This document shows positions 1 through 64,000 of a stretch of 64,000 nucleotides of DNA, piece after piece. The DNA lies in assembly GCF_056746865.1 (NCBI RefSeq), contig NZ_CM163382.1; one strand, given 5' to 3'. Under the pieces are notes generated by a model that saw nothing but the letters and a program-made list of their open reading frames with translations, did not search any database and was not told the DNA's origin. Made by a program: the position numbers and the translations under genes. Each line of letters starts with the position of its first letter. Within the stretch, counting starts at the first letter, position 1.

Positions 1-1
1 G

Positions 2-1054
2 GTCTGGGCACTGTGCAATGACACGGCCTGTTCTGCAGCCATGCTGCTGGCGTCGGCCTGCTCCCGACGGCTGGTTACCCAGACATCCCGTATCGGCTCC
101 ATTGGCGTGATGATGAGCCATGTCAGCTATGCCGGTCATCTGGCGCAGGCCGGTGTGGATATTACGCTGATTTATGCCGGGGCGCACAAGGTGGATGGCA
201 ATCAGTTTGAAGCGTTGCCGGCAGAGGTTCGCCAGGATATGCAGCAGCGGATTGATGCGGCGCACCGGATGTTTGCCGAAAAAGTGGCGATGTATACCGG
301 GTTGTCTGTGGATGCGGTCACGGGAACAGAGGCCGCCGTTTTTGAAGGTCAGTCCGGCATTGAGGCCGGGCTGGCGGATGAATTAATCAATGCGTCGGAT
401 GCCATCAGTGTGATGGCCACGGCGCTGAACAGTAATGTCAGAGGAGGCACTATGCCGCAATTAACTGCAACGGAAGCCGCCGTGCAGGAGAACCAGCGAG
501 TGATGGGGATCCTGACATGCCAGGAAGCGAAAGGACGTGAACAGCTTGCCACGATGCTGGCAGGGCAACAGGGCATGAGCGTTGAACAGGCCCGGGCGAT
601 TCTGGCCGCGGCGGCACCGCAGCAGCCGGTGGCATCCGCACAGAGTGAAGCCGATCGCATTATGGCGTGTGAAGAAGCGAACGGTCGTGAACAACTGGCA
701 GCAACGCTGGCGGCGATGCCGGAGATGACGGTGGAAAAAGCCCGCCCGATCCTGGCTGCTTCACCGCAGGCGAATGCCGGACCATCACTCCGTGATCAGA
801 TCATGGCACTGGATGAGGCAAAAGGGGCTGAGGCGCAGGCTGAACAGCTGGCTGCCTGCCCGGGAATGACTGTGGAGAGCGCCCGGGCTGTGCTGGCTGC
901 GGGATCAGGTAAGGCAGAACCGGTCTCTGCATCCACAACCGCCCTGTTTGAACATTTCATGGCGAACCATTCACCGGCTGCGGTCCAGGGGGGCGTGTCA
1001 CAGGCGTCAGAAGACGGTGATGCGGACGTGAAAATGCTCATGGCCATGCCATGA
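2..1054 (+). CDS. Prohead protease/scaffold protein (lambda C/Nu3-like, S49 peptidase family), 5' end cut by window edge
   Basis: Reading frame is open from base 2. ClpP/S49-like segment followed by an Ala/Glu-rich scaffold region with three internal repeats, immediately upstream of a D-like gene. Confidence 0.7.
   Translation, partial: VWALCNDTACSAAMLLASACSRRLVTQTSRIGSIGVMMSHVSYAGHLAQAGVDITLIYAGAHKVDGNQFEALPAEVRQDMQQRIDAAHRMFAEKVAMYTGLSVDAVTGTEAAVFEGQSGIEAGLADELINASDAISVMATALNSNVRGGTMPQLTATEAAVQENQRVMGILTCQEAKGREQLATMLAGQQGMSVEQARAILAAAAPQQPVASAQSEADRIMACEEANGREQLAATLAAMPEMTVEKARPILAASPQANAGPSLRDQIMALDEAKGAEAQAEQLAACPGMTVESARAVLAAGSGKAEPVSASTTALFEHFMANHSPAAVQGGVSQASEDGDADVKMLMAMP
503..904 (+). 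repeat. Three tandem imperfect ~35-codon repeats inside the scaffold region
   Basis: Protein-level repeats CQEAKGREQLATMLAGQQGMSVEQARAILAAA / CEEANGREQLAATLAAMPEMTVEKARPILAAS / LDEAKGAEAQAEQLAACPGMTVESARAVLAAG. Confidence 0.5.
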
Positions 1055-1090
1055 AGTCAGTGCTGACCATCAATATGAGGTTTTAACAAA

Positions 1091-1438
1091 ATGGTGACGA
1101 AAACCATCACTGAACAGCGTGCGGAAGTACGTATTTTTGCCGGTAATGATCCGGCTCATACCGCCACAGGCAGCAGCGGGATTTCTTCTGCAACACCGGC
1201 TCTGACGCCCCTGATGCTGGATGAAGCCACCGGGAAACTGGTGGTCTGGGATGGACAGAAAGCCGGTAGTGCGGTTGGCATACTGGTACTGCCGCTTGAA
1301 GGCACAGAGACGGTGCTGACCTATTACAAGTCGGGGACCTTTGCGACGGAGGCAATCCGCTGGCCTGACAGTGTGGATGAACACAAAAAGGCAAATGCCT
1401 TTGCCGGCACAGCCCTGAGTCACGCGGCGCTGCCGTAA
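1091..1438 (+). CDS. Head decoration protein (lambda D-like)
   Basis: 115 aa, conserved PAHTAT...TPLMLD...KSGTF...AFAGTA pattern of lambda gpD. Sits between C/Nu3 and the E-like start. Confidence 0.75.
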   Translation: MVTKTITEQRAEVRIFAGNDPAHTATGSSGISSATPALTPLMLDEATGKLVVWDGQKAGSAVGILVLPLEGTETVLTYYKSGTFATEAIRWPDSVDEHKKANAFAGTALSHAALP

Positions 1439-1495
1439 CACGTTATCAGGCCACCATGGCGGCCTGACTGATTTCTGAATGAAAGGAACTGATTT

Positions 1496-2416
1496 ATGGG
1501 ATTGTTTACGACCCGCCAGTTACTCGGTTATACCGAACAAAAAGTGAAATTCCGTGCGCTGTTTCTGGAGCTGTTTTTCCGCCGTACGGTGAATTTCCAC
1601 ACCGAAGAGGTGATGCTGGACAAAATTACCGGAAAAACGCCGGTGGCGGCCTATGTCTCCCCAATCGTTGAAGGAAAAGTGCTTCGCCATCGCGGTGGTG
1701 AAACCCGCGTGTTACGTCCGGGCTACGTCAAGCCCAAACACGAATTTAGCACGCCGGAGGGGGAGCGGTATATCCCTTGTGTGAATATTTCCGCGGAGCC
1801 GGAGGCGTATTTTCGTATCGCACCGGAAGACTGGCTGCGGGCAGAGATGCAGGGGGAGATTGTGGCACTGGTCCACAGTCATCCCGGTGGGCTGCCCTGG
1901 CTGAGCGAGGCTGACCGGCGGCTGCAGATAAAAAGCGCACTGCCCTGGTGGCTGGTCTGCCGGGGTGACATTCACAAATTCCGCTGTGTGCCACATCTGA
2001 CGGGACGGCGCTTTGAGCACGGGGTGACGGACTGTTACACGCTGTTCCGGGATGCTTATCATCTGGCGGGGACTGAAATGCCGGATTTTCATCGCGAGGA
2101 TGACTGGTGGCGCAACGGCCAGAACCTGTACCTGGACAACCTGGCGGAAAACGGCTTTTGCCGGGTGTCTCCGTCCTCTGCACAGGCAGGCGATGTGCTG
2201 CTGTGCTGCTTTGGATCATCGGTGCCGAATCATGCCGCCGTTTACTGTGGTGACGGCGAGCTGCTGCACCATATTCCTGAACAACTGAGTAAACGGGAGA
2301 GGTATTCCGAAAAATGGCAACGACGAACGCATTCAGTCTGGCGTCACCGCCACTGGCACGCATCCGCCTTTACGGGGATTTACAACGATTTGGCCGCCGC
2401 CTCAGCCTGTATGTGA
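1496..2416 (+). CDS. Chimeric ORF: first ~84 aa of major capsid protein (lambda E-like) fused in frame to tail assembly protein K (JAMM/MPN plus NlpC/P60)
   Basis: N-terminus FTTRQLLGYTEQKVKF...YVSPIVEGKV...PGYVKPKHEF matches the lambda gpE N-terminus. Downstream are the JAMM motif (E...HSHPGG...SEAD) and NlpC/P60 Cys/His (DCYTLF...NHAAVY) typical of gpK. The 3' end overlaps the I gene as in lambda. Confidence 0.75.
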   Translation: MGLFTTRQLLGYTEQKVKFRALFLELFFRRTVNFHTEEVMLDKITGKTPVAAYVSPIVEGKVLRHRGGETRVLRPGYVKPKHEFSTPEGERYIPCVNISAEPEAYFRIAPEDWLRAEMQGEIVALVHSHPGGLPWLSEADRRLQIKSALPWWLVCRGDIHKFRCVPHLTGRRFEHGVTDCYTLFRDAYHLAGTEMPDFHREDDWWRNGQNLYLDNLAENGFCRVSPSSAQAGDVLLCCFGSSVPNHAAVYCGDGELLHHIPEQLSKRERYSEKWQRRTHSVWRHRHWHASAFTGIYNDLAAASACM

Positions 2417-2994
2417 ACACGGCAGCGGAAGCCATTCGCGCCCTGTCGATGCAGATGCCGGGCTTTCGCCGTCAGATGAACGAAGGCTGGTACCAGATAC
2501 GTATTGCCGGTGATGACACGGCACCGGAGGCGGTGTACGCCCGTCTTCACGAACAGCTGGGTGAGGGAACGGTCATCCATATTGTGCCGCGACTGGCCGG
2601 GGCCGGAAAGGGTGGACTGCAGATTGTGCTGGGGGCGGCAGCCATCGTGGGCTCTTTCTTCACTGCCGGTGCCTCGATGGCGTTATGGGGTACAGCCCTG
2701 AGTGCCGGCGGTTTTTCTGCCACCACGATGCTGTTTTCACTGGGGGCCAGCATGATACTGGGCGGTGTGGCCCAGATGCTGGCCCCGAAGGCAAAAACAC
2801 CGGATTACCGCGCAACGGATAACGGCAGACAGAACACGTACTTTTCCTCGCTGGATAACATGATTGCCCAGGGGAACCCGATGCCGGTGCCTTACGGGGA
2901 AATGCTGGTTGGCTCCCGCCGTATATCCCAGGACATCAGCACCCGTGATGAAGGCGGGGGCGGAAAGGTCGTGGTTATCGGGCGGCAGGGGTAA
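2314..2994 (+). CDS. Tail assembly protein I
   Basis: 226 aa, lambda gpI-like (LYGDLQRFGRR...GWYQIRIAGDD...QNTYFSSLDNM...), overlaps the 3' end of K. Confidence 0.85.
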   Translation: MATTNAFSLASPPLARIRLYGDLQRFGRRLSLYVNTAAEAIRALSMQMPGFRRQMNEGWYQIRIAGDDTAPEAVYARLHEQLGEGTVIHIVPRLAGAGKGGLQIVLGAAAIVGSFFTAGASMALWGTALSAGGFSATTMLFSLGASMILGGVAQMLAPKAKTPDYRATDNGRQNTYFSSLDNMIAQGNPMPVPYGEMLVGSRRISQDISTRDEGGGGKVVVIGRQG

Positions 2995-2997
2995 AAA

Positions 2998-3097
2998 GAA
3001 TAAAAAAATCCCGCAGTGATCGCGGACAGGAACTGCGGGAGAGTTACGAAGATTAAGTGTAAGGAATTATTCTTATGTCACGACAAAAAAATTAACG
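2998..3097 (-). ncRNA. Candidate small RNA (prophage moron) between I and J
   Basis: Minus-strand sigma70-like promoter (TTCACA-16 bp-TATAAT) followed ~100 nt later by a GC stem (CCCGCAGT...ACTGCGGG) and a U-tract. No plausible ORF in the transcribed segment. Confidence 0.3.
3010..3039 (-). terminator. Rho-independent terminator, minus strand
   Basis: 8-bp GC-rich stem CCCGCAGT/ACTGCGGG followed on the minus strand by ATTTTTTTATTCTTTTT. Confidence 0.5.
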
Positions 3098-3104
3098 CAG
3101 AGAA

Positions 3105-3132
3105 ATTATACGCGCCACAGTCAGTTTGTGAA
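3105..3132 (-). promoter_or_regulatory. Predicted sigma70 promoter for the I-J intergenic transcript
   Basis: Minus-strand -35 TTCACA (plus 3127-3132), 16-bp spacer, perfect -10 TATAAT (plus 3105-3110). Confidence 0.35.
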
Positions 3133-3170
3133 AATGTGAAGATATTCAGAATTTTTATTCAGTCATGATA

Positions 3171-3200
3171 CAGGCATCCTCCGGGGTGCCTGTTGTTTTT
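3171..3200 (+). terminator. Rho-independent terminator-like hairpin just upstream of J
   Basis: Stem CAGGCA.../...TGCCTG followed by TTGTTTTTT on the plus strand. Confidence 0.4.
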
Positions 3201-3244
3201 TGGGCATAAACAGATTCAGACATCAGACAGGAGAGGGGGAGCGA

Positions 3245-6200
3245 GTGGGTAAAGGTGGCGGTAAGGCGCACACACCGCGCGAGGCGAAGGATAATCTCAA
3301 ATCCACGCAGATGATGAGTGTGATTGATGCGATTGGTGAGGGACCGATAGAAGGTCCGGTGAAGGGACTGCAGAGTATCCTGGTGAACAAAACCCCGCTG
3401 ACGGACACGGACGGTAATCCCGTGATACACGGTGTGACCGCGGTCTGGCGTGCCGGGGAGCAGGAGCAGACACCACCGGAAGGCTTTGAGTCCTCCGGAG
3501 CTGAAACCGGACTGGGCGTGGAAGTGACGAAGGCAAAACCGGTGACGCGCACCATTACGTCCGCGAACATTGACCGCCTGCGGGTTACCTTCGGGGTGCA
3601 GTCACTGGTGCAGACCACGTCAAAGGGTGACCGTAACCCGACATCCGTCCGCCTGCTGATTCAGTTACAGCGTAACGGTAACTGGGTGACAGAAAAGGAC
3701 GTCACCATTAACGGCAAGACCACCTCACAGTTCCTGGCCTCGGTGATTCTGGATAATCTGCCTCCCCGGCCCTTTAACATCCGGATGGTCAGGGAGACGG
3801 CGGACAGCACCACGGACCAGCTGCAGAATAAGACGCTGTGGTCGTCATACACCGAAATCATCGATGTGAAACAGTGCTACCCGAACACGGCCATTGTGGG
3901 GCTGCAGGTGGATGCGGAGCAGTTCGGCGGCCAGCAGATGACGGTGAACTACCATATCCGCGGTCGCATCATCCAGGTGCCGTCAAACTATGACCCGGAA
4001 AAACGCACGTACAGTGGTATCTGGGACGGCAGCCTGAAACCGGCATACAGCAACAACCCGGCCTGGTGTCTGTGGGACATGCTGACTCACCCGCGCTACG
4101 GCATGGGAAAACGTCTGGGGGCGGCGGATGTGGACAAGTGGGCGCTGTATGCCATCGGGCAGTACTGCGACCAGACGGTCCCGGATGGTTTCGGGGGGAC
4201 CGAGCCGCGGATGACCTTTAATGCGTACCTGGCACAACAGCGTAAGGCGTGGGACGTTCTCAGTGATTTCTGCTCTGCGATGCGCTGTATGCCGGTATGG
4301 AACGGCCAGACGCTGACGTTCGTTCAGGACCGTCCGTCGGATGTGGTGTGGCCGTACACCAACAGCGATGTGGTGGTGGATGATAACGGCGTGGGTTTCC
4401 GCTACAGCTTCAGTGCCCTGAAGGACCGGCACACGGCAGTGGAGGTGAATTACACCGACCCGCAGAACGGCTGGCAGACCTCCACGGAACTGGTGGAAGA
4501 CCCGGAAGCCATACTGCGCTACGGACGCAACCTGCTGAAGATGGACGCGTTCGGCTGTACCAGCCGCGGTCAGGCCCACCGTGCCGGGCTGTGGGTGATA
4601 AAGACCGAACTGCTGGAAACGCAGACGGTGGATTTCACGCTCGGGTCACAGGGGCTGCGTCACACACCCGGTGACATCATTGAAATCTGTGATAACGACT
4701 ATGCCGGGACCATGACCGGCGGACGTGTCCTGTCCATCGATGCCGCCAGCCGTACCCTGACGCTGGACCGGGAGGTGACACTGCCGGAGACCGGCACGGC
4801 CACTGTTAATCTGATTAACGGCAGCGGTAAGCCGGCGAGCGTGGCCATCACCGCACACCCCGCGCCTGACCGGATACAGGTCAGCACCCTGCCGGATGGT
4901 GTGGAGACATACGGTGTGTGGGGACTCTCCCTGCCGTCACTGCGTCGTCGCCTGTTCTGCTGTGTCTCCATCCGGGAAAACACGGACGGCACGTTCGCCA
5001 TCACGGCGGTGCAGCACGTACCGGAAAAAGAAGCCATTGTGGATAACGGGGCCAGCTTTGAGCCGCAGTCAGGCAGCCTGAACAGCGTTATCCCACCGGC
5101 AGTGCAGCACCTGACGGTGGAGGTGAGTGCAGCTGACGGTCAGTATCTGGCACAGGCGAAATGGGACACGCCGCGGGTGGTGAAGGGTGTGCGCTTCAGT
5201 CTGCGTCTGACCAGCGGAAGCGGAGAAGACAGCCGTCTGGTGAGCACCGCCATCACCGCAGACACGGAGCACCGTTTCAGTGGTCTGCCGCTGGGGGAAT
5301 ACACCCTGACGGTGCGGGCCATTAACAGCTACGGCCAGCAGGGCGAACCTGCGACCACCACCTTCCGGATTAACGCGCCTGCAAAACCCGCCACCATTGA
5401 GCTGACGCCGGGGTATTTTCAGATAACGGCGGTCCCGCGTCTTGCGGTGTATGACCCGACGGTACAGTTTGAATTCTGGTTCTCAGAAAAACGCATCACG
5501 AACACGGCACAGGTGGAAAAATCTGCCCGTTATCTGGGGACCGGCAGTCAGTGGACTGTCCAGGGGAGCCGGATTAAGCCGGGGACGGATTTCTGGTTTT
5601 ACGTGCGAAGCGTCAACCTGGTGGGAAAATCTGCTTTTGTGGAAGCCAGCGGGCAGCCCAGCAATGATGGTGAAGGGTATCTGGAAATTTTCCGGGGGCT
5701 GATAGATGAGACGCTTCTGGGCCAGGCACTGAAAGAGCGCATTGATGCTTCAGCGCTGCGTACGGAGGTCACGCAACTGGAAGAAGACATCCGTCAGCGG
5801 ATGGACACGGATATCGCAGAAGTGACCCGGAAAATCGGGGAGGCGGAAAACAGCCTCACGCAGCTGGTTGCGAAAAAGAATGAGGACCAGACACTGGCCA
5901 TCGCGCAGGTGAGCCAGAAAGTGGACCGGGTGAGCAGTGAAATCTCACAGACTGTCAGCCAGGGGCAGTCAGAAAATGCCCGACAGATAGCACAGGTCCG
6001 CCAGTACGTGGATAAAAAAGGGAGTGAAATTACCTCGACCACGGATAAAAAACTGGGTGACCAGGCCGTGACCATACAGCAAATCCAGCGGGTTCAGTCA
6101 GACACGCGCAATGAGCTGAATGCCATGTATATGCTGAAGGTGCAGAAAACAAAAAACGGTATTCCCTATGTGGCCGGGATTGGTGCGGGGATTGAGGATG

Positions 6201-6937
6201 TTGATGGTCAGACGCTGAGCAGTATTCTGCTGCAGGCTGACCGTATCGCGATGATTACCCCGGAGAACGGCAACACCACGCCGCTGTTTGTGGCGCAGGG
6301 GAATCAGCTGTTCATGAACGACGTGTTCCTGAAGCGACTGTTTGCGGTGAGCATCACGTCATCCGGCAATCCTCCGACGTTTTCCCTGACGCCGGATGGC
6401 AGGCTGACAGCCCGCAATGCGGATATCAGTGGAGCCATCACGGCGAATACCGGCACGCTCAATAATGTCACCATTAACGAGAACTGTGTCATCAGAGGGA
6501 AACTGTCTGCAAACCAGATTGAAGGCGATCTCGTTAAAACAGTGGGTAAGGCTTTCCCTCGTGACTCCCGTGCACCGAAGCGGTGGCCATCAGGAACCAT
6601 TACCGTCAGGGTTTATGACGATCAGCCGTTTAACCGGCAGATTGTTATTCCGGCGGTGGCTTTCAGCGGTGCCAGACATGAGCGGGAGAACAGCGATACT
6701 TATTCGTCATGCCGCCTGATAGTGAAGAAAAACGGTGCTGAAATTTATAACCGTACCGCGCTGGATAATACGCTGATTTACAGTGGTGTTATTGATATGC
6801 CAGCTGGTCGCGGCCACATGACGCTGGAGTTTTCTGTATCAGCATGGTGGGTAAATGGCTGGTATCCCACAGCAAGTATCAGCGATTTGCTGGTTGTTGT
6901 GATGAAGAAAGCCACTGCAGGCATCACGATTAGCTGA
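3245..6937 (+). CDS. Host specificity / central tail fiber protein J
   Basis: About 1230 aa, collinear with lambda gpJ ([21 protein letters not shown]...). Start is probably GTG at 3245 after a GGAG-rich SD; the TTG at 3200 in the ORF track is unlikely. Confidence 0.9.
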
Positions 6938-6956
6938 ATTTTATAACCCCAATACG

Positions 6957-6980
6957 GGCGCCAGAAATGGTGCCTTTTTT
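6957..6980 (+). terminator. Terminator-like hairpin after J
   Basis: GGCGCC-AGAAAT-GGTGCC (one G-U pair) followed by TTTTTT. Confidence 0.4.
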
Positions 6981-7004
6981 ATTGCAGAAAAGCGAGAGGT
7001 AATT

Positions 7005-7604
7005 ATGCGTAAAGTTTGTGCAGCCATTTTGTCCGCAGCCATCTGTCTGTCCGTATCCGGTGCGCCTGCATGGGCGTCTGAACATCAGTCCACACTGAGC
7101 GCAGGGTATCTTCATGCCCGTACGAACGCTCCCGGCAGCGATAATCTGAACGGGATTAACGTGAAATACCGTTATGAGTTTACGGACGCGCTGGGGCTGA
7201 TTACGTCCTTCAGTTATGCCAATGCTGAGGATGAGCAAAAAACGCACTACAGCGATACCCGCTGGCATGAAGATTCCGTGCGTAACCGCTGGTTCAGCGT
7301 GATGGCGGGGCCGTCTGTACGCGTGAATGAATGGTTCAGCGCGTATGCGATGGCGGGTGTGGCTTACAGCCGTGTGTCGACTTTCTCCGGGGATTATCTC
7401 CGCGTAACTGACAACAAGGGGAAAAAGCACGATGTGCTGACCGGAAGTGATGACGGTCGCCACAGCAACACGTCTCTGGCGTGGGGAGCTGGCGTGCAGT
7501 TTAACCCGACCGAATCCGTGGCCATTGATGTCGCTTATGAAGGCTCCGGCAGCGGTGACTGGCGTACCAACAGTTTCATCGTTGGTGTCGGTTATAAGTT
7601 CTGA
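7005..7604 (+). CDS. lom: Lom-family outer membrane protein (Ail/Lom/PagC beta-barrel)
   Basis: 199 aa with signal peptide and the C-terminal ...AYEGSGSGDWRTNSFIVGVGYKF of lambda Lom. Lies between J and stf as in lambda. Confidence 0.85.
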   Translation: MRKVCAAILSAAICLSVSGAPAWASEHQSTLSAGYLHARTNAPGSDNLNGINVKYRYEFTDALGLITSFSYANAEDEQKTHYSDTRWHEDSVRNRWFSVMAGPSVRVNEWFSAYAMAGVAYSRVSTFSGDYLRVTDNKGKKHDVLTGSDDGRHSNTSLAWGAGVQFNPTESVAIDVAYEGSGSGDWRTNSFIVGVGYKF

Positions 7605-7630
7605 TTAGCCAGGTAACACAGTGTTATGAC

Positions 7631-7658
7631 AGCCCGCCGGTTCAGGCGGGCTTTTTTG
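7631..7658 (+). terminator. Rho-independent terminator after lom
   Basis: AGCCCGCC-GGTTCAG-GGCGGGCT followed by TTTTTT. Confidence 0.6.
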
Positions 7659-7668
7659 TGGAGTGGAT

Positions 7669-10600
7669 ATGGCAGCAGTAAAAATCTCAGGTGTGCTGAA
7701 AGATGGCACAGGAAAACCAGTACAGAACTGCACCATTGTGCTGAAGGCCAGACGAACCAGCAGCACGGTGGTGGTGAACACGGTGGCCTCTGAAAATCCG
7801 GATGAAGCCGGACGTTACAGCATGGATGTTGAGCATGGCCAGTACAGCGTCACCCTGCTGGTTGAAGGTTTTCCGCCTTCACATGCCGGGACCATTACCG
7901 TCTATGAAGGTTCCAGACCAGGTACGCTGAATGATTTTCTCGGTGCCATGACGGAGGATGATGTCCGACCGGAGGCACTGCGCCGCTTTGAGCAGATGGT
8001 GGAAGAGGTGTCACGTAACGCCTCCGCGGTTGCACAGAATACGGCAGCCGCGAAAAAATCAGCCAGCGATACCAGTGCATCAGCCAGCGAGGCGGCAACT
8101 CATGCAACCGATGCTGCAGCCTCAGCACGTGCCGCCAGCACGTCAGCCGGACAGGCCGCGTCGTCGGCTCAGTCAGCGTCTTCCAGCGCAGGAACGGCAT
8201 CGACAAAGGCCCGTGAAGCAGCAAAAAGTGCTGCTGCTGCAGAGTCATCAAAAAGCGCGGCAGCTACCAGCGCCAGTGCCGCGAAAACGTCAGAAACGAA
8301 TGCCGCAGCATCACAAAAATCGGCAGCCACTTCTGCATCCACAGCGACCACGAAGGCGTCAGAAGCTGCCACCTCGGCACGGGGTGCGGCGGCCTCAAAA
8401 GAGGCAGCGAAATCTTCAGAAACGAATGCATCATCAAGTGCCAGTAGTGCAGCTTCCTCGGCAACGGCGGCAGGAAATTCCGCGAAGGCGGCAAAAACGT
8501 CCGAGACGAACGCTAAGTCTTCTGAAACAGCAGCGGGACAGAGCGCCTCAGCTGCGGCAGGTTCAAAAACAGCGGCTGTATTATCTGCCAGTGCCGCGTC
8601 AACAAGTGCCGGGCAGGCCTCAGCCAGTGCCACCGCCGCCGGAAAATCGGCAGAAAGCGCCGCATCATCCGCTTCAACAGCCACAACGAAGGCTGGCAAA
8701 GCCACTGAGCAAGCCACTGCAGCAGCGAGGTCTGCTTCTGCAGCAAAAACCTCTGAAACAAATGCAAAGACTTCAGCAGACAATGCTGCTTCCTCTAAGG
8801 CGGCAGCCGCATCGTCAGCCAGTTCAGCGGCGTCATCGGCATCATCTGCGTCTGCTTCAAAAGATGAGGCGACCAGACAAGCGTCAGCAGCGAAAGGTAG
8901 TGCCACGACAGCAACAACGAAAGCATCAGAGGCGGCAGGCAGTGCGACGGCTGCATCTCAGAGCAAAGTTGCTGCTGAATCCGCGGCAACGCGCGCCGAG
9001 ACAGCAGCAAAACGGGCAGAGGATATTGCATCCGCCGTGGCGCTGGAGGATGCGAGCACGACGAAAAAGGGGATAGTACAGCTCAGCAGTGCAACAAACA
9101 GCACCAGTGAAAAGCTGGCGGCAACGCCAAAGGCAGTTAAAACTGTTAAAGATAGTTCAGTTCAAAAAACTGGCGACACAATGGGAGGGCAGTTAAAAAT
9201 CAGCACGATAAATGCTCTTCGAATATTCAACCAAGCCTTTGGCCTTATTTTTAGGCGTTCCGAAGATCATCTTCATCTTATTCCGACTAATGAAGGGGAG
9301 GGGGAAAATGGAGACATCGGTTCATTAAGACCATTCTCTATAAACTTAAGATCAGGGTTGGTGTCCATCGGTAATGGACTAAAAGTTGGTGGTAGTGTTA
9401 CTGGTAATTTGACCGGAAACGCAGATACTGCGACCAAGATCAAGACAGCACGTAAGATTGGGGGCGTGGCATTTGATGGATCGGCAGATATCAACTTGCC
9501 TGGAGTCAACGCTACCGGTAATCAAAACACTACAGGTAATGCTGCGACCGCCACGAAACTTCAGGCAGCCAGAACGATTAACGGTGTGTCATTTGATGGT
9601 AGTGCAAATATCACATTGACCCCTTCAAATATTGGGGCATTGGCATTAACTGGAGGGACTCTTTCAGGTGGTTTAACTGCTGCTGGTGAGGTTATTTCAA
9701 GGTCAGCAAATGGTCTGCGTATTGCCTATGGCAACTATGGATTCTTTATCCGAAATGATGGATCAAACACATATTTTATGTTGACAGATTCGGGTAACAG
9801 TCTTGGTACGCACAATAGCTTAAGGCCGTTTATAATTAGTAACCATACTGGCAATGTTACAATTGCAACTAAATTAAACGCGAGTGGTGGTATCACTGGA
9901 TCTTTATCGGGTAATGCAAGCACAGCAACCAAATTGCAAACTGCAAGGACAATTAACGGCGTAAAATTTGACGGCTCGGCAAATATTGAAGCGTTTCCGC
10001 CAGGTGTTCCGCTGCCGTGGCCATCAGATACACCACCTGCAGGTTATGCAATCATGCAGGGGCAGACGTTTGATAAGGCAGCATATCCGAAACTGGCTAT
10101 TGCCTATCCTTCAGGTGTTATTCCAGATATGCGCGGCTGGACAATCAAGGGCAAACCCGCCAGTGGCCGGGCCGTATTGTCTCAGGAACAGGACGGCATT
10201 AAATCGCACACCCACAGCGCCAGCGCATCCAGTACGGATTTGGGGACGAAAACCACATCGTCGTTTGATTACGGCACTAAATCCACGAATAACACCGGGG
10301 CGCATACGCACAGTCTGAGTGGCTCTACGGGGTCTGCCGGTGTTCATACTCATGGTAATGGTATTCGTTGGCCAGGAGGCGGCGGTTCTGCGTTAGCATT
10401 TTATGATGGCGGTGGGTTCACTTATGTCCAGAATTCACAGTATCAAGTAAGCCCGGAGACTTCTTCCTATAGATCGTATTATCAACGTATTCAGACACAG
10501 TCAGCAGGTGCTCATACCCACTCGCTGTCTGGTACTGCAGCAAGTTCTGGCGCACATGCACATACTGTAGGTATTGGTGCGCATACGCACTCCGTTGCGA

Positions 10601-10698
10601 TTGGTTCACATGGACACACCATCACCGTTAACGCTGCGGGTAACGCGGAAAACACCGTCAAAAACATCGCATTTAACTATATTGTGAGGCTTGCATAA
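7669..10698 (+). CDS. stf: Side tail fiber protein Stf
   Basis: N-terminus [21 protein letters not shown]... like lambda Stf, long Ala/Ser-rich TSETNA repeat region, C-terminal GAHTHS repeats. ATG at 7669 has a GGAG SD 5 nt upstream (the track's GTG at 7663 is less likely). Confidence 0.85.
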
Positions 10699-11282
10699 TG
10701 GCATTCAGAATGAGTGAACAACCACGGACCATAAAAATTTATAATCTGTTGTCCGGAACTAATGAATTTATTGGTGAAGGTGATGCATATATTCCGCCTC
10801 ATACAGGTCTGCCAGCAAACAGTACCGATATTGCACCGCCAGATATTCCGGCTGGCTTCGTGGCTGTTTTCAATAGTGATGAGTCATCGTGGCATCTCGT
10901 TGAAGACCATCGGGGTAAAACGGTTTATGACGTAGCGTCAGGGGACGAGTTATTTATTTCTGAACTCGGTCCGTTACCGGAAAATGTTACCTGGTTATCG
11001 CCGGAAGGGGAGTTTCAGAAGTGGAACGGCACAGCCTGGGTGAAGGATACGGAAGCAGAAAAACTGTTCCGGATCCGGGAGGCGGAAGAAACAAAAAACA
11101 ACCTGATGCAGGTAGCCAGTGAGCATATTGCGCCGCTTCAGGATGCTGCAGATCTGGAAATTGCAACGGAGGAAGAAACCTCATTGCTGGAAGCCTGGAA
11201 AAAGTATCGGGTGTTGCTGAACCGTGTTGATACATCAACTGCACCTGATATTGAGTGGCCTACGAACCCTGTCAGGGAGTAA
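10698..11282 (+). CDS. tfa: Tail fiber assembly protein Tfa
   Basis: 194 aa, start overlaps the stf stop (TAATG), Tfa-like sequence. Confidence 0.8.
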
Positions 11283-11336
11283 TCATTGGGATTATGCCGC
11301 AGCACGTCTTAAGCAAGAACGTGCTGCGGTTGGATG

Positions 11337-12005
11337 CTATTTTTTCCCTGAAGCGGAAAACATTACTACAGTACCTTGAACCTTGGTTTTAACATTCTCG
11401 AAATGCTCTGAGAGTATATGTGTTAAGCCTTCTTCGGAATCTTTTGTGTTTGAAAAGATGCCTTTCTGATTGTAAATGCGCATCAGTTTTTGACCGAAGC
11501 TATTGTGCACAACTCCATCGCCAAGAATTGTGGCTCCGTATAGAGTTCCATCGTCAGTTAAGGCCTGCGCCGCATTGCGTATTACACAGCTTTTTGTAGA
11601 TATATTTCCAGGCAGGCAGTGAAGAAGGTAAAACATGGAAATGGAATCAAATTGACCATGTAACGCCGCGGGATAAGGTTCAAAAACATCATGGCTAATT
11701 TTATGTTTAATTTTTGATTCCCCAGCCCTTGTAGATGCCGCGTTCAGGCTAGCTTCGTTCAAATCCATTAAAGATATCAGACTACTCTCAGGTACGTGAG
11801 TAAGGTAAAACCCAGTTCCAACACCAATATCCAGATGGTTGTTACCTAAATGTTCCAGAAAGTGTGGAAGAAGGTGTTCCTTTGTAGGACATCCCCATGC
11901 AAGCCGATTTGATACTCCCAAAACCCACCAGTCATAAAGCTTTAGGGTAAGTGGTGTGTAAATTTTAGCCCCATCATCTGTGTTTTTTTTCATTGATTTC
12001 ACCAT
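11337..12005 (-). CDS. Class I SAM-dependent methyltransferase (prophage cargo gene, substrate unknown)
   Basis: Rossmann motif I LDIGVGTGF, about 220 aa, AT-richer than neighbours, opposite strand between tfa and a tfa fragment. More likely start is ATG at 11993 (GGTGA SD). Confidence 0.6.
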   Translation of the reverse strand: MVKSMKKNTDDGAKIYTPLTLKLYDWWVLGVSNRLAWGCPTKEHLLPHFLEHLGNNHLDIGVGTGFYLTHVPESSLISLMDLNEASLNAASTRAGESKIKHKISHDVFEPYPAALHGQFDSISMFYLLHCLPGNISTKSCVIRNAAQALTDDGTLYGATILGDGVVHNSFGQKLMRIYNQKGIFSNTKDSEEGLTHILSEHFENVKTKVQGTVVMFSASGKK

Positions 12006-12024
12006 GTTATAGTTTTATTTGTAA

Positions 12025-12053
12025 ATTAAATCAATTATGGCGATGAATTACAA
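12025..12053 (-). promoter_or_regulatory. Predicted sigma70 promoter of the methyltransferase gene
   Basis: Minus-strand TTGTAA-17 bp-TTTAAT just upstream of the ATG. Confidence 0.3.
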
Positions 12054-12061
12054 GGGGTTAA

Positions 12062-12328
12062 ATGCTGCCGCAGCATAGCGATATTGAAATAGCCTGGTAT
12101 GCTTCGATACAGCAGGAGCCGAATGGCTGGAAGACCGTCACCACACAGTTCTACATCCAGGAATTCAGTGAGTATATTGCGCCACTGCAGGATGCTGTAG
12201 ATCTGGAAATCGCAACGGAGGAAGAAAGATCGTTGCTGGAGGCATGGAATAAATATCGGGTGTTGTTGAATCGTGTTGATACATCAACTGCACCTGATAT
12301 TGAGTGGCCGACTTCACCTGCAGAGTAA
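12062..12328 (+). pseudogene. Tail fiber assembly protein fragment (duplicated tfa 3' end with unrelated N-terminus)
   Basis: 88 aa. The C-terminal ~50 aa ([18 protein letters not shown]...DIEWPT) nearly repeats the C-terminus of the full tfa at 10698-11282. Confidence 0.55.
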
Positions 12329-12560
12329 TCAACGGCGCAGGGATGATATTTTGTGCTTGAAGTGCCTCCCCGACCATTCAGATAGTCGGGGAGGGGGGAT
12401 TGGGATTATACGCAATCAGTTTTAGTTAAAGACCGAAGTTCTCGAAAAATCTTTCTCCAAAACCAGAATGCAATTGATTGATTTTGATAGGATCTATAAT
12501 GCCGTTACCTTAAACGGCAAAACCACTCAAAAACAAACCTAATGCATTGAATATAAAGGA
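12329..12560. other. Prophage-chromosome junction region (candidate att site) with a 10-bp-stem hairpin at 12365-12394
   Basis: Non-coding segment between the tfa fragment and the potB stop. The ATG immediately after the potB stop is followed by only a 9-codon ORF, not a potC-length reading frame. Confidence 0.4.
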
Positions 12561-13424
12561 TTAATCATCTAATTCGCTCACCTTCTTATTCAGCAAACGA
12601 GAAGCGCGCCAGTAAACCAGCAACATCAGGCCCATTACGATAGTCAGCGTAATGCTGGTGGCTGCACCAAACGGCCAGTCACGAATATTGAGGAACTGTA
12701 CTTTGATGACGTTACCGATCAGCAGGTTTTTCGCACCGCCCATCAGGTCGGACACATAGAACAGGCCCATCGCTGGCAGCATCACCAACAGGCATCCGGC
12801 AATAATCCCCGGCATCGTCAGTGGGATAATGATACGGATAAAGGTCTGCAACTTGCTGGCACCGAGATCGCGCGCCGCCTCCAGCAACGGCTTATCCAGT
12901 TTTTCGATACTCGAGTACAGCGGCATCACCATAAACGGCAGCAGAATGTAAACCAGACCGATAATCACCGCACTGGGTGTGAACATGATGCGAATTGGTG
13001 TATCGATAACGCCCAGCCAGAGCAAAAACTCGTTGAGATAGCCTTTGGTGCTGAGGAAAATTTTCAGCCCGTAGATACGAATCAATGAGTTGGTCCAGAA
13101 CGGAACAATCAGCAGAAACAGCAGCAGCGGACGCACCTTGTGTGGCAGCTTCGCCAGAAACCAGGCAAAAGGATAGCCCAGCACCAGGCAGGCGAGGGTG
13201 GCGATCAGCGCCATATTCAGCGAGTGCAATAGCACTTCAAAATAGAGCGGATCGAGCAGACGCGTGTAGTTATCCAGCGTAAAGACCATTTTGACGAAAC
13301 TGGCGTCGTCGCGGGTCAAAAAGCTGGTGCCAATGATCATCAGGTTGGGCAGAAAGACAAACAACACAAGCCAACCGACAATAGTGACAATCACTACATT
13401 CTGGAACTTACTTGTGTTCTTCAT
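12561..13424 (-). CDS. potB: Spermidine/putrescine ABC transporter permease PotB
   Basis: Protein matches PotB and overlaps the potA 3' end. An internal start near 13388 would give the shorter annotated form. Confidence 0.9.
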
Positions 13425-14544
13425 CAGCCAGTACGACCTCCCAGCTTTCTACCCAATTAATGGCCATTTTTTGGTCGAGAGAGTGGTCAAAGTCAGGATC
13501 GTCTTCATTGAAGAATTCGCTGACCATCACCATCTTGCCATTTTCCAGTTCAACAACCGACTCCAGCGTCATGCCTTTGTAGTTACGCTCGCGAACGTAA
13601 CCAATCAGCCCTTCAGCGTGGTTGTCGTCGTTAATCTCTTCAACACGTAAGTCTTCCGGGCGCAGCAGAACATGCAGTTTTTGCCCCGGTTCAACGGCGA
13701 AGTTAACGTAGATATTACATTCGCGGCCTTCAACGTTGGCGCGTACGCGCTGCTCGTCGAGACGTTCGATGACAGTGGCGTTAAACATATTGATTTCGCC
13801 AATAAACCCAGCAACAAACAGGTTTTTCGGCTCTTCATAGATTTCACGCGGCGTGCCGTCTTGCTCAATGCGACCATCGCGCATCACCACAATCCTGTCC
13901 GACATGGTGAGTGCTTCTTCCTGGTCGTGAGTCACGAAGACGAATGTAATGCCAAGCTTACGCTGTAACGCTTTCAGCTCGTTCTGCATTTGCTTGCGCA
14001 GTTTGTAATCCAGCGCTGAGAGCGACTCATCCAGCAACAACAGACGAGGCTTGTTAACCACCGCGCGGGCAATGGCGACGCGTTGCTGTTGACCACCAGA
14101 GAGCTGATGCGGTTTGCGTTGAGCGAAGGTTTCCAGCTGCACCATCCGCAGGGCTTCCATCACGCGGGGCGTAATTTCAGCAGCGGGGGTTTTTTGCATG
14201 CGTAACCCAAAGGCCACATTTTCGAACACGGTCATGTGGGGGAAAAGTGCGTAGCTTTGGAAAACAGTGTTCACATAGCGGTTTTCCGCCGGAACGTGGG
14301 TGATGTCCTCGTTATCCAGCATGATGCGTCCGGAATCAACAGTTTCCAGACCTGCAATCAGGCGAAGAACGGTTGTTTTACCGCAGCCAGAAGGGCCAAG
14401 CAGCGTGAGGAACTCGCCATTGTTGATAGTCAGATCCAGCTGGGGAATGACCTCTTTACCATCAAAGCATTTGCGAATTCCCGCCAATTGCACCAGCGGT
14501 GAAAGCGAACTCGGTTGTTTATTCAATTTTTTACTCTGTCCCAT
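13408..14544 (-). CDS. potA: Spermidine/putrescine ABC transporter ATPase PotA
   Basis: 378 aa with Walker [10 protein letters not shown] and signature [13 protein letters not shown]. Confidence 0.95.
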
Positions 14545-14793
14545 GTAAACGCAACGGATGGCTTACCGATGCGGGGTTTGTGGTTAACCACCTTGGTGAC
14601 TCTTAATGAGGGCGGTAATTCTACGGCAAACCGCTTGAATCGCCAATCTTTGTTGTGAATTACTGGCTTAGCTTTATATTCATTAAGGTAATGCTGATAA
14701 ATATTCCCGCTTGCAGGGGTAAAAGTGACCTGACGCAATATTTGTCTTTTCTTGCTTCTTAATAATGTTGTCACAAAAAGTGAGGGTGACTAC

Positions 14794-16020
14794 ATGGATA
14801 AACTACTTGAGCGATTTTTGAACTACGTGTCTCTGGATACCCAATCAAAGGCAGGGGTGAGACAGGTTCCCAGCACGGAAGGCCAATGGAAGTTATTGCA
14901 TCTGCTGAAAGAGCAGCTCGAAGAGATGGGGCTTATCAATGTGACCTTAAGTGAGAAGGGCACTTTGATGGCGACGTTACCGGCTAACGTCCCTGGCGAT
15001 ATCCCGGCGATTGGCTTTATTTCTCATGTGGATACCTCACCGGATTGCAGCGGCAAAAATGTGAATCCGCAAATTGTTGAAAACTATCGCGGTGGCGATA
15101 TTGCGCTGGGTATCGGCGATGAAGTTTTATCACCGGTTATGTTCCCGGTGCTGCATCAGCTACTGGGTCAGACGCTGATTACCACCGATGGTAAAACCTT
15201 GTTAGGTGCCGATGACAAAGCAGGTATTGCAGAAATCATGACCGCGCTGGCGGTATTACAACAAAAAAACATTCCGCATGGTGATATTCGCGTCGCCTTT
15301 ACCCCGGATGAAGAAGTGGGTAAAGGGGCGAAACATTTTGATGTTGACGCCTTCGATGCCCGCTGGGCTTACACCGTTGATGGTGGTGGCGTAGGCGAAC
15401 TGGAGTTTGAAAACTTCAACGCTGCGTCGGTCAATATCAAAATTGTAGGCAATAACGTTCACCCAGGCACAGCGAAAGGTGTAATGGTGAATGCGCTGTC
15501 GCTGGCGGCACGTATTCATGCGGAAGTTCCGGCGGATGAAAGCCCGGAAATGACAGAAGGCTATGAAGGTTTCTATCACCTGGCGAGCATGAAAGGCACC
15601 GTTGAACGGGCCGATATGCACTACATCATCCGTGATTTCGACCGTAAACAGTTTGAAGCGCGTAAACGTAAAATGATGGAGATCGCCAAAAAAGTGGGCA
15701 AAGGGTTACATCCTGATTGCTACATTGAATTGGTGATTGAAGACAGTTACTACAATATGCGCGAGAAAGTGGTTGAGCATCCGCATATTCTCGATATCGC
15801 CCAGCAGGCGATGCGTGACTGCGATATTGAACCGGAACTGAAACCGATCCGCGGCGGTACCGACGGCGCGCAGTTGTCGTTTATGGGATTACCGTGCCCG
15901 AACCTGTTCACTGGCGGTTACAACTATCATGGTAAGCATGAGTTTGTGACTCTGGAAGGTATGGAAAAAGCGGTGCAGGTGATCGTCCGTATTGCCGAGT
16001 TAACGGCGCAACGGAAGTAA
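14794..16020 (+). CDS. pepT: Peptidase T (tripeptide aminopeptidase)
   Basis: 408 aa from [18 protein letters not shown]..., M20 peptidase. Confidence 0.95.
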
Positions 16021-16026
16021 GCGAAA

Positions 16027-16060
16027 AGGGATGCGGCATGTGATGCCGCATCCGGCTTAA
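16027..16060. terminator. Hairpin between convergent pepT and roxA
   Basis: GGATGCGGCAT-GTG-ATGCCGCATCC palindrome. Confidence 0.5.
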
Positions 16061-16068
16061 ATCCAAAC

Positions 16069-17190
16069 TTACCCTTCGAAGAACCAATACCCGCTATTGA
16101 CCAGCGCCGCGAGCATCGCGAGGAATGACGGATCTTCCAGCGCATCGCCAAAATTCTCCGCAGTCAGCGCAATGTTGCTGGCGAGTGCATCCAGTGCCGG
16201 ACGGTGCGGGGAATCGATCTTCTCACCATTGGTATACACGTCGTCGCCAATGCGCAATACGCGCAGACCACCCAGACGCACCAGCACTTCACCTTGTTTC
16301 AGCGCATCGTAGATTTCATCCGGCTGATAAGGCGGCTCTGGCGGCGCGATATCCAGTTCATGGCGTGACTGGGATATAAACTCGCCAAACCATTGCTTAA
16401 AGTGTTCCGGCTGGTTGATCAATTCGAGCATCATCTCACGCAGTTTATCCATCTCTTGCGGCAGAACATCCGCAGGATGAGCGCGAGGTGAAACATCAGG
16501 ATCGCTGTAGTAGTTGCCGCCCAGTTCACGTTGCAGCACATAATCGGCAAATCCGCTAATCAGTTCCCGCGTATTTGGTGCGCGAAAACCGACGGAATAG
16601 TTCATCGCATTTTCCAGCGCGTAGCCTTCATGGGGGAATCCTGGCGGAATATAAAGAATATCGCCTGGCTCCAGTTCTTCATCAATGATGGCTTCGAACG
16701 GATCGACCTGTAACAGATCCGGATGTGGGCAGTGCTGTTTCATTTGCAGCTTTTCGCCCACTCGCCAGCGACGACGTCCGGTACCCTGAATGATAAACAC
16801 GTCGTACTGATCGAGATGCGGGCCGACGCCGCCGCCAGGTACAGAAAAAGAGATCATCAGATCATCAATACGCCAGTCCGGTAGTTCACGGAACGGTCGC
16901 ATCAGCGCGGCGGTCGGCTCATGCCAGTGATTCACTGCTTGCACTAACAATGACCAGTTAGTTTCACCGAGATGATCGTAGCTTTCGAACGGACCGTGGC
17001 TGACCTGCCATTTGCCATCCTGGTGACTGACCAGTCGACTGTCGACTTCGCTTTCCATCGCCAGACCCGCCAACTCGTCTGGAGAGATCGGGTCAATAAA
17101 ATTATTAAAGCCGCGTTTTAACACCACCGGGCGTTTCTGCCAGTGACGTTCAAGAAAATCGGGCCAGTTAAGAGTGAGTTGGTATTCCAT
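16069..17190 (-). CDS. roxA: Ribosomal protein L16 arginine hydroxylase (JmjC/cupin oxygenase) RoxA/YcfD
   Basis: 373 aa from MEYQLTLNWPDF... Confidence 0.9.
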   Translation of the reverse strand: MEYQLTLNWPDFLERHWQKRPVVLKRGFNNFIDPISPDELAGLAMESEVDSRLVSHQDGKWQVSHGPFESYDHLGETNWSLLVQAVNHWHEPTAALMRPFRELPDWRIDDLMISFSVPGGGVGPHLDQYDVFIIQGTGRRRWRVGEKLQMKQHCPHPDLLQVDPFEAIIDEELEPGDILYIPPGFPHEGYALENAMNYSVGFRAPNTRELISGFADYVLQRELGGNYYSDPDVSPRAHPADVLPQEMDKLREMMLELINQPEHFKQWFGEFISQSRHELDIAPPEPPYQPDEIYDALKQGEVLVRLGGLRVLRIGDDVYTNGEKIDSPHRPALDALASNIALTAENFGDALEDPSFLAMLAALVNSGYWFFEG

Positions 17191-17265
17191 GTTAAGCATC
17201 CACAGGCTGGTATCTGCAACCGATTATAACGGATGCTTAACGTAATGCGTGAAGTATGGACATAT

Positions 17266-18726
17266 TTATTCATCTTTCGGCGTAGAATGCTGGCGACCAA
17301 AAATCACCTCCATCCGCGCACCGCCAAGCATGCTCTCTCCGGCGACGATTTTACCCTCATATTGCTCGGTGATTTCGCGGGCTACCGCCAGCCCTACACC
17401 TTGCCCAGGGCGTAAAGTATCAACCCGTTGACCACGGTCGAAAATGACCTCTCGCTTGCTTAATGGAATACCGGGGCCATCATCCTCGACCACAATATAG
17501 AGATGCTCGTCTGTTTGCCTTGCAGATATTTCGACAAACTCGAGGCAATATTTACAGGCATTATCCAGCACGTTGCCCATCACCTCGACAAAATCGTTCT
17601 GCTCACCGACAAAGCTGATCTCTGGCGAAATATCGAGAGAGATATTGACCCCTTTGCGTTGATACACTTTGTTCAGCGCCGAGGTGAGATTGTCCAGCAG
17701 TGGGGCGACCGGATGCAGCTCGCGGCTGAGCAATGTCCCGCCGCGCATACTGGCACGATGCAGGTAGTAGCCAATTTGCTGTGAAATGCGGCTGATTTGC
17801 TCCAGCATTACCGGTTCAGCATCACTGACGCTCATCTTCTCACTACGCAGAGAACGCAGCGTACTTTGCAGCACCGCCAGTGGCGTTTTCAGACTATGGG
17901 TCAGGTCGGTGAGCGTTGTACGATATTTGTCGTAACGTTCGCGTTCACTTTTTAACAATCGGTTCAGGTTTCGTACCAGACTGGTCAGTTCTCGCGTTGT
18001 GGCTGGATTGAGCAATTCGCGGTTATGTTCTTCCAGTTCGCGGACTTCTTTTGCCAGGGCTTCGATGGGGCGTAAACTCCACCAGGCGGCGACCCACAGC
18101 AGCGGGATCACTAACAGCAGATTGGCTGAGAGCACATAGATAAACCAGCTCCAGACCATATAGGAACTTTTTAGCTCCACCGGAATGGTATCCACCACCA
18201 CAATGGTTAACTTTGGCATCCGCGATGTTGCCGGGTAGACGTTTACCGCCACCGAGTGGGTCATCTCCGCGTCGTCATCATCTTCCCGCACTTCCTGCAA
18301 CTGTTGCTGTATCGTATGATCTCCACTCAGCAAGAGGCTGGTATCGTTAACATCCGCTTCAATTTCATGAAAACCATTCGATTTCAGCCAGTCAGGCTGG
18401 ATCATCTTCATCAGCCAGGGCACGTCACGTTGCGCCCATAAAAGCTGCCCGTTCTCATCATAAATTAGCGTCATGGTGGGGCTTTGCTTGTCGATATTTT
18501 CGGGTAACTCGACATGCAACTTATTGTTTTCCCACTTCGCAAGGGTATAGAACAGATTGCTCTCGCCACGTAACAGCCGAAACGTAGTTTTATCGAAACT
18601 GACGCTATAACCGATCAGCGCGACCATTCCGTAGGCAAGCGAAAGCACCAGTACTACCGCTGCCGTTGCCAACAGAAAACGTACCCGCAGCGAGAGCGGG
18701 AAAAAAAGACGTAGTAATTTTTTCAT
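17266..18726 (-). CDS. phoQ: Sensor histidine kinase PhoQ
   Basis: 486 aa, HAMP/HisKA/HATPase, start overlaps the phoP stop. Confidence 0.95.
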
Positions 18727-19397
18727 CAGCGCAATTCGAACAGATAGCCCTGGCCGCGAACGGTGGTAATCACTTCTTGCGGATATTGTGCCTGAATTTT
18801 TTTGCGCAGACGTCCCATCAGTACATCAATGGTATGGCTTTCCCGCAGCTCCGCATCCGGATAGAGTTGGAGCATTAACGAATCTTTGCTCACCACTTTG
18901 CCATTATTGCGTATCAACGTTTCCATAATGGTGTATTCGAACGCGGTCAGTTTGATCACTTCGTCATTAATAGATAATTCACGGCGAGAGAGATCAACCT
19001 GAAACGGGGGTAGCGAAATGACCTGTGAAGCCAGACCGCTATTACGCCGCATTAATGCCTGCATTCGCGCCATCACCTCTTCAATATGAAATGGTTTAGT
19101 CACGTAATCATCAGCGCCAGCACTTAATACTTCGACTTTGTCCTGCCAGCTTTCACGGGCGGTTAATACCAGAATCGGCAGTGAAACATCATTGCTACGC
19201 CAGCGGCGAATCAGTGACAGACCGTCCTCGTCTGGCAATCCCAGATCGACAATCGCAATATCCGGTAAATGTTCATTGAGATAATAATCGGCTTCTTTGG
19301 CATCTTCTGCGTCATCGACCTGATGACCAGCATCCTGAATCTGAACTTTAAGGTGGTGACGTAACAACGCATTGTCTTCAACAACCAGTACGCGCAT
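18726..19397 (-). CDS. phoP: Response regulator PhoP
   Basis: 223 aa OmpR-family regulator ([19 protein letters not shown]...). Confidence 0.95.
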
Positions 19398-19457
19398 TTT
19401 TATTTCTCCCTGTCTTAATTATTAAAATAGTGTAACGCGATTATGTGGTTATGGGGG

Positions 19458-19474
19458 TAAACATTAAATAAACC
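19458..19474 (-). promoter_or_regulatory. PhoP box in the phoPQ promoter
   Basis: On the minus strand GGTTTA-TTTAA-TGTTTA, a hexamer direct repeat with 5-nt spacer, upstream of phoP. Confidence 0.5.
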
Positions 19475-19565
19475 AGCGGGGGAGGGGAGGTAAAGTGAAA
19501 AAATAAAAAGCGGATAATCTTAATAAGCAGGCCGGACAGCATCGCTATCCGGCACTGATACGAGT

Positions 19566-20939
<1,374 letters not shown>

Positions 20940-21581
20940 TCACAACTCCGGGGTTAAATGAGCAAGAATTTGTTTTGCCTGAGTGGTCAGGCGATTACGA
21001 GAAAACATCAGTTGCAGACGTCCGCCGCCAACCTGGTGCCAGAGCACGGCGGCGCGAATGCCTGCCAGCAGGGTTGCGCGAACTTTCGCCTGCACTTGTG
21101 GGCTTTGCAGTACAGCAGGGGAACCGGTTACCTGAATGCGCGGGCCAAGCGGGCTAATCACATCAACATAGATAGCAGCCATCGCGCTCATCAGCGTTTC
21201 GGACTGTAAATCGAAGTGTTCGAGCTGGCGTTGCAGGCCGTTGATCCGGTTGCCCAGAGTGTCGAGCGCACCTTTCGCTGAGGAGAGTTTGCGCTCAAGC
21301 ACCATCAGGCTGAGTGTGTAGCGGGTTAACTCAGCGTTTAAGCCCTGGCGACTGCTGGCATTGAGCACGCCGAGCAAGGTTTCCAGCCCGACGCGCAGGT
21401 TGGCTTCGCTACCGCCAAAAACCGCCAGCGTCGAGCTGGGGTTCATATCAATAATACTGTTGAGTGAGACGTGTAGCGCATCGGCATCACAATGCCCCTG
21501 GTGAGCGAGTTGTTGCACCAGGCGTGCCGACTGACAAATACCGGCCAGGGCGAGGGTGATGTCATAGTAATTCTTTGCCAC
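20940..21581 (-). CDS. hflD: High-frequency lysogenization protein HflD
   Basis: About 213 aa from [16 protein letters not shown]..., probably a GTG start. Confidence 0.9.
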
Positions 21582-21616
21582 GTTCACTGCTTCCTTGTTT
21601 TAAGTAAAGATAATAA

Positions 21617-23238
<1,622 letters not shown>

Positions 23239-23247
23239 TTTGCGTCC

Positions 23248-23901
23248 TTAATCTGTCGCTTCTCGCCATTCGCCGTTGGCAAGATTATCCAAAGAGTAAT
23301 CACCCATCGCATAGCGAATCAGTCGCAGCGTGGGGAAACCAACATGGGCGGTCATGCGGCGCACCTGGCGATTACGTCCTTCATATAAGGTGATCTTCAG
23401 CCAGCTGGTGGGAATACTTTTGCGTTCACGAATTGGTGGATTCCGCGGCCATAACCACGCGGGTTCGTCAACCAGCTCTACGCCTGCGGGCAGGGTAGGG
23501 CCATCATTTAAGGTTACGCCATTGCGCAAGGCTTCAAGTGCGTCTTGTGTGGGAATACCTTCCACCTGCACATAATAGATTTTTCCGGTGCGTTTACCCG
23601 GCTGGGTTAAACGCGCCTGCAACGCGCCGTTATTGGTCAGCACCAGTAACCCTTCGCTATCGCGGTCAAGACGACCTGCTGCATAAACGCCCTGAACCGG
23701 GATGAATTCTTTTAATGTTTTGCGTCCGGCTTCATCGGTGAACTGCGGAAGAACATCGTAGGGTTTATTGAACAGGATCACGCGCGTGGGCTGGTTTTCA
23801 AGTTTACGCCTGGTAGAACGTTGCGAGCTGAATCGCTTAACCTGGTGATTTCTAAAAGAAGTTTTTTGCATGGTATTTTCAGAGATTATGAATTGCCGCA
23901 T
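23248..23901 (-). CDS. rluE: 23S rRNA pseudouridine synthase RluE
   Basis: 217 aa, RsuA-family pseudouridine synthase. Confidence 0.9.
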
Positions 23902-24072
23902 TATAGCCTAATAACGCGCATCTTTCATGACGGCAAACAATAGGGTAGTATTGACAAGCCAATTACAAATCATTAACAAAAAATTGCTCTAATGCATCCG
24001 TATCGCAGGACGCAAACGCATATGCAACGTGGTGGCAGACGAGCAAACCAGTAGCGCTCGAAGGAGAGGTGA

Positions 24073-25323
24073 ATGGAAAGTAAAGTAGTTGTTCCGGCAC
24101 AAGGCAAGAAGATCACCCTGCAAAACGGCAAACTCAACGTTCCTGAAAATCCGATTATCCCTTACATTGAAGGTGATGGAATCGGTGTAGATGTAACCCC
24201 AGCCATGCTGAAAGTGGTCGACGCTGCAGTCGAGAAAGCCTATAAAGGCGAGCGTAAAATCTCCTGGATGGAAATTTACACCGGTGAAAAATCCACACAG
24301 GTTTACGGTCAGGATGTCTGGCTGCCTGCTGAAACCCTTGATCTGATTCGTGAATATCGCGTTGCCATTAAAGGCCCTCTGACCACTCCGGTTGGTGGCG
24401 GTATTCGTTCTCTGAACGTTGCCCTGCGCCAGGAACTGGATCTCTACATCTGCCTGCGTCCGGTACGTTACTATCAGGGCACCCCAAGCCCGGTTAAACA
24501 CCCTGAACTGACCGATATGGTTATCTTCCGTGAAAACTCGGAAGACATTTATGCGGGTATCGAATGGAAAGCAGACTCTGCCGACGCTGAGAAAGTGATT
24601 AAATTCCTGCGTGAAGAGATGGGCGTGAAGAAAATTCGCTTCCCGGAACATTGCGGCATCGGTATTAAGCCGTGTTCTGAAGAAGGTACCAAACGTCTGG
24701 TTCGTGCAGCGATCGAATACGCAATTGCTAACGATCGTGACTCTGTGACCCTGGTGCACAAAGGCAACATCATGAAGTTCACCGAAGGCGCGTTTAAAGA
24801 CTGGGGCTACCAGCTGGCGCGTGAAGAGTTTGGCGGTGAACTGATCGACGGCGGCCCGTGGCTGAAAGTTAAAAACCCGAATACCGGCAAAGAGATCGTC
24901 ATTAAAGATGTGATTGCTGATGCATTCCTGCAACAGATCCTGCTGCGTCCGGCTGAATATGATGTTATCGCCTGTATGAACCTGAACGGTGACTACATTT
25001 CTGACGCTCTGGCTGCACAGGTCGGCGGTATCGGTATCGCCCCAGGCGCAAACATCGGTGACGAATGCGCCCTGTTTGAAGCCACCCACGGTACTGCGCC
25101 GAAATATGCCGGTCAGGACAAAGTAAACCCAGGCTCTATTATTCTCTCCGCTGAGATGATGTTACGCCATATGGGCTGGACTGAAGCCGCAGACCTGATT
25201 GTTAAAGGTATGGAAGGCGCAATCAACGCCAAGACCGTAACCTATGACTTCGAACGTCTGATGGAAGGCGCTAAATTGCTGAAATGTAGCGAGTTTGGTG
25301 ATGCGATCATCAAGAACATGTAA
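24073..25323 (+). CDS. icd: Isocitrate dehydrogenase (NADP)
   Basis: 416 aa, full-length Icd. Confidence 0.97.
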
Positions 25324-25346
25324 TCTCTACATGTGTTAAATATTGA

Positions 25347-25378
25347 AACGGGCGTATAACACGCCCGTTGTTTTATTT
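25347..25378 (+). terminator. icd rho-independent terminator
   Basis: AACGGGCGT-ATAAC-ACGCCCGTT followed by GTTTTATTT. Confidence 0.7.
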
Positions 25379-25425
25379 ATGTGGATATTATTAATATCAT
25401 GTCGAGAATATTTATATGAAGACCA

Positions 25426-37231: not shown

Positions 37232-37675
37232 GTGAACACAATACACTTGCGCTGTCTCTTCAGGATCAATCCCCTGGTCTGGTGCCTGCGGGATGATGTT
37301 GCAGCAGAGCTAAGGTCACTTAGACGCTACTATCATTTATCCAATGGCATGGAATCGAAATCAGTCGATACCCGCAGTATATATCGTGAACTGGGCGCAA
37401 CGCTGAGTTACAACATGCGTCTGGGGAACGGCATGGAAGTTGAGCCGTGGCTGAAGGCGGCTGTGCGCAAAGAATTTGTCGATGATAACCGGGTGAAAGT
37501 GAATAATGACGGTAATTTTGTCAATGATTTGTCGGGCAGACGTGGAATATATCAGGCAGGTATTAAAGCCTCATTCAGCAGTTCGTTAAGCGGGCATCTC
37601 GGGGTGGGGTATAGCCATGGTGCCGGTGTGGAATCCCCGTGGAACGCGGTGGCTGGTGCGAACTGGTCGTTCTGA
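37232..37675 (+). pseudogene. ycgI: Autotransporter beta-domain remnant (YcgI-like)
   Basis: C-terminal ...GVGYSHGAGVESPWNAVAGANWSF beta-barrel terminus without a passenger domain or signal peptide. Confidence 0.6.
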
Positions 37676-37686
37676 CCATCAACGAT

Positions 37687-37714
37687 TAAACTGCGCTTCG
37701 GCGCAGTTTTCGTT
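37687..37714 (+). terminator. Rho-independent terminator
   Basis: AACTGCGC-TTCG-GCGCAGTT followed by TTCGTTT. Confidence 0.65.
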
Positions 37715-38039
37715 TACAGGGTGTTAAAAGGAAAAATTCTGCGGCAAAAAAAGCCCGCCAGTTACGGCGGGAAACCTCATCCTATGGGAGAACAATGAAT
37801 AATGAAATTGCGGGGTTATCATCACCCAGTATACCCATACTAACAATAAGGTTATTTACTCAGCCAGGTATAAACAATTTGATCTGTGTGGGGGGAACGG
37901 CATTAAGGTGTAAAGGGGGGAAGCAATGAGTAGCATCAGCAAGAATACTCGCCGCTCTTATCAAACGTGGATGAGGGGGATGAAAAACGCAAGGCAGAGA
38001 TGACTCTGCCTTGAAGAGAAATGCGCTTTTACAGCGGGC

Positions 38040-38306
38040 CTATTTCAGCTCTTCTGCTTCCGGCAAGGTCACGTTCAGCTCAAGAATAGAAATATCGCCA
38101 TCTTTTTGCTCAAGCTGTACGGTTACCATCTCAGGATCAATTTGTACGTATTTACAAATGACCTCAAGAATATCTTTACGCAACTGCGGCAGATAATGCG
38201 GTTCTGCATCGCTGCGACGGCGTTCAGCAACAATAATCTGCAGCCGTTCTTTTGCAATGTTGGCCGTGTTTTTCTTCCGCGAGAGAAAGAAATCGAGTAA
38301 TGCCAT
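38040..38306 (-). CDS. minE: Cell division topological specificity factor MinE
   Basis: 88 aa [23 protein letters not shown]... Confidence 0.95.
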
Positions 38307-38309
38307 AAC

Positions 38310-39122
38310 TTATCCTCCGAACAAGCGTTTGAGGAAGCCTTTCTTCTCTTCTTCAATGAAGCGGAAAGGACGTTCTTCTCCCAACAGACGTTCTACGGTA
38401 TCTGCGTAGGCTTTACCCGCATCGGCGTTAATGTCGAGAATGACCGGTTCACCCTGGTTAGAGGCGCGCAATACTGATTGATCCTCTGGGATCACGCCGA
38501 CGAGTTTGATGCGCAGGATCTCCAGCACATCTTCCATGCTCAGCATGTCACCTCTGCTTACGCGGCCTGGGTTATAGCGCGTTAACAGCAGGTGCTCTTT
38601 AATAGGCTCTTCGCCATTTTCTGCGCGGCGTGATTTCGACGCCAGAATGCCTAAAATACGGTCAGAGTCGCGTACTGAGGAGACTTCCGGGTTGGTGGTA
38701 ATAATGGCTTCGTCTGCAAAATAGAGTGCCATTAGCGCACCGGTCTCAATCCCTGCCGGGGAGTCGCAAACAATAAATTCAAAGTCCATCGCTTTCAGAT
38801 CATCAAGAACTTTGGCGACCCCTTCACGGGTGAGGGCATCTTTATCGCGAGTTTGCGATGCCGGAAGAATATAGAGATTTTCAGTACGCTTATCTTTAAT
38901 TAACGCCTGATTTAGCGTTGCATCGCCCTGAATGACGTTGACGAAATCGTAAACGACCCGGCGTTCGCAACCCATAATCAGGTCGAGATTACGCAGGCCG
39001 ATATCAAAATCTATCACGACAGTTTTCTTTCCCTTCTGGGCCAAACCAGTGGCGATGGCCGCGCTGGAGGTTGTCTTACCAACACCCCCTTTGCCCGAAG
39101 TAACAACAATAATGCGTGCCAT
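38310..39122 (-). CDS. minD: Septum site-determining ATPase MinD
   Basis: 270 aa, deviant Walker A GKGGVGKTT. Confidence 0.95.
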   Translation of the reverse strand: MARIIVVTSGKGGVGKTTSSAAIATGLAQKGKKTVVIDFDIGLRNLDLIMGCERRVVYDFVNVIQGDATLNQALIKDKRTENLYILPASQTRDKDALTREGVAKVLDDLKAMDFEFIVCDSPAGIETGALMALYFADEAIITTNPEVSSVRDSDRILGILASKSRRAENGEEPIKEHLLLTRYNPGRVSRGDMLSMEDVLEILRIKLVGVIPEDQSVLRASNQGEPVILDINADAGKAYADTVERLLGEERPFRFIEEEKKGFLKRLFGG

Positions 39123-39145
39123 AGAAATTCCTTGTTAAAAAGGGA

Positions 39146-39841
39146 TCAATTTAACGGTTGAACGGTCAAAGCGTTTTCGACTAACTGCAGTCGCGCCGCT
39201 TTGCCATAAAATTCTGCTGGGATTTGATCACTCAGCCAGTATTCACCTGCGATGGACACCAATTCCGCCATCAGGTTCGTGCAAAATATTTGCGTTTCCC
39301 GGTCACCACTTGCCCCTGCCAGCGCACGACCGCGCATCATGCCATAGACATGAATGTTACCATCGGCAATCAATTCGGCCCCAGCGCTAACGTGGCTTGT
39401 AACAATCAGATCACATTGTGGAGCATAAATACGCTGACCGGAACGCACCGGGGTATCTATTAAACGCGTTTTTGTGACCGGCGTTGTATTTTGCGCTGGA
39501 GCCTGCGGTGCGGGAGCTGGACGCGGCGCTTTTTCCTTTCCTTCCGTCAGGATAGGCAGCCCCATTTTTTCAATTTCGGCTTTAAGTTGCGCATCTTTGC
39601 AGCCACTTACGCCAATAACCCGCAAACCGGTTGCCGAAACCGCCTTATGCATCGCTGACCAGTTTACCGGGTCTTCCAGTGCACTGACGTTGAGTACAAC
39701 GGGGGCATGTTTTAAAAATGCGGGGGCCTGAGCGATTTTGTCTTCCAGCGCCTGATGGATAACCTTAGGTTCTGCCTCATGCAGATGAACCACAGATAAA
39801 GTGAAGCTACTGCCTTTAAGCTCGATTGGCGTGTTTGACAT
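39146..39841 (-). CDS. minC: Septum formation inhibitor MinC
   Basis: 231 aa from [20 protein letters not shown]... Confidence 0.9.
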
Positions 39842-40360
39842 CCTGGCCTTACTCAATTAGCTATTAATCATCGCCAGCGCGCGATGATGTTCCGAAGACT
39901 ATAAGGCATGTTATAGTCTGGATTATATTGAGGCAAGTCACCCTCCCATTTATTCAGAGTAAAAGTCTATTCTGTGATAAATGGCGCTGATTCATAGCTT
40001 AAAAAATATCCTTGTCAATCAACCCATTGCCGTCGTACTTTTGATTGTTCTTATTTACGCTTCCTTTTTCCGCACCCTAATCGTAACAGCATCTTCAGAC
40101 CTGTTTAAATATCCAGTATTGAGGCGAGTGTATTTTTTCACCACGCCAGGCTTTCTTAACTTTCCATTTTTTGCGGCATCATTAAAGAACAGATACCCGT
40201 TATCTTAATATCCGCCACAGAATTGCTCTATCATAGAAACCGCAGAAGACGTCTGATACTTCTGTCAGGTCATCGTAACTCGTCCAGGTCAGCGGTTTTG
40301 ATTACGGATTGATGATGAAATGAGCATAAGTGTTGCACGGTTGGATTATCAGGATGTGCT

Positions 40361-40729
40361 ATGAATATGATGCGTATTATTTATATCGGATTGTCAGGTG
40401 TGGGGATGATGTTCTCATCAATGGCGTCTGGACATGACGCTGGCGGACTTCAATCTCCTGCGTGTGGCGTTGTTTGCGACCCGTATATTTGTGTTAACTC
40501 AGATGGCATTTCCCCAGAGTTAACAAGGAAATATCTCGGCGAAAAAGCCGCTGAAAACTTACAATCAGTACAAGGCTACGATCCCAGCGAATTTACATTC
40601 GCTAACGGTGTATTTTGCGATGTTAAAGAAAAATTATGTCGTGATGATCGTTATTTTGGTGTGGATGGTAAGCGGAGTGGAAAAATCAATCAAACCACCA
40701 CAAAGATGTTATTTATGTGTCGTGAGTGA
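40361..40729 (+). CDS. ycgJ: Secreted protein YcgJ
   Basis: 122 aa with N-terminal signal-like segment. Confidence 0.75.
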   Translation: MNMMRIIYIGLSGVGMMFSSMASGHDAGGLQSPACGVVCDPYICVNSDGISPELTRKYLGEKAAENLQSVQGYDPSEFTFANGVFCDVKEKLCRDDRYFGVDGKRSGKINQTTTKMLFMCRE

Positions 40730-40831
40730 TGTCTTGTTTACATTATGTTCTATTCGTCATTAACCTCTTGAGCGACAGAGAGGAGTGGGGCGTTAACGTT
40801 TATGACGGGGAGAGTCCCCGTCGGTTGACAT

Positions 40832-41233
40832 TTACTTAATTTGAATATCGACGTTATATTTTTTAGTTTTGTTTTTACGGGCGTCGTTTCGAGTTTGCAG
40901 CACTCGCAGCTCATATTTGCCAGAAGCAGGGAGTGAGTATTGTCCGTGACTATCGAGTTCTGGGGAATATCTGGATAAATCAACAGAATCATCGATTCCT
41001 GGCCCGAAGAGGTAAGTATCAGCGCCTTCATTAGAGATACTCACATGCACTTTCTGACCTTTTTTGGCATAGAAGGTATATGTATCGTAATCGTATCCCT
41101 TTATTTCGCCGGAGTACTGAGCGCTGCTATGGCCTTTTCTGAACTCAACATTGACATTCTTACCCGCAGCAAAGCTCGTGGAGGTTAGCAGTGCAAGCAA
41201 TAATACAGCCTTACTGATGCCCTTGATTTTCAT
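40832..41233 (-). CDS. pliG: Periplasmic inhibitor of g-type lysozyme PliG (YcgK)
   Basis: 133 aa with signal peptide. Confidence 0.8.
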
Positions 41234-41473
41234 AGGTAGTCTCCTGTTCAGAATGAGGACGATGAACTGTTATAATATAACAATTCATCACAGGAGAATT
41301 CCAGTGGCTTTCCTGCGTTCGGTTAAATCCCGGCGCGGCATTTTTGCCGGGGGATCACTTATTAAGGGCGCATGGACTGAACAAACCGCAGAAATCTACA
41401 GCTGGCTGGCTTGTGGCGCGGGTTTCATTGATGTTAGCTTATGCCAAAACCTGGCATCTTAAAGAGTAAAAGT

Positions 41474-41767
41474 ATGTTTTGTGTGATTTATCGAAGCAGC
41501 AAGCGTGACCAGACCTATTTATATGTCGAAAAAAAAGACGATTTTTCGCGTGTACCTGAGGAACTGATGAAAGGTTTTGGTCAGCCTCAGTTAGCGATGA
41601 TTCTGCCGCTGGATGGGCGGAAGAAACTGGTCAATGCCGATATTGAAAAGGTTAAACAGGCATTAACCGAGCAAGGTTACTATTTGCAGTTACCGCCACC
41701 ACCCGAAGATTTGCTGAAGCAACATCTTTCCGTCATGGGGCAGAAAACACACGACACGAACAAATAA
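41474..41767 (+). CDS. ycgL: YcgL (DUF709)
   Basis: About 97 aa from [24 protein letters not shown]... Confidence 0.8.
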
Positions 41768-41838
41768 CCGATATCCGGCGGTGGCATTATCTTTGTCGGC
41801 GCGGGTTTTCATATCCACGATAAGGTGAGGGGAACGTT

Positions 41839-42498
41839 ATGTATCAACATCACAACTGGCAAGGTGCGCTGCTGGATTATCCGGTGAGTAAAGTAGTCTG
41901 TGTTGGCAGTAACTATGCCAAACATATTAAAGAGATGGGTAGCGCAGTGCCCGAAGAGCCAGTGCTGTTTATTAAACCAGAAACGGCACTGTGCGATCTG
42001 CGGCAGCCATTGGCGATCCCATCCGATTTCGGTTCAGTTCATCATGAAGTCGAACTGGCGGTATTGATTGGCGCGACGCTGCGTCAGGCTACGGAAGAGC
42101 ATGTCCGTAAAGCCATTGCCGGTTACGGCGTGGCGCTCGATCTGACATTGCGTGATGTTCAGGGAAAAATGAAGAAAGCCGGGCAGCCGTGGGAAAAGGC
42201 CAAAGCGTTTGATAACTCTTGTCCGCTTTCCGGGTTTATTCCCGCGGCGGAATTCACCGGCGATCCGCAAAATACAACGCTGGGCCTGAGCGTAAACGGC
42301 GAACAACGCCAGCAAGGTACGACTGCGGACATGATCCATAAAATCGTTCCGCTGATCGCTTATATGAGCAAGTTTTTTACCCTCAAGGCCGGTGACGTTG
42401 TGTTGACAGGCACGCCTGATGGCGTCGGCCCGTTGCAAAGCGGTGATGAGCTGACAGTCACTTTCGATGGGCATTCTTTGACAACTCGCGTTTTGTAA
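41839..42498 (+). CDS. ycgM: Fumarylacetoacetate hydrolase family protein YcgM
   Basis: 219 aa, FAH fold. Confidence 0.85.
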
Positions 42499-42574
42499 TA
42501 CTTTTTGCCGCCTGAAAGCGGCGGCAAAACTTGCATCGCTGTGCCAGACTGGTTATAAGGTGCGTTTTAACGTA

Positions 42575-43036
42575 ATGGCGGAACACCTGATGAGCGATGT
42601 ACCTTTCTGGCAAAGTAAAACCCTGGACGAAATGAGCGATGCGGAATGGGAGTCGTTGTGTGATGGTTGCGGTCAGTGTTGCCTGCATAAACTGATGGAT
42701 GAAGACACCGACGAAATCTACTTCACTAACGTCGCCTGTCGCCAGCTCAATATTAAAACCTGTCAATGTCGGAACTACGAACGTCGTTTCGAGTTTGAAC
42801 CCGACTGCATTAAATTAACCCGTGAAAATCTGCCAACATTCGAATGGCTGCCAATGACCTGCGCTTATCGTTTGCTGGCGGAAGGTAAAGATTTACCTGC
42901 GTGGCATCCGCTGCTTACTGGTTCGAAAGCGGCAATGCATGGTGAACGTATCTCTGTGCGTCATATCGCAGTGAAAGAATCAGAAGTGATTGACTGGCAG
43001 GATCATATCTTAAATAAACCTGACTGGGCGCAGTGA
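42575..43036 (+). CDS. ycgN: UPF0260 protein YcgN
   Basis: About 153 aa from [15 protein letters not shown]..., Cys-rich CDGCGQCC motif. Confidence 0.8.
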
Positions 43037-43242
43037 TAAATTTAATAGATTTTGATGGGGGCTTTCTTAATATACGTCTGGATGCTCGCCATTTCGTAGC
43101 CCTGTTTTTGAAAGCGCTCTGTCATAATGAGAGTTACCCGATACCTTATTATCAACAGGTAACTCTCAATCTTTAAAAAACGGCTGTGTTTTTAAATGTG
43201 ATAAACTTTATACCTTGAGTACATGGAGAGAATAATCGCTTA

Positions 43243-44154
43243 TCAGACTTCAGGTACCTCAAAGAGTGTCTTCTTACCGTGTCTTTTCTGATACTCATTA
43301 CAGGTGTTAATCATTTTTTTGGCCGCTTCTTTTAGCAAAGAAAGCATTAAATCATCATAATCAACGTAGAATCTGGTTGTTTCAGTTTCCGTTTTTATCT
43401 CCCCGATGGCGGCTATTTCGGTGGTTAATTTCAATTTGGCGGCATCGATATCTTTATTCGCTTGTTTAACCGTGTTAGACAGGGTGGTAAAGAAACTCTG
43501 CACAGATTTTAACTTGTTCTTCAATTCTGGAATCAGTTTCCCTTCAACTACGCCCGCAGCAATAGAATAGGAAATGATTAATCCAAATGGACCGGCGACG
43601 ACACCGGCTGCGGCACCGGCATACGCTTCCTTCCTGATTTTATCTACCTGTGACTGGAAATAGCTGCTTTTTTCTGAAAAATCATTGGTTAACTGGCTAT
43701 CTAACGCCAGCAGTTTCCCGGAAGCGTTGTTGAAACTTTGTGAGCTTACCAGCAGGGATTTTTGCGCTTCATTCAGCTTCGTGATGCCGTCATCCAGTAC
43801 CTTAATGAGAATGTCTTTCTGGGCGGATGCTTTCTTCTCATTGTACTCATCAAATAGCAAAATATACGCTGCGAGCAATTGCGTCGCAACACCACACCAT
43901 TCATACACCGTTTGGGTTGCTTCAAAATACTTATCCTGGCTATCCATAAGTAAGGTTTTAATATCGCCAACTAAAACGGAGGCTGCCTGTGAATACTCCT
44001 GTTTAAAGCGACTTAACTCTTTTATGGTTTCATCGAAGGTCTGCCAGGGGATGACCTGATCGAGATATTTATTATAAAGGTCTAATGCTCCATCTGCGGT
44101 TTCGATTGCGTTTTTAACTACCTCTACCGTTTTATCTGCAACGATTTCAGTCAT
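43243..44154 (-). CDS. hlyE: Pore-forming hemolysin E (ClyA/SheA), apparently intact
   Basis: 303 aa from MTEIVADKTVEVVKNAIETADGAL... to ...KKTLFEVPEV. Confidence 0.9.
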   Translation of the reverse strand: MTEIVADKTVEVVKNAIETADGALDLYNKYLDQVIPWQTFDETIKELSRFKQEYSQAASVLVGDIKTLLMDSQDKYFEATQTVYEWCGVATQLLAAYILLFDEYNEKKASAQKDILIKVLDDGITKLNEAQKSLLVSSQSFNNASGKLLALDSQLTNDFSEKSSYFQSQVDKIRKEAYAGAAAGVVAGPFGLIISYSIAAGVVEGKLIPELKNKLKSVQSFFTTLSNTVKQANKDIDAAKLKLTTEIAAIGEIKTETETTRFYVDYDDLMLSLLKEAAKKMINTCNEYQKRHGKKTLFEVPEV

Positions 44155-44486
44155 AATCATTCGCCTCTTTAAATATATAAATTGTAATGAAACTCCTGTT
44201 TTACAACTATTAATGAATTTTACTTCATCTAATTCATAGTTAGCCGGGCGAGATGCGTCAATGTCTTTATTTCTATTAATATGATAAATATCAAACAATG
44301 TTTAATGTCATTATGGCGAATGCTTCTATTCTATTTTTAGCCGGGTGATATTTTTCATTTCTGCTGGATGAGCGTCGTCGCCAGAAGGCCGCGTGAGCAC
44401 AGGATAAGAGAACGAAAAATCAGCAGTCTATGCAGCGACAAATATTGATAGCCTGAATCAGTATTGATCTGCTGGCAAGAACAGAC

Positions 44487-44506
44487 TACTGTATATAAAA
44501 ACAGTA
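44487..44506 (+). promoter_or_regulatory. LexA (SOS) box of the umuDC operon
   Basis: TACTGTATATAAAAACAGTA fits CTGT-N8-ACAG, about 20 bp upstream of umuD. Confidence 0.7.
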
Positions 44507-44525
44507 TAACTTCAGGCAGATTATT

Positions 44526-44945
44526 ATGTTGTTTATCAAGCCTGCGGATCTCCGCGAAATTGTGACTTTTCCGCTATTTAGCGATCTTGTTCAGTGTGGC
44601 TTTCCTTCACCGGCCGCAGATTACGTTGAACAGCGCATCGATCTGAATCAACTGTTGATCCAGCATCCCAGCGCGACTTACTTCGTCAAAGCAAGTGGTG
44701 ATTCTATGATTGACGGTGGGATTAGTGACGGTGATTTACTGATTGTCGATAGCGCTATTACCGCCAGCCATGGTGATATTGTCATCGCTGCTGTTGACGG
44801 CGAGTTTACGGTGAAAAAATTGCAACTACGCCCGACAGTGCAGCTTATTCCCATGAACAGTGCATATTCACCCATTACCATCAGTAGCGAAGATACGCTG
44901 GATGTCTTTGGTGTGGTGATCCACGTCGTTAAGGCGATGCGCTGA
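44526..44945 (+). CDS. umuD: DNA polymerase V subunit UmuD
   Basis: 139 aa, LexA-like self-cleaving fold. Confidence 0.95.
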
Positions 44946-46213
44946 TGTTTGCCCTCTGTGATGTAAACGCGTTTTATGCCAGCTGTGAGACGGTGTTTCG
45001 CCCTGATTTATGGGGTAAACCAGTGGTTGTGCTATCGAATAATGACGGTTGCGTTATCGCCCGAAACGCTGAGGCAAAGGCGCTGGGTGTTAAAATGGGC
45101 GATCCCTGGTTCAAACAAAAAGATCTGTTTCGTCGCTGTGGCGTGGTTTGCTTTAGCAGCAATTATGAGCTTTACGCAGACATGAGCAATCGGGTGATGT
45201 CGACGCTGGAAGAGCTATCGCCCCGCGTCGAGATTTACAGTATTGATGAGGCATTCTGCGATCTGACCGGTGTGCGTAATTGTCGCGATCTGACTGATTT
45301 GGGCAGAGAAATTCGCGCAACGGTACTACAACGTACCCATCTTACTGTTGGTGTGGGGATCGCCCAGACCAAAACGCTGGCTAAGCTTGCCAATCATGCG
45401 GCAAAAAAATGGCAGCGGCAGACGGGTGGGGTGGTGGATTTATCAAATCTGGAACGCCAGCGTAAATTAATGTCTGCTCTCCCCGTGGATGAAGTCTGGG
45501 GGATTGGACGGCGGATCAGCAAAAAACTGGACGCGATGGGGATCAAAACCGTTCTCGATTTGGCGGATACAGATATCCGGTTTATCCGTAAACATTTTAA
45601 TGTCGTGCTCGAAAGAACGGTGCGTGAACTGCGCGGTGAACCCTGTTTGCAACTGGAAGAGTTTGCACCGACAAAGCAGGAAATTATCTGTTCCCGTTCG
45701 TTTGGTGAACGCATCACGGATTATACGTCGATGCGGCAGGCCATTTGTAGTTACGCTGCCCGGGCGGCGGAAAAACTTCGCAGTGAGCATCAATATTGTC
45801 GGTTTATTTCCACGTTTATTAAGACGTCACCATTTGCGCTCAATGAACCTTATTACGGCAATAGCGCGTCGGTAAAACTGCTGACACCCACTCAGGACAG
45901 CAGGGATATCATTAACGCCGCTACGCGATCTCTGGATGCCATCTGGCAAGCGGGCCATCGCTACCAAAAAGCGGGCGTGATGCTGGGAGATTTCTTCAGT
46001 CAGGGAGTCGCGCAGCTCAATTTATTCGATGACAACGCACCGCGCCCCGGGAGTGAGCAATTGATGGCGGTAATGGATACGCTAAATGCTAAAGAGGGCA
46101 GAGGAACACTCTATTTTGCTGGGCAGGGGATCCAGCAACAATGGCAGATGAAGCGTGCCATGCTTTCACCACGTTATACAACGCGAAGTTCTGATTTACT
46201 GCGGGTCAAATAA
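44945..46213 (+). CDS. umuC: DNA polymerase V catalytic subunit UmuC
   Basis: 422 aa Y-family polymerase, start overlaps the umuD stop. Confidence 0.95.
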   Translation: MFALCDVNAFYASCETVFRPDLWGKPVVVLSNNDGCVIARNAEAKALGVKMGDPWFKQKDLFRRCGVVCFSSNYELYADMSNRVMSTLEELSPRVEIYSIDEAFCDLTGVRNCRDLTDLGREIRATVLQRTHLTVGVGIAQTKTLAKLANHAAKKWQRQTGGVVDLSNLERQRKLMSALPVDEVWGIGRRISKKLDAMGIKTVLDLADTDIRFIRKHFNVVLERTVRELRGEPCLQLEEFAPTKQEIICSRSFGERITDYTSMRQAICSYAARAAEKLRSEHQYCRFISTFIKTSPFALNEPYYGNSASVKLLTPTQDSRDIINAATRSLDAIWQAGHRYQKAGVMLGDFFSQGVAQLNLFDDNAPRPGSEQLMAVMDTLNAKEGRGTLYFAGQGIQQQWQMKRAMLSPRYTTRSSDLLRVK

Positions 46214-46258
46214 ACATAGTGGCAGGAAAAAAGCGCTCCCGCAGGAGCGCTGAATGGA

Positions 46259-46789
46259 TTAGCGACCGAACAGATCACGTTTTTTCGCTTTAAACGGCTG
46301 GGAAATCACCACCAGCACCGCGACAATCAGGTAAGCGATAAAAATACCGAGCAACCACTGCGGCATTTCCAGACCTAAAAAATCCCACTGACGCTCGGCG
46401 CAATCGCCAGAGGCGACAAACACTTGCGGCACCCATTTATCCAGCGGCAGCCATTCCGGGAAACGAACCATAAAATCACAGGTCGCAAACGGCGAAGGAT
46501 AGAGCTGAAGCATGGTGTGCTCGTAAGTTAACTGCACACCGCGGAACGCACTATACAACCAGATAACCATCGCTACATAACGCAGCGGAGTTTTCGGGGC
46601 GATCGCGCCAATCAGCGCAGCACCCAGAACGCCGAATAACGCGCAGCGTTCATAAATACAGAGCACGCAAGGTTTCAGTAACATCACATGCTGGAACCAC
46701 AGCGCCGTCAGTTCCAGTGCCAGAGCAGTAAACGCCATCAACAGCCACGCGCCCCGGCCTTGTGAACATTGGTTCAAAAATCGCAACAT
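46259..46789 (-). CDS. dsbB: Disulfide bond formation protein DsbB
   Basis: About 176 aa from [20 protein letters not shown]... Confidence 0.9.
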
Positions 46790-46934
46790 AATCATTTCCC
46801 TGCAATATGCATAGAGTGCGCAGTTTAAACCAATTCATTCGCTGCGCCACCAGGAGGCAGCAAAAATAGGACGCAATTGGACAATTATCGGGCGAAAAGG
46901 CAAACCGGGCATTTATATGCCCGGTAAGTTGTTA

Positions 46935-48476
46935 TCAAAGCGTTGCTATCCAGCCCATTTGCATAAACCATTCGGTTACAGGGGCAAGCGTAAACTCGAC
47001 GCAAAGTAGTCCGACGAGTGTCAGTACGAGGGTGTAAGGCAGGGCCATCCACACCATGCGGCCATAAGAGAGGCGAATCAATGGCGCGAGTGCAGAGGTC
47101 AGCAGGAACAGGAACGCAGCCTGACCGTTCGGCGTAGCGACGGAGGGCAGATTGGTACCGGTATTAATGGCGACCGCCAGCAGCTCGTATTGCTTCAACG
47201 TGATAGCGCCGCTTTCCATTGCCGCTTTCGCTTCGTTGATATAAATCGTCCCCACGAAGACGTTATCCGAAATGGATGACAGCAGACCGTTGAAAATATA
47301 GAACAGCGACAGCTGAGCATGTTCCGATGCCTGCAACACAAACTGAATAATCGGCGAAAACAGTTGTTGGTCGATAATCACCGCGACTACCGAGAAAAAC
47401 ACCGTCAACAGTGCGGTGAATGGCAGAGATTCGGTGAAGGCTTTACCGATAGCATGTTCATCGGTGACACCGGTCAATGATGTCGCCAGAATAATGACCG
47501 ACAAACCAATCAAGCCAACTTCCGCCAGATGCAACGCCAGCGCAGTCACCAGCCAGACGCCAATAATCGCCTGGACAATCAGACGGATTTTATCCTGACG
47601 GGTACGCTGGTGGCGGCTTTGATCGTCAAACTGTTGCAACACTTCGCGGACTTTCTCCGGCAGCGTTTCACCGTAGCCAAACCAACGCAGCTTCTCTACC
47701 AGCAGGCAGGTTAACAGGCCACAAATCAGAACCGGAACGGTCACCGGCGACATGCGCAGGAAGAAATCGCCAAAATGCCAGCCAGCCGCTTTAGCGATGA
47801 TCAGGTTCTGTGGTTCGCCCACCATGGTCATCACGCCGCCTAATGCAGTGCCGACACCGGCATGCATCATCAGGCTACGCAGAAAGCCACGGAACTGTTC
47901 CAGAACCACTTTGTAATGCTTGTCGATATGACTATCGTCTTGCAGGTCGGTATCTTCGGTACGGGAAGAGGCTACGCGGTGATAAATCCCATAAAAACCG
48001 ACTGCAACGCTGATCACCACCGCCACGACGGTTAAGGCATCGAGGAACGCGGAGAGGAACGCCGCCGCCACGCAAAAAGAGAGCGACAGCAGCATTTTGG
48101 AGCGAATGCTTAACAGCAAACGGGTAAATATGAACAGCAATAGCTGTTTCATAAAATAGATACCCGCCACCATAAACATCAGTAACAGCAAGACTTCAAG
48201 ATTTGCCGCCACCTCTTCACGGACGTGTTCCGCGCTGGTCATGCCGATGAATACCGCTTCGATAGCCAACAGACCACCGGGGAGCAGCGGGTAGCATTTC
48301 AGGGCCATCGCCAGAGTGAAAATAAATTCCGCTACCAGCAACCAGCCCGCGACGAAAGGGCTGATGAGGAAAATTAACGGATTTACGATTAAGAAAATGA
48401 TGAGGGCGAGTTTGTACCAGTCGGGGGACTGGCCCAAAAAATTGCGCCATAGCGCGCGGCCCCAGGAGATCTCCAT
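46935..48476 (-). CDS. nhaB: Na+/H+ antiporter NhaB
   Basis: About 513 aa from [22 protein letters not shown]..., polytopic membrane protein. Confidence 0.9.
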
Positions 48477-48697
48477 GATGGTTTCCCTTACCTTACAAAT
48501 AATCAATGATGTTTTTATGTTTAAACGCAAAGCTTAACGGTCAGGCAGGAGTGAGGCAAGTCTTGATAGTCAAGGGGAAAGAGATGCGGAAAATGAAGCC
48601 TTGATCCCTTTTTTCTTCTTTTTGTCTGCTATCAGCGTAGTTAGCCCTCTGGTATGATGAGTCCAACTTTGTTTTGCTGTGTTATGGAAATCTCACT

Positions 48698-49417
48698 ATG
48701 GTCATTAAGGCGCAAAGCCCGGCAGGTTTCGCGGAAGAGTACATTATTGAAAGTATCTGGAATAACCGCTTCCCTCCCGGGACTATTTTGCCCGCAGAAC
48801 GTGAACTTTCAGAATTAATTGGCGTAACGCGTACTACGTTACGTGAAGTGTTACAGCGTCTGGCACGAGATGGCTGGTTGACCATTCAACATGGCAAGCC
48901 GACGAAGGTGAATAATTTCTGGGAAACTTCCGGTTTAAATATCCTTGAAACACTGGCGCGACTGGATCACGAAAGTGTGCCGCAGCTTATTGATAATTTG
49001 CTGTCGGTGCGTACCAATATTTCCACTATTTTTATTCGCACCGCGTTTCGTCAGCATCCCGATAAAGCGCAGGAGGTGCTGGCTACCGCTAATGAAGTGG
49101 CCGATCACGCCGATGCCTTTGCCGAGCTGGATTACAACATATTCCGCGGTCTGGCGTTTGCTTCCGGCAACCCGATTTACGGTCTGATCCTTAACGGGAT
49201 GAAAGGACTGTATACGCGCATTGGTCGTCACTATTTCGCCAATCCGGAAGCGCGCAGTCTGGCGCTGGGCTTCTACCACAAACTGTCGGCGTTGTGCAGT
49301 GAAGGCGCGCACGATCAGGTATACGAAACAGTGCGTCGCTATGGGCATGAGAGTGGCGAGATTTGGCACCGGATGCAGAAAAATCTGCCGGGTGATTTAG
49401 CCATTCAGGGGCGATAA
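48698..49417 (+). CDS. fadR: Fatty acid metabolism regulator FadR (GntR family)
   Basis: 239 aa from [28 protein letters not shown]... Confidence 0.95.
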
Positions 49418-49436
49418 TCCCTTCCGTTTAAAAAGC

Positions 49437-49462
49437 AAACCCCTCAAACGAGGGGTTTTTGT
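49437..49462. terminator. Bidirectional terminator between fadR and ycgB
   Basis: ACCCCTC-AAAC-GAGGGGT flanked by A/T runs on both sides. Confidence 0.6.
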
Positions 49463-49467
49463 TGTTT

Positions 49468-64000: not shown

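What the first reader, a model, noticed from the sequence alone, without database searches (positions are those of the whole stretch)
1496..2416. In-frame fusion of the major capsid protein N-terminus to tail protein K marks a large internal prophage deletion
The ORF begins with ~84 residues that align with the N-terminus of lambda gpE and continues as a gpK-like JAMM plus NlpC/P60 protein, followed by I and J. Everything lambda encodes between E and K (head completion, tail tube, tape measure and related genes, roughly 10 kb) is missing. The prophage cannot build capsids or tails on its own, yet retains intact J, lom, stf and tfa.
Basis: partly seen in the sequence, partly recalled or inferred. 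Interest (0 to 1): 0.45.

Follow-up and report, generated by a model that had tools for sequence, protein, structure and literature searches.

The report
Recent 7.8-kb deletion in a prophage
A lambda-like prophage in this E. coli genome has lost exactly 7,836 bases of head and tail genes, which joined the start of the capsid gene in frame to most of tail gene K; this is ordinary, very recent prophage decay.

Summary
ORF 1496-2416 (306 aa) has two parts. Residues 1-84 are the first 84 residues of the prophage's own major capsid protein (lambda gpE family). Residues 85-306 are residues 26-247 of its gpK-type tail assembly protein.

An intact copy of the same prophage sits at the same chromosomal site in E. 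coli CFSAN061770, EF5-18-41 and EC31. It is 100% identical to the window on both sides of the junction. That places the breakpoint at window 1748/1749.

The loss is 7,836 bp (3 x 2,612, so in frame), not about 10 kb. It removes the E body, FI, FII, Z, U, V, G/T, H, M, L and the first 25 codons of K. The two parental ends share only 1 nt, and no IS element or repeat lies at the junction, so this looks like illegitimate recombination.

The junction appears in no other sequence searched: 5,426 complete E. coli genomes, IMG/VR, GTDB representatives, JGI metagenomes and a 15-billion-protein set.

The K part has lost the conserved N-terminal Glu motif of its JAB domain. The chimera is most likely an inert by-product. 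I, J, lom, stf and tfa are open, but with zero divergence from the intact relative their retention says nothing about selection. Interest is low.

The parts
1..1054 (+). 3' part of the head protease/scaffold gene (lambda C/Nu3 type, S49 peptidase), cut by the window edge
   Evidence: 100% identical to the S49 family peptidase gene of the intact relative
1091..1438 (+). Head decoration gene (gpD type), intact
   Evidence: ORF; annotated as head decoration protein in the identical relative
1496..2416 (+). Chimeric ORF E'-'K, 306 aa, using E's own start codon and ribosome-binding site (AAAGGAA 8 nt upstream)
1496..1748 (+). E-derived part: codons 1-84 of the major capsid gene; base 1748 (A) is shared with the K side
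   Evidence: Identical to the relative's E up to base 1748; Pfam Phage_cap_E model 1-81/329
1748..1749 (.). Deletion junction: 7,836 bp present in the intact relative are missing here, with 1 nt of microhomology
1749..2416 (+). K-derived part: K codons 26-247 plus the stop codon
   Evidence: 100% identical to the relative's K from this base on; 88% identical to lambda K residues 26-244
1763..1987 (+). Truncated JAB/MPN domain. The HSHPGGLPWLSEAD motif (HxHx7SxxD, nt 1874-1915) is kept; the N-terminal PxExCG Glu motif is lost
   Evidence: Pfam Prok-JAB model 34-113/114 here against 3-113 in intact K; alignment of intact K to PDB 2kks; motif positions
2003..2344 (+). Complete NlpC/P60 (C40 peptidase) domain
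   Evidence: Pfam NLPC_P60 model 1-105/105
2413..2994 (+). Tail assembly gene I, open; its start overlaps the stop of the chimera as it does in the intact phage
3245..6937 (+). Tail tip/host-specificity gene J, 1,230 aa, open
7005..7604 (+). lom (Ail/Lom outer membrane protein), open
7669..10698 (+). Side tail fibre gene stf, 1,009 aa, open
10698..11282 (+). Tail fibre assembly gene tfa, 194 aa, open

Best explanation
The window carries the right half of a lambda-like prophage that abuts potB. A single, very recent spontaneous deletion removed 7,836 bp from the late operon. The deletion runs from codon 85 of the major capsid gene E to codon 25 of tail gene K.

The two ends were joined without homology (1 shared nucleotide, no IS element, no repeat). 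This points to illegitimate end-joining or replication-slippage-type recombination; that mechanism is inferred, not shown.

The deleted length happens to be a multiple of three. E's start codon and ribosome-binding site therefore now drive a 306-aa chimera: 84 aa of capsid N-terminus, then K residues 26-247. It still overlaps the start of I.

The chimera is most likely a functionless by-product. The capsid part is a quarter of an HK97-type fold. The K part has lost the first 25 residues of its JAB domain, including the conserved Glu. Every partner needed to build a tail tip or tube (L, M, H, G/T, V, U, Z) is gone.

The prophage can no longer make heads or tails by itself. It could only be packaged if co-resident lambdoid prophages supplied the proteins.
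For: Shown:
- Window 1-1748 and 1748-11370 are identical, without a single mismatch, to two stretches of the E. coli CFSAN061770 prophage that lie 7,836 bp apart.
- That 7,836-bp stretch encodes E (rest), FI, FII, Z, U, V, G, T, H, M, L and the start of K.
- It occurs nowhere else in the window.
- It is present in full in 1,551 of 5,426 complete E. coli genomes, and at 100% identity in three strains whose flanks match the window at 100%.
- The breakpoints share 1 nt. The +/-60-nt neighbourhoods share no more than shuffled sequence does (longest common word 6 direct, 8 inverted; shuffles mostly 6-8).
- Domain truncations.
- The junction and the chimera were found nowhere else.

Context:
- Independent chimeras of the same kind exist as singletons: tail tube V'-'K (P0039) and tape measure H'-'K (P0044). 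Another E. coli prophage has a D'-'T junction.
- Deletions of morphogenesis genes are common in lambdoid prophages, and co-resident prophages can complement them (PMC2669165).
- gpK is a non-virion assembly factor with JAB and NlpC/P60 domains (PMC1779556; PMC10721106).
Against: No read-level data are available, so an assembly or culture artefact cannot be excluded. The junction is unique to this sequence, which fits either a private recent mutation or an error.

The left half of the prophage lies outside the window, so its overall state is unknown here. The identical relative already carries an IS3 insertion and frameshifted early genes. Non-function of the chimera is inferred from domain content and was not tested.
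Confidence: 0.8

Rival explanations
1. The junction is not in the dominant genome of the strain. It would instead be an assembly error, a minority variant fixed by the assembler, or a mutation that arose during laboratory passage.
For: The junction is absent from every collection searched and the protein is absent from 15 billion sequences. E. coli genomes usually hold several near-identical lambdoid prophages (median 3 places per genome, up to 18), which are hard to assemble.
Against: Repeat-driven misjoins occur inside shared sequence, and here the two parental sites share only 1 nt. Both flanks are otherwise perfect for more than 11 kb. A clean loss without rearranged or duplicated bases is what real deletions look like. 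Analogous real-looking chimeras exist elsewhere.
Confidence: 0.13
2. The chimera is a functional, selected gene. It might be a poison subunit or decoy, made from the late operon, that disturbs capsid or tail-tip assembly of related phages. Or it might be a K variant that still processes gpI.
For: The fusion is in frame. It keeps E's translation signals, the HxHx7SxxD motif, a complete NlpC/P60 domain and the overlap with I.
Against: In-frame joining has a 1-in-3 chance. There is zero sequence divergence from the intact parent, so there has been no time for selection. The allele is a singleton. The JAB Glu motif and first strand are lost. Only 81 of 329 capsid-model positions remain.
Confidence: 0.03
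3. The N-terminal 84 residues are a native extension of K-like proteins in this phage group, not a capsid fragment.
For: None found.
Against: Large K clusters (thousands of members) are 245-247 aa. None of the best 120 hits has Phage_cap_E. Best phage K matches start at query residue 84-86. The 84 residues are identical to the first 84 of the neighbouring strain's 342-aa capsid protein.
Confidence: 0.01

Closest known systems
Intact lambdoid prophage next to potB in E. coli CFSAN061770 (NZ_CP023142.1), EF5-18-41 and EC31
   Same: 100% nucleotide identity on both sides of the junction, with the same gene order (C, D, E ... K, I, J, lom, stf, tfa, methyltransferase) and the same chromosomal neighbour, potB.
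   Different: These strains carry the 7,836 bp with E (342 aa), FI, FII, Z, U, V, G, T, H, M, L and a full 247-aa K. The window does not.
Bacteriophage lambda gpE and gpK
   Same: The N-terminus is 53% identical to gpE. The rest is 88% identical to K residues 26-244 of resequenced lambda. The gene order is that of the lambda late operon.
   Different: In lambda, E and K are separate genes about 7.8 kb apart. Here they form one ORF, lacking about 258 residues of E and 25 residues of K.
Defective lambdoid prophages of E. coli O157 Sakai (Asadulghani et al. 2009, PMC2669165)
   Same: These are lambdoid prophages with deletions or disruptions of morphogenesis genes. Such defects are the rule rather than the exception, and packaging may be rescued by co-resident prophages.
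   Different: This is a different prophage, host lineage and lesion. No experimental data exist for this one.
Other deletion-derived K chimeras in public E. coli data (P0039 tail tube V'-'K; P0044 tape measure H'-'K) and the D'-'T junction in strain Z1323CEC0018
   Same: Each is an internal late-operon deletion that joins an upstream structural gene to a downstream tail gene. The two K chimeras join an upstream gene in frame to the distal part of K. Both are singleton clusters.
   Different: The left and right breakpoints differ, so these are independent events.

Membership tests
Lambda gpE-type major capsid protein (Pfam Phage_cap_E, PF03864) | Significant sequence match to the family profile | tested here: met
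   i-Evalue 5e-13, aa 5-85; 53% identity to lambda gpE
Lambda gpE-type major capsid protein (Pfam Phage_cap_E, PF03864) | Full-length capsid fold (about 340 aa covering the whole profile) | tested here: not met
   Only model positions 1-81 of 329 are present; the relative's E is 342 aa
gpK / TAPK tail assembly protein (JAB + NlpC/P60) | Complete NlpC/P60 (C40) domain | tested here: met
   Pfam NLPC_P60 model 1-105/105, aa 170-283
gpK / TAPK tail assembly protein (JAB + NlpC/P60) | Complete JAB/MPN domain | tested here: not met
   Model positions 34-113 only, score 31.1, against 3-113 and 58.4 in the intact K
gpK / TAPK tail assembly protein (JAB + NlpC/P60) | JAMM metal-binding motif HxHx7SxxD | tested here: met
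   HSHPGGLPWLSEAD at aa 127-140
gpK / TAPK tail assembly protein (JAB + NlpC/P60) | Conserved N-terminal Glu of the JAMM motif (PxExCG) | tested here: not met
   The motif lies at K residues 18-23 (PAESCG) and aligns to PNEACG of the JAB protein PDB 2kks. K residues 1-25 are deleted
gpK / TAPK tail assembly protein (JAB + NlpC/P60) | Genomic position between L and I-J | tested here: inconclusive
   I and J follow as expected, but L is deleted and D lies upstream instead
Defective (cryptic) lambdoid prophage | Lambda-type late gene order, with loss of essential morphogenesis genes relative to an intact relative | tested here: met
Defective (cryptic) lambdoid prophage | Inability to produce infectious particles unaided | not testable with these tools
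   Inferred from lambda genetics: E, FII, Z, U, V, G/T, H, M, L and K are required for plaque formation (established knowledge)
Homology-, microhomology- or IS-mediated deletion | A repeat of several nucleotides, or an IS element, at the breakpoints | tested here: not met
   Only 1 nt is shared; flanks are no more similar than shuffled sequence; there is no inserted DNA

The most novel reading that the evidence does not exclude
The E'-'K chimera would be made in large amounts from E's translation signals when any late transcription occurs. It could act as a dominant-negative decoy that interferes with capsid or tail-tip assembly of co-resident or superinfecting lambdoid phages. That would give the host a freshly born anti-phage function.
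Probability: 0.02. Interest if true: 0.5.

Novelty: new member of a known kind. Interest (0 to 1): 0.1.

Why it matters
The wider significance is small. This is a clean, base-exact example of the first step of prophage decay. A homology-independent deletion is caught so early that the intact parent still exists, at 100% identity, in sister strains.

It may help strain typing, or serve as a natural case for studying illegitimate recombination and chimeric ORF birth. It also warns annotators that a 306-aa 'C40 peptidase' here is really a gene-fusion scar. It opens no new biological question.

Tried and rejected
- **Native N-terminal extension of K.** Rejected.
- **Relocation or inversion instead of loss.** Rejected: the 7.8-kb segment has no blastn or tblastx match elsewhere in the window.
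- **Homology, microhomology, inverted repeats or IS at the breakpoints.** Nothing beyond 1 nt.
- **Recurrence of the allele.** The 261-nt junction query found no spanning match in 5,426 E. coli genomes. Junction words of 42 and 30 nt found nothing in IMG/VR, GTDB representative genomes or JGI metagenomes. The exact-protein look-up was negative.
- **Whether lambda's annotated 199-aa K shows the JAB N-terminus to be dispensable.** Rejected. The 1982 reference lacks one base there, and resequenced lambdas encode a 247-aa K.
- **Proteins with 80-82% query coverage.** The database hits with that coverage are ordinary 242-247-aa K proteins, not fusions. In the three-way alignment, the N-terminus of intact K lines up only weakly with the E-derived tail of the query. 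The 14 phage records with at least 80% coverage were not inspected individually.
- **The I-J spacer as a known sRNA.** There is no Rfam family. The literature check for Pas/AgvB sRNAs gave no location match.

Full report
**1. What is at the coordinates**

The window holds an ORF at 1496-2416 on the + strand (306 aa, ATG start). Pfam splits it into three pieces:
- Phage_cap_E at residues 5-85, covering only model positions 1-81 of 329.
- Prok-JAB at residues 90-164, covering model positions 34-113 of 114.
- A complete NLPC_P60 domain at residues 170-283.

Against lambda's major capsid protein gpE, the N-terminus is 53% identical, E=2e-28. Against the 247-aa K of a resequenced lambda, residues 85-303 align to K residues 26-244 at 88% identity, E=6e-153.

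**2. The intact parent**

Megablast of window 1-3300 against 5,426 complete E. coli genomes showed many genomes matching 1-1748 and then stopping. Several match at 100%. A 261-nt query centred on the junction found no genome spanning it: left-side matches end and right-side matches begin at base 1748.

In E. coli CFSAN061770 the two halves lie on the same strand of the same prophage. The stretch between them is annotated as major capsid protein, FI, head-tail joining protein, three tail proteins, U, G, T, tape measure, L and the C40 peptidase (K).

A base-by-base comparison gave these results:
- Window 1-1748 is identical to the E side.
- Window 1748-11370 is identical to the K side (9,622 bases, no mismatch).
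- The two sites lie exactly 7,836 bp apart in the relative.

extends the perfect identity to window 25376, and one search shows it column by column for 1749-3300. At the protein level, residues 1-84 equal E 1-84 of the relative and residues 85-306 equal its K 26-247.

The missing 7.8 kb has no match elsewhere in the window, so this is a loss and not a rearrangement. The same 7.8 kb is present in full in 1,551 of 5,426 genomes. It is at 100% identity in CFSAN061770, EF5-18-41 and EC31, the strains whose flanks match the window perfectly.

**3. The junction**

- E side: ...CACGAATTTA|ATTACC...
- K side: ...CGTGATAA|GCACGCC...
- Window...CACGAATTTA GCACGCC...

Only one base (A, window 1748) is common to both ends. 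By my own estimate, about 44% of random joins would share at least one base. The +/-60-nt neighbourhoods share words no longer than shuffled sequences do. No IS element or filler DNA is present.

This is the signature of homology-independent (illegitimate) recombination. Which enzyme pathway made it cannot be told from sequence. The length, 7,836 = 3 x 2,612, keeps the frame, which has a one-in-three chance.

**4. Consequences, shown and inferred**

Shown:
- The prophage lacks the body of E, all of FI, FII, Z, U, V, G, T, H, M and L, and the first 25 codons of K.
- The chimera keeps E's start and Shine-Dalgarno-like AAAGGAA.
- It keeps the HxHx7SxxD motif (aa 127-140) and the full NlpC/P60 domain.
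- It keeps the native overlap with the start of I.
- I, J (1,230 aa), lom, stf (1,009 aa) and tfa have no internal stops.
- The intact K matches Prok-JAB over model positions 3-113.
- K residues 7-25 align to the N-terminus of the JAB protein PDB 2kks, including the conserved PxExCG motif. That segment is what the deletion removed.

Inferred:
- The capsid fragment cannot form an HK97-type fold.
- The JAB domain is probably inactive or misfolded.
- gpK is an assembly factor that is not part of the virion (PMC10721106) and is thought to act with the ubiquitin-like gpI (PMC1779556). It has nothing to assemble when L, M, H and V are absent.
- The prophage therefore cannot make heads or tails unaided. 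This follows from classical lambda genetics (established knowledge).
- Rescue by co-resident lambdoid prophages is conceivable, as shown for O157 Sakai (PMC2669165). It cannot be assessed from a 64-kb window.

**5. How unusual is it**

The specific allele is private. It is absent from:
- 5,426 complete E. coli genomes;
- IMG/VR;
- GTDB species representatives;
- JGI metagenomes;
- a set of 15 billion proteins, as an exact protein.

The kind of event is commonplace. The homologue search returned singleton chimeras joining the tail tube protein (P0039) or the tape measure (P0044) to the distal part of K. It also returned L-K, K-I and antirepressor-K fusions and K proteins with internal duplications. 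A chicken isolate has a D'-'T junction in a related prophage. Normal K proteins form clusters of thousands of members at 245-247 aa, and none carries a capsid domain.

**6. Rivals**

An assembly or culture artefact cannot be excluded without reads. It is disfavoured because misjoins arise inside repeats, and here the parental sites share one base. A selected function for the chimera is not supported: the flanks show zero divergence from the intact parent, and the allele is a singleton. The identical relative already carries an IS3 insertion and several frameshifted early genes. The prophage may thus have been on the way to decay before this deletion.

**7. Verdict**

- 7.8 kb lost, not 10 kb.
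- The JAB domain is truncated.
- Retention of J, lom, stf and tfa carries no evolutionary message.

This is a new, unrecorded instance of a well-known process. Interest is low.

Noticed in passing
window 2995-3244: The 250-bp AT-rich spacer between I and J carries, on the minus strand, a near-consensus sigma-70 promoter (TTCACA-16-TATAAT, 11 of 12, at 3132..3105). About 80 nt downstream lies a hairpin plus T7 terminator (3026..3010). Together they suggest a transcript of about 95 nt. A plus-strand terminator-like hairpin sits at 3170-3193, just before J. The fold z-score is -2.1. No Rfam family matches. Matches to the spacer (at least 80% identity; 17 spanning most of it) occur in 145 phage records, mostly Stx-converting phages, and are unannotated or 'hypothetical' in the records listed. 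In another E. coli a minus-strand sodC occupies this position. This may be an uncharacterised prophage sRNA or the shell of a lost moron.
   Followed up: partly
L003 (lambda NC_001416) 10125-10300, i.e. lambda 14124-14299: The 1982 lambda reference (J02459/NC_001416) lacks one G in the 5' part of K relative to relatives. This splits a 247-aa K into a 76-aa ORF and the annotated 199-aa K. Resequenced lambdas and lambda hybrids have 277 instead of 276 nt here, and PV340536 annotates a 744-nt K. The reference annotation of K as 199 aa therefore probably rests on a one-base error or a strain-specific frameshift.
   Followed up: partly
window about 515-910 (inside the C/Nu3 gene): The scaffold part of the head protease gene contains three tandem copies of a motif of about 45 aa...EA(K/N)G(R/A)EQLA..L(A)..(G/E)M(S/T)VE.AR.(I/V)LAA... 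It is visible in the translation.
   Followed up: no
window 11041-11239 (+) and 44388-44466 (+): Rfam gathering-level hits: IS009 RNA (225 bits) inside the tfa gene, and the C0299 sRNA (112 bits) in the chromosomal part of the window.
   Followed up: no
window 11337-13424: Beyond tfa lie a minus-strand class I SAM-dependent methyltransferase (11337-12005) and a fragment of a second tfa (12155-12328). The prophage then abuts potB (12561-13424, minus strand), followed by potA. The element therefore sits where potC would be expected, inside the potABCD operon. The effect on potC/potD expression was not examined.
   Followed up: no
window about 25376 (just downstream of icd, 24073-25323): Perfect identity to CFSAN061770 and EF5-18-41 stops at 25376. 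EC31 and many others continue at 100% with iraM, ymgK, ymgL, ycgX and bluR. This is a strain-variable point at the known icd-adjacent (e14-type) insertion site.
   Followed up: no
L002 (CFSAN061770) 576-7584: The otherwise intact relative prophage has frameshifted early genes and an IS3-family transposase inserted downstream of the RusA and DUF1133 genes and upstream of the lysis cassette. The 'parent' may already be impaired in late gene expression.
   Followed up: no
proteins P0001-P0003: Some public E. coli K proteins carry internal tandem duplications of 50-110 aa within the JAB or NlpC/P60 region. These are singletons, possibly assembly artefacts or recombination between co-resident prophages.
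   Followed up: no

Follow-up and report, generated by a model that had tools for sequence, protein, structure and literature searches.

The spacer between tail genes I and J of the lambdoid prophage analysed here probably carries an autonomous sRNA gene of the PasB/EcOnc22-24 family, a moron which occupies the minus strand at 3002–3158 (all positions refer to the window, the whole 64,000-nt stretch of NZ_CM163382.1, GCF_056746865.1, that was analysed). Judged from its sequence, the RNA adds a new, unannotated and very common member to a family that is known but functionally uncharacterised. The I and J boundaries were taken from the PGAP annotation of the 100%-identical genome NZ_CP023142.1, which puts the end of I at 2994 and the start of J at 3245. 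The resulting spacer of 250 nt, compared with the 60-nt I–J gap of lambda, agrees with the original prediction that a non-coding insert parts the two genes here, unlike in lambda. The gene is oriented against the late operon and its terminator and U7 abut the stop codon of I, which ends 7 nt from the last U of the predicted sRNA (3002). The elements of the region are:

2413–2994, plus strand: tail assembly protein gene I (PGAP annotation; ORF 2314–2994), the neighbour on the 3′ side of the sRNA terminator
3002–3098, minus strand: predicted sRNA transcript of ~97 nt, from G3098 (7 nt after the −10 box) to the last U of U7
3002–3039, minus strand: intrinsic terminator, arms CCCGCAG (3039–3033) and CUGCGGG (3016–3010) enclosing a variable loop, then A and U7 (3008–3002)
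3048–3056, minus strand: UUAAUCUUC block, nearly invariant and predicted to be single-stranded (mean unpaired probability ~0.7–0.8)
3066–3061, minus strand: C/U-rich, anti-Shine-Dalgarno-like UUCCUU, directly after the ARN run
3074–3067, minus strand: A-rich ARN run AAGAAUAA, within the 3061–3074 element
3105–3110, minus strand: −10 hexamer TATAAT (family forms nATAAT, TATCAT and GATAAA; the A at the second position is invariant)
3127–3132, minus strand: −35 hexamer TTCACA of the window copy, 5/6 matches to TTGACA, 16-nt spacer to the −10 hexamer
3132–3158, minus strand: promoter-upstream block AAUAAAAAUUCUGAAUAUCUUCACAUUU, invariant, at about −36 to −59 (mean pairwise identity 0.94)
3150–3135, minus strand: palindrome TCTGA-N6-TCACA in the upstream block, in plus-strand reading TGTGAAGATATTCAGA = TGTGA-N6-TCAGA
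3170–3203, plus strand: hairpin with a 10-bp stem (3170–3193), then the T-run TGTTTTTTGG, ~50 nt before the start of J
3245–6937, plus strand: J, tail tip/host specificity gene (PGAP annotation, ORF), the right-hand neighbour

The original prediction regarded the identity of the RNA as unknown, whereas this RNA type has already been described under two names, PasB and EcOnc22-24. PasB (E2348CN_0006) is encoded by prophage PP6 of strain E2348/69 (Pearl Mizrahi et al., 2021, PMC8550237; Zhu, Shabalina & Storz, 2026, 10.64898/2026.05.13.724894) and is one of five "pathogenicity-associated" sRNAs obtained by RIL-seq in EPEC O127:H6 E2348/69 (PMC8550237). Table S6 of the latter study places it at 1466343→1466261 on the minus strand of NC_011601.1 (83 nt) and lists the probe AATCCCGCAGTGATCGCGGAGCT; the RNA gave a Northern band of ~83 nt, took part in 37 RIL-seq interactions, was RNA2 in ~99–100% of its chimeras and depended strongly on Hfq, with log2FC values of −6.8 and −2.4 in Δhfq (PMC8550237). 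These coordinates fall between the tail assembly gene (ending at 1466255) and gpJ (starting at 1466496) of E2348/69, in antisense orientation. The spacers of the window and E2348/69 align throughout: the promoters agree at 35 of 40 positions, the 3′ terminator arm and U7 do so completely, and of the 23 positions of the PasB Northern probe 20 match window 3008–3027. The 83-nt PasB maps to window 3083–3002, with its 5′-end (a coverage/Northern estimate) at 3083 and its 3′-end at 3002, and the two RNAs agree in 57 of 85 MAFFT columns (~67%), or at 0.81 identity by global alignment. PasB thus resembles the window RNA in its location in the I–J spacer, its strand, the spacing between its terminator and the I stop, the terminator arms and U7, and the two share the layout of U-run, A-rich run, anti-SD-like block, putative seed and terminator, the UUAAUCUUC-type block being present in PasB as GAUCUUC. 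They differ, however, in the A-rich and C/U-rich blocks (AAGAAUAAUUCCUU against AACAAAAACAACUCCUU), and the terminator loop of the window copy is 5 nt longer.

In EHEC O157:H7 Sakai, homologous Hfq-CRAC peaks were reported as EcOnc22 (Sp15, the Stx1 prophage), EcOnc23 (Sp14) and EcOnc24 (Sp11), and EcOnc22 gave a Northern band of ~85 nt that was destabilised in Δhfq (Tree et al., 2014, PMC4104026). All three map inside I–J spacers when placed on the current Sakai record, with the tail genes on the other strand. As the CRAC peaks were given in coordinates of an older assembly, which have to be shifted by ~+110–128 nt to fall on the RNA, this placement relies on the EcOnc22/23/24 probe, the reverse complement of which maps to the body and 5′ terminator arm (23 nt exact, 3 edits overall); the units hit by the probe are identical 91-nt PasB-like ones in Sp15, Sp14 and Sp11. 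EcOnc22 is 0.78 identical to the window RNA by global alignment. The EcOnc units have the upstream block, the conserved −10 hexamer, the UUAAUCUUC block and the CCCGCAG/CUGCGGG terminator with U7 in common with the window, but differ from it in a poor −35 hexamer (TCCGGC), a −10 hexamer AATAAT and the body variant AAAAAUAACUCCAU. In the window, the placement is that of the family in each respect (I–J spacer, antisense to the late operon, terminator abutting the I stop), and the view of the locus as a self-contained, moron-like minus-strand sRNA gene with its own promoter and terminator is borne out by the homologous PasB and EcOnc22-24 loci, which have been shown to be such genes. Table S6 of PMC8550237 gives no EHEC homologue for PasB, and a statement that PasB and EcOnc22-24 form one family was not found in the published descriptions of either; a review from 2021 still gave the targets of EcOnc22-24 as unknown.

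The originally expected RNA length of ~100 nt corresponds to the 97 nt predicted from the promoter, but the validated homologues run at ~83–85 nt, and for the homologues as well the measured length is shorter than the 91–98 nt predicted from their promoters, so that the true 5′-end may differ or the RNA may be processed. According to the fold prediction, the RNA consists of a mostly open body and the terminator; relative to shuffled sequences, its z-score lies between about −2.1 and −2.5. The GC stem and U-tract that had been proposed as a minus-strand terminator (CCCGCAG…CTGCGGG at 3039–3010, then A and U7) were found as described; the 7-bp GC-rich stem never varies among 17 aligned variants and, together with U7, is likely the site bound by the proximal face of Hfq. 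The UUAAUCUUC block is a candidate seed, and its position agrees with the putative PasB seed that Zhu et al. (10.64898/2026.05.13.724894) located directly 5′ of the terminator. Further upstream, the type of the ARN and anti-SD motifs is kept, with altered sequence, in most of the 17 variants: the counterparts are AACAAAAACAAC-CUCCUU in PasB and AAUAAAAACAAA-CUCCCU in the Stx-phage variants, and two loci (L067 and L080) have a weaker TCTCT or TATCT instead of the anti-SD block. RNAalifold analysis of the 17 variants returned the 7-bp terminator stem as the sole consensus helix, with no covarying pairs. The compensatory stem changes hoped for in the original prediction were therefore not visible, and since the only consensus helix is invariant, covariation is uninformative for any structure.

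The absence of an ORF between promoter and terminator also held: the RNA strand is without AUG and has stop codons in all three frames, and no ORF on either strand of the sRNA locus is conserved across the variants. The hypothesis of a small protein was rejected on these grounds. A 50-aa plus-strand ORF at 3016–3168 and the 32-aa "hypothetical protein" annotated on the plus strand across the sRNA gene of phage PhiR12_4 are not conserved and were set aside as coding sequences. A 22-codon minus-strand ORF at 3155–3223, upstream of the sRNA promoter and overlapping the plus-strand hairpin, lacks a Shine-Dalgarno sequence and is probably fortuitous; some variants contain it as well, while in others it is missing or its frame is shifted. 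In NZ_CP023142.1 the locus tags of I and J are CA696_RS15260 and CA696_RS15250, and RS15255 is missing exactly at the I–J spacer, which suggests that a feature was formerly called there and has since been withdrawn.

To describe the conservation pattern, loci were fetched from IMG/VR solely via the I protein (n = 80). The sRNA unit was present in all 80 of them, in 25 distinct 150-nt variants, and with the Stx1, Stx2 and EHEC variants added the set amounted to ~30 variants overall. Fixed across these are the terminator arms, the UUAAUCUUC block, a −10 hexamer and the upstream palindrome, while the remainder drifts. The terminator arms, identical in the 17 aligned variants, have a mean pairwise identity of 0.98–1.00 against 0.57 for the loop, and the UUAAUCUUC block reaches 0.98 between flanking linkers of 0.47–0.56. 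In the promoter, the value is 0.81 for the −10 hexamer, 0.60 for the spacer (17 nt long by the alignment, but 16 in locus L157) and 0.59 for the position of the window −35 hexamer. The body retains its motif types, namely a 5′ U-run, an ARN/AAN run, in most variants a C/U-rich anti-SD-like hexamer, and the invariant block. The identities show selection on the −10 hexamer, the upstream block, UUAAUCUUC and the terminator arms, with drift elsewhere.

The near-consensus minus-strand σ70 promoter of the original prediction is present in the window (TTCACA at 3132–3127, 16 nt, TATAAT at 3110–3105; 11/12 consensus matches). Its maintenance in related prophages, however, was found in part: the terminator, the −10 hexamer and the upstream block are kept, but the −35 hexamer is not. 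TTCACA is restricted to the window-type and PasB-type variants, while the Stx-phage and EHEC variants have TTCTGT, TCCGGC or TTTGCA at this place. Given this variability, the −35 hexamer has to be regarded as a feature of the window-type and PasB-type alleles rather than a conserved promoter element of the wider family, where the −10 hexamer and the upstream palindrome are what is conserved. An invariant TTCACA located further upstream was considered as an alternative −35 box and dismissed because it lies 24 nt from the −10 hexamer. The palindrome at 3135–3150, directly 5′ of the −35 position, is invariant in the family, and the upstream block containing it is a candidate activator or UP-element site. 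TGTGAAGATATTCAGA is CRP-like, with 1 mismatch to TGTGA-N6-TCACA, and only 2 CRP-like matches occur in the 64 kb. Counted from the first base of the −10 hexamer, its centre is 32.5 nt further upstream, at about −44.5 and so 3 bp off the −41.5 of class II CRP geometry; for this reason, CRP control of the sRNA promoter is only a hypothesis. Published data, in which PasB goes up in a condition where the CRP-repressed Spf goes down, are circumstantial for CRP.

At about window 3158 the conserved module comes to an end, and at least four unrelated right-hand junctions were found beyond it, the upstream block being kept with four. These junctions and the tandem arrangements detected are:

Junction type: plus-strand hairpin and J, as in the window
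Junction type: segment with a bidirectional terminator, the commonest in IMG/VR
Junction types: two further ones, one of them with a minus-strand ORF
L162 (NZ_CP129269.1) 200–630 and L163 (NZ_CP035498.1) 120–580, minus strand: tandem units

In L003-type loci (at least 35 IMG/VR contigs and many ExPEC-type genomes), homology to the window stops at ~3158 and a segment of ~200 nt with a bidirectional terminator lies between the sRNA gene and J. Four IMG/VR loci (L058, L059, L064, and L070) have lost the promoter block and kept the sRNA body and terminator; ~100–130 nt after the I stop, different DNA takes over (…CTCAGAGAGGGAGGATGTGCC…), and a hairpin and a minus-strand ORF come next. These could be relics, or their RNAs could be made as the 3′UTR of the upstream gene. 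Two STEC genomes contain two sRNA units in tandem within the I–J spacer, each with its own TCTGAAWWTCTTCACATTT upstream block, −10 hexamer and GCGUUAC start. The J-proximal unit has another body (with a CCUCCUU anti-SD and without AAUCUUC) and another stem (CUCCCGU…ACGGGAG with U7); this "type 2" body was detected in 21 of 5426 complete E. coli genomes, mostly STEC. The breakpoints at the edge of the promoter block and the separate block of each tandem unit indicate that the unit behaves as a gene cassette. From these comparisons we infer that evolution of the family preserves the promoter cassette, the putative seed block and the terminator and lets the remaining body diversify.

The hairpin and T-run noticed on the plus strand by the original prediction exist, but they belong to the J-side module and not to the sRNA unit, since they are present only where J follows directly (mean pairwise identity 0.90). 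One stem position varies as U·G, C-G and U-A. The structure resembles an intrinsic terminator, which would be passed by Q-modified polymerase. Loci with other junction types have other hairpins at the same place (AAAACCCCGGTATC…GATACCGGGGTTT in L003, GGTAAGGGGCCCGCCCCTTACC in L058), and a structured element before J seems to recur across junction types. Just 5′ of the J ribosome-binding site, the heptamer CAGACAT is repeated on the plus strand (3208–3228); its copy number differs between phages, with ~2 copies in the window and 4 in L075 and L154.

With the whole spacer as query, matches were obtained in 1815 of 5426 complete E. coli genomes, with as many as 11 sites in a single genome, as well as in 149 phage records, mostly Stx-converting. 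The window-type RNA (≥90% identity) occurs in 1253/5426 and the PasB-type in 956/5426 of these genomes, and among the E. coli matches listed no annotated feature lay beneath the sRNA match. The taxonomic range was searched with a structural DNA pattern in one genome per species; this pattern proved too generic, as 66 of the 71 matches were unrelated terminators, and outside E. coli the true homologues were confined to E. albertii and three short contigs of implausible taxa. The latter, assigned to a "Clostridiales" MAG (L100), a "Collinsella sp." MAG (L125) and "Parendozoicomonas haliclonae" (L145, a 460-nt contig), carry spacer copies of 76–99% identity and most likely reflect mis-binning or contamination in public assemblies. 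The survey published in 2026 searched with the 83-nt RNA of E2348/69 as query at word size 28 and >75% coverage and reported only PasB variants differing by a few nucleotides (10.64898/2026.05.13.724894). The longest exact word shared by the window RNA and this query is 25 nt; hence, no hit is obtained at word size 28, and at word size 11 the coverage is 30%. The window-type variant, commoner than the PasB-type, was thus very probably missed by that survey.

By analogy with its homologues, the window RNA is most likely an Hfq-dependent, lysogen-expressed, trans-acting sRNA. As for PasB and the EcOnc RNAs, a transcript of ~83–97 nt would be made in the lysogen, and it would be bound and stabilised by Hfq via the terminator/U-tail and the A-rich ARN run. 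It may act in trans by imperfect pairing of its C/U-rich anti-SD-like and UUAAUCUUC blocks with the 5′UTR or early coding regions of host and accessory mRNAs. Duplex energies were calculated for the 144 translation-initiation regions in the window and the J leader; shuffled RNAs typically reach a stronger best value (−27.8 ± 2.7) than the real RNA does (−23.0), so no target lead was obtained within the window.

Other known RNAs were compared. AgvB and AsxR (RF02702/RF02703) are, like the window RNA, encoded by prophages of pathogenic E. coli and bind Hfq (predicted for the window RNA), and they likewise combine a conserved 3′ terminator module (~42 nt), a variable 5′ targeting region and a fixed moron position in lambdoid prophages. 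However, they form a convergent sRNA pair of 51–60 nt downstream of PR′, next to stx or moron genes, whereas the window unit lies between I and J, has a predicted length of 83–97 nt and matches them neither in sequence nor in structure. AgvB and AsxR act as sponges of core sRNAs. Identity with AgvB/AsxR was rejected, because the PR′ moron site is where these RNAs are located and because the region is without a match among the Rfam models: a cmscan of 2800–3450 against Rfam at E ≤ 1 yielded four sub-threshold unrelated hits (MicX, PK-repZ and two snoRNAs), all at chance level, MicX for instance with 18 bits against a gathering score of 75.

Lambda OOP is a short RNA with its own promoter and intrinsic terminator, transcribed against the phage operon and overlapping the 3′ region of the upstream gene; it belongs to the early region and acts in cis on the cII mRNA via RNase III. 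The window RNA is alike in architecture but has no sequence relationship with OOP, which to our knowledge is not known as an Hfq-dependent multi-target sRNA. An OOP-like role, in which the RNA would act mainly in cis as an antisense of the late transcript and, through RNase III cleavage or transcriptional interference, uncouple or lower J expression after induction, would draw on its perfect complementarity to ~97 nt of the I–J intercistronic mRNA and on the position of the gene, convergent with and embedded in the late operon and fixed beside the I stop in all loci examined; such a strict position despite mosaic flanks is what would be expected if the genomic context mattered. We nevertheless consider this unlikely as the main role. 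The J ribosome-binding site is located downstream, more than 140 nt from the end of the RNA, which makes direct masking impossible; PasB has 37 Hfq-dependent interactions with core and accessory transcripts, as RNA2 like the classical trans-acting sRNAs; and it is abundant in non-induced cultures, where the late operon is silent. The cis and trans roles are compatible and could coexist.

That inactive copies exist is indicated by the four loci without the promoter block, and the window copy might accordingly be a decaying or silent relic of a real family, not expressed or functionless. This is quite improbable, as the window copy has the best promoter of the family (11/12) along with an intact upstream block, terminator and U7, and the retention of relatives at least 90% identical in 1253/5426 genomes argues against neutral decay. 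In a motif scan of 2.5 kb, neither the number of promoter-like sites (3 vs. 1.3 ± 1.1 expected) nor that of terminator-like sites (5 vs. 2.1 ± 1.3 expected) was significant, thus the case for a real unit rests on homology and conservation. A non-functional recombination linker joining tail-gene modules, with fortuitous motifs, would be compatible with these counts, which are not significantly above the shuffled expectation, and with the nature of the I–J junction as a mosaic hotspot. Such a reading of the spacer is hardly credible, however, given that the homologues are transcribed, Hfq-bound and Hfq-stabilised in two pathotypes (published Northern, RIL-seq and CRAC data) and that conservation is not uniform but patterned as promoter, sRNA and terminator.

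Going beyond the assignment of the window RNA as a trans-acting member of the PasB/EcOnc22-24 family, we tentatively put forward a broader picture, which we rate as possible rather than probable: the I–J sRNAs, so far described piecemeal as PasB and as EcOnc22-24, would represent one diversifying cassette family. Its commonest member would be the window-type, found in 23% of complete E. coli genomes (ExPEC lineages among them), and this type would have its own targeting specificity distinct from that of PasB; the palindrome, through CRP or another host regulator, would govern expression, and cassettes with alternative bodies and terminators could replace one another or be stacked in tandem. 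If true, expression via the palindrome and a host regulator would tie the prophage RNA to host physiology.

In pathogenic E. coli, Hfq sRNAs encoded by prophages rewire the regulation of the host, AgvB and AsxR being the standard examples. The I–J sRNA locus is not a new kind of system. What is added is modest: PasB is unified with EcOnc22-24, the invariant parts are defined, and the cassette and tandem behaviour and the survey gap are described. An RNA that has been named twice before occurs far more widely, and varies far more, than the literature states, and its −10 hexamer, upstream palindrome, putative UUAAUCUUC seed and terminator provide handles for the search for its regulator and targets. 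The sRNA gene is also present in Stx1- and Stx2-converting phages, so any effect it may have on host physiology or on expression of the tail gene J would bear on the biology of STEC.

Follow-up and report, generated by a model that had tools for sequence, protein, structure and literature searches.

A mosaic, probably distal-shaft segment with three copies of a widespread 40-residue repeat in a lambda-type side tail fibre gene

The motifs of phage tail fibres were reportedly reviewed by Sandmeier in 1994. The described systems closest to the gene analysed here are the side tail fibre genes of lambda (Stf), Rac (StfR), O157 and the Qin-type prophages, which lie at the same genome position (J, lom, stf, tfa) and whose products share the phage_tail_N domain, the Ala/Ser repeats, the Phage_fiber_2 motif, a gp37-like tip and Tfa with it; the flanks, i.e. 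the N-terminal part and the gp37-like tip, are common to these alleles at ~88% DNA identity. Experiments have shown that lambda stf and Rac stfR, which are 88% identical, recombine homologously with each other (PMC3945230). According to the literature cited by De Paepe et al., reports of mosaic tail fibres with common motifs go back to the early 1990s, and mobile fibre domains have been catalogued by RBPseg. Tail-fibre mosaicism is already known, and the allele described here is a real and well-delimited, but ordinary, case of it; modestly new is only one point, that a very common 40-residue repeat found in its shaft has no curated family model or solved structure.

The window, by which we mean the whole stretch of DNA that was analysed (64,000 nt of NZ_CM163382.1, GCF_056746865.1), begins with the right arm, ~12.4 kb, of a lambdoid prophage that is inserted beside potB. 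The gene order J, lom, stf, tfa is that of the lambdoid tail gene cluster, as seen from the ORFs and from the RefSeq annotation of an identical locus (Table 1). On the 3' side of tfa lie a minus-strand SAM-dependent methyltransferase gene, a truncated tfa and potB. The stf gene is 100% identical to a prophage gene of Escherichia coli CFSAN061770 (WP_074403624.1) located between lom and tfa and adjoining potB, for which the RefSeq name is 'prophage tail fiber N-terminal domain-containing protein', and hundreds of genomes already contain this allele in annotated form. Its PF08400 N-terminus, the J-lom-stf-tfa order and its T4 gp37-like tip identify the product as a lambda-type side tail fibre. 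Fibres of this type form trimers on the virion and, through an outer-membrane receptor, speed up adsorption. We number amino acids from the GTG at 7663; RefSeq uses the ATG at 7669. Neither Stf nor the segment of interest has a match in NCBIfam. In the Ala/Ser-rich region a DNA repeat finder detects a 33-nt unit six times between 8047 and 8772.

Table 1. Tail genes of the prophage arm and anatomy of Stf (positions counted from the first nucleotide of the window)
Feature	Position	Strand	Evidence or remark
J	3200-6937		ORF list
lom	7005-7604		ORF list
stf, side tail fibre gene	7663/7669-10698	+	ORF list; 1009-1011 aa
phage_tail_N attachment domain, aa 5-136	7675-8070	+	PF08400, E = 3.6e-69, 231 bits vs cut-off 26.6
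Ala/Ser-rich 'TSETNA' repeat region	8071-9048	+	GC2 = 0.80
Phage_fiber_2 motif	9055-9165	+	PF03406, E = 1.8e-17; one copy; left junction 9141/9142 inside
Low-GC shaft cassette, probably exchangeable, aa 494-776	9142-9990	+	GC 0.428; most Stf alleles unmatched by megablast
Knob A, aa ~503-580	9169-9402	+	Diverged gp34-type knob; Pfam Gp34_trimer, two matched stretches
Fibre repeat copy 1, full 40-aa unit including linker	9412-9531	+	Unit HMM i-E 5.7e-24
Fibre repeat copy 2, core only, exactly 40 aa past copy 1	9532-9621	+	Unit HMM i-E 1.2e-16
Knob B, predicted beta-prism knob, aa ~655-745	9625-9897	+	PDB 5YVQ, 4UXE, PF21446, Foldseek
Fibre repeat copy 3, isolated core without linker, abutting the tip	9907-9990	+	Unit HMM i-E 8.5e-17
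Putative receptor-binding tip, T4 gp37 collar/needle/head homologue, GAHTHS repeats	9991-10695	+	PDB 2XGF, E = 2e-80
tfa, tail fibre assembly chaperone	10698-11282	+	PF02413 Caudo_TAP, E = 1.9e-44

Domain shuffling had been proposed for the part of stf at 9400-9980, and our alignments agree with it: the Stf homologues share their flanks and differ in the middle cassette. Between AATPKAVK and PxPWPSD the present protein has 290 aa with three repeats and two gp34-type knobs, and the other alleles are unrelated there. Rac StfR, TW10722, lambda, the O157 allele and the Qin-type allele carry four other middle cassettes between the common flanks, which makes at least five different cassettes counting the present one: 419 aa with one copy of the repeat motif in StfR, and ~90 aa (lambda), 185 aa (O157) and 266 aa (Qin-type) with none. 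Uniform presence of the segment in all Stf homologues would speak against shuffling; it is missing from several alleles.

The junctions are sharp. On the left, identity to Rac stfR stops abruptly in the pairwise alignment, exactly at 9141, the end of AATPKAVK; on the right, homology returns at 9991 (lambda), 10015 (StfR) or 9905 (P2-like H). Matches to stf are found at ~17,000 places in 5,177 out of 5,426 E. coli genomes, and also in the phage collection, and most of them span ~7675-9141 plus 9991/10015-10698 at ~88% identity, skipping the middle. The cassette itself is almost entire, with at least 80% of the query covered, in 422 out of the 5,426 complete E. coli genomes (7.8%). It occurs at 99% identity or more in ~430 records, with almost none between 95% and 99%.

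Where the cassette occurs in complete E. coli genomes, the N-terminal part and the tip beside it are nearly always the same (424 vs 426 records). The comparison with strain 203740 shows a block pattern: 9005-10704 has zero mismatches, and the N-terminal part has up to 17 differing positions per 100 nt. Metagenome-derived proteins, in turn, carry the cassette at 93-97% amino acid identity fused to other C-termini, the change occurring after repeat 3 or within knob B; these C-termini are of an S74-chaperone type (P0050), a Mu-S-like type (P0111) and a third type (P0054). The case for independent mobility of the cassette comes mainly from these metagenomic proteins and from the alternative cassettes.

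The tail fibre H of P2-type phages (a tail-collar fibre), which belongs to a myovirus baseplate fibre locus, provides a different kind of comparison. The P2-type H locus is 83% identical to the tail of stf plus tfa, and the P2-like H gene of strain EC571 has 94.4% DNA identity over 9905-10312 (repeat 3 and the first ~320 nt of the tip), being near-identical from ~9946 through at least 10084. It shares nothing of knobs A and B, and upstream of repeat 3 it differs from stf save for 79 nt at the Phage_fiber_2 motif that match at 86%. Since the P2-type gene shares repeat 3 and the start of the tip but not the knobs, repeat 3 is an overlap common to two modules, and this overlap would match the appearance of a recombination joint. 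By the same token copy 3 appears to differ in DNA ancestry from copies 1 and 2, and to move with the tip block.

It is probable that 9142-9990 is a self-contained, exchangeable distal-shaft module of a lambda-type side tail fibre, brought in by recombination at shared linkers. The module would have arrived via homologous recombination at short conserved linkers that are common to many otherwise unrelated fibre genes: the candidate left linker is the Phage_fiber_2 motif, and on the right either repeat 3 or the beginning of the collar domain would have this role. Recombination at such linkers would explain why the same N-terminal part and tip occur with other cassettes, and the same cassette with other tips. 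If so, the locus could be a template for chimeric fibre engineering, with the N-terminus, the shaft cassette and the tip separable at 9141/9142 and 9905-10015.

The assignment of the cassette to the shaft comes from its knobs. The cassette is laid out as knob A, repeat 1, repeat 2, knob B and repeat 3. Knob B shares significant similarities with Mu S (PDB 5YVQ, E = 5.7e-25) and with T4 gp34 (4UXE, E = 5.6e-18; 4UXE/5NXF, ~1e-17), and it matches the Gp34_trimer family (PF21446), whose profile gives two matched stretches in Stf, at 94.1-100.9 bits against a cut-off of 27. A Foldseek search with the AlphaFold model of knob B returned Mu S (5YVQ, E = 3.5e-6) and gp34 (5NXH and 4UXE, ~1e-5 to 2e-5); the identity is 45-48% over ~113-121 aligned columns, and the predicted antiparallel beta-sheet core is the same. 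The model in question, an AlphaFold monomer of repeat-knob B-repeat, has low confidence overall (pLDDT 59.6), and its knob core reaches 74-86. On the gp34 side the alignment spans ~residues 1040-1117 and takes in domain P4, a beta-prism between triple-beta-helix segments that interrupts the rod and stacks on these segments (PMC5537660). The resemblance has limits: in T4 gp34 and Mu S, unlike in Stf, the 40-residue repeat does not come after the knob, and gp34 belongs to the proximal half-fibre of a myovirus whereas Stf is the side fibre of a siphovirus. By analogy with P4, the repeat units probably form thin rod segments in the trimeric fibre with the knobs stacked on them, and knobs and repeats together would determine how long and how stiff the fibre is from the Ala/Ser-rich proximal rod to the gp37-like tip.

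The original prediction had placed the segment in the receptor-binding part of the fibre. This placement does not hold: the homology to gp34 shaft domains puts the segment in the distal shaft, and a gp37-like tip and Tfa follow downstream. The C-terminal 235 aa (aa ~777-1011) align end to end with the receptor-binding tip of T4 gp37 (2XGF), with Pfam matches to Collar (aa 781-828) and Phage_fiber, and judging from this homology the receptor-binding part of Stf would be this C-terminal tip.

A role of the segment in receptor recognition, with knobs or repeats binding a secondary receptor (e.g. a surface glycan) and cassette exchange altering the host range, is nevertheless worth weighing, though we regard it as unlikely. 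Such a role would make sense of the many different middle cassettes behind one conserved tip, which may be a sign of diversifying selection; carbohydrate binding by the motif-bearing beta-helix is put forward, as speculation, in the phage L Dec paper, and RBPseg reports mobile knob domains common to several fibre classes. However, the structural homologue of knob B sits in gp34, which in the account given in PMC5537660 is the phage-proximal half-fibre, away from the receptor-binding end; a complete gp37-type tip and the Tfa chaperone directly follow the segment; and we found no binding-site features in the segment.

The same segment had been called AT-richer, which is correct, but its left edge had been set too far to the right: the low-GC block starts at ~9142, ~260 nt to the left of 9400. 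GC is 0.442 for 9400-9980, 0.520 for the whole of stf and 0.491 for the window. Along the gene, GC falls from ~0.59 to ~0.42 near 9100 and is back to ~0.55 beyond 10000, and 9400-9600 is the least AT-rich part of the low-GC block. Low GC alone is weak evidence, and it is the comparative data that carry the conclusion of shuffling; the region upstream is rich in Ala/Ser codons (see GC2 in Table 1), which accounts for some of the contrast. It could even be held that the low GC is entirely a by-product of amino acid composition, a Gly/Asn/Thr/Ile-rich shaft lying beside an Ala/Ser-rich rod, and is silent on foreign origin. We consider this quite improbable. It is true that the high upstream GC2 comes from Ala/Ser/Thr codons while upstream GC3 is only 0.436, that the 3' end of stf likewise has a low GC3 (0.33-0.38), and that the dip ranks only at the 16th-20th percentile of the 64 kb (the lowest 3-8% of the prophage part). 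But GC3 is largely independent of protein make-up, and yet it is 0.336 for 9142-9990 vs 0.467 in the remainder of stf (Fisher p = 1.7e-4), far under the values of gene J (0.69) and lom (0.61); the fall in GC also roughly coincides with the left homology junction near 9142.

As for the route of exchange, fibre genes of several phages and prophages are switched by a DNA invertase (the Mu G segment, the P1/P7 C segment, e14 and the pin genes of Rac and Qin), and these systems are defined by 26-bp crossover sites on either side of an invertible set of 3' exons and by a serine invertase beside tfa. Shuffling of stf at such sites by a Gin/Cin/Pin-type enzyme, of the kind known from Mu, P1, e14 and Rac, would be in keeping with the presence of the repeat in the invertible C-segment of P7 (Sv') and with pinR or pinQ just past tfa in the Rac and Qin-type loci; it is very improbable here, as the crossover core AAACCNNGGTTT is unmatched in or near stf, one-mismatch matches to the core number two in the window against 2.4 expected by chance (none of them in stf), and the locus has a methyltransferase gene and a truncated tfa downstream and no invertase gene or inverted alternative exon. 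A search for inverted repeats in 7000-12600 found only one, inside lom.

The three copies of a ~20-aa motif on which the original prediction was built are there: a regular expression finds exactly three in the Stf protein, and an HMM finds three in stf and none elsewhere in the 64 kb. The regular expression matches aa 585-610 (nt 9415-9492), 625-650 (nt 9535-9612) and 750-775 (nt 9910-9987) of Stf, and the third copy ends at 9990, 10 nt past the end originally given. When all six frames of the window were searched with the HMM of the repeat unit, the best match beyond these three copies had an E-value of at least 4. The copies are 65-74% identical to each other in protein and 60-63% in DNA. 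The repetition extends to a larger unit, a knob (~75 aa) plus the motif, that is present twice: the alignment of aa ~503-610 with aa ~669-775 scores 194, and shuffled sequences score 36 +/- 6. Because the DNA identity is just 60-63% and the DNA repeat finder does not pick the copies up, the three copies appear to be old, diverged members of a repeat family and not the result of a recent local duplication. A recent duplication in place, by replication slippage or unequal crossing-over, is suggested by the exact tandem arrangement of copies 1 and 2 (40 aa apart), but it is extremely improbable given this divergence, the occurrence of this tandem pair together with its linker in thousands of unrelated fibres, and the ~94% DNA identity of copy 3 to the P2-like fibre gene, independent of copies 1 and 2.

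The fibre repeat to which the motif belongs is 40 residues long; the motif is its core and has the consensus GNAxTATKLxTARTIxGVxFDGSxNI, in which A, R, G, V, F and G are invariant positions. The 40-aa tandem period and the linker LPGVNxxGNQxT hold for copies 1 and 2, and copy 3 is an isolated core. Pfam-A and NCBIfam contain no model for this repeat, and a protein with ~10 or more tandem copies has zero Pfam matches. In searches of PDB sequences (with a single sequence and with a profile) the repeat was found only in the C-terminus of phage L Dec and in PhiM1 gp47: the Dec monomer (6E3C) has it disordered, and a low-resolution homology model built on gp34 shows it as a trimeric beta-helix, while in PhiM1 gp47 (8VBX) it sits in a fibre described only as long helical bundles. 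The AlphaFold monomer of a double repeat folds RxIxGVxF into a beta-hairpin and contains no helix (pLDDT 77), and it disagrees on the N-terminal half of the repeat with the repeat-knob B-repeat model, which has a low-confidence helix over ATKLQxAR (pLDDT ~50). Foldseek returned zero matches for the double-repeat model. In the trimer the repeat may fold as a triple beta-helix or as a mixed alpha/beta layer. Position beside a gp34-like knob and the trimeric beta-helix model of the Dec C-terminus together suggest that the repeat is probably rod-forming. A family model and a trimer structure of the 40-residue repeat would allow better annotation of thousands of fibre genes, and the significance of the present locus is mostly limited to annotation.

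A search with the double repeat in 1.84 billion representative proteins yielded 6,697 clusters at E <= 1e-3, 455 of them at E <= 1e-30. Other repeat-bearing phage fibres have the same core consensus, the same 40-aa period and the same linker as Stf, but they differ in copy number: from one copy to at least 12 copies were counted per protein, with up to 19 matched stretches in some proteins, whereas Stf has two tandem units and an isolated one. Among the best 150 of the 6,697 clusters the cores lie most often 40 aa apart (258 cases) and next most often 37 aa apart (61 cases). In the homologues, pairs of repeats flank many different globular inserts. The repeat may, tentatively, act as a universal 'socket' that brackets swappable knob or tip modules, its DNA microhomology enabling swaps between unrelated phage lineages; if this were true, the nucleotide conservation of ~70% might reflect selection for the ability to recombine besides selection for structure. 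The DNA of the repeat is 69-73% identical to cyanophage (Prochlorococcus) and roseophage (Roseobacter) genes. Isolated phages with the repeat include P7 (Sv'), SSU5, T6 and RB7 (gp37) and the Prochlorococcus phages P-TIM68 and P-HM2, and it is also found in Shewanella, Acinetobacter and Pseudomonas PAK_P5-like phages.

The side tail fibre gene of a lambda-type siphovirus and the fibre gene of a P2-type myovirus have in common repeat 3 (the third copy in stf of a 40-residue fibre repeat) and ~320 nt at the start of the tip, the T4 gp37-like receptor-binding C-terminal part of Stf. Positions 9905-10312 of the window share 94% DNA identity with positions 3001-3408 of L005, in the fibre gene of a P2-like prophage in E. 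coli EC571, and the identity is near 100% from ~9946 to 10084 or beyond, 10084 being where the inspected stretch ended. Because of this similarity, the sequences point to a recent exchange between lambda-type and P2-type prophages.

Putative recombination breakpoints are also found inside the Ala/Ser-rich region of stf (8047-8772; built from a 33-nt unit that is present in six diverged copies, the KTSETNA repeats), as 100-nt blocks in this region alternate between identical and divergent when compared with strain 203740: there is one mismatch in 8505-8904 (nearly identical), but 15 in 8905-9004.

The 40-residue fibre repeat is present in 6,697 protein clusters, and its carriers include cyanophage fibres and marine metagenome proteins (TARA and GOS). 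No Pfam-A or NCBIfam model was found for this repeat (window 9412-9621 and 9907-9990; the repeat-bearing proteins P0001 and P0002, and others); even proteins with at least 10 tandem copies still have no model in these two collections.

There are two copies of the tfa 3' end (11106-11263 and 12155-12312; 158 nt, 88% identity), and a second pair goes with them (11271-11295 and 12385-12409). The methyltransferase gene (GC 0.41, GC3 0.36) and the flanking tfa copies look like a cargo ('moron') cassette, captured via tfa-tfa recombination at the prophage end adjoining potB. Strains CFSAN061770 and TW10722 have the same tfa/methyltransferase/truncated tfa arrangement in their annotation.

Genes at the prophage end adjoining potB
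Feature	Window position	Strand	Remark
Class I SAM-dependent methyltransferase gene	11337-12005	minus	between the two tfa 3'-end copies
Truncated tfa	12062-12328		second tfa copy; 88 aa

Fibre loci of defective prophages often show decay. An IS5-like element interrupts lom, upstream of stfR, in the Rac prophage of the K-12 derivative E. coli S17-1 (L001, 195-1175). An IS66 element truncates tfa in the O157 strain N8B7-2 (L007).

Follow-up and report, generated by a model that had tools for sequence, protein, structure and literature searches.

The 234 bp of non-coding DNA between the potB stop codon and a tfa remnant, found in a 64,000-nucleotide stretch of contig NZ_CM163382.1 (RefSeq assembly GCF_056746865.1; hereafter the window), very probably represent attR, at which the tail side of a lambdoid prophage, Rac-like and of the PhiCFT073-potB type, joins a core sequence at the end of potB. 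A short core was identical in the empty site and at the two ends of the prophage, where it is flanked by bacterial sequence on one side and phage sequence on the other. In relatives, an arm-binding tyrosine integrase and an excisionase are encoded at the opposite prophage end. By sequence evidence, repeated arm-type sites occur in both arms together with an IHF site, and the empty site is present in other strains of the species. Both the junction sequence and the gene order are those of CFT073, which places the prophage in the PhiCFT073-potB type.

Attachment core and integration site

The core, TGAATAAGAAGGTG (14 bp; 12579-12592, minus strand), was defined by a three-way alignment of the K-12 attB, the attR of the window and the attL of Escherichia coli CFSAN061770. 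It is common to all three and overlaps the potC Shine-Dalgarno region in part. As the prophage extends beyond the window, attL was read from CFSAN061770, which matches the window junction at 100% identity across 2.2 kb. The window contains one copy of the core, and a second adjoins int in CFSAN061770 (L002, 32756-32769). The flanking sequence is bacterial on the left of the core at the window junction and on its right at the int junction.

In K-12, the core occupies the potB codons ...L-N-K-K-V and ends 8 nt 5′ of the potC ATG, which itself overlaps the potB TGA as ATGA. The initial annotation had found the junction to fit integration into the 5′ end of potC. Because the core lies wholly in potB codons, upstream of the potC ATG, the integration target is the 3′ end of potB and not the 5′ end of potC, and "potC insertion", as used in typing papers, is at the nucleotide level a misnomer. 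Alignment against an uninterrupted locus had been proposed at the same time as a check, and the K-12 empty site indeed defined both the 14-bp core and the exact C-terminus of PotB. No tRNA gene that could have served as an alternative att target was found in the window.

The core was also read in two O157:H7 strains. The attL core of TB21-1 is TGAATAAAAAGGTG (L009, approximately 2001-2014), and the attR core of Show KS 470-1 is TGAATAAGAAGGCA (L005, approximately 2609-2622). Strand exchange would be confined to AAGG (window 12581-12584), unless later mutations or differences between the strains explain the discrepancy between TGAATAAAAAGGTG and TGAATAAGAAGGCA.

Chimeric 3′ end of potB

Both potA (13408-14544, minus strand; 378 codons) and potB (12561-13424, minus strand; 287 codons) are intact open reading frames, as initially annotated. 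The potA DNA is 99.0% identical to K-12 potA over its full length, and its counterpart is annotated as PotA in the genomes matching the window; the potB DNA is 97.3% identical to that of K-12. At the protein level, PotB of the window differs from K-12 PotB at the C-terminus alone, where the K-12 ending ...LLNKKVELE-stop is replaced by ...KKVSELDD-stop. The divergence from attB begins directly after the core, with the phage-supplied codons AGC GAA TTA GAT GAT TAA (SELDD-stop; 12561-12578, minus strand). The 3′ end of potB is thus chimeric, bacterial up to the core and phage-derived beyond it, in agreement with the earlier suggestion that the last few potB codons came from the phage.

A second attP class, represented by O157:H7 and RM10466, gives the PotB endings ATEIDD-stop and ATEIDN-stop, which are equal in length to SELDD-stop. 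PotB WP_000799406.1 is the annotated product in CFSAN061770 and EC31, both of which carry the exact junction of the window. In these two genomes the SELDD-tailed protein, with its phage-encoded end, is annotated as an ordinary PotB.

The int-proximal junction in other lysogens

The initial annotation had found potC missing from its expected place, and the absence of both potC and potD extends throughout the 64-kb window: blastn and tblastn searches with the K-12 genes matched the paralogous stretch of potB alone. The two genes were located at the far end of the prophage in other lysogens. In CFSAN061770, the prophage is approximately 52 kb long and its far end has the order RecE-like exonuclease, xis, int, 166 bp, potC and potD, all oriented as the pot operon. 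The lysogens examined were CFSAN061770 (exact junction), CFT073 (same junction class) and O157:H7 TB21-1 (same integrase module). In all three, potC is full length, retains its native ATG and Shine-Dalgarno sequence, lies 166 bp downstream of int and is followed by potD. The encoded PotC is the identical protein WP_000580316.1 in CFSAN061770, CFT073 and the O157:H7 lysogen. In the two lysogens with both ends located, potB and potC are 44-52 kb apart.

These data contradict the proposal that the phage would have to supply a replacement start for potC. The accompanying claim that the prophage disrupts potABCD holds in so far as the operon is split into potAB and potCD, but not for the coding sequences of potC and potD, which are intact in the lysogens examined. 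The worry over expression is thus a fair one as far as transcription is concerned.

The integrase, analysed in its CFSAN061770 copy, contains the lambda Arm-DNA-binding domain (PF09003, 3.7e-21) and the domain PF00589 (1.9e-18). An Exc-family excisionase (PF07825, 7e-5) is encoded upstream of int in the same genome. The xis and int genes are also present in CFT073, EC31 and O157, and their location is outside the window. The window strain presumably has the same attL as these relatives. No contiguous attP was found in a free-phage record, and two "phage" records that were examined, or inferred, as matches to the int arm proved to be excerpts of prophages. In record ON470612.1 (vB_EcoS-640R1; L010) of the phage collection, potC and potD of the host lie beside int; the record is a prophage excerpt with host flank, not a packaged genome.

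Tail-side arm of the attachment site

The 234 bp between potB and the tfa remnant consist of a P-type phage arm, a hairpin block specific to the lineage, and the 3′ flank of the tfa remnant. The att arm proper appears to extend roughly from 12430 to 12578, because conservation between the two attP classes fades at about 170 nt from the core. In the second class (O157:H7 Show KS 470-1 and RM10466), the tail-side arm is approximately 70% identical to that of the window.

Arm-type sites were expected because the integrase is of the lambda type with an arm-binding N-terminal domain. A candidate site, the 13-mer GTTTTGGAGAAAG, is located at 12451-12463 (minus strand), approximately 116 bp from the core. 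It is the only exact occurrence in the window, where two places match with at most 2 mismatches, the other (50603) having 2. Near int, GTTTTGGAGAAAG recurs as three tandem copies of the same orientation, at 45-81 bp from the core (L002 32675, 32688 and 32699). A match to the IHF consensus, AATCAATCAATTG = WATCAANNNNTTR (12471-12483, minus strand), is 8 bases from the candidate arm-type site and is one of just 8 such matches on both strands of the whole 64-kb window. The sequence TTTTGGAGAA is invariant in the divergent arms of O157 and RM10466, and the IHF consensus is found at the same position in both (2718-2730 in L005 and in L006). This conservation in otherwise divergent arms is the best evidence that the IHF match and TTTTGGAGAA are functional, and suggests that Int and IHF bind these motifs.

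The arm also contains the 9-codon reading frame MINPLYSMH-stop (12568 to 12539, minus strand), known from its translation. The initial annotation described its ATG as following the potB stop. The reading frame exists, but it starts within the last potB codons (GATGATTAA; ATG at 12566-12568). It is poorly conserved in the O157 and RM10466 arms. Its ATGAT resembles the ATGAT formed by the potB stop and potC start at attB, and nothing else is held in common with potC; the interpretation as a truncated potC was rejected. Most likely, the reading frame is phage arm sequence and not a gene.

The hairpin at 12365-12394

The 10-bp-stem hairpin reported initially at 12365-12394 was confirmed by inverted-repeat and folding analyses, with a perfect stem formed by CCTCCCCGAC and GTCGGGGAGG. 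Folding of the minus-strand RNA gave -24.2 kcal mol-1 (z = -5.1), a value reached by none of 200 shuffled sequences; the plus-strand hairpin had z = -2.3. Two functions were considered for it and rejected. As a Rho-independent terminator, the hairpin has the stem but no T tract beside it on either strand, and a scan of 11200-12700 returned no terminator-like site. As a regulator of int, it lies approximately 182 nt past the core on the int-sense strand, a geometry that fits a retroregulator of the lambda sib/tI type; the hairpin is, however, absent from O157 lysogens with near-identical int and int arm, and occurs elsewhere in phage cdtI. Searches against Rfam gave no match within the flagged interval, the only hits being sub-threshold CssrB and IS009 over the tfa coding sequence.

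The distribution of the hairpin follows the prophage lineage. It was found once per genome in 931 genomes, CFT073 included, which are essentially the carriers of this lineage. In CFT073, a 107-bp hairpin block, 98.1% identical and in single copy, is flanked by the methyltransferase gene, the tfa remnant, potB and potA. The homologous attR arms in O157:H7 and RM10466 lack the hairpin, and in phage cdtI the block (window 12300-12438) is situated beside cdtA, far from any potB att. Because it is absent from the former arms and present in cdtI away from the potB site, the hairpin is not part of the conserved att module. We read it as a lineage-specific mosaic joint at the cargo boundary.

Prophage genes adjoining potB

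The earlier observation that a prophage end abuts potB was corroborated by the genes beside the potB stop. The nearest is a 3′ remnant of tfa (12062-12328, plus strand), which matches the Pfam family Caudo_TAP at profile positions 75-131 of 131 only, shows approximately 90% identity with the 3′ end of the complete tfa and is annotated as a pseudogene in relatives. It is followed by a cargo gene for a class I SAM-dependent methyltransferase (11337-12005, minus strand), recognised from its Pfam methyltransferase domains and annotated in CFSAN061770, EC31 and CFT073. A promoter-like site of this gene is located at 12061 to 12034. Next come a full-length tfa (10698-11282, plus strand; Caudo_TAP over the full length, and annotation), which is the last late gene of the prophage, and the side tail fibre gene (7663-10698, plus strand), a 1011-codon reading frame annotated "prophage tail fiber N-terminal domain-containing protein". 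The genes lom and J are found further left. In the second attP class, the first gene past potB is espK, encoding a type III secretion effector, in O157:H7 (L005 3004-4365) and a YkgJ-family gene in RM10466 (L006 2806-3135). Like the methyltransferase gene, each is co-oriented with potAB.

Several further features of this region were recorded. The position of the methyltransferase gene between the full tfa and the tfa remnant suggests that cargo was inserted and the tfa end duplicated, and CFT073 has the same arrangement. The methyltransferase gene and tfa have in common a bidirectional hairpin plus T-run at approximately 11290-11336. The Rfam family IS009 (RF02111) scored 225 bits on the 3′ coding part of tfa (11041-11239, plus strand), exceeding the gathering score, and 113 bits on the tfa remnant (12085-12288, plus strand), just under the threshold of 117; the IS009 "gene" thus coincides here with tail-fibre-assembly coding sequence. 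The tail fibre protein contains about 400 residues of low-complexity repeats rich in Ala, Ser and Thr (residues ~120-470), which create spurious open reading frames in other frames (7958-9076, plus strand; 8169-8906, minus strand).

Internal deletion of the prophage

Compared with the CFSAN061770 and EC31 prophage, that of the window has a clean deletion of 7,835 bp (window 1496-2416, with the junction at approximately 1748). The deletion spans most of the major capsid gene through the minor tail gene L, and the genes lost include FI, the head-tail joining genes, tail tube, G/T, tape measure and M. With a microhomology of 1 nt, capsid codon ~84 is fused in frame to gpK (C40 peptidase), creating a 306-aa reading frame. 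The prophage of the window strain is defective for particle formation. The capsid-gpK junction was found in no complete E. coli genome of the collection; the window strain is therefore not identical to any reference.

Integration and expression of the divided operon

In the mechanism that we favour, a lambda-type tyrosine integrase inserted the prophage at the 14-bp core in the last potB codons. Recombination left potB bacterial up to codon V of ...NKKV, and the phage provided SELDD-stop in place of ELE-stop. At attL, outside the window, the core would be followed by the untouched potC start and by potC and potD in full. The coding sequences would thus survive and the operon would be cut in two: potAB would keep their own promoter, and potCD, at a distance of 44-52 kb, would directly follow xis-int and share its orientation.

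Under this arrangement, potCD would probably be transcribed by read-through from the int side. A scan of the attL stretch of CFSAN061770 (L002 31200-32900) called no sigma-70-like promoter, no site reaching 9 of 12 matches, and returned no terminator-like call between int and potC. A TTGACA at the int stop was considered as a potCD promoter and rejected, since inspection by eye showed no usable -10 element. In an RNA-seq study of CFT073, potD mRNA was measurable and differentially regulated (PMC8716947); this shows that the gene is expressed in the lysogen, and not where its mRNA originates.

A further proposal is a reciprocal swap of promoters, in which the cargo is placed behind the pot promoter and potCD join the xis-int unit, possibly with a coupling reading frame. 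We consider it unlikely. No intrinsic terminator was predicted between potAB and the methyltransferase gene; from this and the co-orientation with potAB, it follows that the cargo could be read from the pot promoter. The co-orientation is not itself evidence of selection for read-through, as a lambda-like b region has it anyway. Read in the frame of potB, the phage arm stays open over as many as 39 codons and ends ...SRLMNKKVELE-stop, on the TGA that overlaps the potC ATG. Speculatively, this short phage reading frame could preserve translational coupling to potC. If the swap were real, the cargo could be read from a polyamine-regulated promoter, and the stoichiometry of PotABCD, and hence spermidine uptake, would depend on the state of the prophage. 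Apart from the swap, the two halves of the operon are 40-50 kb apart in about one third of E. coli strains, a separation that may affect whether a balanced PotABCD spermidine importer is made.

Alternative explanations

Three other explanations of the junction were weighed against attR at the potB end. Integration into the 5′ end of potC, with truncation of that gene or a requirement for a phage-supplied start, would account for the lack of potC in the window and for an ATG with a short reading frame at the junction. The core, however, stops short of the potC ATG, all of the sequence unlike attB on the window side codes for the end of PotB, three lysogens have a full-length potC that keeps its native start, and the short reading frame has only ATGAT in common with potC. 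Taken together, these findings leave that explanation scarcely credible. An error of assembly, joining the tail end of the prophage to potB, had been named initially as a finding that would overturn the annotation. It is contradicted by the identical junction in 816 complete genomes from unrelated sources, and the structure, with its common core and the empty site in other strains, is exactly that produced by site-specific recombination. The probability of a misjoin is negligible.

The third explanation accepts the junction as real and holds that the window strain has lost or rearranged the left part of the prophage together with potCD, for example by recombination between prophages, so that the operon is truly broken. 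The prophage already has its unique 7.8-kb deletion, the window stops short of the left prophage end, and, in O157:H7, "prophage 5 (potC)" has been described as containing breakpoints of large inversions and of a 47-kb deletion (PMC10925052). Against these points, the 1.7 kb on one side of the deletion and the 23.6 kb on the other are collinear with CFSAN061770, at 100% and 99.97% identity, and int-potC-potD is kept in the lysogens examined. We regard such a loss as very unlikely, and retain attR at the potB end as the explanation of the interval.

Prevalence and relation to known prophages

The attachment junction has been described before and is an ordinary, heavily used prophage site of E. 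coli. The 2.2 kb around it are 100% identical in E. coli CFSAN061770 and EC31, and the junction is common to 816-914 complete E. coli genomes. Occupancy was estimated with a 401-bp probe that spans the boundary of potB and potC in K-12. The empty site was present in 3,800 of the 5,425 complete E. coli genomes, and the approximately 1,625 others were split at probe positions 178-189, which correspond to the core; about 30% of the complete genomes are thus split at potB/potC. PhiCFT073-potB is a 44-kb prophage of CFT073 (PMC3573123) and has been described as Rac-like and "inserted into the potB gene" (PMC4632033). A PP_potB prophage is known in O157:H7 clade 8 (PMC9997748), potC is listed among the insertion sites of Stx phages (PMC8065619), and a "Prophage 5 (potC)" has been named (PMC10925052). 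As a discovery, the junction therefore matters little; what is added here is its nucleotide-level annotation, comprising the 14-bp core, the phage-encoded tail of PotB and the intact potC.

The insertion site of the window is that of PhiCFT073-potB and of PP_potB/"prophage 5 (potC)" of O157:H7 and other STEC. In CFT073 the attR block is the same, with methyltransferase, tfa remnant, hairpin, arm and chimeric 287-aa PotB, and its attL (xis, int, 166 bp, potC) is like that of CFSAN061770. In both CFSAN061770 and CFT073, the early region is Rac-like, with a RecE-type exonuclease, dicB and ydfABC, as stated in PMC4632033. The window differs from CFT073 in the tail fibre region, and from the PhiCFT073-potB and O157 types by the 7.8-kb in-frame capsid-gpK deletion, which was found in no complete genome. 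The O157 and RM10466 versions have a nearly identical int arm, whereas their tail-side arm has diverged, with the PotB tails ATEIDD and ATEIDN and with espK and the YkgJ-family gene as cargo.

The organisation of the site resembles that of lambda. Both have a tyrosine integrase with an N-terminal arm-binding domain; the three tandem arm-type sites of the int-side arm recall lambda P'1-P'3, and the candidate arm-type site on the tail/b-region side, ~116 bp from the core and beside the IHF consensus, recalls the lambda P arm. Unlike lambda, the prophage has different core and arm-site sequences, and its attB lies inside the 3′ end of a gene rather than in the gal-bio intergenic region. Replacement of a gene end by a prophage also occurs with e14 in icd and with Rac in ttcA, where a near-copy of the gene end supplied by the phage keeps the gene open with a slightly altered C-terminus. 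For Rac and TtcA, this has been reported (PMC4632033). Unlike in e14/icd and Rac/ttcA, the target here precedes a translationally coupled gene (the ATGA overlap), and integration also severs the operon after its second gene.

Window positions from approximately 24073 to 25376 and beyond contain icd and then ordinary chromosome (iraM, ycgX, bluR and others). In CFSAN061770, otherwise near-identical, the end of icd is occupied by a second prophage, which is lambda-like (int, xis, exo, bet, gam, kil, cIII).
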